Shown here piece by piece: positions 1 to 64,000 of a stretch of DNA of 64,000 bases. The DNA comes from Gemmatimonadales bacterium (GTDB taxonomy: Bacteria; Gemmatimonadota; Gemmatimonadetes; Gemmatimonadales; GWC2-71-9): positions 7,572 through 71,571 of the forward strand of contig DASWIX010000079.1 of assembly GCA_036397455.1 (NCBI GenBank), written 5' to 3'. The translations under genes were made by a program, and so were the position numbers. Every line of letters begins with the position of its first letter. Position 1 is the stretch's first letter. The notes beneath the pieces were generated by a model that saw only the letters and a program-made list of their open reading frames with translations, had not been told where the DNA came from and did not search any database.

Positions 1-37
1 CATCGCCGTCGGTGACGTGGTCCGCTGGGTGGAATAA
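1..37 (+). CDS. 3' end of a gene truncated by the window edge (…IAVGDVVRWVE*), possibly a MOSC-domain protein
   Basis: Frame-2 peptide ends in TAA at 35-37; the I-x-V-G-D-x-V ending is typical of MOSC proteins; only 11 residues are visible. Confidence 0.3.
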   Translation, partial: IAVGDVVRWVE

Positions 38-94
38 GCCGATCGAGCGATACCCGTTTGGAAACTGGCGGGCGTTCAACGCCGTAGTGACGGT

Positions 95-469
95 ATGGCA
101 ACGACCAAGCGGACGCGGAACCCACGGTACACCCAGACCATTGGAGCGCCACCGTACGTGGGTCGCCGATTCGTGCTGGGCAACAAAGTGCGGATCGAGT
201 GGCGGGTGGACGGCAAGAAACGCACGCGCACGATCGGGGTGAATTCGCCCGACAGCCGCCGCGAGGCCGATGAGACCCTGCGGCAGATTCTCGATGATCT
301 CCGGCCCGCACCGGATCTGAAGGTCAACTCGTCGAGGCCGGCGGACGATTCGGTTGTGGACGCCGTGCGGGACGTTGGCGGCGCCCTGCTCGACCTGGCC
401 GACCTCGTGGCCGGCCGCATCGAGCGGACGGTGGCGCGCATCCTGGCCGAGGCGCCCGAGGACAACTAG
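95..469 (+). CDS. Hypothetical protein; N-terminal half resembles the arm-type DNA-binding domain of tyrosine integrases
   Basis: 124 aa, ATG start; basic beta-beta-helix pattern VRIEWRVDGKKRTRTIG…SRREADETLRQIL; no catalytic integrase domain. Confidence 0.55.
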   Translation: MATTKRTRNPRYTQTIGAPPYVGRRFVLGNKVRIEWRVDGKKRTRTIGVNSPDSRREADETLRQILDDLRPAPDLKVNSSRPADDSVVDAVRDVGGALLDLADLVAGRIERTVARILAEAPEDN

Positions 470-496
470 CCTCGGACGCTGCCAGCGCCCTGGGCG

Positions 497-766
497 TCAT
501 TTTGGCGTCCGAACGCCCCTGCGGGGTGGGTTCCGCCGCGCGAGGGGCCCACCCCGCGCCGTCCGCACGATCAGGTACCCCGGATCACAGCCAAGCGCTC
601 GTCCCAACCGTTCCAGGTTGGGGAAGCTCACCGACAGCGTATCCCCGCTCTCGAGGCGGGAGATGATCGACTGGTGCACGCCCGAGCGGCGGGCCAGTTC
701 CGACTGCGACCAGCCCCGCACCTCCCGCAACTCCTTGAGCCGCAACACGATGGGCGTCATGGGCAT
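497..766 (-). CDS. XRE-family helix-turn-helix transcriptional regulator
   Basis: RLKELREVRGWSQSELARRSGVHQSIISRLESG…LERLGRALGC, a canonical Cro/CI-type HTH. Confidence 0.92.
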   Translation of the reverse strand: MPMTPIVLRLKELREVRGWSQSELARRSGVHQSIISRLESGDTLSVSFPNLERLGRALGCDPGYLIVRTARGGPLARRNPPRRGVRTPK

Positions 767-767
767 C

Positions 768-843
768 CTATGTAATCTTGCAACGGACGATAGGGGGTCT
801 CATTGTAATTCGATCTTGACAGCTATGCAAGATCACATAGATT
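768..843. promoter_or_regulatory. Overlapping divergent sigma70-type promoters with operator-like inverted repeats
   Basis: Plus strand: TTGACA (816-821)-N16-TAGATT (838-843). Minus strand: TTGCAT (830-825)-N17-TACAAT (807-802). Inverted repeats GATCTTG/CAAGATC (812-818/828-834) and a 15-bp pair (768-782/826-840, 1 mismatch). Confidence 0.75.
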
Positions 844-890
844 GGTGGCCCCTCACCCAAACGACGCGTCATCGACCGCGGAGGTGGTTC

Positions 891-1280
891 ATGGGCTCGC
901 CCGCAGCGTTTGCCGACCTCGTCTATCTGGAACTACGCGACCGGTATGAGCGTCTGTGCCGTCGCTCGGGCGCGGTGGGAACCGAGCCGCCCGACCCCGC
1001 CCTCGCCCGGGCGGTCGCTGATGCAACCGCGCAGGCGACACGCCGGGATACCGTGCGGGAGCGCGTGCATTATGCCGGCGAGACCTATGAGTACCTGCTC
1101 AGACGGTGGCAGGACCCGCGCTGGCGGGCGTTGGTGGCGGTGGCACGGGAGATGGAGGCGCGCGGGGCCACATCGAGCATCGGCGGCCCGCTCGTGGGGG
1201 CCTCGTGGCGACGTCGTTCGGCGGGCAGCTACACGCGGGACGGCGCGCTCGCCGGACTGAGTGATTTCGCGACGTTGTAG
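891..1280 (+). CDS. Hypothetical protein (129 aa), divergent from the XRE gene
   Basis: GGAGGT RBS ahead of ATG 891; lies downstream of the plus-strand promoter; no recognisable motif. Confidence 0.55.
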   Translation: MGSPAAFADLVYLELRDRYERLCRRSGAVGTEPPDPALARAVADATAQATRRDTVRERVHYAGETYEYLLRRWQDPRWRALVAVAREMEARGATSSIGGPLVGASWRRRSAGSYTRDGALAGLSDFATL

Positions 1281-1296
1281 ATCCACGTCTTCGGGA

Positions 1297-1370
1297 CGCC
1301 CCCGCCAGGACTCGAACCTGGGACCTACGGCTTAGAAGGCCGTTGCTCTATCCAGTTGAGCTACAGGGGC
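1297..1370 (-). tRNA. tRNA-Arg(UCU)
   Basis: GCCCCTGTAGCTCAACTGGATAGAGCAACGGCCTTCTAAGCCG…GGTTCGAGTCC…GGGGGCG; anticodon TCT; CCA not encoded. Confidence 0.96.
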
Positions 1371-1475
1371 TCGGCTTCCAAGTTCTTACCGCCTATCCTC
1401 ATACACAAGCGTGTGCGGGACCGGCAGGCCGCGGCGTTGCCGTTGGGCAACGGCGGTTTGCGGGAAATCGGACCG

Positions 1476-2369
1476 CTAGCCTGCGACCACCTCGACGATG
1501 CGATTCTTGCCCTGCCGCTTGGCCGCGGCAAGCGCACCGGCGGCGGCTTCCACAAGCCCCAGCGCAGGCACGTCGGCGGTCGGCACGCGGGAGGAGACAC
1601 CGCAACTGACGGTGAGGCGTCCATCGACCCCGCTGACGCAGACGAGGTTGACGGCGTGCACATCGAGCCGCATCCGCTCGCACACGCGCGCGGCATCGCC
1701 GGCCTCGAGACCACCGGCAAACAGGACACCAAACGTGCCGCCGTCGTACCGCGCAATCAGATCACCCGCGCGGCGGACGTGCGCGCCAAGCAGCCCGGCT
1801 ATCCTCCGGAGGCTTTTGTCACCCTCGAGGTGACCGTGCACGTCGTTGAAGGCGCGCAGCCCGTCGACGTCGATCAGCGCGATTGAGAACGGCAACTTGA
1901 TGCGCGCCGCACGACGCCACTCGTCCTGGAGTCGCTCATCGAACACGCGACGGTTGGGCGCCCCGGTAATCCCGTCCACGCGGTCCTCGCGCAGTTTGCG
2001 TTCGGTGATGTCCCGTGCGACCGCATACAGCAGTCCCGTCTTTTCTTCCGGGAATGAGGCCCAACTGAGGTACTTGTAGGAGCCATCCTTGCAACGAAAC
2101 CGATTCTCGAAGGCCAGAGTAAGCTGACCGCCAGCCAGCTTGCCAACTTCCGCGAGGGTCTGTTCCCGGTCCTCCGGATGGACGAGATCGAGGTACGACG
2201 TCGCGAGCAACTCGTCGGTATCGTAGCCGAGCACACGCTCGAACGACGGGTTCACCTTACGGAAGAACCCCTTCGTGTCGGCGATGCACAGCATGTCGAC
2301 CGCGAAGTTGAAGAACTTCTCGAGATCGTACCCGTCTTGCGCAGCTCCCAAAAGTCTCTCCGTGGACAA
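1476..2369 (-). CDS. PAS + GGDEF-domain protein with a degenerate active site
   Basis: PAS (VHPEDRE…RFRCKDGSY…VARDITERK); DGITGAPNRR, FNDVHGHLEGD; the signature reads RYDGGTF. Confidence 0.88.
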   Translation of the reverse strand: MSTERLLGAAQDGYDLEKFFNFAVDMLCIADTKGFFRKVNPSFERVLGYDTDELLATSYLDLVHPEDREQTLAEVGKLAGGQLTLAFENRFRCKDGSYKYLSWASFPEEKTGLLYAVARDITERKLREDRVDGITGAPNRRVFDERLQDEWRRAARIKLPFSIALIDVDGLRAFNDVHGHLEGDKSLRRIAGLLGAHVRRAGDLIARYDGGTFGVLFAGGLEAGDAARVCERMRLDVHAVNLVCVSGVDGRLTVSCGVSSRVPTADVPALGLVEAAAGALAAAKRQGKNRIVEVVAG

Positions 2370-2385
2370 GGACCCCGTCGGGGAG

Positions 2386-2476
2386 GCAGCCGGATTCGCC
2401 GCCGAAGCCAGCGCGCAGCCGGATTCGCCACCGAACCACCAGCGCGCGGCCGGATTCGACGCCGAAGCGCCAGCGA
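2386..2476. repeat. Three imperfect ~30-bp tandem repeats downstream of tRNA-Pro
   Basis: Units start at 2386, 2415 and 2446: GCRGCCGGATTCG(C/A)CRCCGAA…CCAGCG. Confidence 0.85.
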
Positions 2477-2503
2477 GGCGCCGAGATCCGGGCGACCCGG
2501 CGA

Positions 2504-2524
2504 GCCCTCGCCAACGGCGAGGGC
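2504..2524. terminator. GC-rich hairpin immediately 3' of tRNA-Pro
   Basis: GCCCTCGCC-AAC-GGCGAGGGC, perfect 9-bp stem; no U-tract. Confidence 0.5.
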
Positions 2525-2527
2525 GAG

Positions 2528-2601
2528 TCGGGGCGGCCGGATTCGAACCGGCGACCCCCTGCTCCCAAAGCAGGTGCGCTACCGGACTGCGCTACGCCCC
2601 G
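2528..2601 (-). tRNA. tRNA-Pro(UGG)
   Basis: CGGGGCGTAGCGCAGTCCGGTAGCGCACCTGCTTTGGGAGCAGG…GGTTCGAATCC…CCCCGA; anticodon TGG. Confidence 0.96.
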
Positions 2602-2729
2602 TTTGTCCTCATCCGCCCGGCGCTCTGCGAGGACACGTCGGCGCCTAAATGTAGAGCGTCCGGAAGGCGCCGACCAGCCACCTCGCCAGCTACGAAACCC
2701 CCGTTCCGATTCGCCTGGCGGCGGACCGG

Positions 2730-3356
2730 TCACGGCGCGCGGCTCTGTATCCACTCCACAAGTGCGCGGAACGCCCGTCCGCGGTGGCTCACCGAGTCCT
2801 TCTCCTGCTGCGATGCGTCGCCAAAACTCTTGCCAAGATCGTCGGCGAAGAACAGCGGATCATAGCCAAACCCGCCTGAGCCCATACGTCGATCGAGGAT
2901 GCGTCCGGCGCAAGCTCCTTCGAACACATGCGGGACGCCGTCATGCCGGTCGAGGAACACCACGACGCAGCGGTACCGACCGCGTCGGCGCGCCTCCGGT
3001 GCACCCGCTAACCTCCGCAACAACTCGTTGTTGTTCGCCTCGTCCTGGTCGTTCGGATCGGCGGTCGGCAAGGCAAAGCGCCGCGAGCGCACGCCGGGCT
3101 CACCGCCCAGGGCGAACACCTCGAGGCCTGAGTCTTCCGCGACCGTGGGGAGCCCCGATCGCTTGGCGAAATACTCGGCCTTCCTGCGCGCGTTCCCCTC
3201 AAAGGAGCCGGTATCCTCGAGGGCGTCCTCCGCGACGTCCGGCCATATCCCGTGCTCCTCCGGGAATACGATGTGATGTGGGATGTCCGCGAGCAGCGGT
3301 CTGATCTCTCGTTGCTTCCCCGAGCTCCGTGTCGCCACCAGCAGCTTCGACGTCAT
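2730..3356 (-). CDS. rdgB: RdgB/HAM1 non-canonical purine NTP pyrophosphatase
   Basis: ATRSSGK, AEDSGL, GFGYDPLF and SHRGRA motifs; follows rph. Confidence 0.95.
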   Translation of the reverse strand: MTSKLLVATRSSGKQREIRPLLADIPHHIVFPEEHGIWPDVAEDALEDTGSFEGNARRKAEYFAKRSGLPTVAEDSGLEVFALGGEPGVRSRRFALPTADPNDQDEANNNELLRRLAGAPEARRRGRYRCVVVFLDRHDGVPHVFEGACAGRILDRRMGSGGFGYDPLFFADDLGKSFGDASQQEKDSVSHRGRAFRALVEWIQSRAP

Positions 3357-4060
3357 GCCAGTATCCGTCGCTGGGCGGAGAACAACTCCGCAATCCCCTT
3401 ATCGGCCAACGCCAACATGCGGTCGAGGTCTGTTCTGCTGAACGAACCGCCTTCCCCGGTGCCCTGCACCTCCACATAGCGGTCGGGCTCGAGCACGACG
3501 ACGTTGGCATCGACGTCGGCCCCCCGGTCTTCCTCGTAGCAGAGGTCCAGCAAGGGCGCGCCGTTCACGATCCCCACCGACACCGCCGCCGCCAACCGTC
3601 CAAACGGATTGGCGACACCATGCGTTTCGGTCATCCACGCACATGCATCGGCCAGCGCGACCGCGGCGCCCGAGATGGCGGCGGTGCGGGTTCCACCATC
3701 GGCCTGCAGTACGTCGCAATCGATGTGGATCGTGCGCTCGCCGAACTCGAACGTCGCGAGCGCGCCGCGCAGGCTGCGTCCGATAAGGCGTTGGATTTCC
3801 TGCGTGCGGCCGCCAGGGCCGGTTCGTTCCCGGGCGGTTCGCTCGCTCGTCGCCCGTGGCAGCATCGCGTACTCGGCGGTCAGCCATCCGAGTCCACGTC
3901 CCCTCCGCCATGGCGGCACCGACTCGGTAACGCTGGCCGTACAGTGCACGAGTGTCGCGCCAAACCGCACGAGGCACGAGCCTTCGGCGTAGGGGTTGGC
4001 ACCCCGTTCGAACGCGACTGGTCGCATCGCGTCTGCGGCGCGCCCGTCAGGACGTGTCAT
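3353..4060 (-). CDS. rph: Ribonuclease PH
   Basis: MTRPDGR, GWLTAEYAMLPRAT, RTQEIQRLIGRSLR, DCDVLQADGGTRTAAI. Confidence 0.97.
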   Translation of the reverse strand: MTRPDGRAADAMRPVAFERGANPYAEGSCLVRFGATLVHCTASVTESVPPWRRGRGLGWLTAEYAMLPRATSERTARERTGPGGRTQEIQRLIGRSLRGALATFEFGERTIHIDCDVLQADGGTRTAAISGAAVALADACAWMTETHGVANPFGRLAAAVSVGIVNGAPLLDLCYEEDRGADVDANVVVLEPDRYVEVQGTGEGGSFSRTDLDRMLALADKGIAELFSAQRRILA

Positions 4061-4219
4061 CCGTTCACTCCAGGAGTTTGGACATTGCGATGCCGCTACC
4101 ACGATGACCCGGGAGACGGTTCGATCGCTTCGGTACGCTCCGCAGGTGGGCCTCACCGTACCGCACCAACGGATCGACCCCTGAGCGTGTTACCGTGCCG
4201 GTCACCGTCTTGTCAACGG

Positions 4220-5512
4220 TCACGCATGCGACGTGGGCACGTCGGTCGTCCCCCAGCGATTGAAGCTCCACTTGAGCAACGGCGGCGCCATGAACGTCGA
4301 GCCGATCACCATCAGCAGAATCGCACTGAACAGCTCGGTGGATAAGACGCCGGACGCGAGGCCGAGATTCGCGAAGATCAATCCCACCTCACCGCGCGGG
4401 ACCATGCCGATCCCCACGCCGAGTCGATTGAACCGGCGCCAGGCCACCGCGTACCCGGCAACCACTTTCCCGACGCAGGCGATGGCGAGCAGCACGGCCC
4501 CGAGCAACAGCACCGTGTGATTGGTGGGGTCAAACGGATTGAGCAGCCGGAGATCGAGTTGGGCCCCGATACTGAGGAAGAAGATCGGCGTGAATATATC
4601 CGCCACCGGCTTGATCCGCTCTTCGATCACGTCGAACTGGTTGGTGCCCGACAGGATCAGGCCCGACGCGAACGCGCCGATGATCATGGCGGAACCGGCC
4701 TCATTCGCCAGCCACGCCACCAGCAGCGTGAAGGCGAAGGCCGAGACCAGCAACATCCCCCGGACGCGCATGCGGTCGATCATGCTGAAAATCCGCGGGG
4801 TGACGGCGAGCCCGACGACGAGCGCGGCCGCGAGAAACCCGACCGCGAGCGCAAACGCGCGCCCGACGTCCAGCACACCCACGCTGGTCCCGGCCACGAG
4901 CGCCGCGACGACGCCGAGAATGACGAGCCCCAGCACATCGTCGATCACCGCCGCCCCGATGATCAGTTGGCCTTCCAGCGAGTGCATCGCCTTGAGATCC
5001 GTGAGCACCCGCGCCGTAATCCCGACGGACGTCGCGGTCATGGCCGCCCCGACGTAAATCCCCGTGGTGGACCGTGAGACCAGATCGAATTGCGTGGTTG
5101 CGAAGGGAGACACCCAAAACAGAAATCCCAACGCAAACGGCACGATCACACCGACACTCGCGACCGTGAACGCCGCGCGGCCCACCCGGAACAGTTGCTT
5201 CAGGTCGGTCTCCAGGCCGATCTCGAACAGGAGCACGACCACGCCGATCTCGGCGAAGATCTTGACGATCTCGGTCATGGGGTCGGCGAGATCCGTTGGG
5301 ATGACACCGAGGAGGCTGGGCCCGAGCAACGCGCCCGCGATCAATTCACCGAGGACGGCCGGCTGCCCTATGCGCTCGAACCCCTCGGCGGAAAACTTGC
5401 CGGCCAGGAGCATGACCGGGAGAATCCAGAACAGCGCCGTGAAGCCGTTCTCCCCGGAGGCCGGGGACGAGAGGACTGCAAGTGGCGTCGCCGCGAGGAC
5501 AGACGCAATCAT
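4220..5512 (-). CDS. Cation:proton antiporter (CPA2 / Na+/H+ exchanger family)
   Basis: Many hydrophobic helices; LLFEIGLE, ATSVGIT, AAVIDDVLG, MVPRGEVG. Confidence 0.92.
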   Translation of the reverse strand: MIASVLAATPLAVLSSPASGENGFTALFWILPVMLLAGKFSAEGFERIGQPAVLGELIAGALLGPSLLGVIPTDLADPMTEIVKIFAEIGVVVLLFEIGLETDLKQLFRVGRAAFTVASVGVIVPFALGFLFWVSPFATTQFDLVSRSTTGIYVGAAMTATSVGITARVLTDLKAMHSLEGQLIIGAAVIDDVLGLVILGVVAALVAGTSVGVLDVGRAFALAVGFLAAALVVGLAVTPRIFSMIDRMRVRGMLLVSAFAFTLLVAWLANEAGSAMIIGAFASGLILSGTNQFDVIEERIKPVADIFTPIFFLSIGAQLDLRLLNPFDPTNHTVLLLGAVLLAIACVGKVVAGYAVAWRRFNRLGVGIGMVPRGEVGLIFANLGLASGVLSTELFSAILLMVIGSTFMAPPLLKWSFNRWGTTDVPTSHA

Positions 5513-5516
5513 GGAA

Positions 5517-5891
5517 TTAGAGTCGCTCCCGCACTTCCGGCGAGCGGGGAAGGATGTATTGGTAGAACGGGAGGCTGAGCGTGTCCTGCCACGACGTGGA
5601 GATGACGACTTCGCGCGGCCGCGATCGCCGGCGTATCGTGATCCGCTGTGCCTCCACCGGGAGATTCAGCGATTCCGCCGTGGCCCGGAGGCGTCGGCGA
5701 ATGACGGCATCATCCAGATTCGTGGCGAAGCGCGCCTGTTCCTTCATGGAGTCGCGCATGCGCACATACCGTATTTGTTTGGATCCGATGTCCGCTCCCC
5801 AGTACGCCACCGCCGCGACGACGAGCAAGCCGAACAGGCAACCCGTTCGCAAGCGGCCACGCCGATTGCCTGCACGTCGCAGGCTCACCAT
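5517..5891 (-). CDS. Hypothetical membrane-anchored protein
   Basis: ATG 5891 overlaps the end of the LptE-like gene; basic N-terminus plus one TM segment (GCLFGLLVVAAVAYWG). Confidence 0.65.
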   Translation of the reverse strand: MVSLRRAGNRRGRLRTGCLFGLLVVAAVAYWGADIGSKQIRYVRMRDSMKEQARFATNLDDAVIRRRLRATAESLNLPVEAQRITIRRRSRPREVVISTSWQDTLSLPFYQYILPRSPEVRERL

Positions 5892-6400
5892 TGCGACTGC
5901 GCACCATCGACGATGTCCGTGACCAGCTTGTTGAGCGCCCGCTCGCGACCCTCCCCTTCTCGCGGCGGTTCGTACTCGCCGTCCACCACGAGGCTGCGCC
6001 GCTCCCACAGCGATCGCCCCTCCTGGCGATCGAAGATCTCTACGCTCAAGGTGAGCTGCACGCGGCGCGCCGTCACCTGGACGTCGCCGGACCGACCGGG
6101 CTGAATGGAGAGCGGAATGTCGGGCTCATATCGCAGGATAGCGCCCCGCACCACGGCATCGGCCCGCTCTTCGGAAGCGAGGCGGAGTCCCAATCGGCCC
6201 TCCATCGCGTTGCGAACGGCGTCCGTGACCTCCTGGGTCAACACCGCCTCGGCCGTCTGGTTGTCGAACGGGAGAATCGCGACGGTGCGGATATGTGATG
6301 GGAGACCACCCCCGGCAAACCCGTACAGGCATCCCGTGCTCAGTCCGGCAACCACCATGAAGCCGAACGCGTCAGCTCGCCTTCCAGGTCTCCGCGTCAA
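5885..6400 (-). CDS. LptE-like LPS assembly lipoprotein
   Basis: Lipobox-like LSTGC, then YGFAGGGLPSHIRTVAILPFDNQT…ADAVVRGAI; start approximate (TTG 6400). Confidence 0.75.
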   Translation of the reverse strand: MTRRPGRRADAFGFMVVAGLSTGCLYGFAGGGLPSHIRTVAILPFDNQTAEAVLTQEVTDAVRNAMEGRLGLRLASEERADAVVRGAILRYEPDIPLSIQPGRSGDVQVTARRVQLTLSVEIFDRQEGRSLWERRSLVVDGEYEPPREGEGRERALNKLVTDIVDGAQSQW

Positions 6401-7085
6401 ACACCACAAGAGTATCGATCGCCTCGATCGTGAAAGAAAACCGCGACGCATCTTGCGGAAACGTCATCGTTGCCCGCTGTGGTTGCCGCGCGGTATCGAA
6501 CTGCGTTTCCGTCACACCGACGATGCGGGTCCCAACTCGCATCTCGGCCAGTAGTCGCCCGGCCGGCTCGGGCTCCAGGATGAAGTCGAGCACTTCGTCG
6601 CCCACCGCGTAGCGCCACGCCCTGCGATCGGGCCCATCGCGGCCCGACAGCGCCGCACCGTCCGGCGGTTCGGTGGGCATGCCCAAGGCTGCCCAGAACA
6701 ACGGGGCCACCGGAATCAGGCTCCGGAAGTCTCCCTCTGGTTGCGCCCACAGCTTCCGGCCTTCCACAACCACGGCCGAACCTGATTTGCCGAAGGGCCC
6801 GCGGTAGTCAAACCGCAGTGTGTCCGGTGGTGCAATCCGTACCACGGCGCGCCCACCGGAGGAGCCCTTCTGGTTCTCGAAGCGCCAGCGGAGGTGGACC
6901 TCCATCGCGCGACGAGGCGCCAGTTCGCCGGCCCACCCCGCCACAATGGCGGGTGACATTGGGGTGAGGTCGGCGGGGGCGATGCTGCGCAATCCGGACC
7001 AGCATCCGGCCGGAAGTGCGCTCACGACACCAAGCAGATAATACCGGCGCCACCGAGTGGGGTCAAGCGGAAACGATTGTCCCAT
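6372..7085 (-). CDS. Hypothetical lipoprotein, possibly LolA/LolB-like fold
   Basis: LPAGC lipobox-like; GRAVVRIAPPDTLRFDYRGPFG beta-rich pattern. Confidence 0.6.
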   Translation of the reverse strand: MGQSFPLDPTRWRRYYLLGVVSALPAGCWSGLRSIAPADLTPMSPAIVAGWAGELAPRRAMEVHLRWRFENQKGSSGGRAVVRIAPPDTLRFDYRGPFGKSGSAVVVEGRKLWAQPEGDFRSLIPVAPLFWAALGMPTEPPDGAALSGRDGPDRRAWRYAVGDEVLDFILEPEPAGRLLAEMRVGTRIVGVTETQFDTARQPQRATMTFPQDASRFSFTIEAIDTLVVFDAETWKAS

Positions 7086-9928
7086 CAGTAGTTAAAGCCG
7101 AAGAAGAAGTCCAGGAAACGTCGACCGGACCTGCTTGGCGGAAGCGAGTATCCGTCGACATCCCCGAACTCGAATCGGTAGCCCCAGTCGAGCCGAAGGA
7201 CGATCGGGTAGAGTACCGGCATCCGGAAGCTGACTCCGGCGCTCCCCAACACACCCCGCCCCGCCGTCGTCTCATTCCAGGCACCCCCGACATCACCGAA
7301 CACCGCCCCTTGGATACCGGGAAACCGCAGCGTCCCGACCGGAAGACCGATCGCCAAAAAGTCAGACAACGGAAACCGGACTTCCTGATTGACCAGAAAC
7401 GCCGTGGTTCCCGCCACGTTGCCAAAGCGCGGGTAACCGCGCAACGCCCATGGCCCGCCGATGGTGATCCGGCGCGGCCGGCTTCCGTCCGCGTGGTAGC
7501 CGAACACCCGGACCGCGTACGCGGCCCGCTGGGCGATGCGGAAGTACTTTCGTTGATCCAACGCGATCAGCCACGAATCGAATCGCCCGTTCGAAAGATC
7601 GTTGGTGACGCCGACGGTGATGTTGCGCCGCTGGCCATCGATCGGACCGGTCTCCAGCCACAGCGAGTTGTCCTTGACGACACTGAGCAGGTTCGACGCC
7701 AACCAGCCAACGCGACGAGGCTCCACGACGTCTCCGCCAACGATGTCAAACCGATCGGAACGCTCGAGCCGGAGCTGCGCCTCCAGGCGCGAGAAGCGCG
7801 AGAAGGGCCAGCGGACCTCACCGAACCCGCCGAACGACGTTTCTTCGAAGATGGTTTCGAAGTCTCCCTCGCGAAACAGGCCGCGTAACCGGAACAGGCC
7901 GGCTCCCCAGTTGAGTCGCCGCTTCTGGTTCAGGTAGAACAACGATCCATTGACGTTCTCGAAGAAATTGCCGATGCCCGTCCCTTGAAACGACGTGAGC
8001 GACAAGAACAGCAAGTGGTCACTCAACAGGTCAGAAAACAGAAACAACGCGCCCTGCGCCGATCCGATGCCGGGCGCGACGACCGCGTCACCCGTCGCGA
8101 AATCGAGACTGAACCGGCGTCGGTACGAGTCGTGAGTCACGTTGGTGTACGTGCTGTTTCGCAGCTCCGTCCACTCCCATCCGGCCGGTTCGGTGGCTGG
8201 GACATTGAGCGCGATCATCGGCCGATCGGCCGTATCCGGCTCGAGCGGCGCGCGGAAGATGCCGAAGCCAAGGTCGCTGAACCCGCCGAACACGATCGCG
8301 TTCTCCGTTTCAACCCATTGCGGATCGAACGCGCCGGTCAGGGTCGTCGTTTCCTGCCTGCCGTAGCCTTCCTCGTCGATCGAGAACACGTCAAACACGC
8401 CGTGCCGATCCGAGGAGAAGTAGATGCGCCCGTTGGCCGCCCACCGCGGTGTCTCGTCACGCCACGCGCCGCGCGTCAGGTAGCGGACGGCCCCTGTCGC
8501 GACATCGAGCAGGAAGAGGTTCAACGCGCCGTCGGGGCCGTATGCGGTTCGATCGGACGCGAATACGATGCGGCGCCCGTCAGGACTGAAACTCGGATCC
8601 AGGTCCTCGAAGTGATCCTCCGTGAGCCGTTCCAGCCGGCCGTTCGGCAACCGCAGCCGGTACAGATCGGATAACCCCGAAATGGATAACCCACTGAAGA
8701 CCACGCTGGACCCATCCGGCGCCCACGAGGGGGACAACACGCCCACCAATTCGGGAAACTGGTAGCGTCCCACCACCCGATCCCGCACGATGTCCCAGAA
8801 GAACAGCGCATCACGCTCCAGGTACTTGCTCGTGAAGACGGCGATCCCGTTTCGCACGTCCATCCGCGATGCAAACGGGTGGAACGATTCGAATTCCGCC
8901 GATCGTTCTCCTTTCACCATCGCTTCCGCCCGGCGACGGGCGCGCCACCCCGTCCGGTAGATGTTCATGTAGCCGGTGCTCGGCGACAGGTACAGCAGTT
9001 CGGTCGTGGAGTCCTGCGGGTTCACGTAGGCGACCGGCTTGATCGCGATGTCGGCGATCTTGGTCGCCGTCAAGGCGAGCGGACGGCGCTCGTGCACGGC
9101 CGGGAAGTAGCGCTGGCGAAAATCCTGCAGGAAGCGCTCGTTCAGTTTGCCAAACGGGACGCCGTACACGGCCGTCATCGCTTCGTCGAACGAGGCGTAC
9201 TTCCACAAGTCCCGGTAGAGAACCTGGACGCGCCAATCGCCGAACTCCCGTGCCAGCCACCGGTGAATCGCACCGCCGATCGGGTACACCACGCCACTAT
9301 AGATGTAGTTCAACTGTTGCAGGCTGGGGAGCGACCCGGTGACCGTCAGTTCCCGCAGGATCATCTCGTCGCGCCCATCCTCCCCGCCGGACCAGAACTC
9401 CGCCAGGCCCTCGCTCCACCACAGGGGCAGCCGGGGCCGGGTCGTGCGCGGATGCCGCGCAAACACTTCGGATTCGAGACTCAGTTGAAACGCATGCACC
9501 ATCTCGTGTCGGAGCGTATGCCGAAACTCCGCATAGTTGCCCTGAAACGGCAGCGTCACCCGTCGCTTGGTGAACTCGGTGACGCCGAGGATCCCCTCAG
9601 GCGGCACGAACGGCAGGACGTTCGTCTGCTCAAAATCGGTGAAGGAGGCATAGACGATGAGGGGAATGCGGCGCCGGGGAGCGTGGCCGAACTTGCGCTC
9701 GAGGACGGCAAAACTCTCCTCCGCATACACCAGCGCCAGCCTGGCGAGTGCTTCCTCCTCGGGGTAGTGATACAGGTCCACATGCTCGCCCGGGAGCACC
9801 CGCCACTCGAAGTCGCGATAATGGATCTTGTTCTGGCCGAAATAGTTGATTTGCGCCGACGCGACGGTCGGGCACGCGAGCACCAGCACGATCGCGGCGC
9901 ACGCGCTGCGTGCAGCGATGGGTCGCAT
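7085..9928 (-). CDS. Gluzincin peptidase + PD40/TolB-like propeller + Omp85 (BamA/TamA-type) beta-barrel protein
   Basis: Signal peptide; HEMVH…WWSEGLAE; PSWAPDG and PSFSPDG repeats; ALRGY loop motif; C-terminal FFFGFNY. Confidence 0.85.
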   Translation of the reverse strand: MRPIAARSACAAIVLVLACPTVASAQINYFGQNKIHYRDFEWRVLPGEHVDLYHYPEEEALARLALVYAEESFAVLERKFGHAPRRRIPLIVYASFTDFEQTNVLPFVPPEGILGVTEFTKRRVTLPFQGNYAEFRHTLRHEMVHAFQLSLESEVFARHPRTTRPRLPLWWSEGLAEFWSGGEDGRDEMILRELTVTGSLPSLQQLNYIYSGVVYPIGGAIHRWLAREFGDWRVQVLYRDLWKYASFDEAMTAVYGVPFGKLNERFLQDFRQRYFPAVHERRPLALTATKIADIAIKPVAYVNPQDSTTELLYLSPSTGYMNIYRTGWRARRRAEAMVKGERSAEFESFHPFASRMDVRNGIAVFTSKYLERDALFFWDIVRDRVVGRYQFPELVGVLSPSWAPDGSSVVFSGLSISGLSDLYRLRLPNGRLERLTEDHFEDLDPSFSPDGRRIVFASDRTAYGPDGALNLFLLDVATGAVRYLTRGAWRDETPRWAANGRIYFSSDRHGVFDVFSIDEEGYGRQETTTLTGAFDPQWVETENAIVFGGFSDLGFGIFRAPLEPDTADRPMIALNVPATEPAGWEWTELRNSTYTNVTHDSYRRRFSLDFATGDAVVAPGIGSAQGALFLFSDLLSDHLLFLSLTSFQGTGIGNFFENVNGSLFYLNQKRRLNWGAGLFRLRGLFREGDFETIFEETSFGGFGEVRWPFSRFSRLEAQLRLERSDRFDIVGGDVVEPRRVGWLASNLLSVVKDNSLWLETGPIDGQRRNITVGVTNDLSNGRFDSWLIALDQRKYFRIAQRAAYAVRVFGYHADGSRPRRITIGGPWALRGYPRFGNVAGTTAFLVNQEVRFPLSDFLAIGLPVGTLRFPGIQGAVFGDVGGAWNETTAGRGVLGSAGVSFRMPVLYPIVLRLDWGYRFEFGDVDGYSLPPSRSGRRFLDFFFGFNY

Positions 9929-9930
9929 CG

Positions 9931-11997
9931 TCACGGGCGCCGGATCCGGCGAATGCGGTCGCCCTGCGTGACGAGATCGACAACATCCATGCCTTCCAGT
10001 ACCCGCCCGATCACGGTGTAGGTCCCGTCGAGATGGGGTTGGGGACTGTGCGTAATAAAGAACTGGCTCCCACCGGTATCGGGTCCGGAGAGCGCCATGC
10101 CAACCGTGCCGCGTTCGTAGCGCTGCAGGTTGATCTCGTCGCGCAGGGCGTACCCCGGCCCACCCCATCCGTCGCCACGCGGGTCGCCGGCCTGGATCAC
10201 GAAGTTCGGCACCACGCGGTGCCACATGCTTCCGTCAAAATAGCGGCGGTCCGCCAGTTGGAAGAACGCGTTCATGGTGAGGGGCGCATCCTCGACGAAC
10301 ATGCGGAGCAGGATGCGACCGCGGTCGGTTTCGATCACGAGCAGGGTATCGCGGTCTCCACCCGGGGCCACGAACTGCCGCGCGATCTCGCGATAATCCT
10401 CATATCCCCGGCCGGTGGTGATCGACGTGACGCTCCCCCATCGCCTGGCCGCTTCGGGGAAACGCCGTTCGGCAGCGCGACGTACCACGTAGTCATCGGA
10501 GGTCGGAAACCGGGGGAAAAACCGCGTCTCGATGAGGGCCGCTCCACGCGATCCGGCATCGGCAATCGCGCCGAGCGCGCCGAGCACGGCGATGCGCGCG
10601 ACCGGGGTCGAATCGGGGAGCGCAAGCCGGTAGGCCTGAACCAACCGCGCAACGTCCGCGGTATCCGGTACGCTCGCCAACCGGTCGGCGGCAACCGCGC
10701 GCACAACCGCGTCCGGGTGAACCATCAGTTCGCGCGCTCGGGCGGTCGCCGCATCCGGCGCAACCGCGGCGAGGCTCGACAGCGCAGCGGCCGCCACCCG
10801 CGGATCCGGATCCCGCGTCATGTGCACGAGCCAGGGCACGACGGTGTCCTGCGCGATGTAGCCCAGCGCCGTCGCGCCGACCGAGCGGTACTGCCAGTCG
10901 GTGGACCCGAGCCACCCACCGATGACGCCGAGCGCGTGGATACCCTCGAGCCGGGCCAACCCCATGAGCGCCTCGCGTCGAATGGCCCGTGTACCTTTGT
11001 CGAGATGCCCGCGTAGCGCGGCGATCGCGTCCGCACCACCGAGGTCCGCCAGCGCCGACACGGCCTGGACGCGCACGTTGAGGTCGGAATCGGACAGACG
11101 GTCGAGCGCGGCGGGCGCCAGCGTGCTGTCGCGATAGGTGGCCAACGCGCGCAGGGCGTTCACCCGCACCTGCGGGTGGTTGTCCGACACGAGCCGGCGC
11201 ACCCGCGCCGCGAGCGCCGCGCGGTCGAGGTGCGCGCTGTCCGCGTACGCGGCGCTGAGCGCCCTGACCGCATAGGCCCGCATGTCGTCCTCCCGGCTGT
11301 CGGTCGCCGCGAGCAGCGCGTCCGAGGCCTCAGGTCGGCGCAGCCGCGCGAGCGAGTAGACGGCACCGATCTTGGTCCGGCGCAGGGGGGAGACGGTGAA
11401 CTCGATCAGTTCCTCCACCGGAGCATTCGGGCCGAATCGCCAGGATTCGACCACCGCCGTCGTGACGGAGACGGGAGGGGCGGAACTCGACGCCCGGCCG
11501 GCCCACGGCCGCAGCACCTCCTGAAAGACCGCGAGCGCGGCAGGTCCTCCAATCTTGGCAAGAGCCGTGATCGCTTCCGCATGGACCCCGAACTGATCGT
11601 CGGGAGGCGTCGTGAGGACCAGTTCGCGCAACCGACCGATGGCGCTCGTGTCGCCGATCATCCCGAGCGCGAACGCCGCGCGGCTCTGCACGGCGGTGTC
11701 GGGATCCTGGAGCAGCTCGATGAGAATGGGTACCGCCGCCCGATCCCCGATCCGTCCCATGGCCAGAGCGGTGGCGCCGCGCACGGCCGGTTCCGGATGA
11801 CGGGCCGCCGGGTTCAGCACCGCCGGGTTGAACTGGCGGGTGTCCTCAGCCTGGAGCACGCCCGCCAGCATATCAGCGACCTGCGCGTCCTGTCCCCGCA
11901 CTTGCGGCGCGCCGAGGACGAGGAGACTAGATGCGAACAGGATCGACGATGGGAATGAGCGCCGACCGAACGGTCTCGGGAATCGTGGTGCGTGCAT
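9931..11997 (-). CDS. Secreted HEAT-repeat protein with a C-terminal cyclophilin-type peptidyl-prolyl isomerase
   Basis: HEAT-PBS repeats; HRVVPNFVIQAGDPRGDGWGGPG, GSQFFITH, PHLDGTYTV. Confidence 0.92.
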   Translation of the reverse strand: MHAPRFPRPFGRRSFPSSILFASSLLVLGAPQVRGQDAQVADMLAGVLQAEDTRQFNPAVLNPAARHPEPAVRGATALAMGRIGDRAAVPILIELLQDPDTAVQSRAAFALGMIGDTSAIGRLRELVLTTPPDDQFGVHAEAITALAKIGGPAALAVFQEVLRPWAGRASSSAPPVSVTTAVVESWRFGPNAPVEELIEFTVSPLRRTKIGAVYSLARLRRPEASDALLAATDSREDDMRAYAVRALSAAYADSAHLDRAALAARVRRLVSDNHPQVRVNALRALATYRDSTLAPAALDRLSDSDLNVRVQAVSALADLGGADAIAALRGHLDKGTRAIRREALMGLARLEGIHALGVIGGWLGSTDWQYRSVGATALGYIAQDTVVPWLVHMTRDPDPRVAAAALSSLAAVAPDAATARARELMVHPDAVVRAVAADRLASVPDTADVARLVQAYRLALPDSTPVARIAVLGALGAIADAGSRGAALIETRFFPRFPTSDDYVVRRAAERRFPEAARRWGSVTSITTGRGYEDYREIARQFVAPGGDRDTLLVIETDRGRILLRMFVEDAPLTMNAFFQLADRRYFDGSMWHRVVPNFVIQAGDPRGDGWGGPGYALRDEINLQRYERGTVGMALSGPDTGGSQFFITHSPQPHLDGTYTVIGRVLEGMDVVDLVTQGDRIRRIRRP

Positions 11998-12349
11998 AAT
12001 CGGAATCTAAGGCGATGAGCGCGGTTCGGGCCGTGGCCACGACACGGTCGTCAACGACCTGCTGGATGACGTACCCGAACTCCACTCGCCGGGTCCCGAC
12101 GTCCCGCACCCAGCATCGGATCCGCAGCGCGTCATCGAACGTCGCCGCGGAGCGGTATCGTACCTGCGCTTCGATGACGGCGAGCCGTAATCCGTCCTCC
12201 TCGAGTTGGCGGTAGCTGATGCCTTGTCCCCGCAGGTACTCCGTGCGAGCGATATCACACCACACGAGGTAGTTCGCATGGTACACGACGCCCATCTGAT
12301 CGGTTTCGGCGTACCGAACGGTGATTGCGACGCTCGTCACGGCGTTCAC
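11927..12349 (-). CDS. YbgC/FadM-family acyl-CoA thioesterase
   Basis: VRYAETDQMGVVYHANYL; start approximate (GTG 12349). Confidence 0.9.
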   Translation of the reverse strand: MNAVTSVAITVRYAETDQMGVVYHANYLVWCDIARTEYLRGQGISYRQLEEDGLRLAVIEAQVRYRSAATFDDALRIRCWVRDVGTRRVEFGYVIQQVVDDRVVATARTALIALDSDYARTTIPETVRSALIPIVDPVRI

Positions 12350-12389
12350 GGTGCTTGGCGCTCCTGGTGGCAACCCAATATACTGCGCC

Positions 12390-13121
12390 GTGCCCAACGA
12401 AACCGTCGTCATCGTCTCGGACGTGCACCTCGGCGCGGCCCCGGAAGCGACGGCCGCCGCCTTTCACCGCTTTCTCGAGTCGGTCCCCGACATGGCGCGA
12501 CATCTTGTCATCAACGGTGACCTGTTCGATTTCTGGTTCGAGTACCGCTCGGTCATCCCACGGCGGGCCTTTCCGACCCTGAACGTCCTGCATCGTATGC
12601 GGCGCGCCGGGGTACGCATCACGATGACCGGTGGCAATCACGATCGCTGGGGCGGGCCGTTTTGGCACGAAGAACTCGGCGCCTCGTTTCATCCGGAGGG
12701 CACACGGCTTGACGTCGCGGGGTGGCGCACATTCCTGACTCACGGTGACGGCCTGACGGAGAGCCTGTGGGCTTCCGCGATGCTGCACCGCCTGACTCGA
12801 TGGCCGCCGACGATCTGGGCGTTCCGCCTGCTGCACCCAGATGTCGGCTATCGGTTGGTGAACCTGATGTCGCGGAGCCTGGCGGATCGGAACCGCGATC
12901 CGGCGGTCCAGGCGCGAGCCGCTACCGACCAGGCGACGTTCGCCGGGCACTACCTCTCCGCCAACCCGGCGGTCGACCTCCTGGTGCTGGGACACACCCA
13001 TCGACCGGCCCTGATCGCATTCGGGGAGCGACGCTGGTATCTGAATCCCGGGGCGTGGGTGGAGGGGATGCGGTACGCGATCGTGACTCCGGATGGCCCC
13101 ACACTCGCGTCGATGGCCTAG
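12390..13121 (+). CDS. lpxH: UDP-2,3-diacylglucosamine hydrolase (LpxH-like metallophosphoesterase)
   Basis: SDVHLG, NGDLFDFW, GNHD, HGDG, GHTH; TATACT lies 5 nt before GTG 12390. Confidence 0.85.
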   Translation: MPNETVVIVSDVHLGAAPEATAAAFHRFLESVPDMARHLVINGDLFDFWFEYRSVIPRRAFPTLNVLHRMRRAGVRITMTGGNHDRWGGPFWHEELGASFHPEGTRLDVAGWRTFLTHGDGLTESLWASAMLHRLTRWPPTIWAFRLLHPDVGYRLVNLMSRSLADRNRDPAVQARAATDQATFAGHYLSANPAVDLLVLGHTHRPALIAFGERRWYLNPGAWVEGMRYAIVTPDGPTLASMA

Positions 13122-13627
13122 CGCGAACCGAGCGCGACCCGGGCACCGAGGCCCAGCGAACCGTCGGGGAGCCCGCGCGTCTCGAGCTCGATCGGAAAGT
13201 CCCATAGCTGGGCCGAGACGAACGCCTCCGCCCCCGCCATCAGGTGGTTGAACACGATCAGCACCGCCCAATCCTGGATCTCCTGTCGTTTCCCCACCGC
13301 CCGCTCGTCCGCGCCGATCTTCTCCAGATAGGCAAGCTGGTGCACGGCCTTGAGCGTCATCCCAATCGACACGCCCTCCCAAAACACGAACAGCGCTCCG
13401 GTCACCCGGCGACCGAGGATCGACTGACCCCATCCGGGGATGAGCAGTGAGCGCCCGAAGGCGCTGAGCGGCGAGATCGGGGGATCGACGCGGAAGGCCG
13501 GCACCTTGACGGTATCCGCGCGCGTCGAATCGACCGGGACCTGACGCGGCGTCGGCACCGGGAATTGCGCCAACGCGTTCGATACACTCAGGGCGGCGGC
13601 CAGTCCGACGACGGTCAGGACACGCAT
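13118..13627 (-). CDS. Hypothetical exported/membrane protein (DUF5683-like)
   Basis: Signal peptide; RSLLIPGWGQ motif. Confidence 0.65.
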   Translation of the reverse strand: MRVLTVVGLAAALSVSNALAQFPVPTPRQVPVDSTRADTVKVPAFRVDPPISPLSAFGRSLLIPGWGQSILGRRVTGALFVFWEGVSIGMTLKAVHQLAYLEKIGADERAVGKRQEIQDWAVLIVFNHLMAGAEAFVSAQLWDFPIELETRGLPDGSLGLGARVALGSR

Positions 13628-14517
13628 AGGACCGGCAGGCGCTGTGTCACCACTTCCGCCTCGACGGACGGGGCGTCATAACGGCGAAGCTCACCGTCGA
13701 GGTGCACCGTCAACGGAATCCCCGGGGTCGTGATCCGGATGTGGGCGGTGCGAAACGCGGTGACTTCGGCGAGACCTTCGTGCCTGCCGGCGATGACGCG
13801 AGGTAGGTACCGCACGAAGCGCAGGAAGCCGACCTCGCGAATCGCACAGACATCGAACAGCCCGTCCGTGGGATCCGCGCGAGGGGTGAGACGGAACCCC
13901 CCACCTGCCGTCGTGCCGATCGCGACCTCCGCCAACACGAGCGGACCGGTATGGGTGTGTTCCGCCGACGCCAGGCCGACGGTGACGGGACGGAATCGGG
14001 CGAAGGCACGGAGGACGGCGGCAACATACAACGCGAAGCCGCGGAGGTTGGGGTAGCGTTGCATCTGATCGAGCACCGCCGTGTCGAACCCGACCCCAAG
14101 ACCATTGGTGAAGTACTCCCCGGCGACGCGACCGACATCGAACCGCCGGGGTCGACCCCGCTCGAGCGCTTCAACCGCGGCCTTTACCGCACGAACCGGC
14201 AGGCCGGTCAGCTTGGCGAAGTCGTTCCCGGTACCGATGCCGATGATCCCGAGGGTGGTTTCGGGGCGCTCGGCCGCGAGGATCCCGTTCGCCACGCCAT
14301 GCACGGTACCGTCGCCACCCGCGGCGATCACGAGTTCCCAGCCATCGCGGGCACCCTCGAACGCGAGATCCCTTTCCTCTCCCGGCCGAGTGGTTGGGCG
14401 CATCTCGACGTGCCACCCGCGGTCACGAAACGCCTCCGCGATTGGCCGACCGAGGCGGCTGCCGCGCCCTCTCCCCGCCACGGGGTTCAACACCACCAGC
14501 GCCCGCTTGACGGTCAT
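13615..14517 (-). CDS. Diacylglycerol kinase family lipid kinase (YegS/DAGK)
   Basis: NPVAG, GGDGTV, GTGNDFA, GVGFD, LDGE. Confidence 0.93.
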   Translation of the reverse strand: MTVKRALVVLNPVAGRGRGSRLGRPIAEAFRDRGWHVEMRPTTRPGEERDLAFEGARDGWELVIAAGGDGTVHGVANGILAAERPETTLGIIGIGTGNDFAKLTGLPVRAVKAAVEALERGRPRRFDVGRVAGEYFTNGLGVGFDTAVLDQMQRYPNLRGFALYVAAVLRAFARFRPVTVGLASAEHTHTGPLVLAEVAIGTTAGGGFRLTPRADPTDGLFDVCAIREVGFLRFVRYLPRVIAGRHEGLAEVTAFRTAHIRITTPGIPLTVHLDGELRRYDAPSVEAEVVTQRLPVLCVS

Positions 14518-14527
14518 CGCGCGGGAG

Positions 14528-14624
14528 TGGCGGGAGCGTGTGGGAATCGAACCCACCGGAGCCGCCTCAGGCGCCTCCCGACGGTTTTGAAGACCGCACA
14601 GGCCACCAGGCCCGATCCGCCCCC
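14528..14624 (-). tRNA. selC: tRNA-Sec(UCA)
   Basis: 97 nt; anticodon loop CTTCAAA; 6-bp D-stem with a 4-nt loop; long variable arm; 8/5 acceptor/T layout; ends G-CCA. Confidence 0.95.
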
Positions 14625-14629
14625 AACGG

Positions 14630-15007
14630 TCACCCGCGCTCGGCGATCACGTCGATCTCGACCAACGCCTGTTTCGGCAGCGTGCGGACGGCCACGGTGG
14701 AGCGAGCGGGCCGGTGTCCCCCGAACTCGGCGCCGTAGACCTGGTTCATGGCGGGAAAGTCCGCAATATCCGCCAAGTAGACGGTGGCCTTGACCACCCG
14801 ATCCAGTGACGTGCCAGCGGCGGCGAGCACAGCTTTCAGGTTTGCAAACACGCGCGTCGTTTGCGCCACGACGTCGCCGTCCACCAGCTGCATGGTGCCC
14901 GGATCGAGCCCGATCTGGCCGGCGGTATACACCATCTCGCCGGTCACGATCGCCTGGCTGTACGGCCCGATTGCCTCCGGGGCCGCGTCGGTCTGTACGG
15001 TGTTCAA
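14630..15007 (-). CDS. ridA: RidA/YjgF enamine-imine deaminase
   Basis: APEAIGPYSQA, AGQI, PARSTVAV, VEID. Confidence 0.95.
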   Translation of the reverse strand: MNTVQTDAAPEAIGPYSQAIVTGEMVYTAGQIGLDPGTMQLVDGDVVAQTTRVFANLKAVLAAAGTSLDRVVKATVYLADIADFPAMNQVYGAEFGGHRPARSTVAVRTLPKQALVEIDVIAERG

Positions 15008-15017
15008 TCTCCCCCCC

Positions 15018-16691
15018 TCAGAAAAGACCTTCGATCGTGCCGTCGGCGTCCACCCGCATCCGCTCGGCAGCCGGCGTCTTGCCCAGACCCGGCATGGTCA
15101 TGATATCGCCCGCGGTGGCCACCACAAACCCGGCTCCCGCTGACGGATAGATCTCGCGAATCGTGATCCGGAATCCGGTCGGTGCCCCAAGCTTGGACGC
15201 GTCGTCGCTGAACGAGTACTGGGTCTTGGCCATGCATACCGGTGTCTCCCCCAGGCCAAACGCGGTGAGTTGCGTCATGGCCCGTTCCGCCGCGGGCAGG
15301 AAATCGACGCCGTCGGCCCGGTAGATCTCACGCGCAATTGTCTCGATCTTCTCGCGGATGGGGAGCTTGGTGTCGTAGATCGGCTTGAACCGCGCCTCAC
15401 CCGCATCGAGCACGCCAAGCAGCACCTCGGCCAGCTCCAGGCCGCCTGCCCCACCCTTCTCCCATACTTCGGCGAGCGCCATCGGCACGCCCATCGCGGT
15501 GCAGCCCTTTCGGACGACATCGAGTTCCGACTCCGAGTCGGTGATGAACCGATTGAGCGACACGATGGGCGGGACCCCGAACTTCCGCACATTCTCCACG
15601 TGGCGGACCAGGTTCTGAAAGCCAGCTTCCACGGCGCCGGGATCCGGTATCGCCAAGTGCGCCTTATCGGCGCCACCGTGGAGCTTGAGCGCGCGAATCG
15701 TCGCCACAATGATGGCCGCTTCCGGTTTCAACCCGGCGCTACGGCATTTGATATGGAAGAACTTCTCCGCGCCCAGATCGGCCCCGAATCCCGCCTCGGT
15801 GATCACGAGGTCCGCCAGGCGCAGTGCGGCGTCCGTGGCAACGACCGAGTTGCAGCCGTGCGCGATGTTGCCGAACGGCCCGCAATGCACGAACGCCGGC
15901 CCACCTTCGAGTGTCTGCACCAGGTTCGGCAGCATCGCGTCCTTGAGGAGCAATGCCATCGCGCCGTGCGCTTTGAGGTCACTGGCCCGAACCGGTTGGC
16001 GGTCGCGCGTGGTCCCGACGATGATGCGGCCCAAGCGTTCCTCGAGATCCGCCTGATCGTTGGCGAGCGCCATGATGGCCATGACCTCGCTGGCCGGCGT
16101 GATGACGAATCGTTCTTCGCGCGGTACCCCGCCCAGCGGCCCACCGAGCCCGATGGTGATGTTCCGCAGCGCGCGGTCATTCATGTCCATGGTGCGCGGC
16201 CACGTGATCCGACGCTGGTCGAGACCGATCGGGTTGCTCTGGTGCAGGTGGTTGTCGAGCATCGCGGACAGCAGGTTGTGCGCACTGCTGATGGCGTGGA
16301 AGTCACCGGTGAAGTGGAGATTGATGTCTTCCATCGGGACGACCTGGGCGTAACCACCGCCCGCCGCGCCGCCCTTGATCCCGAACACCGGTCCGAGGCT
16401 CGGCTCGCGGATACACGCCGCCACGCCTTCGCGCTGCTGCTGGAGCGCCTGCGTGAGTCCGATCGTGACCGTCGATTTCCCTTCGCCGGCGGCGGTCGGG
16501 TTGATGCCGGTGACGAGGACGAGCCGGCCCTTGCGCGGACGATCGCGCAGGGACGCCAGGCGGACCTTGGCCTTGGTGGGACCGTAGAGGATCAGATCGT
16601 CGGCCGCGAGCCCCAAGGTATTGGCGACCTCGGTGATTGGCCGCGGCCTCGCGGCTTGCGCAATAGCGATATCCGTTGGAACCGTCGTCAT
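15018..16691 (-). CDS. fhs: Formate--tetrahydrofolate ligase
   Basis: PTAAGEGKST, IKGGAAGGGYAQV, GPFGNIAHGCNS, TEAGFGADLGAEKF, CMAKTQYS. Confidence 0.98.
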   Translation of the reverse strand: MTTVPTDIAIAQAARPRPITEVANTLGLAADDLILYGPTKAKVRLASLRDRPRKGRLVLVTGINPTAAGEGKSTVTIGLTQALQQQREGVAACIREPSLGPVFGIKGGAAGGGYAQVVPMEDINLHFTGDFHAISSAHNLLSAMLDNHLHQSNPIGLDQRRITWPRTMDMNDRALRNITIGLGGPLGGVPREERFVITPASEVMAIMALANDQADLEERLGRIIVGTTRDRQPVRASDLKAHGAMALLLKDAMLPNLVQTLEGGPAFVHCGPFGNIAHGCNSVVATDAALRLADLVITEAGFGADLGAEKFFHIKCRSAGLKPEAAIIVATIRALKLHGGADKAHLAIPDPGAVEAGFQNLVRHVENVRKFGVPPIVSLNRFITDSESELDVVRKGCTAMGVPMALAEVWEKGGAGGLELAEVLLGVLDAGEARFKPIYDTKLPIREKIETIAREIYRADGVDFLPAAERAMTQLTAFGLGETPVCMAKTQYSFSDDASKLGAPTGFRITIREIYPSAGAGFVVATAGDIMTMPGLGKTPAAERMRVDADGTIEGLF

Positions 16692-17476
16692 GACGTCATC
16701 ATCAGAGGTTGGGCAACGCGGGCGCCAAAACAACGCAACGCGTTGGCGGTCGTCAAAAGGGCGAACGCCTCGAGTGGCATTGCGCGGGCCTCAGCCAAGC
16801 GCTGTGCCACGACCCGGACGTACGCCGGCTCATTACGCGTGCCGCGGTGCGGCACCGGGGCAAGATAGGGCGCATCCGTTTCGAGTAGCAGGCGGTCGGC
16901 TGGGCACGCCAGGACCCGATCCATCAGGGTCCAATTCTTGAACGTCACCATACCGCTCCACCCGAAGTACGCCCCGACCTCCATACCGGCGTCGAACACC
17001 TCCGGTCCGGAACTGAACGAGTGCAACACAAGCGCCGGTACCTGCCGGCCCCAGGTGCGAACGACCGCCGCCATGTCGGCGTCGGCCTCCCGGGCATGGA
17101 TCACCACCGGCATCGCGCGGCCGGCCGCGATGGCCAGCTGGGCTTCGAACACTCGACGCTGGACTGGGCGAGGCGCATGGTCGTAATGATAGTCGAGTCC
17201 CGTCTCGCCAACCGCCACGACCACGGGGTCGTCGAGGGCCTCATCCAGGCGGGCGGCGGTCTCTTCGGTCCAGGACGAGGCTTCATGCGGATGGACGCCG
17301 GCGGTCGCCGAGACGCCGTAAGACTGCGCGAGGGCACGCGCACGGCCGGTGGAGGCGACCGAATCGGCAATGATGATGACGTGATGGACATCCGCGGAGC
17401 GCGCGCGTGCGAAGACGCCGTCACGGTCCGCGTCGAACGCGGGGTCCGCCAGATGGCAGTGCGTATCGATCAACAC
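16688..17476 (-). CDS. tatD: TatD-family hydrolase
   Basis: IDTHCHL, GVHPH, GETGLDY, ETDAPYL. Confidence 0.95.
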   Translation of the reverse strand: MLIDTHCHLADPAFDADRDGVFARARSADVHHVIIIADSVASTGRARALAQSYGVSATAGVHPHEASSWTEETAARLDEALDDPVVVAVGETGLDYHYDHAPRPVQRRVFEAQLAIAAGRAMPVVIHAREADADMAAVVRTWGRQVPALVLHSFSSGPEVFDAGMEVGAYFGWSGMVTFKNWTLMDRVLACPADRLLLETDAPYLAPVPHRGTRNEPAYVRVVAQRLAEARAMPLEAFALLTTANALRCFGARVAQPLMMTS

Positions 17477-17491
17477 GGCCGCGCCGGCCGC

Positions 17492-18457
17492 TCAGCCCGC
17501 CTCGGTCGTCCGCGGATCGGCCACGAGCGTTCGCGCACCGCGGACGTCCTCACCCGGCCACTTCTGTTCGATGTACAGCAAGACCGGCGACGCGATGTAG
17601 ATGGAAGAGAACGTCCCGACCACGATCCCGAACGTCATCACCCAGGCAAACCCCCGAATCACCTCGCCACCGAGAATGAGCAGGGCCAGCGTCGCCGCGA
17701 TCGTCGTGGCGCTCGTCATCGCGGTTCGCGGGAGCGTTTCGTTGATGCTCCGGTTCAGGATCTCATAGATGTTCTGGCGCTTGAACTTATGCAGGTTTTC
17801 CCGCACGCGATCGAACACGATGATGGTGTCGTTCAGCGAGTATCCCACGATCGTCAACACTGCCGCGACCACCACGAGGGTCAACTCGAGGTGCATGATC
17901 GCCAGGAACGCCACCGTCGCCACGATGTCATGCAGTGTGGCCAGAATCGCCGCCACACCGAACCGCCACTCGAAGCGGAACCACAGGTAGATCAGCGTGG
18001 CCCCGAACGACATGAGGATGGCGAGCAGCGCCTTGGTGCGCAGTTCGCTCCCGACCTTGGCCGAGACCGCTTCTCCACGGCTCATCTCGTAACTTCCCGC
18101 GCCGAATGCCTCGGTCAGGGCCTGCTCGACGGCCGCCGCCGTTTCCTGCGTCGTCAACGCGGCATTCTCTGCGCCGACGCGCGCCTTGATCAGAAAATCG
18201 CTGGGCGATCCGAACGTGGTGATTTCCGCGCCTGAAATGCCGGCGCCGCCCAGGGCCGAGCGGATCGACGCCGTGGTCATCGCCGCGGAGGAGGCCTCGA
18301 CCTGCACCAGAGTACCCCCGGTGAACTCGATGCTCTCCGGAATGCCACGAAGCGCGAAGAACGCCAGACCAATCAACATGAACGCGCCAACCACGGAGAG
18401 GGACCCTTTGCGTGCCCGCAGGAAGTCGAAGCGGGCGTTCTCGAATAGCCGCAGCAT
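17492..18457 (-). CDS. secF: Protein translocase subunit SecF
   Basis: IEFTGG, GYSLNDTIIVFDRVREN, GTFSSIYIA. Confidence 0.97.
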   Translation of the reverse strand: MLRLFENARFDFLRARKGSLSVVGAFMLIGLAFFALRGIPESIEFTGGTLVQVEASSAAMTTASIRSALGGAGISGAEITTFGSPSDFLIKARVGAENAALTTQETAAAVEQALTEAFGAGSYEMSRGEAVSAKVGSELRTKALLAILMSFGATLIYLWFRFEWRFGVAAILATLHDIVATVAFLAIMHLELTLVVVAAVLTIVGYSLNDTIIVFDRVRENLHKFKRQNIYEILNRSINETLPRTAMTSATTIAATLALLILGGEVIRGFAWVMTFGIVVGTFSSIYIASPVLLYIEQKWPGEDVRGARTLVADPRTTEAG

Positions 18458-20094
18458 CAGAGCGCGAACTCCTTCTCCAGCGAACGTCGTTGGAGCCAAA
18501 TCAGGAAGAAGGTGCGGGTCACGAAAACGGCCGTGATGAACGACGCCACGATGCCCGTGATTAGGGTCAAGGCGAACCCGCGTACGGGTCCGGTACCGAA
18601 TTGGAACAGAAAGAGCGCCGTCATCACGGTGGTGATGTTCGAGTCGATGATGGCCGGCATGGCGTGTTCGAACCCGGCATCCACCGCACCCCGCGGCGTC
18701 TTGTTTTGCGCCAGTTCCTCGCGGATGCGCTCGAAGATGAGGACGTTCGCGTCAACCGCCATGCCGACCGACAGCACGAAACCGGCCAACCCTGGTAGGG
18801 TCAACGTGAACTCGAACAACGCGAGCCCCCCGAACGTGAACAGGGCGTACATGCCCAGCGCTCCGACGGCCAGCAACCCGGCGAACCGATAGTAGCCGAC
18901 CACGATCAACACGACCAGGATGGCCCCGACCACGATGGCGCGGGTTCCCTGCGTAATCGAGTCATGGCCGAGGTTGGGCCCGACCGTGCGCTCCTCGACG
19001 ATGACGAGCGGAGCGGGCAGCGCCCCCGCCCGCAGGATGAGCGCCAGATCGCGCGCCTGCTGCAGGTTGGCGTTCCCCAATTCGATTTGGCCGCGCCGGT
19101 TGATCTGCTGCTGGATGACCGGTGGCGTTCCCTGCACTCGGCCGTCGAGAATGATCGCCATGTTGTCATTGACGTGTTGCCCGGTCTCGCGACCGAACCG
19201 GCGTCCGCCGGCGCGCGTCAGCTGGAATATCACGATGGCGCCCTGGGTCAACTGATCGATCGTCGCCGACGCATCGCTGAGCTGATCGCCCGTGATGATG
19301 GCGCGCCGGTCGACCGCGTACAGGGGTCGGTACGAGGTTGCGCCCTGCGAGCGGGCCTCGGCGCCCCAGAACAACTCGAGTCCGCGCGGTACCTCACGTT
19401 GAACGTCCGGCAGGTGAATCAAGCTGTCGACGAACAGGTAGCGCTCCTCCGGAACCAGGTATTCGCCTTCCACGCTCCCCTGGTAGAGCAACCCGCTCAG
19501 GACGCCGGGCGTGTTGAGGTCGAGGGAGTCAACCTGGGTGGAATCCTCGGCCGGTTGCGCCGTGTCCGCCTGCAACAATTGGCTGACGGCCGAGACGGCG
19601 CCAGCCGCCGCAGGCCCGGCTACCCCCGCACGCCGCAGCACCGCATCGATTCGCGGAATGGCGTCACGGAATTGCCCTTGCATGTCGGTAATGCGGAACT
19701 CGAGGAACGCCGAGCGCTGCACGACACTCTTCGCGCGTGCCGGGTCGGTCTCGCCGGCTAATTCCACCACGATGCGGTTGTCCCCTACCTGTTGCACCGA
19801 CGGTTCCGAGACGCCGAATTCGTTGATGCGCTGGCGGATGATCTCCAGGGCGCGCCCGAGCGCGTCCTCCGGGTCGGGGACCACCCCCTTGGACTGATCG
19901 ATTTCGAGCGCCAGCCGGATCCCCCCTTGCAGATCCAGTCCCCGTTTCAGCGGCGTGCGCCGCTCGACCGAGTCGCGCATCCGCCCGTCAGCTCCGAGCC
20001 GGCGAACCGAGACGTCGCGCGGCAACAATGACCAGACGGAGCCGGCCGCGAGCAGCGCGATGAGAATAAGCCGATTGCGAATTGAACTCAGCAT
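18457..20094 (-). CDS. secD: Protein translocase subunit SecD
   Basis: GLDLQGG, LRAGALP, GMAVDANVLIFERIREE. Confidence 0.97.
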   Translation of the reverse strand: MLSSIRNRLILIALLAAGSVWSLLPRDVSVRRLGADGRMRDSVERRTPLKRGLDLQGGIRLALEIDQSKGVVPDPEDALGRALEIIRQRINEFGVSEPSVQQVGDNRIVVELAGETDPARAKSVVQRSAFLEFRITDMQGQFRDAIPRIDAVLRRAGVAGPAAAGAVSAVSQLLQADTAQPAEDSTQVDSLDLNTPGVLSGLLYQGSVEGEYLVPEERYLFVDSLIHLPDVQREVPRGLELFWGAEARSQGATSYRPLYAVDRRAIITGDQLSDASATIDQLTQGAIVIFQLTRAGGRRFGRETGQHVNDNMAIILDGRVQGTPPVIQQQINRRGQIELGNANLQQARDLALILRAGALPAPLVIVEERTVGPNLGHDSITQGTRAIVVGAILVVLIVVGYYRFAGLLAVGALGMYALFTFGGLALFEFTLTLPGLAGFVLSVGMAVDANVLIFERIREELAQNKTPRGAVDAGFEHAMPAIIDSNITTVMTALFLFQFGTGPVRGFALTLITGIVASFITAVFVTRTFFLIWLQRRSLEKEFAL

Positions 20095-20122
20095 GACTGC
20101 ACTCGAAAAAAGTCCGACAAAC

Positions 20123-21031
20123 TTAACCTGTCACGCCGCCCGGTGGCACCGCCCCCAGGATCCGGCGCGCATGACGAACATCCTCATCCAGCTGCTGTTT
20201 GAGCGCCTCGACCGTCGGAAACGCCGCGACGTCGCGAAGGCGGCCGATCCACGACAGTTTGACGTCCCGCCCATACAGCTCCGGCCTGGCATCGAACAAA
20301 TGGGCCTCGAGCGAGCGCCGCTGCTCGCCGAACGTCGGTCGCGGGCCAAGGTGCATCATGGCCCCGGAGGCGCCGTCCGCCCATTCGACCTGCACCGCGT
20401 ATACCCCGTCGGGCGGCAGGAGCTTCCTCGGATCGGGTTCGGCGATATTAATCGTCCGGTACCCGATGTCTCGGCCGCGCCCCGCCCCACGGATCACCGT
20501 CCCGGTCATGGAGTAGTGCCGGCCCAGGTGGCGCGCCGCGGTGACCAGATCTCCCCCGGCCACCGCCCGGCGGATGAGGGTCGACGAGACTTCCCGGCCG
20601 TCGATCGTCTCCGGCGGCACGACGGTCACGCCGAATCCCAGGTTGGCGCCGAGCGCCTGCAGGCTCTCGGCATCCCCGGTCCGCAACCGCCCAAATCCGT
20701 GATCGTGACCGATCACGAGCTGGCGCATGCCGAAGCGCTCGAGCAGGAGTTGTACGAATGCCTCCGGCGTGAACTGGGACAGCTCGCGCGTGAACGGCAC
20801 GAACGCCACGACGTCGACCTCCGTTTGCGCGAAGAACTCGCGGCGTTCGTGGTCGAGTGTGAGGAGCGGCGGTGCGGCCGGCGGGTTGACCACCTCGAGG
20901 GGGTGAGGCACGAATGTGAACAGCAGGCTCTTCCATCCGGCCCGCATCGCGTGGGCACACGTCTCGCGCAGGACGGCCCGATGCCCTCGGTGAATGCCAT
21001 CGAAGCTGCCCACCGTCAGCACCGTCTGCAT
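20123..21031 (-). CDS. ribF: Bifunctional riboflavin kinase / FAD synthetase
   Basis: GSFDGIHRGH, VSSTLIR, GPRPTF, LEAHLFD. Confidence 0.96.
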   Translation of the reverse strand: MQTVLTVGSFDGIHRGHRAVLRETCAHAMRAGWKSLLFTFVPHPLEVVNPPAAPPLLTLDHERREFFAQTEVDVVAFVPFTRELSQFTPEAFVQLLLERFGMRQLVIGHDHGFGRLRTGDAESLQALGANLGFGVTVVPPETIDGREVSSTLIRRAVAGGDLVTAARHLGRHYSMTGTVIRGAGRGRDIGYRTINIAEPDPRKLLPPDGVYAVQVEWADGASGAMMHLGPRPTFGEQRRSLEAHLFDARPELYGRDVKLSWIGRLRDVAAFPTVEALKQQLDEDVRHARRILGAVPPGGVTG

Positions 21032-21888
21032 CAGAGGGGCTCCAGCACGACACGCGGCTTGAGACGGCCGGCGTGCGGTGTCGCGACGGCGATCAGGGCT
21101 CCATCATGGAGCAACGCCACCGCCGTGCCGTCGCACGCGCCGTCGATCGGGCGACCGTGCCCGACCGCGTGGCGTTCCTCCGCCGTGATCACGCGGTGCG
21201 CCAGATGGCTCACCGCGGCGAGGACGTCCGCGATCACGACCGCGCCGCGTTGGAGGTCGGCGAACGCGCAAGCGTGGTCAATCGACCACGGCCCCACCGC
21301 AACCCGGCGAAGTGCGCGCAGATGCGCGCCGCAACCGAGCGCCGCCCCCAGGTCGCGCGCTAGCGCCCGAATGTAGGTCCCCCCGCCGACTTGGGCCTCG
21401 AACTCCACGTCGCGTCCATCGCGCGCGAGCACGGCGAAGCGAAACACCTCGACAGTAACCGGACGGAGGACCACGGCTTCACCCCTCCGCGCCCGCCGGT
21501 AGGCCGGCTTCCCGCCCACCTTCTTGGCGGAAAACGCGGGCGGCAGCTGCGTTAAGCAGCCGGTCAACCGGTCCATCGCCTCACCCAACCGATCGTCGGA
21601 AATGGCGTCGGCCTGCGACGACGCGAGCATCGGCTCCCCGGTCCGATCGTCGGTCGTCGTCGCTTCGCCGAGTCGGAGCGTGCCGACATAGCGTTTCGTG
21701 AGGCCGGACAAGTATGGCATGAGACGGGTGGCCCGCCCAATCAACAGGGGCAGCAGCCCGGTCGCGAACGGATCGAGCGTGCCGGCATGGCCTACGCGAC
21801 GCGTCCCCAGTCCGCGGCGCGCCACGGCGACCACATCGTGCGACGTCGGGCCGGCCGGTTTGTCGACCAGCAGGAACCCGTCACTCAG
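21031..21888 (-). CDS. truB: tRNA pseudouridine-55 synthase (apparent CTG start)
   Basis: DKPAGPTSHDVV, GHAGTLDPFATG, GTYIRALARDLG. Confidence 0.95.
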   Translation of the reverse strand: MSDGFLLVDKPAGPTSHDVVAVARRGLGTRRVGHAGTLDPFATGLLPLLIGRATRLMPYLSGLTKRYVGTLRLGEATTTDDRTGEPMLASSQADAISDDRLGEAMDRLTGCLTQLPPAFSAKKVGGKPAYRRARRGEAVVLRPVTVEVFRFAVLARDGRDVEFEAQVGGGTYIRALARDLGAALGCGAHLRALRRVAVGPWSIDHACAFADLQRGAVVIADVLAAVSHLAHRVITAEERHAVGHGRPIDGACDGTAVALLHDGALIAVATPHAGRLKPRVVLEPL

Positions 21889-22250
21889 GTGTCCGGCCCG
21901 TCGTGTTTGATCTGGTGGATAATCTGGTCGATGCGCTGGGCGTGTTCGACGCCGCGGTCCAGCCGGAAGGTCAGATCGGGCACGACGCGTAACGTCAGCA
22001 CGCTGGCCAGATGACTGCGGAGAAACCCCTTGGCGCTGTCCAGTCCTTCCAGGGCGCGTTGTTTGTCCTCCTCGGCACCGAGCACCGACACCAGCACGGT
22101 GGCATGACTGCCGTCGGGAGTCACCGTGACATCGGTGAGGGTCACGAACCCGACCCGCGGATCCTTGACCAGTGTGGCGATGGCCCGCGCCAGGGTTTCC
22201 CGCACGAGCGCCGCGAGGCGTTCGGGACGGTGACGGCTTTTCTGTCTCAT
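21885..22250 (-). CDS. rbfA: Ribosome-binding factor A
   Basis: VKDPRVGFVTLTDV, RVVPDLTF; position in the infB operon. Confidence 0.95.
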   Translation of the reverse strand: MRQKSRHRPERLAALVRETLARAIATLVKDPRVGFVTLTDVTVTPDGSHATVLVSVLGAEEDKQRALEGLDSAKGFLRSHLASVLTLRVVPDLTFRLDRGVEHAQRIDQIIHQIKHDGPDT

Positions 22251-22528
22251 AGGAAACTCGTGACGGAGTCGATAATGCGCGCAAGGTCGTGGCCCTCGAC
22301 GAGCCGATCGGCCGAGGCCAGCACCCGTTCGGCCTGGATCCGGTCCGCCGCCACCACGCACGCCGACAATTCGGCTCGTTGCCATCGCTCGTGGCTCGCG
22401 GTCTCGGCCACCGACACGTTGAATCGTTGATGCAGTCGATCCTTGAGACTCTTGAGAATGCGGCGTTTGTCCTTGAGGGATGCACAACCGTTCAGATGCA
22501 ACTCCCACGTTCGCAATCCGACCACCAC
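22247..22528 (-). CDS. DUF503 (YlxP-like) protein
   Basis: SLKDKRRILKSLKDRL…FNVSVAE; between infB and rbfA. Confidence 0.9.
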   Translation of the reverse strand: MVVGLRTWELHLNGCASLKDKRRILKSLKDRLHQRFNVSVAETASHERWQRAELSACVVAADRIQAERVLASADRLVEGHDLARIIDSVTSFL

Positions 22529-22568
22529 GTTCGGCGCTCCCGATCACGCGTGCGCGCGCGCGCTCACC

Positions 22569-25274
22569 TCACGCGCCAGCGTCACTCGACTCCAGGGACC
22601 GCGCGACGTGCTCGATCAAGTACGACTCCAGCACATCGCCGACCTTGATGTCATTGAAGTTCTCGACGCCCATGCCGCATTCAAGCCCATCCTTGACTTC
22701 ACGCACATCGTCCTTGAATCGCTTGAGGCTGGCGAGCTGGCCGTGATAGACCTCGACGGCGTCACGCACGACCCGGATCTTGGCGGTGCGCTTGATGACA
22801 CCGCTGCGCACGTAACACCCGGCAACGACGCCGACCCCCGAAATCTTGAATGTCTGTCGCACCTCGGCTTCGCCGAGCACCGTCTCCCGTTCTTCCGGCG
22901 CGAGCATGCCTTCGAGCGCCAAGCGTATTTCCTCGACGGCCTCGTAGATCACGCGATACGTCCGGATATCGACGTGCTCCCGTTCCGCTGCTGACCGCGC
23001 GTTGGCGTCCGGCCGCACGAGGAACCCGACGATGATCGCGCGGGACGCTTTGGCCAGGTCGACGTCGCTCTCGGTAATCGCCCCGACGCCGCGGTGAATC
23101 ACCTGCACGGCGACTTCGTCGGTGGAGAGATGCGCGAAGGCGTCCGCCAACGCTTCAGCCGGCCCCCCCTGATCGGCTTTGATGATGATCTTCAGCGCCT
23201 GCACCGCGCCCTCGCCGATCTGCCGTGACAGGTCTTCCAGGGAGAGACCGCGCGAACTGCGGCGGTGTTGGGCTTCCCGATCGAGCCGCTGGCGCTTCTG
23301 GGCGATCTCGCGGGCGTGGGCGGCGTCGGTGACCACCATGAAGTGGTCACCAGCCTGCGGCACCCCGTCAAAGCCGAGCACCTGCACCGGCACGGAGGGA
23401 CCGACCTTGGTCACACGCTTGCCGCGCTCATCGAGCATGGCGCGTACCCGACCCGACAGATTCCCGCAAATGAAGTCCTGGCCGACTTCGAGGGTCCCAT
23501 GCTGGATGAGGATGGTCGCCACGGCGCCCTTGCCGGGATCGAGCGTGCTCTCGATCACCGTCCCCTGGGCCTCTCGGTTCGGGTTGGCGCGTTTGTCGAG
23601 GATCTCGGCCTGGAGCAGCAGCTTCTCGAGCAGATCGTCGACGTTCTTGCCGGTCTTGGCGGAGATCGCCGCTGCGAGCGTTTCGCCCCCGAATTCCTCG
23701 AGGACTACGCCGTGTTGGAGCAGTTCCTGCTTGACCTTGTCGACGTTAGCCGACGGAAGATCGATCTTGTTGATCGCGACCAAGAGCGGCACGCCGGCGT
23801 TCTTGGCGTGACTGATCGCCTCGATCGTCTGCGGCATCACTTGATCATCGGCCGCGACCACCAGCACGACGAGATCCGTGACCTGTGCGCCGCGGGCGCG
23901 CATGGCGGTGAACGCTTCATGGCCAGGCGTGTCGAGGAAGGTGATCCCCTTCCCGTCGCCGACCTCGACGTAATACGCGCCGATGTGCTGCGTGATGCCA
24001 CCGGACTCGCCGGCGATCACATTGGTCTTCCGAATGTGGTCGAGGAGCGAGGTCTTCCCGTGATCGACATGGCCCATGACCGTCACGACCGGCGGGCGCG
24101 GCACCAGATCGGCAGGCTGGTCCACCGCCGTATCACCAAGCGCTTCGGTGGGTGCGTACTCCTCTTCCTGAACCGCCTGAAAATCAAACGCGCCGGCAAT
24201 CAATTCGATCTGATCGAAATCGAGTCGCTGATTCACCGTCACCATCATGCCGAGTTCCTTGAAGCAGAACGAGACGATATCCGTCCGGCTCACGCTGAGG
24301 ATATCCGACAACTCGGATACGGTGATGAACTCGTTGACCCGGACGAGCGTCTTTTCGCGCTCGCGTTCCTCCTGGCGGCGTTGTTCCTCCCGGACGCGGA
24401 AGCTCGGTTCTTCGTCGCGTCGCCGAGCTTTGCGGCCGGGACCGCCCTTGAGGGAAGCCATGGTGCGGCTGATGTTGGCCTGGACCGCTTCCTTGTCGAC
24501 CTGCGAGCGCTTGGCCTTGCGGCGCTTCTTCCCCTTCTCGCGGCGTCGCTCCTCGGTGGCCTCACCGGGCGCGGCCGACGCCACCGGCCGTGGGGTGGCA
24601 GAAGCGACCGGTTTGATCCGTGGGGTGCCGGCGGCCGGACGAGGGATCCGTAGCGGTTTGGGCGTGTCGGGACGGGCCGCTTCCGGCCGGGGTAGGGGCT
24701 CGGGCGGCGCGGTGTCGGCCGGCGCGTCGGTCTCCGCGACCGCCGCCGCCGCCCGCTCCACGACGTCCTCCGGCGCGTCCTCGACTGGAGCCGGAGCCTC
24801 GGGCTTGCGGGCAGGGCGCGCGGGGGTTGCCAGATCGGGGAACAACGCCGCGGCGCGCTCTTCGAGCGACGGCGCTGGTGCGGACTCAGCCTCTTCCTCG
24901 GCGGCCTGGGCCGCGGTGGCGGCGGCCCGTTCCTCATCCTTCGCAAGTTCTTCGGCCTCGGCAGCTTCCTTCGCCGCAACCTCGGCCGCCGTGCGACGAC
25001 GGCGGCGCGGCCGCGCGGGCTCGGCCGGCTCACGGGGCGCCTCTTGCTTGACGGCCTTGGCGGCACGGCGCCGTGCCTTCTTCTTCGGTGCATCCGACGC
25101 CTTGCGCCGCTTATCGCGCTCCCAGCGCGCCCGCACCATGGCGACTTGATCGGGGTCGAGCGACGAGAGATGACTGCGTACCTGCACACCCAAATCGCCA
25201 AGCAACCCAACCAGTTGCTCGCTCGTGATATCGAACTCGGCCGCGAGGTCGTGCACCCGCGTCTTAGTCGCCAC
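22569..25274 (-). CDS. infB: Translation initiation factor IF-2
   Basis: [36 protein letters not shown]. Confidence 0.99.
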
Positions 25275-25596
25275 TCAAACCTCCTACGGTACGCCTGCCC
25301 AGCTTCGTCAAGAGTCCTTCAGCCAACCGGCGGTCCGTGACACCAACCGCCTGTACGGCTCCGCGTCCGAGGCGCCGTCCCAGTTCCGCCGCCGTGGGCC
25401 CTTCAACGACCGGGATACCCTTGGCCGAGGCCAACCGAACGACCTTGTCGGCGGTGCGGTCGCTCAGATCACACGCCACAACGACCGCCCGCACCCGATT
25501 GCGCTGCAATTCGGCCCGCACGCTGCCCGTGCCAATCAGGATGGTTCCCGCCTTGGCCCCGAGCCCAAGCAGCCCGAGCGCCGCGTCCGACATCAT
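25264..25596 (-). CDS. L7Ae/YlxQ-family RNA-binding protein
   Basis: LGLLGLGAKAG…ELGRRLGR…VGVTD; between nusA and infB. Confidence 0.85.
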   Translation of the reverse strand: MMSDAALGLLGLGAKAGTILIGTGSVRAELQRNRVRAVVVACDLSDRTADKVVRLASAKGIPVVEGPTAAELGRRLGRGAVQAVGVTDRRLAEGLLTKLGRRTVGGLSGD

Positions 25597-26981
25597 GCAG
25601 GCGGCGGTTCCTCGACCGGCGCCTCGTGCTCCGGCGTCGGTTCGCCAGCATCCCCGTCAGCATCGGCGGGTGCCGGGACCGCTTCCGCCGGTTCTTCCGT
25701 GAGTTCCGCGATGAACGCCTGCAACGTCGCCACATGCATTTCGCCCAGACCCGGGATTGCGGTCAACTCCTCGGGTTCGATGTCGAGCACCTCGCTCAGC
25801 CGCACGATGCCCTGTGACTCGAGGATGGCGACCATGTCGGCGGGCAGTCCCTTCAGTTCCTTCAGATCAACGTCGACACCCGCTTCCTCCTCCGCCGGCA
25901 ACGGCGCGAACAGCGGTCCTTCCCCACCCCGCTCCAACCACTCACGGCTCGAATAGAGGTCGATCTTCCAGCCGGTGAGTTCGGACGCCAACCGTACGTT
26001 CTGTCCGTTCCGACCGATCGCGAGCGAGAGCTGATCTTCGTCGACGATCGCCTGGATGGTCTTGGTGTCCGGATCAGAAAACACGCGTGCCACGCGGGCC
26101 GGTGCGAGCGCGAGCTTCGCGAACCGTTCCGGGTCGGGCGACCAGGGAACGATATCGATCCGTTCGCCCCCAAGTTCGTTCACGACCGATTGCACGCGAC
26201 TGCCTTTCAGTCCCACACACGCCCCCACCGGATCGATCGCGTCGTCGCGGCTGATCACGGCCACCTTGGTGCGACTGCCCACCTCGCGCGCCGCCGCGCG
26301 GATCGACACGATGCCCTGCTGTACCTCCGGCACCTCGAGTTCGAACAACGCCTCCACGAACGCCGGATCGGCACGCGACAGGACGAGACGCGGCCCTTTC
26401 GGGGTCTCCTCCAACCGCTTCAGGACGGCACGGATCGTGTCCCCCTGGTGGAAATGTTCGCGATGATTCTGCTCGCGATACGGGATGATCGCCTCGGCCT
26501 CGCGGAACTTCGCGACCATGATCACGAGCTTGCCGCGCTCGATCTGTTGGATCTCGCCGGACAGCAACTCGCCGACCTTGTCCGCGAACTCCTCCCGAAT
26601 GCGTGTCCGTTCCCCCTCGCGCACGCGCTGGATGATCCGCTGCTTGGCCGCCTGGACCGCGATCCGTCCGAATTCGGCGAAGGGGACCTCATCTTCCAGC
26701 ACGTCGCCGAGCGCGAACTCGTCGTCTTCCCACTTGGCGTCCTCGAGCGATACCTGACAGGCGGGATCCTCGACCTCGGCCACCACGCTCCGCAGCACGA
26801 CGACCCGGATATGACCCTTCATTTCGTCGATCTCGATCTCGGATCGCACGGTCGGGCCGTACTTCTTCACCAGGGCGGCGCTGATGCCGTCCTTGAGCAA
26901 ATCGAGCAGGCTCTCCCGATCCAGTTGCTTGACGTTAGCCAACTCTCGGATCGCCGCCAGAACCTCGGCGGATGTCGCCAT
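25593..26981 (-). CDS. nusA: Transcription termination/antitermination factor NusA
   Basis: FGRIAVQAAKQ, DPVGACVG, LSLAIGRNGQNVRLA. Confidence 0.98.
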   Translation of the reverse strand: MATSAEVLAAIRELANVKQLDRESLLDLLKDGISAALVKKYGPTVRSEIEIDEMKGHIRVVVLRSVVAEVEDPACQVSLEDAKWEDDEFALGDVLEDEVPFAEFGRIAVQAAKQRIIQRVREGERTRIREEFADKVGELLSGEIQQIERGKLVIMVAKFREAEAIIPYREQNHREHFHQGDTIRAVLKRLEETPKGPRLVLSRADPAFVEALFELEVPEVQQGIVSIRAAAREVGSRTKVAVISRDDAIDPVGACVGLKGSRVQSVVNELGGERIDIVPWSPDPERFAKLALAPARVARVFSDPDTKTIQAIVDEDQLSLAIGRNGQNVRLASELTGWKIDLYSSREWLERGGEGPLFAPLPAEEEAGVDVDLKELKGLPADMVAILESQGIVRLSEVLDIEPEELTAIPGLGEMHVATLQAFIAELTEEPAEAVPAPADADGDAGEPTPEHEAPVEEPPPA

Positions 26982-26990
26982 TGCCTCTCC

Positions 26991-27482
26991 TTACTTGAAG
27001 TGCAGTCCCAGAGCGGCCCAATCGACCGCCAGCGTTGCCTTGCCTGCGTCGGCAAGGGCGACCACGATCTCCTCACGATCCTGCGTCCGCAGCGTCACCG
27101 TTTCTGCCGCCCGGTCGACCCGCACGATGGTCGCCAGCGTCCGACCGCGGACCGGCAGTGTCACGTTCACCGCGCGACCGGTGAACCGCTCCCAATGTTC
27201 GGGCCAGCGCACGGGTCGTTCGAGGCCGGGCGACGACACTTCGAGGACGTACCGCTGTCCCAACTGCCCACCGACGTCCAGCCACGATTCGAGCGCCCGC
27301 GACACCACCGCGCATTCCTCGATCGTGATGCCGCGCCCGGGCTGAGCATCCAGCCGGTCGACCCGGATCTGCAGTCGAGGCCGTAGCGTGGCCCCGGCGA
27401 GCCGTACATCGACGAGTTCGAACCCCAGCGCGTCGACGCGGGCGCGTATTTCGGCGGTCAGGTCTGTCTGGGCGGCCGACAT
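26991..27482 (-). CDS. rimP: Ribosome maturation factor RimP
   Basis: ITIEECAVVSR, YVLEVSSPGLERP. Confidence 0.96.
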   Translation of the reverse strand: MSAAQTDLTAEIRARVDALGFELVDVRLAGATLRPRLQIRVDRLDAQPGRGITIEECAVVSRALESWLDVGGQLGQRYVLEVSSPGLERPVRWPEHWERFTGRAVNVTLPVRGRTLATIVRVDRAAETVTLRTQDREEIVVALADAGKATLAVDWAALGLHFK

Positions 27483-27496
27483 CGGAGCAAACCAAT

Positions 27497-27564
27497 AAAA
27501 AAAATCGCGGGCCTGCTGCGCCCGCTTCAGTCCCCAATATACGGGAGGCTCAGGAGGGGGTCAA
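27497..27564 (-). promoter_or_regulatory. Promoter plus rimP-leader attenuator (intrinsic terminator in the 5' UTR)
   Basis: TTGACC (27564-27559)-N17-TATATT (27541-27536), then a GCGGGC…GCCCGC hairpin and a T8 run before the rimP ATG. Confidence 0.8.
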
Positions 27565-28322
27565 GGAAGCGACCGACCCAGAAAGGCGACCATCCGCCCG
27601 TCTCGACCGTTCGAGCGACGGTGGGAGTAGAAACGCGGGGCGTCATGCGCGGTGCACCACTCGCTGATCGTCACGTCTCTGACACCGCATTCCGCGGCCC
27701 GTCCCGCCAGCACGTCACGCAGATCGAGCTGGGACCGACCGGCGCGTTCGGCTCCTCCAACCGCGGCAACGACCTCGGGCCCTACTTCGTAGCACTCACC
27801 ACAAATGCTTACACCGCAATGCATTACGATGTCCTTCGCCGATCCGCAACCGAGGGCCGACAGCTCGGTGATTCCCTGTTCGAGGATTCCGGCGGCGATG
27901 CCGCGCCAGCCGGCATGCAGGAGCGCCATGGCGCCTGAGGGCGGATGCAACAGATACACCGGCACACAGTCGGCGACGGTGACGAGCATCAGGACGCCCG
28001 GTAACCGGGTGAGGTGGGCATCGACCCCCGGCTGAATCAGCCACCCGGCGGGCCCCTCGTCGTGGCGCGACACGACGGTATCGTGCTCCTGGAGACCGAG
28101 CACAAAACGGCGGAACCCAGGTCGGAACGACGCGAACAGGGCCTTCCACCGGGCAGTAATCGCCGCAACCGGCTCATCCGTTCCCAGCCCCAGGTTGAAC
28201 CCGCCATCACGCCCGGTGATGCCGGCGGTTACGCCGAACCGCTCACGCCACGACGAGAGGTGGTATCGGGGGGGATCTTCCGCGCAGGCTGTTTCGGTGA
28301 GGGGCGCGGCGACGGGGGTCAT
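27561..28322 (-). CDS. pgeF: YfiH/PgeF (polyphenol-oxidase-like, purine nucleoside phosphorylase) family protein
   Basis: TVADCVPV, HAGWRG, CYEVG, FYSHRR. Confidence 0.9.
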   Translation of the reverse strand: MTPVAAPLTETACAEDPPRYHLSSWRERFGVTAGITGRDGGFNLGLGTDEPVAAITARWKALFASFRPGFRRFVLGLQEHDTVVSRHDEGPAGWLIQPGVDAHLTRLPGVLMLVTVADCVPVYLLHPPSGAMALLHAGWRGIAAGILEQGITELSALGCGSAKDIVMHCGVSICGECYEVGPEVVAAVGGAERAGRSQLDLRDVLAGRAAECGVRDVTISEWCTAHDAPRFYSHRRSNGRDGRMVAFLGRSLP

Positions 28323-29614
28323 GGTGATTCGCGTTCACCCTTGCGTTCGATCTGCGCACCGAGATCGCGTAACCGTGCGTCGATTCGCTCGTACCCGCGG
28401 TCGATCTGGCGAATATTGTGGATGGTACTGACACCGGTGGCCGCGAGGGCGGCAAGCAGGATCGCCATGCCGGCCCGGATGTCCGGACTCTCCACGGTTC
28501 CGCCGGTCAGGGCACTCGGACCGGAGACCACCACGCGATGCGGGTCGCACAACACGGCGCGCGCCCCCAATCCGATCACCTTGTCCACGAAGAACAGGCG
28601 GGACTCGAACATCTTCTCGAAGATCATGACGATGCCGTCACATTGGGTGGCCACCACGATCGCGATCGATGTGAGGTCGGCCGGGAACGCCGGCCAGGGA
28701 CCGTCCTCGATTTTCGGGATGTACCCCCCGACGTCCGTACGGACGCGGCGCTCCTGTGACGACGCGATGTGAAGCCGATCGCCGTCGAGCGTCGGTCGAA
28801 CGCCAAGCCGGTCGAACGGGAGCAGGATCGGCTGCAGATCGGCGCCACGCACTCCTTCGATGGTGAGATCCCCGTCGGTCACGGCCGCCAGCCCGATGAA
28901 ACTCCCGACCTCGATATGATCCGGTCCGACCGTCATCTCCGCGCCGCGGAGGGCGTCCACGCCGTCGATCACGAGTCGATTGGTACCGATGCCCTCGATC
29001 CGCGCCCCCATGGCAAGGAGCCCTTGCGCGAGATCCTGTACGTGCGGTTCGCATGCCGCGTTCCGCAGCGTGGTGGCCCCCCTGGCTCTGACCGCCGCCA
29101 TCAGGGCGTTTTCGGTGGCGGTGACGCTCGGTTCGTCGAGGAAGATGTCAGCGCCTGTGAGTCCCGGTGTGGTGAGCCGGAACTGATCGCCAATATCGAC
29201 CGAGACGCCGAGCCGTTCGAACGCGAGGAAATGCGTGTCGAGGCGCCGCCGCCCGATGACGTCTCCGCCGGGGGGCGGCATGGTCACCTCGCCGAAGCGT
29301 GCCAGCAGCGGACCGGCCAACAGAATCGACGCGCGCAGACGCGCGCACAGGACCGGATCGAGCGCCCGTTGCGCCAGCCCCGCCGGGTCGATCCGCACCG
29401 TATTCGGACCGATCCACTCGGTCGTCGCGCCGAGCTCGGATACGATCTGGAGCAGGATGTCGACGTCGCGAATCCGCGGCACGTTGTGGAGCGTCGACGC
29501 GCCGTCCGCCATCAGGGTCGCCGCGATCATCGGCAGCGCGGCATTCTTGTTTCCCGCCGGCCGCACCGTCCCGCGCAGTGGGTGCCCGCCCTCAACCACG
29601 AAATACTCGGCCAT
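28319..29614 (-). CDS. murA: UDP-N-acetylglucosamine 1-carboxyvinyltransferase (Asp variant)
   Basis: GNKNAALP, RASILLAGPLL, PGGDVIGRR, DIRAG, IDRGYE. Confidence 0.97.
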   Translation of the reverse strand: MAEYFVVEGGHPLRGTVRPAGNKNAALPMIAATLMADGASTLHNVPRIRDVDILLQIVSELGATTEWIGPNTVRIDPAGLAQRALDPVLCARLRASILLAGPLLARFGEVTMPPPGGDVIGRRRLDTHFLAFERLGVSVDIGDQFRLTTPGLTGADIFLDEPSVTATENALMAAVRARGATTLRNAACEPHVQDLAQGLLAMGARIEGIGTNRLVIDGVDALRGAEMTVGPDHIEVGSFIGLAAVTDGDLTIEGVRGADLQPILLPFDRLGVRPTLDGDRLHIASSQERRVRTDVGGYIPKIEDGPWPAFPADLTSIAIVVATQCDGIVMIFEKMFESRLFFVDKVIGLGARAVLCDPHRVVVSGPSALTGGTVESPDIRAGMAILLAALAATGVSTIHNIRQIDRGYERIDARLRDLGAQIERKGERESP

Positions 29615-29733
29615 GGTGCGCGAACCATACGCGGCGCCGCGCCAACTGGTCAAGCGCGAGTTGACACTCCGCACGGGCCAGCGGAAGTTTCGGGCGGACG
29701 CGCGTCGATCGCGCACCAATGCGAGGAGGCGGG

Positions 29734-30183
29734 GTGACCGGATGGACCGCTGTCGTGACGGCTCTCTCAGCGGCGATCATGGCGCTGGGCGCGATCGTCG
29801 CGGCGATCAGCCTGGTCGTGGCGTTGCGGCGGTGGGACGAGGTCGGTCGCCGGTTGGGACGGGTGCTCGACTCGCTCGATCGTGACGCCCGGCCGGCGCT
29901 CGAGGCGGCGCGGCGAACGGCCGACGAGGCGAGCCGAGTGGCCACGATGGTGCGGGACGAGGTCGCGGCGGTTGCCGGCACGTCCAGGAAGGTGCGCCGG
30001 CGGATCGAGCGCACCGCCCGATCGTTCGAAGAGCGCTTCATCGAGCTGGAAACCCTGCTGGACGTGGTGCAGGGTGAGGTGGAGGACACCGCGCTCGACG
30101 TGGCGGCGGCCCTGCGCACGACGCGACGCGGATCGGGCATCCTGCGGACGATGAAACGAGCGTTCCTGCGACGTCGCACGTGA
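29734..30183 (+). CDS. DUF948-like membrane-anchored coiled-coil protein
   Basis: GAGGAGG RBS; N-terminal TM followed by a long helical region. Confidence 0.65.
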   Translation: MTGWTAVVTALSAAIMALGAIVAAISLVVALRRWDEVGRRLGRVLDSLDRDARPALEAARRTADEASRVATMVRDEVAAVAGTSRKVRRRIERTARSFEERFIELETLLDVVQGEVEDTALDVAAALRTTRRGSGILRTMKRAFLRRRT

Positions 30184-30193
30184 GACCGGCCGC

Positions 30194-31168
30194 GTGACCC
30201 CGCGGACGGTGGTCGTCACCGTCTTTCTCGCGGCTGTCGCGTTGGCCGTCTTCCCCACGGATGCGCACGCGTGGTCGCCGGGGACCCACATCTACCTGGC
30301 GGAGTCGATCCTCGCCAACCTGGCGCAACTCCCCGTCGTGGTCGCCGACCTGTTGCGGGCGTTCCCCCACGACTTCCTGTACGGCAACATCGCGGCGGAT
30401 ACGTCGATCGCCAAGAAGTACGCGCCGGTCGGGCGTCACTGCCACGCGTGGCACGTGGGACAGGAGATTCACGATCGGGCCGATTCGCCGGCGCTGCAGG
30501 CCTTTGGTCTCGGATACCTCTGCCACCTCGCGGCCGATTCCATCGCACACAATTTTTTCGTGCCGCGCCAGTTGGTGGTGACTTCGTCAACCATCGCGAT
30601 CGGCCATTCCTATTGGGAAAGCCGGTTCGAGACGCATCTCGGCGAGCACTACGCGCGCACCGCGATGGACGTGATTCGCATGGATCACACCCCCGCCGAC
30701 ACGCACCTCGATCGGATCCTGTCGCCGACCATCTTCTCGGTCCGGACGAGCCGGCGCCTGTTCCGCGGGATGGTAGGGCTCACCGAAACGCAGAGCTGGC
30801 AACGCGCGTTCCGGATGGTCGCCGAACGGAGCCGCTGGGATCTCAGTGACGATGCGGTCGAACGCCAGATGGCCGCTGCCTTTGACGTCACCATGGAGGT
30901 CTTGGGTGGTGGCGACACCGCGCGCGCCCGCAAGCTCGACCCCGCCGGCGAATCGTCGCTGAACCTCGCCAAACGGATGCGGCTCGACGTGATGCGGAAC
31001 CGGCTCCCGAACGACCTCGATCGGCTGGCCGACGTCGCGGACGAAGCGTTCGGCCTTCCGGACTACGAGCTGGCCTATTGGGAGGCCTCACCGTCGCAGC
31101 GTCCATGGCGGGACCGAAACGGGAGCGCGAACGGTGGGCCCCATCGGGAGGGAACGGAGCCGAACTAA
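30194..31168 (+). CDS. Zinc-dependent phospholipase C / S1-P1 nuclease-fold protein
   Basis: Signal peptide AHA|WSPGTH; GNIAAD; GYLCHLAADSIAHN; HSYWE. Confidence 0.85.
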   Translation: MTPRTVVVTVFLAAVALAVFPTDAHAWSPGTHIYLAESILANLAQLPVVVADLLRAFPHDFLYGNIAADTSIAKKYAPVGRHCHAWHVGQEIHDRADSPALQAFGLGYLCHLAADSIAHNFFVPRQLVVTSSTIAIGHSYWESRFETHLGEHYARTAMDVIRMDHTPADTHLDRILSPTIFSVRTSRRLFRGMVGLTETQSWQRAFRMVAERSRWDLSDDAVERQMAAAFDVTMEVLGGGDTARARKLDPAGESSLNLAKRMRLDVMRNRLPNDLDRLADVADEAFGLPDYELAYWEASPSQRPWRDRNGSANGGPHREGTEPN

Positions 31169-31173
31169 CCGGC

Positions 31174-33405
31174 CTACGCGCCCTCCCAATCACGTTCGAG
31201 TCCGGCGTAGGCGACCAGCAGGAGCTTGTGCCCCACCTCCACGTCGTCGAACTCGACGTCGACCTTCAGGTCACGTCCAGCCCCCGTCAGGCCCCGGATC
31301 GTGCCGGTACCAAATTTCCGATGACGGATCCGTTCCCCCTTGACGTAGCGCGGCGCGTCTTGCGACACATCCTCGTCGGCGGGCGGTTCGATGGCTACGG
31401 CCCCGGGCAGCGCGTCGGCCCACAGCGTCGCGCGGCGCGGTCGCCGGAACGCGTCGCCGCCGAACACACCGCTCGAGCGGCGCTCACGCACGATCCCGGG
31501 AGGCAGCGCCTCGAGAAAACGCGACGGCAAGCCGGGCATCAATTGCCCTCCACGCCGCCGCGCGCGAGCCCACCCCAGGTAGAGCCGATCGCGCGCCCGG
31601 GTCAGTGCCACATAGACCAGCCGCCGTTCCTCCTCCAGACCGTCGGCGGTCTCGAGGGCTCGGCGCAGCGGAAAGAGCCCGTCCTCGAGCCCGGACACGA
31701 CCACGATGGGCCACTCCAGGCCCTTCGCGGTGTGGACGGTCATCAGGGTCACCCCGTTCGGATCCCCACCCTCCTGCTCGGCCGACGTGGTCAGGGCCGC
31801 CGTGGCGAGGAATCGCTCGACCGGTGACGTCGGGTCGTCGGGATCGGCCTCCTCGGACCACTCCGCCGCGCCCGCGACCAACTCGCGCACGTTCTCGATC
31901 CGTTCCATCCCCTCCGGTCCCTCCGCGGCGAGGTACGACTCGTAGTCCAGCGTTTCGATCACGCGTTCGAGCAACGCGGCCGGGGTCGTGTCGCTGAGCC
32001 GTTCGCGGAAGCGGCCGAGCATGGCGGCAAAGTCGCCGAGCGCCTGCATGGCTCGCGGACGCAGATCGACGATCCGGTCGGCGATCGCCGCGGTCTCGAG
32101 CAGGGTCCGGTTCCATTGTCCCGCCGCGGTCTGCACCGCGCTGAGCGACGCGATGCCGAGACCGCGTCGCGGGACCTGGATCGCGCGGAGAAAGGCCTCG
32201 TTGTCGGCGGGGTTGACGATCAACCGCAGGTAGGCCAACAGATCACGCACTTCGCGGCGCGCATAGAAACTCACGGTCCCCACCAACTGGTAGGGCAACG
32301 CCGCGCGGCGGAATGCCTCCTCGAGGGCGCGCGACTGCGCGTTGGTGCGGAACAACACCGCCATGTCGCGATGCGCATAGTGGTCCGTGGCGGCGCGCTC
32401 GCGCAATTCGCGGGCGATCCACTCGGCTTCATCGCGCTCGTCGGCGGTGGCGACGACCTCCACCGGCGCACCACCGCGGCGCGACGTGAAGAGCGTCTTG
32501 CCGAGTCGGTCCGTGTTTTCGGCGATCACCGCGTTGGCGGCATCGAGAATGACCGGCGTCGACCGATAGTTCTCCTCCAGCCGGACCACGGTCGTGCCCG
32601 GGAAATCGTCCCGGAAATCGAGCATGTTGCGCACCTCGGCACCGCGCCATCCGTAGATCGACTGGTCATCGTCGCCGACGACACAAATCTGTCGGTGCAC
32701 CGCCGCGATCGACCGGACCAGGAGATACTGAGCGCGATTGGTATCCTGGAACTCGTCGACCAGCACCGAGGCAAACCGACGCTGATACACCTGCAGGCGC
32801 TCGGGATGCTCGCGGAACAACGTCAGCGGATGCAACAACAGGTCGTCGAAGTCCATCGCGTTGGCCGCGAGCAGGGCCCGCTCGAGATCGTAGTAGATCT
32901 CGGCGGCCACCCGATCGACGCGATCCTCGGCCGCGGCGGCCATCTCGTCCGGCGGCACCATGCGGTTCTTGGCATTGGAGATGATCGACCGCACCACACG
33001 AGGCGGGTACGCTTTGAGCGCGTGGCCCCGTTGTTCCAGCAGCCGCTTGATGAGCGCCAGCCGGTCGTCGTCGTCGTAGATCGTGAATTGCGACGTAAAG
33101 CCGAGGCGTGGTGCGTCGCGACGCAGCAGGCGGGCACACAGGGAATGGAACGTACCGATCCACAACCCCGCTGGATCCCGGCCGAGCACGGACGTCACCC
33201 GGCGGCGCATCTCCTGGGCGGCACGATTGGTGAAGGTGACCGCGAAGATCGCGGTGGGCGCAACCCCACGTTGGGCGACCAGGTGGGCCAGGCGGCTGGT
33301 GAGCACCCGCGTCTTGCCCGAGCCCGCGCCTGCCAGCACGAGCAACGGGCCGTCGGCGTGTTCCACGGCGGCGCGTTGCGCCGGATTGAGGGCGAGTGGG
33401 TCCAC
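31174..33405 (-). CDS. pcrA: UvrD/PcrA ATP-dependent DNA helicase
   Basis: AGAGSGKT, VDEFQDTN, GDDDQSIY, NYRS, EEERRLVYVALTRA, C-terminal Tudor-like RHRKFGTG. Confidence 0.95.
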   Translation of the reverse strand: MDPLALNPAQRAAVEHADGPLLVLAGAGSGKTRVLTSRLAHLVAQRGVAPTAIFAVTFTNRAAQEMRRRVTSVLGRDPAGLWIGTFHSLCARLLRRDAPRLGFTSQFTIYDDDDRLALIKRLLEQRGHALKAYPPRVVRSIISNAKNRMVPPDEMAAAAEDRVDRVAAEIYYDLERALLAANAMDFDDLLLHPLTLFREHPERLQVYQRRFASVLVDEFQDTNRAQYLLVRSIAAVHRQICVVGDDDQSIYGWRGAEVRNMLDFRDDFPGTTVVRLEENYRSTPVILDAANAVIAENTDRLGKTLFTSRRGGAPVEVVATADERDEAEWIARELRERAATDHYAHRDMAVLFRTNAQSRALEEAFRRAALPYQLVGTVSFYARREVRDLLAYLRLIVNPADNEAFLRAIQVPRRGLGIASLSAVQTAAGQWNRTLLETAAIADRIVDLRPRAMQALGDFAAMLGRFRERLSDTTPAALLERVIETLDYESYLAAEGPEGMERIENVRELVAGAAEWSEEADPDDPTSPVERFLATAALTTSAEQEGGDPNGVTLMTVHTAKGLEWPIVVVSGLEDGLFPLRRALETADGLEEERRLVYVALTRARDRLYLGWARARRRGGQLMPGLPSRFLEALPPGIVRERRSSGVFGGDAFRRPRRATLWADALPGAVAIEPPADEDVSQDAPRYVKGERIRHRKFGTGTIRGLTGAGRDLKVDVEFDDVEVGHKLLLVAYAGLERDWEGA

Positions 33406-33407
33406 CG

Positions 33408-34568
33408 CTAGCCGATCGGCAGGCGCGCCACGAACTCGGCGCCGCGTTCGGGCGAGCCGAGCGACAGGCTACCCTCGTGTACGTCTTCCACGATGCGGCG
33501 CGCCAGTGGGAGACCGATACCCCAACCGCCTTGCTTGCTCGTCACGCCGGGCTCGAACACGCGACTGCGCATGTCCGGTTGCACCCCCGGGCCGTCATCA
33601 CGCACCCGGACCGTGGCGTGCCGGTCATCCTGTGACACGGTGACGTCGATGGTTCCGCCTCGTCCACTCAGCGCATCGATGGCGTTGCGGACCAGGGCTT
33701 CCAGCGCCCACTCCAGCAACACCGGATCGCCCAGCACGTCGGGCCCCGATTCGGGGGCGTGAACCGTAATGGCGACCCGGTTGGCGTGTTTGGGCAGTCG
33801 CGGTGCGAAATAGGTCGCCACGCGTTCCGCGATGGTGCCGAGGCCGACCCGGTCCCGGCGTGCCGGCCGGCCGATCCGCTCGAACCGTTGGGCGACCCGA
33901 TGCAGGCGCTCGAGATCCGCCCGCAGGTACGTCGCGATCTCGGTCATGGCAGGACCCTCACCCACCAGCCGATCGACCCACGCGTTGGCGCTCATCAGCG
34001 GGGTGCCCAACTGGTGGGCCGACTCGCGCGCCATGGCCACCCACAAGCGGTCCCGATCGCGATGGATCGCCACGCGATAGGCCCACACGCCGGCCGCCAT
34101 TGCGCTGAGCAGCAGGGCAAACTGGAGCACCGCGAGCAGACGCAGGCGCCGCGCGACCGGCAGCGCCCCGAAATGCACTCGACCGATGTGCTCGATCGTG
34201 ATGGGCGGATTGATTTCGTCGAGGACGCGGACATACTCGCGGGTCCGCGCATCGTCGGGCCGGGTCTCGAACGGGAGGTTCTGCGCGGCCGTCACGCGTC
34301 CGGCGCTGTCGGTCACGACCACCGGTAACCCGGTGGCACGAATCTCCGACACGAGCTGAAACAACACCTCGGTCTCCGCCCCGGGCGTCGTGTCGTTGAG
34401 CGCCGCGATGACCCGCCCGAAGATGTTGGAGGACTCCCGCGCCTCCGCGCGCAGGTGACGGGACACGTTCCACGCCTGCCACAAGGAGACGGCGCTGAGC
34501 AGGATCACCAGACCAAGCACCACCTCGGGCCCGAGCCGGGTCAGCACGCGAAGCGGCTTACGCGTCAC
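33408..34568 (-). CDS. Membrane sensor histidine kinase (no response regulator in the window)
   Basis: 2 TM segments; ESAHQLGTPL, VRNAIDA, DDGPG, GWGIGL. Confidence 0.92.
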   Translation of the reverse strand: MTRKPLRVLTRLGPEVVLGLVILLSAVSLWQAWNVSRHLRAEARESSNIFGRVIAALNDTTPGAETEVLFQLVSEIRATGLPVVVTDSAGRVTAAQNLPFETRPDDARTREYVRVLDEINPPITIEHIGRVHFGALPVARRLRLLAVLQFALLLSAMAAGVWAYRVAIHRDRDRLWVAMARESAHQLGTPLMSANAWVDRLVGEGPAMTEIATYLRADLERLHRVAQRFERIGRPARRDRVGLGTIAERVATYFAPRLPKHANRVAITVHAPESGPDVLGDPVLLEWALEALVRNAIDALSGRGGTIDVTVSQDDRHATVRVRDDGPGVQPDMRSRVFEPGVTSKQGGWGIGLPLARRIVEDVHEGSLSLGSPERGAEFVARLPIG

Positions 34569-35838
34569 CGCGGGTCAGCCGATCGGTCCCGACGTAGGGG
34601 ACCAGCGCCGCCGGGATCCGGATCGACCCGTCTTCCTGCTGGTGGTTTTCCATCAGCGCAATGATCGTGCGTGGCAACGCCACCCCCGATGCATTCAAGG
34701 TGTGCACGAACGATGGCTTCGCGTCGGGGGTCGACCGGTACCGAATGTTCGCACGGCGTGCCTGAAAATCGGTGAAGGTGCTGGCACTCGACACTTCGAG
34801 CCACATCGCCACGCCGGGGGCCCAGACTTCGAGGTCGTAGGTCTGCGCGCTCGCGAAGCCGAGGTCACCCGTTGCCAGGGCGACGACGCGGTACGGCACC
34901 TCGAGCCGCTGGAGCACGGTCTCGGCGTGACCGAGCAGGCGTTCGAGCTCCGCCGGCGAATCCTCCGGTCGGACGAACCGCACGAGCTCGACTTTGTCAA
35001 ATTGATGCACGCGGATCAAACCACGCGTGTCCTTGCCGTGCGCTCCCGCCTCACGGCGAAAGCAGGGCGTGTACGCCACGTAGGCGATCGGGAGATCCGC
35101 GTCGCGCAGGACGTCGTCTCGGTGGATATTCGTCAGCGGCACTTCGGCCGTCGGGATCAGGTAGAACCCGTCGGTCGTGACGTACATCTCGCTTTGGTGG
35201 TCGGGCAGTTGCCCGGTCCCACGCGCGGAATCCGCGTTGACCAGGTAGGGCGGCGCGATCTCGGTATAGCCGTGTTCGGCCGTGTGCAGATCGAGCATGA
35301 ACCCCGTGAGCGCCCGCACCAACCTGGCGCCCTGGCCGGCGAACAGCGGGAAGCCGCTCCCGGTGAGTTTGGCACCGGTGGGCAAATCGAGGATGCCGAG
35401 CGCCGTGCCGAGGTCCCAATGCGTCTGCGCCGCGAAGGGCAGCGTCCCGGCCTCGCCCCACGTCCGGACGACCTGATTGGCGGATGCATCACCGCGCAGC
35501 ACGTGGGGAAGCGGCGGGTTGGGGACGCGAAGAAGGGCGCCCTCGAGTTCGGCGTCGACCGCGCGCATCGCTTCATCGAGCGACTTGATGCGCGCGCTGA
35601 GCACCTTCAGTTCCTCCAGCAGATCACTGGCGTCCGTCCCCGCCTGCTTTCTGCCGGCCACCTCCGATGATTTCGTGTTGCGTTCTGCCTTCAGGTGCTC
35701 GACCGTCCTGAGCAGTTCCCGCCGGCTCGCATCCACCGCCAGCATGCGATCCACCGAGCCGACGAGGTCGGGATGACGACGAGCGAGTGCCGCCCGCATC
35801 GCCTCGGGCGCGTCACGCAGAAGTCGAATGTCGATCAC
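34558..35838 (-). CDS. serS: Serine--tRNA ligase
   Basis: LIPTAEVP, FRREAG, RVHQFDKVE, HTLNASG. Confidence 0.98.
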   Translation of the reverse strand: MIDIRLLRDAPEAMRAALARRHPDLVGSVDRMLAVDASRRELLRTVEHLKAERNTKSSEVAGRKQAGTDASDLLEELKVLSARIKSLDEAMRAVDAELEGALLRVPNPPLPHVLRGDASANQVVRTWGEAGTLPFAAQTHWDLGTALGILDLPTGAKLTGSGFPLFAGQGARLVRALTGFMLDLHTAEHGYTEIAPPYLVNADSARGTGQLPDHQSEMYVTTDGFYLIPTAEVPLTNIHRDDVLRDADLPIAYVAYTPCFRREAGAHGKDTRGLIRVHQFDKVELVRFVRPEDSPAELERLLGHAETVLQRLEVPYRVVALATGDLGFASAQTYDLEVWAPGVAMWLEVSSASTFTDFQARRANIRYRSTPDAKPSFVHTLNASGVALPRTIIALMENHQQEDGSIRIPAALVPYVGTDRLTRGDA

Positions 35839-35842
35839 GGTG

Positions 35843-36412
35843 TCAGGAAGATGGCAGTCCGGGCTCGAGTCCGCGATAGCCGCAATTGATGTCGACCAGT
35901 TTCTCGATCGTCAGCGCCCGAAGCAGTGGGTCGATCCCCAGGACGCGGAACTTGCCGTACAGCGGTAGCGTGCCAAGCAACGAGCAGGAGATCCCACGCG
36001 AGCGCGCCACGAAGACGGTGCCTTGCGTCACCACGACCACACTGTCGACCACGTAGCCGTCCAGCGGCGCCGACGTGACGCCCTCGAAAGAGTCGTCCAC
36101 CACCAGGATGCCCGCCCCGGTGACGACGCCGAGGATATCGGCCGACAGCAACACGGCGCGACCGCTATCCTCGATATCGAACGCGAAATCAAACGGCTCG
36201 GCCCGATCGGTACGTGCCGGCTGGTCCCGCGACATATCGAATCCGCTGGGGAGCGCGATGTCGGTGCCGCGCAGCGCATAGATCACCGTCGTATCGGTCG
36301 TGTTGTCGAACCGCGCGGGACTCAAGGCAAGCGGATTGTCGCAGGCGCCGGCCGCGACCGCGATCGCGGCAAGAATGCCAAGTGGGCGACCGGAAGGGAA
36401 AGGAATGTCCAT
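35843..36412 (-). CDS. Hypothetical lipoprotein
   Basis: AVAAGAC lipobox; beta-rich; NCGYRGL C-terminus. Confidence 0.7.
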   Translation of the reverse strand: MDIPFPSGRPLGILAAIAVAAGACDNPLALSPARFDNTTDTTVIYALRGTDIALPSGFDMSRDQPARTDRAEPFDFAFDIEDSGRAVLLSADILGVVTGAGILVVDDSFEGVTSAPLDGYVVDSVVVVTQGTVFVARSRGISCSLLGTLPLYGKFRVLGIDPLLRALTIEKLVDINCGYRGLEPGLPSS

Positions 36413-36467
36413 AGAAGTGGGAGAAGCTTAGCGGCGCTCTAAAATGCGGTCAACCTCCTGATTTGTC

Positions 36468-36496
36468 TTGACTTCGGTCACAGTGACCGATAGCAT
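36468..36496 (+). promoter_or_regulatory. Leaderless promoter whose 17-bp spacer is a perfect palindrome
   Basis: TTGACT-TCGGTCACAGTGACCGA-TAGCAT, ending 6 nt before ATG 36503. Confidence 0.75.
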
Positions 36497-36502
36497 TGGC
36501 GC

Positions 36503-36856
36503 ATGCCGACCATCCACGATGTGGTCCTCGCCCTGAGCGACCGTCCGGGGGTCGACGCGGTCATTCTGTTGGGCCGCGACGGGCTGCCCATCGACGCGCA
36601 GGCGGGCAACGGACTGGATCCGGACGGCCTCGCGGCGCTGATTCCCTCGGTGGTCGCCGCGTGCAATCGGCTCGGCACCGCCGCGGGCCGGGGAGACTTC
36701 GGTACCGGCGTGGTCGAGTTCGCCGCCGGCATGCTGCTCGTCTCCGCCATTACCCCGGAGACCTTGCTCGCGATCCTCGTCGCCGCGGACTCGAACGCCG
36801 GGGTGTTGTTGTACGAGATCCAGCGTCATCGGTCGGCCATTGCCGAACTGCTGTGA
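36503..36856 (+). CDS. Roadblock/LC7 (MglB-like) domain protein
   Basis: GVDAVILLGRDGLPI…NAGVLLYEI. Confidence 0.88.
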   Translation: MPTIHDVVLALSDRPGVDAVILLGRDGLPIDAQAGNGLDPDGLAALIPSVVAACNRLGTAAGRGDFGTGVVEFAAGMLLVSAITPETLLAILVAADSNAGVLLYEIQRHRSAIAELL

Positions 36857-36880
36857 CGTTCCTGCCATCGGCGTAGTCCG

Positions 36881-37915
36881 ATGAGCAGGTGGGCGGCGGT
36901 GCTGGCGGGTGGCACCGGTACGCGTTTCTGGCCGCTGTCCTCCGCCACCCGTCCCAAACAGTATCTCTCGCTGGCGACCGACGAACCGTTGCTGGTCGAT
37001 GCCGTCCGCCGGCTCGACGGCCTGATCCCCCCTGAGCATATCCTGGTCATCACGTCGGCGGCCTATGCCGAAACGACGCGCGCGCTCCTGTCGAACATCC
37101 CGGCGGCGAACGTGTTGGGCGAGCCGCAACCGGCCTCGACGGCCCCCGCGCTGGCATGGGCAACCGAGGTCGTGCGACAGCGTGATCCCGATGGTGCCGT
37201 GCTGTCGCTCCATGCCGATTGGTGGGTCGGGGACGACGAGCTGTTTCGACAAACCGGCGCCAAGGCGCTCGAGGTCGCGCGCACCTACGACGCGCTGGTC
37301 ACGGTCGGGATCGTCCCAAGCCGGCCGGACATCGGATTCGGGTACATCGAACCGGGCGACGTGTTGGAGGAGGGTGTCCAGGTCGTCAACCGCTTCACCG
37401 AAAAACCCAACGCGGTGCGCGCGGCGCAGTTGGTCCAGCAGGGCGCCCTGTGGAACAGCGGGTTGTTCGCGTGGACCGCACGTCGCTTCAGGCTCGAGAC
37501 CGAGCACCATGCACCCGAGATCGCGCCCCACCTCCCGTTGCTGGAAGCGGGCGACGTCGTAGGGTATTTCAACGCCATCACGCCGATCGCCATCGACTTC
37601 TCGCATTTCGAACGGAGCGAGCGGGTGGTGGTCGTCCCGGGTCGGTTTCCCTGGGACGACGTCGGCACCTGGGCGGCCCTGGCTCGCGTTCGCGGCACCG
37701 ATACGGCGCGCAACGTGGTGGCGGGGGCGGCCTTCGTTCACGAGTCGGTCGACTCGGTGGTGTGGGCCGACGACGGCGCGATCGTGCTGGACGGCGTGAA
37801 CGGGTTGGTTGTGGTGCGCGCCAACGGGCGCGTCCTGGTGACGACTCGCGAGCGGGCGGTGAACCTCAAGCGCCTGCTCGACGCCCTCCCCGACGAACTG
37901 CGGCAACTCGAGTAG
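36881..37915 (+). CDS. manC: Mannose-1-phosphate guanylyltransferase
   Basis: LAGGTGTRFWPLS…PKQY, FGYIE, FTEKP, WNSG, WDDVGTW. Confidence 0.92.
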   Translation: MSRWAAVLAGGTGTRFWPLSSATRPKQYLSLATDEPLLVDAVRRLDGLIPPEHILVITSAAYAETTRALLSNIPAANVLGEPQPASTAPALAWATEVVRQRDPDGAVLSLHADWWVGDDELFRQTGAKALEVARTYDALVTVGIVPSRPDIGFGYIEPGDVLEEGVQVVNRFTEKPNAVRAAQLVQQGALWNSGLFAWTARRFRLETEHHAPEIAPHLPLLEAGDVVGYFNAITPIAIDFSHFERSERVVVVPGRFPWDDVGTWAALARVRGTDTARNVVAGAAFVHESVDSVVWADDGAIVLDGVNGLVVVRANGRVLVTTRERAVNLKRLLDALPDELRQLE

Positions 37916-37927
37916 TGGCCGGCGCCT

Positions 37928-39094
37928 ATGCCTGACCTCGTCCTGATCGAACCCGCCGCGTCACCCGATTGGTTGCCGTTCGCGCATTCGCGTCCCACGA
38001 GCGAATTGCGCGCGGGCATCTGGTTGATACGCGAACGATGGGAGGCCATCGTGGGGGGGGAGACCCGTCATCTGATCGGGCCGTCGCACCTGCACGGGTT
38101 CGTCGAAGACGGGGTCCCACCGGTGCGCGCCGCCGGCCCGGTCGAGGGTCCCGTCGTCGTGGGGCGATCCGCGTTCGCGCCGAGTGGCACGCCGGTGGAG
38201 TTGGGGAACGATCCCGCCCGATTGATGAACGAGGGGAGCGTGGTGGGCTGGTGGGTGCCGTCCGGCCACACCTGGGAGCATGAGGACTTCGCCGGCGACG
38301 AGGTGGAGGTGGACGGCCTGTTGCTGCACGGCGCCTTTGACCTCATCCATGCGTTGGAACTCCTGTTGCAGCCTGATACCGCCGATTTCGTCCGGGAAAT
38401 GGCCGATCCGATTCCGGACGGTTGCATCGTGATCGGCGATCCCCATGAAGTCGTGATCCTCGGCGCCGCGGTCGAGCCGGGCGTGATCTTCGATGTGCGC
38501 GAGGGTCCGGTGGTGCTCGAACAGCATGCGTACGTGAACAGCGGGTCGCGGCTCGAAGGCCCGCTCTACGTGGGCCCGGCCAGTCAGATTGTGGGTGGCC
38601 GCGTCGCGTGGTCGGTGGTGGGGCCGCACTGCAAAGTGCGCGGCGAGGTGGCGCATTCCGTGTTCCTGGGATTCGCCAACAAGGGCCACGACGGCTTCCT
38701 CGGGCATTCGGTGATCGGACGCTGGGCCAACCTCGGCGCGGGGACCACCACCTCCAACCTCAAGAACACGTACGGTCCCATCCGGCTCGAGATCGCGGGA
38801 CAGCGGATCGAGACCGGCCGGCAATTCCTCGGCAGCCTGGTCGGCGACCATGCCAAAACCGCGATCGGCACCATGCTCCCAACCGGCACGGTGGTGGGTG
38901 TCGGCGCCAACGTGTTCGGCGCGCCGCGGGCGCCCAAGTACGTCCCGCCGTTCGCGTGGGGCGATACCGGAGATGTGATGAACCAGGAGGGGTTCATACG
39001 TATCGCCGAACGCGTGCTGCCGCGACGACATGTCACGGTCACCGACGACATTCGCGCGATGCTGGACGCGATCTACCGGGCCGCGACCTCGTGA
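37928..39094 (+). CDS. GlmU-related sugar nucleotidyltransferase-like / left-handed beta-helix protein
   Basis: RPTSELRAG; NKGHDGFLGHSVIGRWANLGAGTTTSNLKN hexapeptide region. Confidence 0.85.
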   Translation: MPDLVLIEPAASPDWLPFAHSRPTSELRAGIWLIRERWEAIVGGETRHLIGPSHLHGFVEDGVPPVRAAGPVEGPVVVGRSAFAPSGTPVELGNDPARLMNEGSVVGWWVPSGHTWEHEDFAGDEVEVDGLLLHGAFDLIHALELLLQPDTADFVREMADPIPDGCIVIGDPHEVVILGAAVEPGVIFDVREGPVVLEQHAYVNSGSRLEGPLYVGPASQIVGGRVAWSVVGPHCKVRGEVAHSVFLGFANKGHDGFLGHSVIGRWANLGAGTTTSNLKNTYGPIRLEIAGQRIETGRQFLGSLVGDHAKTAIGTMLPTGTVVGVGANVFGAPRAPKYVPPFAWGDTGDVMNQEGFIRIAERVLPRRHVTVTDDIRAMLDAIYRAATS

Positions 39095-39951
39095 GGGTGG
39101 CCGTGCTCGGATCAGGCAGTCGCGGCAACGCCATCGCGCTCCGGACCGACGACGCCGTCATGCTGATCGACGCCGGGTTCGGTCCGCGCGCGCTGACTCG
39201 CCGGGCGAAACTGATTGACCTGTCGCTCGAACCGCTCGTCGGCGTCGCGCTGACCCACGAGCACGGCGACCACGCGCGCGGCGCCGCCGCCCTCGCCGCG
39301 CGGTCCGGATGTCCGATCATCGCGTCGCCCGGCACGTTGCAGCGTCTCGCGCCGGCCGCGCGCGCGACCGGGATCCCCCTGGAGCCCAGACGACCGCTCA
39401 CGGTCGGACCGTTTACGCTCGAAGCGGCACGGACGAACCATGACGCGTCGGAGCCGTTCGCGCTCGCGGTCACCGGGCCCGACGGGAGCCGCGTCGGGAT
39501 CGCGCACGATTTGGGACGCGTCACGAGTGCCGTGCGGTACCTGCTACGCGGGTGCGCGGTGCTCGTGATCGAGGCCAATCACGATGAGGTGATGCTCCGT
39601 ACCGGCCCCTATCCCGCCAGCGTGCGCCAGCGTATCGCCGGATCGGGTGGGCATCTGTCCAATCGGGCGGCGGCAGAACTGGCAGCGGAGGCTTGCGGCG
39701 ATGAACTGGAGGCGGTGGTGCTGGTACACGTGAGCGAGCAGTGCAACCAACCGGCGCTCGCGCTGGAAACCGTGCAACGCGCCCTCACACGGCGGGGATT
39801 TCGCGGGCGGGTGCTGGTCGCGGAACAGCATGTGCCATCGCCGGTGATCACCGTGCGCGGCGGGATGCAGCTGTCACTTACGCTGCCGGGACGGCCTGGT
39901 CCTCGGTTACCGGGGCCACCCGCGGCTCCCATTCCTGCATCATCCGGGTAA
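39091..39951 (+). CDS. Metallo-beta-lactamase-fold hydrolase (YycJ/WalJ-like)
   Basis: LGSGSRGN, THEHGDH, EANHD, GHLSN. Confidence 0.9.
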   Translation: MRVAVLGSGSRGNAIALRTDDAVMLIDAGFGPRALTRRAKLIDLSLEPLVGVALTHEHGDHARGAAALAARSGCPIIASPGTLQRLAPAARATGIPLEPRRPLTVGPFTLEAARTNHDASEPFALAVTGPDGSRVGIAHDLGRVTSAVRYLLRGCAVLVIEANHDEVMLRTGPYPASVRQRIAGSGGHLSNRAAAELAAEACGDELEAVVLVHVSEQCNQPALALETVQRALTRRGFRGRVLVAEQHVPSPVITVRGGMQLSLTLPGRPGPRLPGPPAAPIPASSG

Positions 39952-41050
39952 ACGCGTGCGCGATCTCCCCATCGAACTCCACGCCTGAACGCTCCTCGAC
40001 ATACGCCAGGACCTTCGCGGACGGCCACGCATCCCGATACGGTCGCTTCGTGCGCAGCGCATCGTACACGTCACACACATGCACCAGCTTGCTCGCCTTG
40101 TGACAGTCACGAGGGTAGCGCAGCGACGGGTACCCACCGCCGTTGATCATGATGTGATGCTCGTAGGCGACCACGGCGGCAAGATCGAGATCGGGTTCGG
40201 ACGAGATGATCAAGCGTGCCCCCTCCGTCGTGTGGGAGCTCATGATCGCCCGTTCGTCGTCGGTGAGTTTCCCTTTCTTGTTCAGTATCTCCTCCGGGAC
40301 CTTCACCTTGCCGAGGTCGTGCATCAAGCCGGCAACCCCGAACGCCCGCACGTCGCGCGCCCCCATGCCGAGCCACTCGGCCAGCGCCATCGCGAGCACC
40401 GACACGTTGATGCAGTGGGTGGTGGTGTACTCGTCGAACTGCCGGAGTTGGAGGAGCGGCACCATCAATTGCTGGTCCCCGTGCATCGCGACCGACAGCC
40501 CGCGCACGACCGCCTCGGCTTCGAAGATCGGCAACCGACCGCCCGAGACGAGTTCCTTGTGCATCCAGCGGACCGCGTCGGCCTCGTCACCGAGCGTCAG
40601 TTGCATGGTCGCCGTCGCGACCGTGGACTGCGCGGCCAGCGGTTCTTCCCCGTAGATGCCGACGCTGCCGAACCGGATCCCGCTCGGCCGCATCTGGCGC
40701 GCCTCCGCGGTGTCGATCGCCTTGAGGGTCAGGCGGGCCAGCGCCTGGTCGAGGAAGTCTTCCAGTTCATCACGCGTCACGGTGGGATCGAACTGCAGCC
40801 GCTGCACGCCGCCTTCCGACAACCGGCGGCTCCAGTCCCACGCCCGCATCTCCCGTAGCGGACGATCGCCGTAGATCACCTCGTCGCCGAGGAACGAGAA
40901 GGTAGGATTTCGATCGTTGCCCAGCAGGTCCAGCAGCTTGCCATAGACCAGGTCCATGGCGCGCTCGCGCGACGTATGCCCTTCGGGATAGAGCGCCAGC
41001 GCCGACATCGCCTGGGCAAAACCGTTGAGGAACTCGACCGGCGCGCTCAA
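39878..41050 (-). CDS. HD-GYP c-di-GMP phosphodiesterase-type protein
   Basis: DEYTTTH, HDLGK, YEHH…GGGYP, DVYDAL…RPYR. Confidence 0.92.
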   Translation of the reverse strand: MSAPVEFLNGFAQAMSALALYPEGHTSRERAMDLVYGKLLDLLGNDRNPTFSFLGDEVIYGDRPLREMRAWDWSRRLSEGGVQRLQFDPTVTRDELEDFLDQALARLTLKAIDTAEARQMRPSGIRFGSVGIYGEEPLAAQSTVATATMQLTLGDEADAVRWMHKELVSGGRLPIFEAEAVVRGLSVAMHGDQQLMVPLLQLRQFDEYTTTHCINVSVLAMALAEWLGMGARDVRAFGVAGLMHDLGKVKVPEEILNKKGKLTDDERAIMSSHTTEGARLIISSEPDLDLAAVVAYEHHIMINGGGYPSLRYPRDCHKASKLVHVCDVYDALRTKRPYRDAWPSAKVLAYVEERSGVEFDGEIAHAFTRMMQEWEPRVAPVTEDQAVPAA

Positions 41051-43155
41051 TGGGCTCCCAATGCCGCCTGGGCGATGTCGGGATCGCGGGATCGCGCCGC
41101 GAGCGCCAGAGCCGCACGGGCGCGCGCATCGGTGGTGAAGTCATGCAGCGCGCCCAATGCCGCGATGTACTCCGGGGATTTCGCCGGCGGCCTGGTGCCG
41201 AACAGTCCCTTGCGGGGCGCCACGACCCGGATCAGCGTCTCGAGCGCCACCGAGCCTCCGCGCGCGGCCAGCGCCCGGATCGCGGTGACCCGTTGATCCG
41301 CGTTGGTCCCGCCGGTGGCACGCGACACCAGCAGCGGCACCGCCGACTCCGGGCAATCCCGCGTGGCCGCGGTCAGTGCCAGGCGCACGGTGTGATCGTC
41401 CGCATCCGCGAGACCCAGGCAGATGGCCCGCTCGCGGAGATGCGGATCGCGCACGAGGATCCGCAACGCCTCGCGGCGGACGCGTGCGTCGACGTCGTGC
41501 AGAAAGGGCAACGCGTCGAACGCGGGAGGAAACTCGGGGAGTTCCGCGATCAACGCGAGCATGTTCCGTCGCACGAACCACCGTTCGTCGTCCAGGCGCC
41601 GCAACAATTCCGGCGCGACCTCGGCGCCGAACCGCGTGAGGCGGTCCATGAGCAGGCGCCGGGTTTGCCGCGAATCCGCGGACATCAACGCATCGATCAG
41701 CGGCGGGCCGGCCGCGGCACCGACGTACGCGAGCTGGCGGTCGAGCAGCGCCACGTCGATCGTCTCCTGCGCGATCAGGTAGCCGATCTGTTCCGGGTTG
41801 GCCAGCCGCGCAAGAATGGCGTCGGACACCTTCGGCGCTTCGGCGTCGTTGACCGCATCCATCATCCACGCCGTTTCGCCCTTGATCACCAGCGCGTCGA
41901 CGGCGCGCTCGACAGCGTCACCCATGACATCCAATTCGAGCGACATCTGAAACAGCCGCCTCGGTTCCGGCAGGAACCGTTGGTCGGGCGAGACCGCGAA
42001 GATCGGATTGGCCACCGACATGCGCTGCAATGCTTCGCGATAGGCCTCGGGATTGGGATCGGCGAGCGTCCAGTTCCGGATCATGTTGCCGATCTGTTCG
42101 CGTACCGAGGTTTCGGCCACTTCCCGCCGCTTGCCGCCGCCCCGATCCGCGTGGTGGGCGAGTTTCTGCATCATGCGCAGCATCGAGTGCGAGATCGTCT
42201 GCTGCTCCGTCTCCGATGCCGCCCGCACGAGGTCGACCACCGCCTCGACGGCCATCCCTTCCGACGCACTCAGCAGGAATTGATGCCGCTGCGACGTGTC
42301 TCCACCCATCTCCAGCAGCTGCGTCAAGGTCGAACCGTCGAGCGCACCCACCAGATTCGAGACACGTTTGCGCAGGGCGGCCGACTCAGCGGACTTGCCG
42401 GACTTGAGTTCGTCGGCGATCTGGAGCATGTAGCCCACGATCACCTGATCGTACGCCGCTTCGCGCTTGTGACTGTCGATGGCACTCGCCACGACCGAGG
42501 GGTCGATCGCCTCGTCATCGCCGATCTCGTGTTCGGGCGGCGCGTCATCCCCTCGCTGTTCGGACGCCATCGCCGCCCGCGCCAACCCGATCCACAACTG
42601 GGCCGATCGTGTCCGCGCCGCGCGGGTTGATTCTTCCTCGTGCTCCTCCGGTGACTGGTCGCCGACGAGCTGCAGGCGTTCGTACGTCAGCGGATACAAC
42701 CGCACGTGAGGCCAGCGCGGCCCCGTATACTCGGGGTCGGTGCCGAGTTGGTGTTCCGACCGGTCGGGATCGACGGCCAACGCCTCGAGCAACTGGTGGA
42801 CCTCATGATGCCCCGCCCCCTTGCGAAACGTCACCGCACCCAGGTGGTGGCGGTGCATCCGGCTGGCCAGGTCCTTCAGCACGGCGTTCTTGGGATCGGT
42901 GGCCACCCCCTCGATCACCAACTGGCTGCGCGCGACGCCGAGCGACAGCGAGTCGCGCGTCTGCACGAGTTCGGTCAGGTGATTGAGCAGGTTGTCGACC
43001 ATCGGGCCCAGCGACGGATGCCCGGCCGGATACATGGCGTAGCGGTGCAATGCGATCGACAACTGAATGAGGAAGTCGCTGAGTTCGCGCGACAGCGTGG
43101 CGCGCTGGTCGCCGCCCTTCGCGGCGCCGGCTTCACCCGTGACGGTATCAGACAC
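41047..43155 (-). CDS. HEAT-repeat protein
   Basis: LDDERWFVRRNML, DVDARVRREAL repeats; overlaps the HD-GYP start (TTGA). Confidence 0.85.
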   Translation of the reverse strand: MSDTVTGEAGAAKGGDQRATLSRELSDFLIQLSIALHRYAMYPAGHPSLGPMVDNLLNHLTELVQTRDSLSLGVARSQLVIEGVATDPKNAVLKDLASRMHRHHLGAVTFRKGAGHHEVHQLLEALAVDPDRSEHQLGTDPEYTGPRWPHVRLYPLTYERLQLVGDQSPEEHEEESTRAARTRSAQLWIGLARAAMASEQRGDDAPPEHEIGDDEAIDPSVVASAIDSHKREAAYDQVIVGYMLQIADELKSGKSAESAALRKRVSNLVGALDGSTLTQLLEMGGDTSQRHQFLLSASEGMAVEAVVDLVRAASETEQQTISHSMLRMMQKLAHHADRGGGKRREVAETSVREQIGNMIRNWTLADPNPEAYREALQRMSVANPIFAVSPDQRFLPEPRRLFQMSLELDVMGDAVERAVDALVIKGETAWMMDAVNDAEAPKVSDAILARLANPEQIGYLIAQETIDVALLDRQLAYVGAAAGPPLIDALMSADSRQTRRLLMDRLTRFGAEVAPELLRRLDDERWFVRRNMLALIAELPEFPPAFDALPFLHDVDARVRREALRILVRDPHLRERAICLGLADADDHTVRLALTAATRDCPESAVPLLVSRATGGTNADQRVTAIRALAARGGSVALETLIRVVAPRKGLFGTRPPAKSPEYIAALGALHDFTTDARARAALALAARSRDPDIAQAALGAH

Positions 43156-43176
43156 CGGCAGATAGGCGCGACGCGG

Positions 43177-43572
43177 TCATTCGGATTCGGGCGGCGTCTC
43201 CGCGCGGCGGCTCATCGGCGGGGGCGGTGGCACGGACACACCAGCCGGGAGCGGCGTCGGCGGTCCGATCCGGCGCAGTGCAATGGGATCGACCAGGTCA
43301 CCGCCGGAGAGCGTGAGGGTCCGCCGCCTCAGCTCGTAGTTATACACGAGCCACTCGTCGCCCAGCGCGACGAAGATCGAGTCCGCCACCAACCGCCACC
43401 GCACCGTCTCGTCGCCGAAGCTGGCTGAGGAATCGCCGCGCACGACGATGGTCTGGGGGCCATCCGCGGTTTCCGCGCGCCAGGTCCCCGTGAGATCGGG
43501 GGGGCGCTGCTGGGCGAGTGTCGGTACGGCACTCAAGACCGAGACGGCGACAACAAGCCTAGCCAGTTTCAT
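43177..43572 (-). CDS. Hypothetical secreted beta-strand protein
   Basis: Signal peptide; LTGTW motif; Pro-rich tail. Confidence 0.65.
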   Translation of the reverse strand: MKLARLVVAVSVLSAVPTLAQQRPPDLTGTWRAETADGPQTIVVRGDSSASFGDETVRWRLVADSIFVALGDEWLVYNYELRRRTLTLSGGDLVDPIALRRIGPPTPLPAGVSVPPPPPMSRRAETPPESE

Positions 43573-43703
43573 CGCAATAAGTTACCTCCCTCATGATTCA
43601 CGCGCCAACGTCACGGCGTTCGACTGGCGCCGATACAAAAGGCAATACCTGCGACCCCGCGGGTGGTTCCCGCCCGCGGGCCCATTTCCCCATGGAGCCG
43701 CCA

Positions 43704-44705
43704 ATGCGCCGGCCGACCTCGAGCGTGCTCGTTCCGCTCTTCCTCTGCAGCACCGCGCTGTCCGCCCAAACGAACCGCCCGGTTCGCCCGGTTCACACCT
43801 TCTCGATCGTCGCGGTCGACAGTGCGACCGGCGAAATCGGCGCGGCCGTGCAATCGCATTGGTTCAGCGTCGGCAGCATCGTCATCTGGGCGGAACCCGG
43901 GGTGGGCGCGGTGGCGACCCAGTCATTCGTCGATCCCAGCTACGGACCGCGCGGACTGTTCCTGATGCGCACCGGGACGCCCGCTCCAGAGGCATTGGCC
44001 GCGCTCCTCCGAGCGGACGGTGACAGCGCCGTGCGGCAGGTGGCGATGATCGACGCCGCCGGCGGCGTCGCGGCGCATACCGGCTCAAGCGACATCCCCG
44101 CCGCGGGACACCAGGTAGGACGTTGGTTTTCCGTGCAAGCCAACCTGATGCGCAACGATCGCGTGTGGCCCGCCATGGCGGACGCCTTCGAGACGGCTGA
44201 GGGGGACCTCGCCGCGCGGCTGCTCGCGGCGCTGGAGGCGGGCCAGGAAGCCGGCGGGGACATCCGCGGCGAGCAGTCGGCAGCCCTGGTGGTCGTGAGC
44301 GGTGAACGCGGGGACCGGCCGTGGGAGAAGCTGTTCGACCTGCGGGTGGAAGATGACCCGAACCCGATCGGCGAACTGCGCCGCTTGGTCACGGTTGCGC
44401 GGGCGTATCGCGCCGCCACCGACGGGGACAACTTCATGACCACGGGCATGATCGATTCGGCACTCGCCGCGTACCGCCGCGCCTCAGCGATCCTCCCGGA
44501 TGAAGCGACCAACGGTGAGTTGATTTACTGGGTGGCCGTCACGCTGGCCGACCTGGGCCGCGTGGACGAGGCGATCCCGTTGTTCCGGCGATCGTTCGCG
44601 CAGGATGCGAGTTGGATCGAACTGCTCAGGCGATTGCCGGGCGCGGGGCTGCTGCGCGCGGACGACGCGACGATCGCACGGATCGTGCGGGAAGGGGGGC
44701 GGTAG
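43704..44705 (+). CDS. DUF1028 (Ntn-hydrolase-like) protein with C-terminal TPR-like helices
   Basis: HTFSIVA, GVGAVATQS, GGDIRGEQSAAL, DLRVED. Confidence 0.9.
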   Translation: MRRPTSSVLVPLFLCSTALSAQTNRPVRPVHTFSIVAVDSATGEIGAAVQSHWFSVGSIVIWAEPGVGAVATQSFVDPSYGPRGLFLMRTGTPAPEALAALLRADGDSAVRQVAMIDAAGGVAAHTGSSDIPAAGHQVGRWFSVQANLMRNDRVWPAMADAFETAEGDLAARLLAALEAGQEAGGDIRGEQSAALVVVSGERGDRPWEKLFDLRVEDDPNPIGELRRLVTVARAYRAATDGDNFMTTGMIDSALAAYRRASAILPDEATNGELIYWVAVTLADLGRVDEAIPLFRRSFAQDASWIELLRRLPGAGLLRADDATIARIVREGGR

Positions 44706-44864
44706 CGCACGGTCGGTCCGTGTCCTCTCCCTCACCCCAGGCGCAGCCCCGATCCGGGCGCGCCCGGCGAGCACCAGTGCGCTACCAGCAGGCGGATCCC
44801 GAGGCAATGCGGGTGGCGCTGGAGCAGCGGGGGACGCTGTGGTCGGTCGAGCAGTCGGACTGAC

Positions 44865-45065
44865 CTACAGGGCTACCTCGAGCGGCGCCTCGCGCAGCGC
44901 GGAGACCTTGAGGACGGAGAAGCCGAGCACGTTGCCCTGCTGGTCCACCTTCTTCATGACCTGGTCCGACGAGGTCTCGCGGAAGAACCCCGCCTTCTGG
45001 TCGAAAATCACCTCAAGGAAGTCGGCTTCCTGATCGTACCAGATCTGCACCTTACGGTTGGCCAT
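44865..45065 (-). CDS. DUF2283-like small protein
   Basis: VQIWYDQEADFLEV…VDQQGNVLGFSVL. Confidence 0.8.
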   Translation of the reverse strand: MANRKVQIWYDQEADFLEVIFDQKAGFFRETSSDQVMKKVDQQGNVLGFSVLKVSALREAPLEVAL

Positions 45066-45085
45066 TCCCATGGGAGGCAGAAGCC

Positions 45086-45286
45086 TCAGCCCGCCAACGA
45101 GAACTCGACCTTCCGAGCGTCGGTGACCCGCCGCGAGGCGTCGAGAATCTCTATGGAGACCAGTTCGCCGGCCGTGTCGTAGTCGAGGATAATCCCGGGC
45201 TTGTCCTCGTCGCTCTCCGCGACGGCGACGCCGTCCCTCAGCACCACGGTCAGGCTGTCGGTCGCCTTGTCGTACTCGATCCTCAT
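45086..45286 (-). CDS. DUF2283 protein (putative antitoxin)
   Basis: MRIEYDKATDSL…IILDYDTAGELVSIEILDAS. Confidence 0.85.
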   Translation of the reverse strand: MRIEYDKATDSLTVVLRDGVAVAESDEDKPGIILDYDTAGELVSIEILDASRRVTDARKVEFSLAG

Positions 45287-45570
45287 GATTCGGCCCTCCA
45301 GTACTTGTCAATCTTGCTGGTCCGGTACGCTGTGACAACCTCTGCCGGGGTTCGGTCCATGTCCACGAAGACCCGGACCAGGTAGTCACGGCCCGGATCA
45401 CCGAAGGGCAAGCGTCGTTGGAACACATCGCGACCCGGACGGTCGGGATGGCGCTGGTCCGGAACAGTCACGACCTGCGCGACCAGGTCGACGCCGATCT
45501 CGCGCCGTCGCATCACGGACTCGGCATGAGCCGTCAGGACCCAATGGATGAGACCTGTCGGTTGGTTCAC
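45283..45570 (-). CDS. DUF4258 protein (putative RelE/BrnT-like toxin)
   Basis: LTAHAESVMRRR…VVTAYRTSK; ATGA overlap with the DUF2283 gene. Confidence 0.8.
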   Translation of the reverse strand: MNQPTGLIHWVLTAHAESVMRRREIGVDLVAQVVTVPDQRHPDRPGRDVFQRRLPFGDPGRDYLVRVFVDMDRTPAEVVTAYRTSKIDKYWRAES

Positions 45571-45625
45571 GGACGGAAGATCGGAGGGTCACGGTAGCTG
45601 CGCCAGCCCCAATTTGCACGGGCTA

Positions 45626-45650
45626 AACTGGCACCACCAACTGGCACCAC
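45626..45650. repeat. 12-bp direct repeat AACTGGCACCAC x2 (integrase arm-site-like)
   Basis: Copies at 45626-45637 and 45639-45650. Confidence 0.7.
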
Positions 45651-45653
45651 ACG

Positions 45654-45740
45654 CCACAGATCACGCTGATAAACGCAGATGGACGCAGATCGCACCCCGT
45701 GCAAATCTGCGTCCATCAGCGACTTCTGCGAAGTCTGCGG
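45654..45740. repeat. Long imperfect palindrome built from ~9-10-nt (A)CGCAGAT units
   Basis: GATGGACGCAGAT (45678-45690) pairs perfectly with ATCTGCGTCCATC (45705-45717); outer arms are degenerate. Confidence 0.8.
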
Positions 45741-45743
45741 CTA

Positions 45744-45788
45744 TGGGTCTGGGAGGAGTTGAACCTCCGACCTCACGCTTATCAGGCG
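45744..45788 (-). pseudogene. 3' half of tRNA-Ile(GAU), att-core-like fragment
   Basis: CGCCTGATAAGCGTGAGGTCGGAGGTTCAACTCCTCCCAGACCCA: anticodon and T arms present, D-arm and 5' acceptor strand absent. Confidence 0.85.
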
Positions 45789-45906
45789 CGCCACGCATGC
45801 CCGGCGTCGGCCCGACCACCACACGCCAACCGTTTGCCGACCGAGGCCTCTCCGATGATCGCCGCCACCGCAATCGCACCGCGCGGAACCGAAGTGCGGG
45901 GTCCAG

Positions 45907-46293
45907 TCAATACGCCAACACCCGAACGCCCGGCACGCGGTTGTAATCCCGCACGTTCCGTGTCACCACCGCTTGGTCATGGGCCCGCGCCGTCGCCGCG
46001 ATCCAGAGATCGTTCGCGCCGATCAACGTCCCGTTGGCACGCAAGTGACGATAGGCGCGCGCATACGCCCAGGCGACCTCGACGCCGCACGGCAGGACCT
46101 CGAATCCAGCCATCACGGCTTCCCACCGCGCCCGCTCATGATCGCCGGCACCCGCAGCCAACTCCCCCGCGATCGTCCACGTAATGCAGACGCGTTCCCT
46201 GTCATGCGCCTGGAGAAACCGGTGCGCCGGCCCCTCTTCCCTCCGCTGCAGCTCGCGTTCGAGGTCGATGAGAAACGTGGTCTCCAAAATCAC
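45907..46293 (-). CDS. vapC: VapC PIN-domain toxin
   Basis: ILETTFLID, GELAAG, IGANDLWIAA, VTRNVRDY; GTGA overlap with the antitoxin. Confidence 0.9.
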   Translation of the reverse strand: MILETTFLIDLERELQRREEGPAHRFLQAHDRERVCITWTIAGELAAGAGDHERARWEAVMAGFEVLPCGVEVAWAYARAYRHLRANGTLIGANDLWIAATARAHDQAVVTRNVRDYNRVPGVRVLAY

Positions 46294-46535
46294 GGTGACC
46301 ACTTGTCACGCGGCGCCCGATCGCTCGCCTTGAGTGCCTCGACGGCGGCCAGCCCCTCCGCCGAATAGCCGGGACCTCGCTCCCGCACGGAAGCCAGCAA
46401 CTCCCCCGCCGTGAGCGGTACGGTATCCCACCGGGCCCTGAGCACCACGTCGCTGAACGACTCGTCGGGGCGCAGGCGGGCCTGCCGGAGCCGATCGTAC
46501 GCCTCGATTCTCAGGGATATTGTCTTGGTGGCCAT
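46290..46535 (-). CDS. vapB: VapB antitoxin (DUF217-type)
   Basis: MATKTISLRIEAYDRL…ESFSDVVLR; TTGACA at 46570-46565 and an imperfect palindrome over the start region. Confidence 0.85.
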   Translation of the reverse strand: MATKTISLRIEAYDRLRQARLRPDESFSDVVLRARWDTVPLTAGELLASVRERGPGYSAEGLAAVEALKASDRAPRDKWSP

Positions 46536-46605
46536 GCATGTACCGTGCATGGTCCATGTACGTTTGTCAAGCGATCAGAGTGCTCCGCGAGCGTCCGTTG
46601 GCAGA

Positions 46606-46850
46606 TCAGGTCGGCAACTCGAGCCGAGCCAGCATGCCGAGCGACCCTGCGGTTTCCCAGGATCGATTGCGGCGAGAAGCTGATAACGGCACCACGATCT
46701 CGGCCGCCTCGAGCGCGTCGATGGCTGCGCAGATCTGCGGCTTCGAGCGTCCGGTGGCCGCCGCGGCAACGGGGCGGTGATCACGGGGTAGGCCGGCAGC
46801 ATCTCGATGCGCACCCACGCCGCGGCGTCGGAACGCGGCGGACTGGGCCG
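46606..46850 (-). pseudogene. Frameshifted C-terminal remnant of a Fic-family protein (HTH tail)
   Basis: PRSDAAAWVRIEMLPAYPVITAP continues in another frame as VAAAATGRSKPQICAAIDALEAAEIVVPLSASRRNRSWE; shift near 46772; no Fic motif left. Confidence 0.6.
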
Positions 46851-47047
46851 GGCCCGAAGCGTCGCCGACCCCGCGGCGCTTTAACCAGCAGGTAGATCCT
46901 GGACGGCTCATTCACCAGCCGCACTTTGGGAGGGCCGATTGAAATTCTCCTATTCCGATGTGTCGCGTTTGGGCTATGGCGGGCACCGGATTCGCGCACC
47001 ACGTTCATGAGAAGGATCTGCAGTCCCTCTTCGGACGGGAGAATACC

Positions 47048-49885
47048 ATGCGGATTTCGCCTCGATTCCTGACGGCCGTTATGGCGGCGGGGGCGCTGGC
47101 ACCCGTGGTCGCGTGTCAACCGATTGCCATTGGCCCCACCGCCGTCGAGCCGAACTTCGATGCCGAGGACCCTCCGCCAACGCTCAAGAAGGTGACCGTC
47201 TGCAAGGTCGGCACGGACGCCGAGTTCCGCGTCACCATCGGGAGCGGTACACCGGATACCCTTTCCCTGGCGGAGGGCAGTTGCGCGGTCGTGGCGGAAT
47301 GGGTGGACGTGACTTCGCCGTTGGACGTGACCGTGACGGAGCTCGAGCTCGCGGGAACGCAGCTCGATTCGATCGCGAAGGATTCGGTCTACACCGTTCT
47401 GACCAACCCCCCGACGTACGAGACCGCCACCTGGATCACCGGCACGAATACGGTCGTCGGGCACCAGGGCGGGGGGAAGGGCGCCGTACTGACCTTCTTC
47501 AACTCGCTGGTGGGCCAGGCGGACACCAGCCGGCCGGCCGTGCCGAACGGGTTCGACTCGCCGGACAGCGCCGTGGCACTCCTCGTGAATCCCCCGGGGA
47601 GCGACCCGGAGCTCCTCGTGTTCCGCAATTTCGTGCACATCGAATTCGATGACACGACCACCGGCACCACGGTTAGGGACCTGTTCGCGCGGTACGGGGC
47701 TACCGTAGCCGGGGGGTATCCGCTCACGGGCGCGTACATCATCCAGGTCCCCGACCCCGGTCCGGCGTACGCCGACTTGAAGGCACTCCTCGCGCAACTG
47801 GCGGCCGAGCCAGGAGTTGCTTGGGTGTACCGTCGCGTCAAGTTTGAACCTGAGGGAAGTCTGGGCCGCTTTCCAGAGGACGGCTCGCTCTCGCGGCGAG
47901 AGGACTGGCTGGGCGCGCCGACGGACGCGACCAGGGGCCTGCGCGCGATCCGCGCCCCGCTGGCCTGGGGCTGCGAGACCGGGACCTACGGATCTTCGCC
48001 CGTCGGCATCGGGGTGATCGATGACGTGTTCGGGACGGGGATAGCGGACCTGAGTTCTGTGGTCGAGCACTCGGTTGACCCGACGGTCGCGGCGTTCCGG
48101 GCTCTCACCGACCCTGCTCGGCTGAGTCACGGCACGGGGGTATCCGGGGTGATTGGTGCCAGGGGCGACAACGGGTCCGGCGTCGCGGGGCTAGTCTGGG
48201 CCAGCACCCTACACCAGTTCAGACTCGCCCGAGAAGTTGGCCTGGTGACGCGCATGGTCGAAGACCCGGGCGCCTACATCGCTCACGTGGTCCTGCCCGC
48301 CGCCATTCAAGCGCCGATCAGGATTCTCCATTCGTCGATCGAGGCCCCGATAGACGCTCGCGTCGCGAATATTATCGAACTCAACCTCCGGCAGTTTGTG
48401 GACGCGTCCCCGGGTGGCCGTCTCTTCGTGCAGGCCGGGCAGAACACCCGCGGGACGATTCTGCCCGATACCGCCGACCAGATTCAAGGCGGGTTCCTGA
48501 TGGAGCAGGCGGTGGCCAACCTGGGCGGGACGCCTGACGCGAACCGGGTGATCCTCGTGGGCGCCGCCAACCGCGATGGCACGACGCTGTGGGGTGCGGG
48601 GACGCCAGGTGGCGATGGGGCAACGCTGTGGTCCGGCGTCACCGCAATCCTGGCGCCGTCCGAGAGCATCCTCGTCCTCGCCAGGCCGCAGGATTTTGCC
48701 GCGGGCACGTTCGCCACGTCCGGCACGTCGTTCGGCGCGCCGATGGTGAGCGGGGTGGCGGCGCAGCTCTGGACGTTCGATCCGACCCTCACCGCGGACG
48801 AGGTGCGGGACTACATCTTGCGCGGGGCGCAGGAGCCCAAATCGTTCGGGCCGACGGGGGCTCCGGTCCCGCCCACCCCGATTGCGGGATCCGGCGGGCT
48901 GTTCCTGCTAGACGCCTACGGCGCGTTGACGCTCGCCTCGCGCGAGCGGCCCAACACGACGCCGATTTGTGGCGTCAAGGTGTGGGCGCAAGGCGCCAAC
49001 GTGGCGGTCGCGCGGGACGTGGTGCAGTTGTGGTCGGTGCCCGGCGCGACAGGCCCGCTCTCCGTCTCCGTGGCGCAGGGCGGGCGGCTGATTGCCGCGA
49101 GTGACGGTGCTCAGGTGTTCACGCTCGACCATCAGGGCAATCCCGTGGAGACGTTGTCGCTCCGCCGCCGCGTCTACCTGGAACGCGATACGATGGATCT
49201 CGTGACCGGACCCGCGGGCGTTCTCGTGTCCATCACCGGGCCGAATGGCGTGCCGGCGTTCGATCCGGTGGAGCGGGTCCTGCCGTCCCTACCGCCGGAG
49301 CTACACTCGGCGTGGAACGTCGGGGCCGTGGAGGCCTCACCGGTCGGTGACTGGCTCGCCGTCCGGCTGCACGAATCGAACGCACTGTTGTGTGAATCCG
49401 CTTACTGGTATCTGGTTCCCGCTTCGGGCCAACCCGCGGTACTCGTGCAGGCCATGCTCGGGAACCCACCCGCCGCCGGCTTCCCGCTCGAGGCCTGTCA
49501 CGCGAACAAGATGAGCGCAGGCTGGTCGCACGACGGGCAACGCACGGCGATCACCATACTGCGGGGGCTCTCCGGCGAGAAGGAGACGGGCCTGCGGATG
49601 ATCTCGATCGTGAACGGGCAACCGGTCGGGGTGACGAGCGAAATCGTGTTGGGGGGACTCTGGCTCTTTCAGCCGCGGTTTACGGCGAACGACTCGCTGC
49701 TCATGGTGAACGAGCAAACCGAGGAAGACGCATGTAGCCTCGCGTATCGGGTGGCAGGCGCACCGGGGTCACGGGTGCGCACGGAGTTCGCGCTCCCAAG
49801 CGACTGCGACGCCCCCATTACTCCACCGACCATCTTCAACACGCGCGTGGCCCCGCCGGCGAGCCCGGCTCAGCGCCGGAGGTGA
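47048..49885 (+). CDS. S8 subtilisin-like serine peptidase, probable lipoprotein with a C-terminal propeller-like region
   Basis: VVAC lipobox; triad GVIDD / SHGTGV / SGTSFGAPMVSG; WSHDG and PRFTAND repeats. Confidence 0.88.
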   Translation: MRISPRFLTAVMAAGALAPVVACQPIAIGPTAVEPNFDAEDPPPTLKKVTVCKVGTDAEFRVTIGSGTPDTLSLAEGSCAVVAEWVDVTSPLDVTVTELELAGTQLDSIAKDSVYTVLTNPPTYETATWITGTNTVVGHQGGGKGAVLTFFNSLVGQADTSRPAVPNGFDSPDSAVALLVNPPGSDPELLVFRNFVHIEFDDTTTGTTVRDLFARYGATVAGGYPLTGAYIIQVPDPGPAYADLKALLAQLAAEPGVAWVYRRVKFEPEGSLGRFPEDGSLSRREDWLGAPTDATRGLRAIRAPLAWGCETGTYGSSPVGIGVIDDVFGTGIADLSSVVEHSVDPTVAAFRALTDPARLSHGTGVSGVIGARGDNGSGVAGLVWASTLHQFRLAREVGLVTRMVEDPGAYIAHVVLPAAIQAPIRILHSSIEAPIDARVANIIELNLRQFVDASPGGRLFVQAGQNTRGTILPDTADQIQGGFLMEQAVANLGGTPDANRVILVGAANRDGTTLWGAGTPGGDGATLWSGVTAILAPSESILVLARPQDFAAGTFATSGTSFGAPMVSGVAAQLWTFDPTLTADEVRDYILRGAQEPKSFGPTGAPVPPTPIAGSGGLFLLDAYGALTLASRERPNTTPICGVKVWAQGANVAVARDVVQLWSVPGATGPLSVSVAQGGRLIAASDGAQVFTLDHQGNPVETLSLRRRVYLERDTMDLVTGPAGVLVSITGPNGVPAFDPVERVLPSLPPELHSAWNVGAVEASPVGDWLAVRLHESNALLCESAYWYLVPASGQPAVLVQAMLGNPPAAGFPLEACHANKMSAGWSHDGQRTAITILRGLSGEKETGLRMISIVNGQPVGVTSEIVLGGLWLFQPRFTANDSLLMVNEQTEEDACSLAYRVAGAPGSRVRTEFALPSDCDAPITPPTIFNTRVAPPASPAQRRR

Positions 49886-50076
49886 CGTCCAGGCGGCAAC
49901 CGCCGACGGACGCGACCGCAAAACAGTAAAGGCGTCCGGAGCAGGAGCCCTCATGACGGCAGCTGTCGCCTTGGCGGCGTCCAGCTCCATCGGCTGCTGG
50001 AAGGATACCACGCGGCGCCCTGACCTTGGCGCCGTCCCGGGCGGGACGGCACGCGGGGCGCCCAGCCCCATCACCC

Positions 50077-50107
50077 TTGCATTATGAGCGTGTGACGCTC
50101 AATTTGC
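50077..50107 (+). promoter_or_regulatory. Probable leaderless promoter with an operator-like inverted repeat
   Basis: TTGCAT (50077-50082)-N17-CAATTT; GCATTATGAGCGT-GTG-ACGCTCAATTTGC (50079-50107); ATG at 50111. Confidence 0.6.
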
Positions 50108-50110
50108 GAT

Positions 50111-51280
50111 ATGCCAACGTTCGTCGACCGACCCCGGGACGTCGGCCGGATCACCACCCTGCTGCGGCAGTTCCCGGTGGTGGCGGTGCTCGGCGCCCGT
50201 CAGGTCGGGAAGACCACCCTCGCCCGCCAGGTGGTGGCCAGGCGACGCGGCGGCGCCACGGTGTTCGACCTGGAAAACGCCGCCGACCTGGCGCGGCTCG
50301 CCGATCCGCTGCTCGCGCTGCGGCGGGAACGGGGGCTCGTGGTGATCGACGAGGTCCACCACCTGGCGGACCTGTTCCGCACCCTTCGGGTGCTCGCCGA
50401 CGAGCCGGGCACCCGGCGGCGGTTCCTCGTGCTTGGCAGCGCCTCGCCGGAGTTGCTCCGCCAGGGCGCGGAGACCCTCGCCGGTCGGATTGCCTACCAC
50501 GAGCTCCACGGGTTTCGGCTCGACGAGGTCGGACTGGGACAGCTCCCGCGACGGTGGCTGCGCGGTGGCTTCCCGCGGGCCTTTCTCGCGCCCAGCGAGG
50601 CGGCGAGCCGTGGGTGGCGGGAGGCGTTCATCCGGACCTTCCTCGAGCGGGACATCCCCCAGTTCGGGCTGCGCATTCCGGCCCCGGCGCTACGGCGCTT
50701 CTGGTCCATGATGGCGCACTATCATGCCCAGACGTGGAACAGCTCCGAGCTGGCCCGCGCCTTCGGCGTGGCTCACACGACGGTCCAGCGCTATCTGGAC
50801 GTGCTGACGGAAACGTTCATGGTTCGGCAGCTCCCTCCTTGGCACGAGAACCTGTCGAAGCGCCAGGTACGTGCCCCCAAGGTGTACCTGCGGGACACCG
50901 GTCTGCTGCACACCCTCCTGGGGCTGGCCTCGCGGCCGGAACTGGAGGGGCATCCGAAGGTCGGTGCCTCGTGGGAGGGACTGGCGCTGGACGTGGTGCT
51001 CGACCACCTGGGCGCGGGTCCTGGCGAGGCATACTTCTGGGCGACGCACGCGGGGGCGGAACTCGATCTCCTGGTCGTCCGCGGCCGCACCCGCCTCGGA
51101 TTCGAGTTCAAGCGGACCACGGCGCCAAGGGCCACCCCGTCCATGCGGTCGGCCCTCGCGGACCTGAGGTTGCGACGCCTGGACGTGATCCACGCCGGTA
51201 CCGAGACGTTCCCCATGGGCGAGCGCATTCGGGCCGTGCCGCTCACCCGGGTCGGTGAGGACATCGCGCCGCTGCGATGA
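50111..51280 (+). CDS. AAA+ ATPase (AAA_14) with a DUF4143 / nuclease-like C-terminus (COG1373 type)
   Basis: GARQVGKT, IDEVH, ETLAGRI, RGGFP, PKVYLRDTGL, ELDL…FEFK. Confidence 0.92.
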   Translation: MPTFVDRPRDVGRITTLLRQFPVVAVLGARQVGKTTLARQVVARRRGGATVFDLENAADLARLADPLLALRRERGLVVIDEVHHLADLFRTLRVLADEPGTRRRFLVLGSASPELLRQGAETLAGRIAYHELHGFRLDEVGLGQLPRRWLRGGFPRAFLAPSEAASRGWREAFIRTFLERDIPQFGLRIPAPALRRFWSMMAHYHAQTWNSSELARAFGVAHTTVQRYLDVLTETFMVRQLPPWHENLSKRQVRAPKVYLRDTGLLHTLLGLASRPELEGHPKVGASWEGLALDVVLDHLGAGPGEAYFWATHAGAELDLLVVRGRTRLGFEFKRTTAPRATPSMRSALADLRLRRLDVIHAGTETFPMGERIRAVPLTRVGEDIAPLR

Positions 51281-51465
51281 TGCCGGCCGGGCGTCGCGGC
51301 ACCGCGCTGGATCGAGGCACCCAACGGTTCTGGTGCGAGTGGACCACCGCGGCCGGGAAGAGCTACGTCCTGGTGGAGCCCGTGGCGGGCACCACGCGCC
51401 GGGTCTTCGACAACGACCGCATCGCGGGAATAGGCCAGACCGTCATGTCGCATGTGCGGGCTTGA
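51277..51465 (+). CDS. Small hypothetical protein or gene fragment
   Basis: ATGA overlap with the ATPase stop; 62 aa; no motif. Confidence 0.3.
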   Translation: MMPAGRRGTALDRGTQRFWCEWTTAAGKSYVLVEPVAGTTRRVFDNDRIAGIGQTVMSHVRA

Positions 51466-51521
51466 CCACCATGACTCCGCGCGACGACGTTTCGCGCTAC
51501 CGAATCGCGCACACCAACAAA

Positions 51522-51546
51522 GCGCCCCGGAAATATTCCGGGGCGC
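51522..51546 (-). terminator. Intrinsic terminator of groESL
   Basis: GCGCCCCGGAA-N3-TTCCGGGGCGC stem followed by TTTGTT on the minus strand. Confidence 0.8.
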
Positions 51547-51588
51547 CTTGAACCACCCTGCCCTACCAGTCGCCCAGCCGACTAGCTG

Positions 51589-53558
<1,970 letters not shown>

Positions 53559-53610
53559 AACCTGAGCCTCCGTTACTGGTAACATGTTGATGGATATGAC
53601 TTTGACGGCA

Positions 53611-53675
53611 TTAGCACTCTTTGGTACCGAGTGCTAATCAGGCAGGGAAGATACGTCGGCCCCGAATGAAGTCAA
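53611..53675 (-). promoter_or_regulatory. CIRCE element (HrcA operator) and groESL promoter
   Basis: TTAGCACTC-N9-GAGTGCTAA at 53611-53637; TTGACT (53675-53670)-N16-TATCTT (53653-53648). Confidence 0.95.
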
Positions 53676-53710
53676 GTGGCATAGTGGGGCGGGAGGGCGG
53701 CTGGCCGATC

Positions 53711-54253
53711 TCAGCGATCCCAATAGGCTTCCAACTCCACGCCGAGCCCGTCGGCCATCCGGTTGACATAGGCGTAGTACGCGGTGACCTGGCAGGTGTC
53801 GAGGATCTCGCCGTCGCCGAGGCCGACGGCGCGCAGCGCGTCGATATCGCCCGGTGTCATGCGGCTGGGGGTCTTGGTGAGCTTGACCGCGTAGTCAAGG
53901 ATCGCGCGCTCGCGTGGAGTGAGCGTCGCGGTCGAGTAGTCCCGCTCCACCGCGGCGGCCTTCTCATCATCGTGCAACAACCGACGGAGACCCGCCCCGT
54001 GATGTCGGATTCAGTACACGCAGTCGTTGGCCCGTGAGACGGCAACCGCGATCATCTCCCGCTCGGTGCGGGACAGGCCGGACGGCCCGCGCATGAGGTG
54101 CTCGTACAGACGGTAATGGTGCTCGAGCGATTCCGGATTGAGCGAGTGGATCTTGAGGATATGGTCGACCCCGAAATGACCGCGATGCGCGGCATACAAC
54201 TCCGCCAGTTTCCCACTCGCGTCACGCTCATCAACCCACTCGATCCACGCCAT
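53711..54253 (-). CDS. AhpD/carboxymuconolactone-decarboxylase-family peroxidase-related selenoprotein (CxxU), 180 aa by UGA readthrough
   Basis: The two listed ORFs share a frame across TGA 54013-54011: EREMIAVAVSRANDCVY-U-IRHHGAGLRRL; SECIS-like hairpin follows; selC is in the window. Confidence 0.88.
53981..54008 (-). promoter_or_regulatory. Putative bacterial SECIS element
   Basis: ACGGGG-CGGGU-CUCCGU stem-loop (54000-53984) starting at the 11th nt after UGA; lower CCG/CGG stem. Confidence 0.65.
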
Positions 54254-54274
54254 CCCATACCCCCTATGACCGTC

Positions 54275-55315
54275 CTAGTCCACGATCCTCCGTGCGCTCA
54301 CCCAGCGTTGCTGCCACCAGCGGCTATCGGGGTCGGTCGCGGTAAGACTCGACAACTTCACCCCGCCCGACGCGCTGTGAATGAACTGTCCTCCGCCAAT
54401 ATACAAACCGATATGCGTGATGCGACTCGTGCCCTCGATGGAGAACCCGATCAGGTCGCCCGGGGCCAGCGCAGCCACGCGCTTGTCGAGGGCCTTGCCC
54501 ATGCGCATCTGGTCGCGACTGATGCGCGGCATGATGATGCCGTGTTGACCGTAGGCGTAGTGAATCAGCCCCGAACAATCGAATCCGTTTTCGTCGCTGC
54601 CGCCCCACTGATACGGGAGGCCCATGACCTTGAGTGCGGTCTCGACGACGCTGGTGGTGAGCCGCGCGCCGGTCTCGGACGCGCCGGCATCGCGCGCCAG
54701 GTCGTGAATGTCATTGGTCGACGGAAGACGACTCGGCGGGGCTGATGGACGCGCAGGATTCGTCGCGACGGCCGGCGGGTGCGCCGCGCGGCTGGGCGAC
54801 CCGCCGAGACCGATCGCCACGCGGCCGGTCAACTGAATCCCGCGCCGGTCATCGGGGCCAAGCCGCCAGAAACCGTACATCCCGGAGTCCTCGACGCGGT
54901 ACCGGCCCTCGAGCCCGAGCGAGAAGCCCGAGAACGGCCTGACCGCGTAGCCGCCACCGGCCGACCACGCCCCATCGATGCCTCCTCCGACGTGCCTGAT
55001 GCCAACAGCCGCAGAGCCAATGAGATACGGTCCCGACCCGTCGCGGAACATGCTCAGGGACAGCTCTGCCCCCGACAGAGTGCGGTCGTCGATCGAACGG
55101 GTGTTATCGAGGTGGGTGAACCCGATCCCATAGCCAAATGGACCGAAGAGCCTGCGGGTGTAGCCAGCGGAAAACACGACCGAGGTGGAATCGCCGGTCC
55201 ACCAAAAGCCGTACCCCGCCTCGAACGTCGGCCCTTGTGCCTGAGCGGCCGCCGAGACCGAACCACCGAGGACCCCAAGCAGGGTCGCGAGCCGCGCTGC
55301 CGGAATGACCTTCAT
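54275..55315 (-). CDS. NlpC/P60 (C40) peptidase with an N-terminal outer-membrane beta-barrel-like domain
   Basis: PYQWGG, FDCSGLI, PGDLI, THIGLY, FIHS; amphipathic beta-strands after the signal peptide. Confidence 0.88.
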   Translation of the reverse strand: MKVIPAARLATLLGVLGGSVSAAAQAQGPTFEAGYGFWWTGDSTSVVFSAGYTRRLFGPFGYGIGFTHLDNTRSIDDRTLSGAELSLSMFRDGSGPYLIGSAAVGIRHVGGGIDGAWSAGGGYAVRPFSGFSLGLEGRYRVEDSGMYGFWRLGPDDRRGIQLTGRVAIGLGGSPSRAAHPPAVATNPARPSAPPSRLPSTNDIHDLARDAGASETGARLTTSVVETALKVMGLPYQWGGSDENGFDCSGLIHYAYGQHGIIMPRISRDQMRMGKALDKRVAALAPGDLIGFSIEGTSRITHIGLYIGGGQFIHSASGGVKLSSLTATDPDSRWWQQRWVSARRIVD

Positions 55316-55441
55316 GTGACGTAAGTCCCAACGTAGCAATACCATAGCTACCGGTCAACATTCTGCCATCGCGCAGCGGCCGAGTGACCAGACGTGAGGG
55401 ACCCTCGTCTGATTACCTTTTGAGGCCAAATGGGAGGTACC

Positions 55442-55864
55442 ATGCCCGTCGTCACCGTGACGCGACGCGTCCATTTCAACGCGGCTCACCGGCTGCACCG
55501 TCCTGACCTGTCCGACGCCGAGAACCGCGCGCTGTTCGGCCCGTGCAACAACCCCAACTACCACGGGCACAATTACGAACTGGACATCTCGGTGGCTGGC
55601 GAGGTCGACCCGGTAACCGGCTACGTCGCCGACATGGGCGAAATCAAGCGCGTCGCCGAGCGGACGGTGCTGGCGGCGCTCGACCACAAGAACCTGAATC
55701 TCGACGTGACCGCGTTCGCCGAGGTCAACCCGACCGCGGAGAACATCGTCGTGGCGATCTGGAGCATGCTGGAGCACGCATTGCCGGGGAGACTCGTGAA
55801 GCTGGTGTTGTGGGAGACGCCGCGGAATTACGTCGAGTACACGGGGAGCGGCGCCCGGCGCTGA
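55442..55864 (+). CDS. 6-pyruvoyl-/6-carboxy-tetrahydropterin synthase family protein (PTPS/QueD)
   Basis: FNAAHRL, CNNPNYHGHNY, LDHKNLN, PTAEN, LWETPRN; GGGAGG RBS. Confidence 0.93.
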   Translation: MPVVTVTRRVHFNAAHRLHRPDLSDAENRALFGPCNNPNYHGHNYELDISVAGEVDPVTGYVADMGEIKRVAERTVLAALDHKNLNLDVTAFAEVNPTAENIVVAIWSMLEHALPGRLVKLVLWETPRNYVEYTGSGARR

Positions 55865-56221
55865 AACCTATCGGCAGTCCCGCCCTGAAGGGCGGGCTCG
55901 GCCAAGAGGAGCGTGCTGAAGCACGCCGCCGACCCGTCCTTCAGGACGCCGTTCTCGACCGAGCCCGGGCTCTCAGCCCGGGACTGTCGCAGCGTGCTGA
56001 AGCACGCCGCCGACCCGTCCTTCAGGACGCCATTCTCGGCCGAGCCCGGGCTCTCAGGCCGGTTGTGGGAGACGCCGCGGAATTACGTCGAGTACACGGG
56101 GAGCGGCGCCCGCCGCTGAAACCTGTCGGCAGTCCCGCCCTGAAGGGCGGGCTCGGCCAAGAGTAGCGTGCTGAAGCACGCCGCCGACCCGTCCTTCAGG
56201 ACGCCGTTCTCGGCCGAGCCC
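55807..56221. repeat. 160-bp direct repeat of the PTPS 3' end plus a REP-like hairpin cluster
   Basis: 55807-55966 vs 56062-56221 (4 mismatches); a sub-unit of up to 67 bp at 55910, 55991 and 56165; hairpins CCCGCCCTGAAGGGCGGG, GCGTGCTGAAGCACGC, CGTCCTTCAGGACG. Confidence 0.92.
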
Positions 56222-56228
56222 TCTTGTG

Positions 56229-56795
56229 CTACGGCCAGAGCCAGCCGAACACGCCCGCGGTGAGCAAGCCGTACACGACGCCATCAACGACGCTCTTCCA
56301 GGTAGACGCCCACTGCCGCCCGAACCAGATCGCGTCCGGGAACATCGCGGCCGTGTATGCGATCGTCGCCACGGTGCCGCTGATTCGAAAGACGCGCATG
56401 TACTCCTCACCGGCACCCACCGTGCTGCCCGTGACGTACGCGACGAAGATCGCGACCACCAGGTAGTAGACGAACGACAACAGCATCGGTTTGCCCATGT
56501 TCGTCCGGACGTTGGCGGTCTGCACGATCATCAGGCCGACCGGTCCCTCGGACAGGCGTTTCTGGAACTCCTCGCTCTTGAACTCCGCCATGTCTGTCGT
56601 GTGTGGGAACATGTAGTGGCCGGGACCGACGTTATGCATGCGGAGCCCGCTGAGGATCTTCTCTTCGTCGGGGAGTTTGCCCCAGTCGCGTTTGTGGTGT
56701 GGCAGCGCCGTCCACGCCAGGGCGCTCGCGACGAACACGATTGCCGCGGACGCCAGAATGGGTAACCACAGTTGTGTCAGGGAAACGAACTCCAT
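56229..56795 (-). CDS. Conserved hypothetical membrane protein (~4 TM)
   Basis: Hydrophobic helices; LPHHKRD and PGHYMFP motifs. Confidence 0.75.
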   Translation of the reverse strand: MEFVSLTQLWLPILASAAIVFVASALAWTALPHHKRDWGKLPDEEKILSGLRMHNVGPGHYMFPHTTDMAEFKSEEFQKRLSEGPVGLMIVQTANVRTNMGKPMLLSFVYYLVVAIFVAYVTGSTVGAGEEYMRVFRISGTVATIAYTAAMFPDAIWFGRQWASTWKSVVDGVVYGLLTAGVFGWLWP

Positions 56796-56876
56796 GGCGG
56801 CCTCCGGTTATGGACGGCGCCAACGTACGACGCCGTCCCAACCGAGTCCAGCGCACCGTCCCCTTCGGGGAGGAGG

Positions 56877-57818
56877 CTAGGCGGACACCTTCTCGAGCTC
56901 GACCGCGCTCATCGTCGACTTGACCGCCGCGGCCGACGCCGCCAGCGCGGTGCGTTCGTCGTCGGTCAACTCGACTTCGATGATCTCCTCGAGGCCGTTG
57001 GCGCCGAGCTTGCACGGGACGCCACAGTACAACCCGTCGAGCCCGTACTCGCCGGTGAGCCAGGCCGCGCACGGCAGGATGCGCTTCTTGTCCTTGACGA
57101 TCGCCTCGGCCATCTGGGCTGCCGCGGAGGCCGGCGCGTAATAGGCCGAACCGGTCTTCAAGTATCCGACGATCTCCGCCCCGCCCTTCCGCGTGCGCTC
57201 GACGATGGCGTCGAGTTGCTCGCGACCGATGAGCTGCGTGACGGGAATGCCCGACACGGTGGTATAGGAAATCAGCGGCACCATCGTGTCGCCGTGGCCG
57301 CCAAGCACCATCGCCTGGATGTCCTCGACCGACACGTCGAGCGCCTCGGCCAGGAAACTGCGATACCGCGCGGTATCGAGCACGCCCGCCATCCCGATGA
57401 CACGTTCCCGCGGGAACCCGGTGACTTCCTTCGCGACCCAACACATGACGTCGAGCGGGTTGGACACCATGATGATGATGGCATCCGGACAGGTCCGTTT
57501 GATCTCCTCGCTGACGGACTTGGTAATGGCCGCGTTGGTCTTCGCCAGATCGTCGCGACTCATCCCGGGTTTCCGCGCGATGCCGGCCGTGACGATGACC
57601 ATCTCGGACCCCGCGGCGGGACCCCAATCGTTGGTGCCTTCCACCCGCGTGTCGAATCCCTCGATCGGCGCTGACTCCCACTGGTCGAGGCCTTTCCCCT
57701 GCGGGATACCCTCGACGACATCCAGCAAGACGACTCGCCGCGCGAGTTCTTTCTCGGCAACGCGCTGGGCCAGCGTCGCGCCGACGTGGCCCGCACCTAC
57801 CACCGTGATCTTGTTCAT
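56877..57818 (-). CDS. mdh: Malate dehydrogenase (LDH-like)
   Basis: [36 protein letters not shown]. Confidence 0.97.
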
Positions 57819-58324
57819 GGTCGCTTTCTCTGACTGTCTGGAGTTAGCGCATCGGTCCGCGATCCGGGGGGCGACGCGTCCAGCTGCCGAATGGCCTCGT
57901 AGGTCACGATCGCCACCGCGTTCGCGAGGTTCAGGCTCCGCACGGCCGGCGTCATCGGGATCCGGAACAGGCGATCGGGATACTTCTCGCGAATGCGTTC
58001 CGGCATGCCCTGGGTCTCGTTACCAAACACCAGTACCGAGTTCGGGGCGTAGGGGGCGTCCGTGTGGGGACGCGCGCCGTGTGACGTGAAATATAAACAG
58101 CGTTCGCGTGCCACGGCTTCGCGAAATGCGCGCCAATGGGGATGGACCCACAAGTCCACCTCGGGCCAGTAGTCCAGCCCGGCCCGGCGCAGTTGGTCGT
58201 CATCGAGAGCAAACCCGAGCGGCTCGATCAGATGCAGACTGGCACCAGCAGCGGCGCAGAGGCGCGCGATATTGCCGGTATTGGGCGGAATCCTCGGCTC
58301 GATCAGCGCGACCGCGAGCGCCAT
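57815..58324 (-). CDS. trmL: tRNA (cytidine/uridine-34)-2'-O-methyltransferase
   Basis: [32 protein letters not shown]. Confidence 0.95.
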
Positions 58325-58326
58325 GA

Positions 58327-58779
58327 TCAGTCTGGATCGCGGGGACCGCCCCCGCTGGGCACGCGCCTGCCGGTATTATCGCGCCATACGGCCTCACCAC
58401 CCTGCAACACTTCCTTCTTCCAGACCGGCAACCGGCGCTTCGCTTCCTCGATCATGAACCGGCACGCATCCAGTGCCTCGGCCCGGTGCGGTGCCGCCAC
58501 CACGACCGCGATGCTCGCTTCCCCCAGTAACACGATCCCGATGCGGTGCCGTGCCGCGGTTCGCGTGCGGGGCCACCGTGCTCGGGCCTCCGCGGCGATG
58601 CCGGCGAACTCCGCCTCGATCATCTCCTCGTAGCCCGAGTACTCGATGTGCCGGACCGGCCCGTCGTCCTCACCACATCGCACCGTCCCCACGAACGTCG
58701 CGATCCCGCCGCACTCGGGTCCGGCGACGGCATCGATGAGCGCCGCCAGATCGATGACCGACGTGGTGCAGTACGGCAT
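58327..58779 (-). CDS. moaE: Molybdopterin synthase catalytic subunit
   Basis: FVGTVR, HRIG, APHR, PVWKKE. Confidence 0.95.
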   Translation of the reverse strand: MPYCTTSVIDLAALIDAVAGPECGGIATFVGTVRCGEDDGPVRHIEYSGYEEMIEAEFAGIAAEARARWPRTRTAARHRIGIVLLGEASIAVVVAAPHRAEALDACRFMIEEAKRRLPVWKKEVLQGGEAVWRDNTGRRVPSGGGPRDPD

Positions 58780-59033
58780 CAACCGCCGGCCAACGGCGGG
58801 AACAACGCAAGTTCATCACCGTCGGCGAGTGGCTCGCCGGGCAGCACATGACGCTGGTTGACCGCCACCAGGGGCCGCTCGGGAAGGAGCCGCCCCTCGG
58901 GAAGCACGTCCCGCAGGCGGCGGACGGCATCCGACACCACGGCCGGTGCGGGGAGTTCGACCGTCACCTCGTCGCGACCCAGCAGCTCCGCGTAGCGCGC
59001 GAACAGCCGGCATCGGATCCGTAGGATTGACAT
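58779..59033 (-). CDS. moaD: Molybdopterin synthase sulfur carrier
   Basis: LFARYAE, VAVN, DGDELALFPPLAGG C-terminus. Confidence 0.93.
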   Translation of the reverse strand: MSILRIRCRLFARYAELLGRDEVTVELPAPAVVSDAVRRLRDVLPEGRLLPERPLVAVNQRHVLPGEPLADGDELALFPPLAGG

Positions 59034-59123
59034 GGGATAGGAAACTACACGACGGCCCCGAACGCGAAAACACCCCGCGCTCCCAGCGGAGGCGAGGTGC
59101 GACGGCACAGACAGACGAACCGA

Positions 59124-59465
59124 CTAGGGCGACGCCTGGCGGGCCTGCTCGAAGGTCTCTTCATCGTCCTCGGGGCCGGCAACCATGGTGCGCAACTCCT
59201 TGGATGGCTTGAACACCGGCACCGGACGCGCGGCCACTTCCACCGGCTCGCCCGTCCGGGGGTTCCGTGCCATGCGCGTCTTGCGCCGCCGGATCTTGAA
59301 CGTGCCGAATCCCCGGATCTCGATATTGCGCTGATCGGAAAGTGAGTCTTTCACCGCGTCGAGGAAGGCATCGACGACTCTCGCGCAGTCTTTTTTCGAG
59401 ATCATCGGACCGGCCGTGCGGGCGATGGTGGCCGTCACCTTCTCGACGAGATCAGCCTTTGTCAT
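59124..59465 (-). CDS. HU/IHF-family DNA-binding protein
   Basis: MTKADLV, IEIRGFGTF, ARNPRTGE, FKPSKEL. Confidence 0.96.
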   Translation of the reverse strand: MTKADLVEKVTATIARTAGPMISKKDCARVVDAFLDAVKDSLSDQRNIEIRGFGTFKIRRRKTRMARNPRTGEPVEVAARPVPVFKPSKELRTMVAGPEDDEETFEQARQASP

Positions 59466-59547
59466 GCAACCCCCAGGACTAGACGCGGAGGCGGCTCGTT
59501 ACGGGCCCTCGGCCCTACCTAGCCGGGGGGTCAACATAGGAGCTTAC

Positions 59548-60654
59548 CTATTGACTGTCAAGAGCTTGGACGAACTGCAGGAAGTGTCCTCTCGCGTCGT
59601 GGGGACCCGGAGCGGCCTCCGGATGGTACTGAACCGCGAACATAGGTAGTTCGCGATGTCTTACGCCTTCGACGGTGCCATCATTGAGGTTAAGGTGCGT
59701 CACCTCAAGTTGTTTGGCACCTGGGATGCCGTTAGTGCTTCCCTTTACTGCAAATCCGTGGTTTTGCGATGTGATAAGAACGCGCCCGTCTGCCAGCTCG
59801 CGAACCGGATGATTCCCTCCTCGATGGCCGTACGGGAGCTTCTCTGTCTCCGCTCCGAATGCCAGGGCGACGAGCTGATGCCCCAGGCAGATACCGAACG
59901 TGGGCAGGCCCGACTCGGCCAACTGGCGGATTTCAGGCAGGACATACTGCACGGCGGCGGGGTCACCCGGACCATTCGAGAGGAATAGTCCGTCCGGCGC
60001 CAACTCGCGGATCCGGGCGGCCGACGTCTTCGACGGGACGATGGTGACTCGGCAGTCGTGGGCGTTGAGCAGCCGCACGATATTCGTCTTCATGCCAAAG
60101 TCGTATGCAACCACATGACGCCTGGCGTCCGTGTCACCGACCGAGCGTTCTTCGGGAACCGTCGCGGCACTCGCCAGGTCGAGACCGGTCATTTCAGGGC
60201 TCGCACCGAGCGTACGCCGGGTCTCCTCAGTCGGCTCTGCCCCTTCGGCGATGATCGCCCGCATCGCCCCGCGCGACCGGATGTGCCGAGCCAGCTTGCG
60301 GGTATCGACGTCTTCGATGATCGGGATAGCGCGGTCGGCCAGCCACTCGTCAAGCGAGCCCGATGAACGCCAGTTGGAGTGCCCGCGCGACAACTCCCGC
60401 ACGATGACCGCGCTCACCTGCGGTTTCTCCGACTCGACGTCTTCGGCGTTGATCCCGTAGTTCCCGATCATCGGCGCCGTCATGACGACCAACTGGCCCA
60501 TATAGGAAGGGTCTGTGAAAACCTCCTGGTACCCGGTCAGGTTCGTCGTGAAGACCGCCTCACCCGTGGTGGGAGATATGGAACGGCGCGTGGTTCCCGC
60601 GAACCACGCGCCATCTTCCAACAGGACGTATGCCGGTCGGATGTCGTTGCTCAG
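59548..60654 (-). CDS. carA: Carbamoyl-phosphate synthase small subunit (apparent CTG start)
   Basis: TGYQEVFTDPSY, DTRKL, SNGPGDP, GICLGHQ, SQNHGF, QYHPEA. Confidence 0.96.
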   Translation of the reverse strand: MSNDIRPAYVLLEDGAWFAGTTRRSISPTTGEAVFTTNLTGYQEVFTDPSYMGQLVVMTAPMIGNYGINAEDVESEKPQVSAVIVRELSRGHSNWRSSGSLDEWLADRAIPIIEDVDTRKLARHIRSRGAMRAIIAEGAEPTEETRRTLGASPEMTGLDLASAATVPEERSVGDTDARRHVVAYDFGMKTNIVRLLNAHDCRVTIVPSKTSAARIRELAPDGLFLSNGPGDPAAVQYVLPEIRQLAESGLPTFGICLGHQLVALAFGAETEKLPYGHRGGNHPVRELADGRVLITSQNHGFAVKGSTNGIPGAKQLEVTHLNLNDGTVEGVRHRELPMFAVQYHPEAAPGPHDARGHFLQFVQALDSQ

Positions 60655-61031
60655 TTGTTGTCCTCGGGTTGGCCCGGTGGAACCGGCGACGGCTGCGCGG
60701 CACCCTCGCCCGCCGGTGGTTGCACGTCCAGTGGCAGGGGGGCCGTATTGATCGGTGCCGGCGGCGCGAGCTGCCCCTGCAACACCGAGGTCGGACCGCC
60801 ACCGCGCGTCGACATGCCGGCGAGGATCAGCGAGAACGCGAGGAAGAGCGCCCCGCACCACCAGGACATCTTGGTGAGGACCGTCACGGCCTGCCGCCCA
60901 CCGAGAAACGTGTCGGTCGACGCTCCGCCTCCCATGGCCGCCAAGCCACCGCCCTTACCGGACTGCAGCAGCACGACGACACCGAGAATGACGGAGTCGA
61001 GAATCAGTAAGATCAAGAAAAATGCGAACAT
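60651..61031 (-). CDS. secG: Preprotein translocase subunit SecG
   Basis: VLLQSGKGGGL; 2 TM segments; follows tpiA. Confidence 0.93.
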   Translation of the reverse strand: MFAFFLILLILDSVILGVVVLLQSGKGGGLAAMGGGASTDTFLGGRQAVTVLTKMSWWCGALFLAFSLILAGMSTRGGGPTSVLQGQLAPPAPINTAPLPLDVQPPAGEGAAQPSPVPPGQPEDNN

Positions 61032-61075
61032 GGACTCCTCTCAGGGCCGCAAGATACCCGGCTCCCGAACGCGGG

Positions 61076-61828
61076 TCAATCGCGGTCGGAACCGGTGATC
61101 GCGAGCCAGGAATCCGCGTCGATCGACGCGCCACCCACCAACACACCGTCGATTTCGGACTCCGCGACGAGGGCGCCGACATTGGCCGGCTTGACGCTGC
61201 CGCCGTAGAGGACGCGCACCGAAACACGCGGAGCACCCATACCGGCCATGGTCTCTCGGACAACGGTATGGACCGCCGCGGCGTCCGCCGGGGTGGCGTT
61301 CTTGCCGGTCCCGATGGCCCAGACCGGTTCATAGGCGATAGGCACCTGCGCGAGCTGCGCCGGCGCCAGGCCCTCCAACACGGCAAGCTGGCGCCGCACG
61401 ACATCCAACGTCTGCCCCGCGTCGCGCTGCGCGAGCGTTTCGCCCACGCAGAGCATGGGCAACAGGCCTCCGGCAAGTGCCGCGCGTACCTTGGCGCCCG
61501 TTGCCTCGTCGGTTTCCCCAAACACGTGACGCCGTTCGGAATGACCAATCAGCGTGCTCGTGGCACCTGCCTCGGCGGCCATCGAGACGCTGGTCTCGCC
61601 GGTGAACGCGCCTTTCGCCTCCCAATGCACATGCTGCGCACCCACGCGCAATCCCACCCTCTCGGCGATCCGTGCCGCGACCGTGGAGAGGGAGACGGCC
61701 GGCGTGTAGAACCAGACCTCGCGATCGTCCCGAGGCACATACGAATCGAGAAACCGATCGAGAAACGCGGCGGCCTCGACCGGTCCGAGGTGCATCTTCC
61801 AGTTTCCCGCAAAGATCAGTGGGTTCAT
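61076..61828 (-). CDS. tpiA: Triosephosphate isomerase
   Basis: AGNWKM, GHSERR, AYEPVWAIGTG, LYGGSV. Confidence 0.98.
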   Translation of the reverse strand: MNPLIFAGNWKMHLGPVEAAAFLDRFLDSYVPRDDREVWFYTPAVSLSTVAARIAERVGLRVGAQHVHWEAKGAFTGETSVSMAAEAGATSTLIGHSERRHVFGETDEATGAKVRAALAGGLLPMLCVGETLAQRDAGQTLDVVRRQLAVLEGLAPAQLAQVPIAYEPVWAIGTGKNATPADAAAVHTVVRETMAGMGAPRVSVRVLYGGSVKPANVGALVAESEIDGVLVGGASIDADSWLAITGSDRD

Positions 61829-63018
61829 GCGCTGTCCAACGCCGCCACGCCGGGCAGCGTCTTGCCTTCGAGCAGTTCGAGCGAAGCACCGCCACCGGTG
61901 CTCACGTGGGTCACCGTATCGCTGAGCCCCGCGGCGGCGAGGGCCGCCGCGGAATCGCCTCCGCCAACGATCGTCACCGCTCCCGCCTGCGTGGCCGTCC
62001 CGAGCGCGGCTGCCACCGCCCGCGTGCCGGCATCGAACGGCGGAATCTCGAACACACCCATCGGGCCGTTCCAGACGACCGTTTTGGCCTGGACGATCCG
62101 CGCGGCAAAAGCGGCGGACGTGGCGGGATCGATATCGTAGACGGCCCACCCCGTCTCGATCTCGTCCCGCCGCACGACGCGCGTCGCGGTGTTCGCGACC
62201 AGTGCGCGCGCCACCACCGCGCCGCCCGGGATCACGAGTTTGTCGCCGGCGCGTTCCAGCAGCTTCGACGCCACATCGATCCGGTCCCGTTCGACCAGCG
62301 AGGCGCCGACCTCCAGGCCCATGGCCGCAAAGAAGGTGCACGCCATCGCGCCCCCGACGAGGATCTCGTCGACCGTGGTCAGTAACGCCTCGATCACGTC
62401 GATCTTGCCCGAGATTTTGGCCCCTCCGAGCACGGCGACGAATGGTCGGGCGGGGCGCTCCAGGGCTTCGGCGAGGTAGGTGAGTTCCCTGGCCATCAAG
62501 AATCCAGCGACGGCCGGCCGAAGCAGATGCGCCACCGCCTCGGTCGATGCGTGCGCCCGGTGCGCGGCACCGAAGGCATCGTTGACGTAGAGGTCTCCCA
62601 ACGCGGCGAATCGCTCGGCCAGCGCGGCATCGTTGGTCTCTTCGCCGGGATAGAATCGCGTGTTTTCCGCCAGGGCGACCTCGCCGCGGCGCATGCGTTT
62701 CGTCAGTTGGACCGCCTCGTCGGAAACCGGATCGGCCAGGAACGTCACCGGTTGTCCGAGCGCCGTTTCCAATGCCGCCGCCACCGGTTTCAGGGAATAC
62801 GCGGGATGGGGCTTCCCCTTCGGTCGCCCAAGATGGGAGAGCAGCACGACGCGGGTCCCCCGCTCCCGCAACCACCGGATGGTCGGCAGCGCCGCGGTGA
62901 TGCGCGTGCGGTCTCCCACGGCCCCATCGACCAACGGGACGTTGAAATCCACGCGGACCAGCGCGCGGAGCCCTTCCAACGGCTGGCCGCTCAGCGCGTC
63001 GAGCGTGCGGCGCTTCAC
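61825..63018 (-). CDS. pgk: Phosphoglycerate kinase
   Basis: RVDFNVP, SHLGRP, NDAFGAAHR, STGGGASLE. Confidence 0.98.
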   Translation of the reverse strand: MKRRTLDALSGQPLEGLRALVRVDFNVPLVDGAVGDRTRITAALPTIRWLRERGTRVVLLSHLGRPKGKPHPAYSLKPVAAALETALGQPVTFLADPVSDEAVQLTKRMRRGEVALAENTRFYPGEETNDAALAERFAALGDLYVNDAFGAAHRAHASTEAVAHLLRPAVAGFLMARELTYLAEALERPARPFVAVLGGAKISGKIDVIEALLTTVDEILVGGAMACTFFAAMGLEVGASLVERDRIDVASKLLERAGDKLVIPGGAVVARALVANTATRVVRRDEIETGWAVYDIDPATSAAFAARIVQAKTVVWNGPMGVFEIPPFDAGTRAVAAALGTATQAGAVTIVGGGDSAAALAAAGLSDTVTHVSTGGGASLELLEGKTLPGVAALDSA

Positions 63019-64000
63019 GCGAGCGAGCCGGCGACCATCTCCAGGAGGTCGACACAGCGCACCGAGTAGCCCATCTCGTTGTCGTACCATGACGAGACGT
63101 GCACCAACGTCCCGTCGATCACGTTGGTACTGAGTGCGTCGACCGTGGAAGAATGTGGGTCGCCGATGTAGTCTGACGAGACCAGCGGTTCGTCGGACAC
63201 CGCGAGCACGCCTTGGAGCGCCGCGCCCGCCGCCGCCCGGAACGCCTGATTCACGCCGTCGGTGTCGGTCGGCTGCGTCACCACGCAGGTGAGATCGACC
63301 AGCGAGACGTCCGCGGTCGGAACCCGGAGTGCCATGCCGTCGATCTTTCCTTGCACCTCGGGGATCACCAACGCGGTCGCCCGCGCGGCACCGGTCGAGG
63401 TGGGGATGATGTTCACGGCGGCGGCCCGCGCCCGCCGCAGGTCCTTGTGCGGCAGATCGAGGATACGCTGGTCATTGGTGTAGCTATGGATCGTGGTCAT
63501 GAACCCGCGCTCGAACCCGAAGGCGTCGAGGATCACCTTGACGACCGGCACCAGACAATTCGTCGTGCACGAGGCGTTGGAGATCACGTGGTGTTTGGCC
63601 GGATCGTAGCTCGTGTGGTTCACGCCCATCACGACGGTGAGATCTTCCTGCTTGGCCGGCGCGCTGATCACGACTTTCTTGGCGCCGGCATCCAGATGCT
63701 GCGCGGCTTTGTCACGTTGCGTGAACAGGCCGGTCGATTCGAGCACCAGGTCGATGCCCAACTCACCCCAGGGCAGGTGCGAGGGATCACGTTCGGACAG
63801 CACCTTGATCTCCTGTCCGTCGACCCGGATAGCCGCATCGGCCGCGGCGACGTCGCCCGGATACCGGCCGTGCACGGAGTCGTACTTGAGCAGGTGGGCC
63901 AGCGTCCCCGCGTCGGTCAAGTCGTTGACGGCAACCAACTCGAGCGCGGCACCGCGTTTCTTGATCGCGCGGAGCACGTTACGCCCGATTCGCCCGAACC
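63015..64000 (-). CDS. gap: Type I glyceraldehyde-3-phosphate dehydrogenase (5' end outside the window)
   Basis: FGRIGRNVLR at the edge; SNASCTTNCL, WYDNEMGY. Confidence 0.98.
   Translation of the reverse strand, partial: FGRIGRNVLRAIKKRGAALELVAVNDLTDAGTLAHLLKYDSVHGRYPGDVAAADAAIRVDGQEIKVLSERDPSHLPWGELGIDLVLESTGLFTQRDKAAQHLDAGAKKVVISAPAKQEDLTVVMGVNHTSYDPAKHHVISNASCTTNCLVPVVKVILDAFGFERGFMTTIHSYTNDQRILDLPHKDLRRARAAAVNIIPTSTGAARATALVIPEVQGKIDGMALRVPTADVSLVDLTCVVTQPTDTDGVNQAFRAAAGAALQGVLAVSDEPLVSSDYIGDPHSSTVDALSTNVIDGTLVHVSSWYDNEMGYSVRCVDLLEMVAGSLA

What the first reader, a model, noticed from the sequence alone, without database searches (positions are those of the whole stretch)
53711..54253. 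Hidden AhpD-like selenoprotein (CVYU) with a SECIS, split by the ORF caller
Seen: ORFs 54011-54253 and 53711-53980 are in one frame, separated by a single TGA plus 10 sense codons. Readthrough gives …NDCVY-U-IRHHG…, placing UGA exactly at the second Cys of the AhpD CxxC…H motif. A 6-bp stem with a G-rich loop starts at the 11th nt after UGA. tRNA-Sec is in the same window. Known: AhpD-like CxxU selenoproteins have been predicted computationally, and the E. coli fdhF SECIS has similar spacing. Inference: a 180-aa Sec redox enzyme that pipelines would annotate as two fragments or a pseudogene. It sits just upstream of groESL.
Basis: partly seen in the sequence, partly recalled or inferred. Interest (0 to 1): 0.72.

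Follow-up and report, generated by a model that had tools for sequence, protein, structure and literature searches.

The report
Known AhpD-like selenoprotein gene, correctly spotted
The apparent stop codon in the middle of this small bacterial gene is very likely read as selenocysteine, giving one likely antioxidant enzyme; the call is right, but the gene is an ordinary member of a predicted selenoprotein family described in 2005.

Summary
Confirmed. The two minus-strand ORFs are one 180-codon gene (54253-53711) with a single in-frame TGA at codon 81 (C-V-Y-TGA).

Read through, it scores 164 bits on TIGR01926 (cut-off 81.8), while each half fails. Its model matches Deinococcus DR1765 (TM 0.92). 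The TGA sits at the second Cys of the AhpD Glu-Cys-Tyr-Cys-His relay.

Of 118 related loci, 85 have TGA at this codon, 32 have Cys codons and none has TGG. The hairpin is unremarkable alone, but synonymous codons preserve it: all six pairs form in 34 of 69 TGA genes against 1.2 expected.

The genome has selA, a TGA-containing selD and tRNA-Sec. selB was not found, but its neighbours in a congener (argS, metK, recO, purM) are missing too, so an assembly gap is likely.

The position before groESL is conserved in 7 of 7 closest orthologs, but groESL has its own CIRCE element.

The family (AhpD-like, TIGR01926, CxxU) was described in 2005 and is catalogued as predicted, not experimentally verified. 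This scan found it before in at least seven other genomes. Verdict: new member of a known kind, low interest.

The parts
53711..54253 (-). Whole gene, 180 codons plus terminal TGA: AhpD-like / peroxidase-related (TIGR01926, PF02627) predicted selenoprotein
54011..54013 (-). In-frame TGA at codon 81, predicted Sec; second position of CxxU, equivalent to M. tuberculosis AhpD Cys133 and PA0269 Cys51
   Evidence: relay residues from PMC3141380
54020..54022 (-). Cys78, first Cys of CxxU (likely resolving residue)
   Evidence: Cys in 119 of 120 homologs
54056..54058 (-). Glu66, proton-relay glutamate
   Evidence: invariant in 60 of 60 aligned sequences; equals PA0269 Glu36 + 30
53999..54001 (-). His85, proton-relay histidine, encoded downstream of the TGA and upstream of the next start codon
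   Evidence: 120 of 120 homologs; 71 of 71 TGA loci at 44% identity or more
53984..54000 (-). Predicted bacterial SECIS upper hairpin, +11 to +27 after UGA: 6-bp stem with one G-U pair, 5-nt loop CGGGU
53975..54007 (-). Hairpin extended with a lower stem (+4 to +36), -11.0 kcal/mol, minimum-energy fold of the first 36-45 nt after UGA
54260..54265 (-). AGGGGG Shine-Dalgarno-like site ending 6 nt before the ATG (inferred)
   Evidence: sequence
54275..55345 (-). Upstream NlpC/P60-domain gene, 21 nt before the start; likely co-transcribed (inferred); syntenic in 7 of 7 closest orthologs
53611..53637 (.). Perfect CIRCE (HrcA operator) between the gene and groES; belongs to groESL
   Evidence: consensus in PMC1676014; hrcA in genome
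53648..53675 (-). Sigma-70-like promoter match (TTGACT-16-TATCTT) for groESL, downstream of the selenoprotein gene; consensus match only (1 found, 0.5 expected)
51589..53558 (-). groES (53250-53558) and groEL (51589-53226), downstream neighbours; names recognised from the translations, not scanned
14528..14624 (-). tRNA-Sec (selC), anticodon TCA
   Evidence: ARAGORN; Rfam RF01852 76.9 bits against a cut-off of 47

Best explanation
This is one gene whose in-frame TGA is very likely decoded as selenocysteine, giving a 180-residue AhpD-like redox enzyme with a Cys78-x-x-Sec81 site that likely reduces peroxides or partner-protein disulfides. Decoding (inferred): SelB carrying Sec-tRNA(Sec) binds the hairpin at +11 to +27 and delivers Sec at the UGA; SelA and SelD supply the Sec-tRNA. 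Chemistry (inferred from Cys relatives): Sec81 takes the place of the exposed second Cys. With Glu66, Tyr80 and His85 as the proton relay, the selenolate attacks a peroxide or a substrate disulfide, Cys78 resolves it as a selenenyl-sulfide, and a lipoamide- or thioredoxin-type system re-reduces it. Shown here: sequence, frame, family scores, predicted fold, conservation of TGA and of the hairpin codons, and presence of selA, selD and selC. Not shown: Sec insertion, expression, substrate, electron donor and selB in this genome. About 0.95 for Sec decoding and about 0.8 for AhpD-like thiol/selenol oxidoreductase chemistry.
For: Read-through scores 164.1 bits on TIGR01926 (cut-off 81.8); the halves score 63.3 and 73.8. 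The closest solved proteins have Cys at this site. The model has pLDDT 96.7 and TM 0.92 to DR1765 (6k40). The relay E66/C78/Y80/U81/H85 matches PA0269 E36/C48/Y50/C51/H55 with a constant offset of 30. In 61 genomes (own plus 60 relatives), 27 of the 29 matches with E below 1e-12 contain a TGA, and the other two do not span residue 81. At codon 81 in 118 of 119 loci: 85 TGA, 32 TGC/TGT, 1 GAC, 0 TGG; 84 of the 85 TGA genes have no other stop in the aligned part. Hairpin: 69 of 69 non-redundant TGA genes have a G-loop hairpin against 13 of 28 Cys genes. All six fixed pairs form in 34 of 69 TGA genes (1.2 expected from synonymous shuffles) against 1 of 28 Cys genes (0.5 expected). Gly at +13 is GGA/GGG in 47 of 47 (42% elsewhere in the same genes), and Arg at +25 is CGT in 34 of 38 (12% elsewhere). 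selA and selD pass their cut-offs, and selD itself has one TGA. Two AhpC/TSA-family genes in the genome also carry an in-frame TGA. A lipoamide dehydrogenase gene is present.
Against: selB was not found in this assembly by TIGR00475, PF09107 or tblastn with six relatives' SelB frames. The query hairpin alone is not exceptional: 53% of synonymous recodings give an equal or better hairpin somewhere at spacing 16-37, though only 2.6% give this exact stem. The bare 6-bp hairpin is -5.8 kcal/mol, short of the -7.5 model threshold unless the lower stem is counted, and longer windows prefer another fold. The loci are kin: Sec and Cys labels need only 3 changes on a quick tree, so the contrast rests on few independent events. 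One same-genus copy (L011) is frameshifted downstream of the TGA. The family is listed as predicted, not experimentally verified. In B. thailandensis AhpD the first Cys matters more than the second, so the roles of Cys78 and Sec81 are inferred.
Confidence: 0.85

Rival explanations
1. The protein is a real selenoprotein, but its job is not peroxide or disulfide reduction: it is a reductive dehalogenase or a halogen/electrophile-detoxifying enzyme.
For: The debrominase Bmp8 has the same fold (Foldseek E 5e-6, TM 0.78, 17% identity). No substrate is known for the AhpD-like structures compared in PMC3141380, and PA0269 peroxidase activity is weak.
Against: Much closer relatives (35% identity, TM 0.92) are the DR1765 type, whose loss sensitises cells to H2O2 and whose CxxC cysteines matter for complementation (review PMC8945050). 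The full AhpD relay is kept. No halogen-metabolism gene was recognised among the immediate neighbours.
Confidence: 0.09
2. In this organism the gene is a dead or truncated relic: UGA acts as a stop because selB has really been lost.
For: No selB in G000. One congener copy is frameshifted.
Against: selB passes the cut-off in 51 of 61 genomes, including both congeners. About 39 kb around selB in both congeners has no ortholog-level hit in G000. Of 11 named genes there, 7 (recO, ahcY, metK, ribAB, ribD, purM, argS) have no hit at E 1e-3 and 4 hit only paralogs; an organism cannot lack arginyl-tRNA synthetase, so this is a gap in an 89.8%-complete assembly. selA, selD, selC and at least four TGA-containing genes are intact.
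Confidence: 0.03
3. The two ORFs are translated separately as half-proteins that assemble or act alone.
For: A TTG start exists at 53980, and each half has a weak family match.
Against: The 10 codons between the TGA and that start encode H84, H85 and L89, each kept in 71 of 71 TGA loci. A split would lose the relay histidine and the second redox residue. The TGA lies at the start of a helix (residues 79-93) of the model.
Confidence: 0.01
4. UGA is reassigned genome-wide (Trp or Gly) or read as Cys, so the product is not a selenoprotein.
For: 43 of 120 database homologs show Trp at this column.
Against: TGA ends 6 of the 11 other window genes checked, none has an internal TGA, and Trp is TGG. 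0 of 118 DNA loci have TGG at this codon, and the three Trp-type proteins that match a fetched locus at 90% or more all match TGA loci. The TCA-anticodon tRNA is a typical tRNA-Sec.
Confidence: 0.01

Closest known systems
AhpD-like selenoprotein family (COG2128 / TIGR01926, CxxU): Sargasso Sea selenoproteome 2005 (PMC1088965), 'AhpD-like 1' of GOS 2008 (PMC2398784), Table 1 of the 2026 review (PMC13188914), a family page in BSepDB (PMC13326102)
   Same: Same domain model passed above cut-off, same CxxU position, one Sec, a hairpin right after the UGA, and widespread Cys homologs.
   Different: No difference in kind was found. The host is likely a Gemmatimonadota bacterium; that word has 0 occurrences in the main text of the review or the BSepDB paper, but I did not see their supplements or the database. 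The site between an NlpC/P60 gene and groESL is specific to one clade.
DR1765, AhpD-like protein of Deinococcus radiodurans (PDB 6k40), and the structural-genomics relatives 2oyo, 3c1l, 2pfx, 2prr
   Same: Fold (TM 0.82-0.92, 29-36% identity), length, and the CxYC..H site.
   Different: They have Cys, not Sec, at the second position and need no SECIS.
M. tuberculosis AhpD and P. aeruginosa PA0269
   Same: Five-residue proton relay with identical spacing; Tyr at the His132 position, as in PA0269.
   Different: Distant overall (PA0269 26% identity; Mtb AhpD TM 0.57). It fails the true-AhpD model TIGR00777 (16.6 against 191.95 bits). No ahpC gene lies beside it.
NF041238 AhpD_rel_CFYUT and NF053654 YciW-related (seleno)proteins
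   Same: Related CxxU selenoprotein families of the same superfamily.
   Different: Scores are far below cut-off (60 against 175, and 19.5 against 310), so it is not a member.
E. coli fdhF SECIS
   Same: G16-C17 and GGUCU at +19 to +23 after UGA are identical in position.
   Different: The predicted pairing register differs (loop at +17 to +21 here, +19 to +22 in the fdhF fold), and the predicted stem here has no single-base 5' bulge.

Membership tests
AhpD-like selenoprotein (TIGR01926, CxxU) | Full-length match to TIGR01926 above the curated cut-off | tested here: met
   164.1 against 81.8 bits, profile positions 1-173 of 178
AhpD-like selenoprotein (TIGR01926, CxxU) | In-frame TGA aligned to the second Cys of CxxC in Cys homologs | tested here: met
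AhpD-like selenoprotein (TIGR01926, CxxU) | TGA conserved in independent orthologs with an open frame on both sides | tested here: met
   85 of 118 loci have TGA; 84 of 85 have no other stop in the aligned part
Bacterial SECIS model (PMC13188914 Fig. 2A) | Loop 3-9 nt, stem 4-16 bp, G in the first two loop positions, 16-37 nt from UGA | tested here: met
   loop 5 nt (CGGGU), stem 6 bp, spacing 16
Bacterial SECIS model (PMC13188914 Fig. 2A) | Free energy at or below -7.5 kcal/mol | tested here: inconclusive
   -5.8 for the bare hairpin; -7.6 to -11.4 with the lower stem; bSECISearch itself was not available
Bacterial SECIS model (PMC13188914 Fig. 2A) | Hairpin under selection beyond the protein sequence | tested here: met
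   synonymous-shuffle test and codon counts in 69 TGA genes; the sequences are related, so the counts overstate independence
Sec-utilising genome | selA, selC and selD present | tested here: met
Sec-utilising genome | selB present | tested here: inconclusive
   not found in the 89.8%-complete assembly; its syntenic block, including argS and metK, is missing too; over cut-off in 51 of 61 genomes
AhpD-like peroxidase-related fold | All-helical fold with the Glu-x11-Cys-x2-Cys-x3-His relay | tested here: met
   (Sec modelled as Cys)
AhpD-like selenoprotein (TIGR01926, CxxU) | Selenium actually incorporated, and redox activity | not testable with these tools
   needs 75Se labelling or MS, and assays
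True AhpD (TIGR00777) | Score above the subfamily cut-off | tested here: not met
   16.6 against 191.95 bits
NF041238 AhpD_rel_CFYUT | Score above the equivalog cut-off | tested here: not met
   60 against 175 bits

The most novel reading that the evidence does not exclude
The Sec form is not a routine peroxide scavenger but a selenium-dependent reductive dehalogenase or damaged-protein repair enzyme, built on the fold it shares with the debrominase Bmp8. It is fixed just upstream of groESL in one clade so that read-through transcription ties it to the chaperonin, and it is expanded to several Sec paralogs per genome in this lineage.
Probability: 0.06. Interest if true: 0.6.

Novelty: new member of a known kind. 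Interest (0 to 1): 0.17.

Why it matters
Mainly an annotation fix: a plain ORF call cuts the gene into two fragments that each fall below the family cut-off, and protein databases appear to hold many relatives with a false Trp at the Sec site. The family is one of the most abundant predicted bacterial selenoprotein families (299 GOS sequences) but is still listed as not experimentally verified. Any member with a clear SECIS is therefore a usable test case, but this one is no better than the many others. It also shows that this likely Gemmatimonadota lineage uses Sec broadly.

Tried and rejected
1. Folding the region after UGA against dinucleotide shuffles gave no significant z-score in 4 of 4 windows; the hairpin cannot be argued from stability alone.
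2. An alternative hairpin register (loop GUCU at +20 to +23, -5.6 kcal/mol) was considered.
3. Three searches for selB in the own genome found none. A first idea that its neighbour maps to contig C20 was wrong: that gene is a ClpC-like paralog, while the congener's neighbour is clpB.
4. Laying three runs on a congener's clpB-selB-recO stretch at 80% likeness was uninformative; only short pieces from many organisms were laid.
5. No RNA holder listed.
6. A functional tie to groESL was considered and lowered: a CIRCE lies between the genes in 7 of 7 syntenic loci, and in 2 of them the spacer is about 400 or 1,380 nt. No minus-strand terminator-like site was found in 53200-55600, so read-through transcription is not excluded.
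7. The careful tree did not finish; only the quick tree was used, without a root test.
8. A paper search for Bmp8 and deiodinase listed only unrelated papers among the 10 shown of 98; the mechanistic analogy is recalled, not read.
9. A search for Gemmatimonad + selenoprotein + selenocysteine listed 8 papers, none on this family in this phylum by title or abstract start.
10. No complex prediction was run, as no specific partner is claimed.

Full report
Observation. The feature is on the minus strand. Translating 54253-53711 gives one frame with a single internal stop, TGA at 54013-54011, codon 81, in NDCVY*IRHHG. The ORF list splits it into 80-aa and 89-aa pieces, with 10 sense codons between the TGA and the TTG at 53980. 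With TGA read as Sec the product is 180 aa. A tRNA-Sec lies at 14528-14624 (ARAGORN; Rfam RF01852 76.9 bits against 47). Contigs identical to the window cover the TGA in run X1, possibly the source, and in run X3 of another study. The host is likely a Gemmatimonadota bacterium: a record so titled carries a 72%-identical, syntenic ortholog in the same clade.

Family and fold. The read-through protein passes TIGR01926 (164.1 against 81.8 bits); the halves score 63.3 and 73.8. It fails TIGR00777, NF041238 and NF053654. Pfam gives CMD across residues 42-122, spanning the TGA. The nine PDB sequence matches are AhpD-like or CMD proteins, and the three shown alignments have Cys opposite codon 81. An AlphaFold model from a 60-sequence alignment (Sec as Cys, one extra terminal residue) has mean pLDDT 96.7 and matches DR1765 (6k40) at TM 0.92. 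The relay residues named for PA0269 (Glu36, Cys48, Tyr50, Cys51, His55; PMC3141380, passages) map to E66, C78, Y80, U81 and H85. E66, Y80 and H85 are invariant in the 60 aligned sequences, and C78 nearly so.

Conservation of the TGA. Among 61 genomes (own plus 60 relatives), 35 have a match. Of the 29 matches with E below 1e-12, 27 contain a TGA and the other two do not span residue 81. Seven relatives carry two such TGA-bearing homologs (counted). I mapped codon 81 in 118 of 119 fetched loci (L025 does not span it). Relatives including the own copy: 25 TGA, 3 Cys, 1 Asp of 29. Genome scan: 3 TGA, 6 Cys of 9. Metagenomes: 57 TGA, 23 Cys of the best 80 of 583. None has TGG. H84, H85 and L89, which lie between the TGA and the next start, are kept in 71 of 71 TGA loci at 44% identity or more, which argues against a split gene. 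TGA is an ordinary stop elsewhere: it ends 6 of 11 other window genes checked, and none has an internal TGA.

SECIS. Alone, the hairpin is weak evidence: no significant z-score in four windows, and other folds win in all four. Within the first 36-45 nt after UGA it is the minimum-energy fold (-11.0 to -11.4 kcal/mol, stem-pair probability 0.62-0.73). It meets the geometric rules of the bacterial model (PMC13188914 section 5). The comparative test is stronger. I kept 69 of 85 TGA loci (44% identity or more, duplicates removed) and 28 of 32 Cys loci (40% or more). Holding the peptide fixed and shuffling synonymous codons, the best hairpin averaged -7.4 against -3.6 kcal/mol in TGA genes (64 of 69 better than their own shuffle mean) and -1.8 against -1.5 in Cys genes (12 of 28). 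All six pairs formed in 34 of 69 TGA genes against 1.2 expected. In the 47 genes with the same peptide class, Gly at +13 was always GGA or GGG, and Arg at +25 was CGT in 34 of 38; these are the choices that keep the stem. For the query under genome codon usage, the exact stem arises in 2.6% of recodings, but some equally good hairpin arises in 53%. The sequences are related, and Sec and Cys labels change only three times on a quick tree of 103 rows (loci under 40% identity left out), so these counts are not independent trials. E. coli fdhF has the same GGUCU at +19 to +23.

Sec machinery. selA (504.5 bits) and selD (357.1 bits, with one TGA in HGAG*ACK) are present. Two of 10 AhpC/TSA matches also carry an in-frame TGA. 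selB was not found by TIGR00475, PF09107 or tblastn. This is the main result against. However, selB passes the cut-off in 51 of 61 genomes, including both congeners. The 40 kb fetched around selB from each congener gave only paralog-level hits (50% identity or less) in this assembly, whereas syntenic orthologs near our gene are 55-94% identical. That block holds clpB, recO, ahcY, metK, ptsI, hprK, ribAB, ribD, purM and argS; seven of the 11 genes tested have no hit at all. Missing argS and metK mark a gap in an 89.8%-complete assembly. selB in this organism is therefore likely but not shown.

Neighbourhood. The order NlpC/P60 - this gene - groES - groEL holds in the window and in 6 of 6 closest orthologs fetched with long flanks. 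It was not seen in two more distant genome loci (about 4 kb flanks) or in 15 short loci (1.5 kb flanks at most). The gene starts 21 nt after the NlpC stop. Between it and groES lie a promoter-like site and a CIRCE element, perfect here and within 2 mismatches in all 7 loci (consensus from PMC1676014, passages); hrcA is in the genome. So groESL likely has its own heat-shock control, and the adjacency is probably inherited gene order.

Mechanism. By analogy (inference): in M. tuberculosis AhpD the second Cys is the exposed one that attacks AhpC's disulfide (PMC6626918, one passage), although the same passage reports that the first Cys matters more in B. thailandensis. AhpD is reduced by lipoamide-containing proteins, and loss of DR1765 sensitises cells to H2O2 (PMC8945050, passages; the primary DR1765 paper was not read). 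The relay is invariant in deinococcal AhpD-like proteins with one exception (PMC6300522, passages). I therefore commit to a Sec81 nucleophile resolved by Cys78 in a peroxide- or disulfide-reducing cycle. A lipoamide dehydrogenase gene exists in the genome, but the donor and substrate are untested.

Comparison with what is known. AhpD-like CxxU selenoproteins were reported in 2005 with 27 sequences and a predicted SECIS (PMC1088965, passages). GOS had 299 (PMC2398784, passages). The 2026 review lists 'AhpD-like protein, TIGR01926, CxxU' under 'predicted with high confidence' (PMC13188914: passages, section 5, and part 1 of 3 of section 7). BSepDB has a page for the family (PMC13326102, passages). 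I did not see the supplements of these papers or the database, which may already list this lineage or this gene. Earlier notes of this scan describe the same family in seven other genomes; I read them after forming this view and they are not evidence.

Verdict. It is a new member of a known, still experimentally unverified selenoprotein family. Interest 0.17.

Noticed in passing
P0002-P0121 (database homologs): 43 of 120 homologs have Trp at the Sec column, yet 0 of 118 DNA loci have TGG there, and the three Trp-type proteins matching a locus at 90-99% all match TGA loci. These are likely TGA codons translated with a Trp-reading code by gene callers, so false CxxW motifs sit in public protein sets.
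   Followed up: partly
window 53611-53637: Perfect CIRCE before groES, conserved within 2 mismatches in 7 of 7 syntenic loci; hrcA at G000:C7:21731-22732.
   Followed up: yes
G000:C11:86229-86600 (L147): AhpC/TSA-family gene with an in-frame TGA in DTPG*NRQL (TxxU type), followed closely by a pyridine nucleotide-disulfide reductase-like match. My hairpin rule found no stable SECIS-like hairpin after this TGA.
   Followed up: partly
G000:C33:24254-24652 (L149): Second AhpC/TSA-family gene with an in-frame TGA (RTRG*TIQM) and a 7-bp hairpin at spacing 21; candidate selenoprotein.
   Followed up: partly
G000:C42:141889-142821 (L004): selD itself has an in-frame TGA (HGAG*ACK) with two strong hairpins behind it.
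   Followed up: partly
L011:1501-2000 (G001, same genus): The ortholog is frameshifted after about residue 118 while keeping the TGA; either an assembly error or a decaying copy.
   Followed up: partly
L012-L035 (relatives): Several more distant AhpD-like subfamilies in this order also have TGA at the same site (contexts CRY*LASH, CLF*IGSH, CRY*IDSH); seven relatives carry two such homologs. The lineage looks rich in Sec AhpD-like paralogs.
   Followed up: partly
L095, L102, L104, L106, L113, L135, L144: A subgroup with the peptide HHRRGLRR uses a shifted stem register with loop GGUCU at +19 to +23, closer to E. coli fdhF, suggesting that protein sequence and SECIS shifted together.
   Followed up: no
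L057-L058 (G001:C30:1-40000): selB lies between recO and clpB in this congener, in a block with argS, metK, ahcY, purM and riboflavin genes; the block is absent from the G000 assembly.
   Followed up: yes
window 55865-56166: The end of the PTPS-family gene (LWETPRNYVEYTGSGARR) appears again a short way downstream within near-duplicated sequence; possibly a local duplication or an assembly artefact.
   Followed up: no
window 45744-50100: A weak tRNA match at 45744-45802 that ARAGORN did not call, followed by a small gene pair resembling a PIN-type toxin-antitoxin module, a 975-aa subtilase-like ORF and an ATPase ORF (names recalled from sequence, not scanned). Looks like an inserted island beside groEL.
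   Followed up: no
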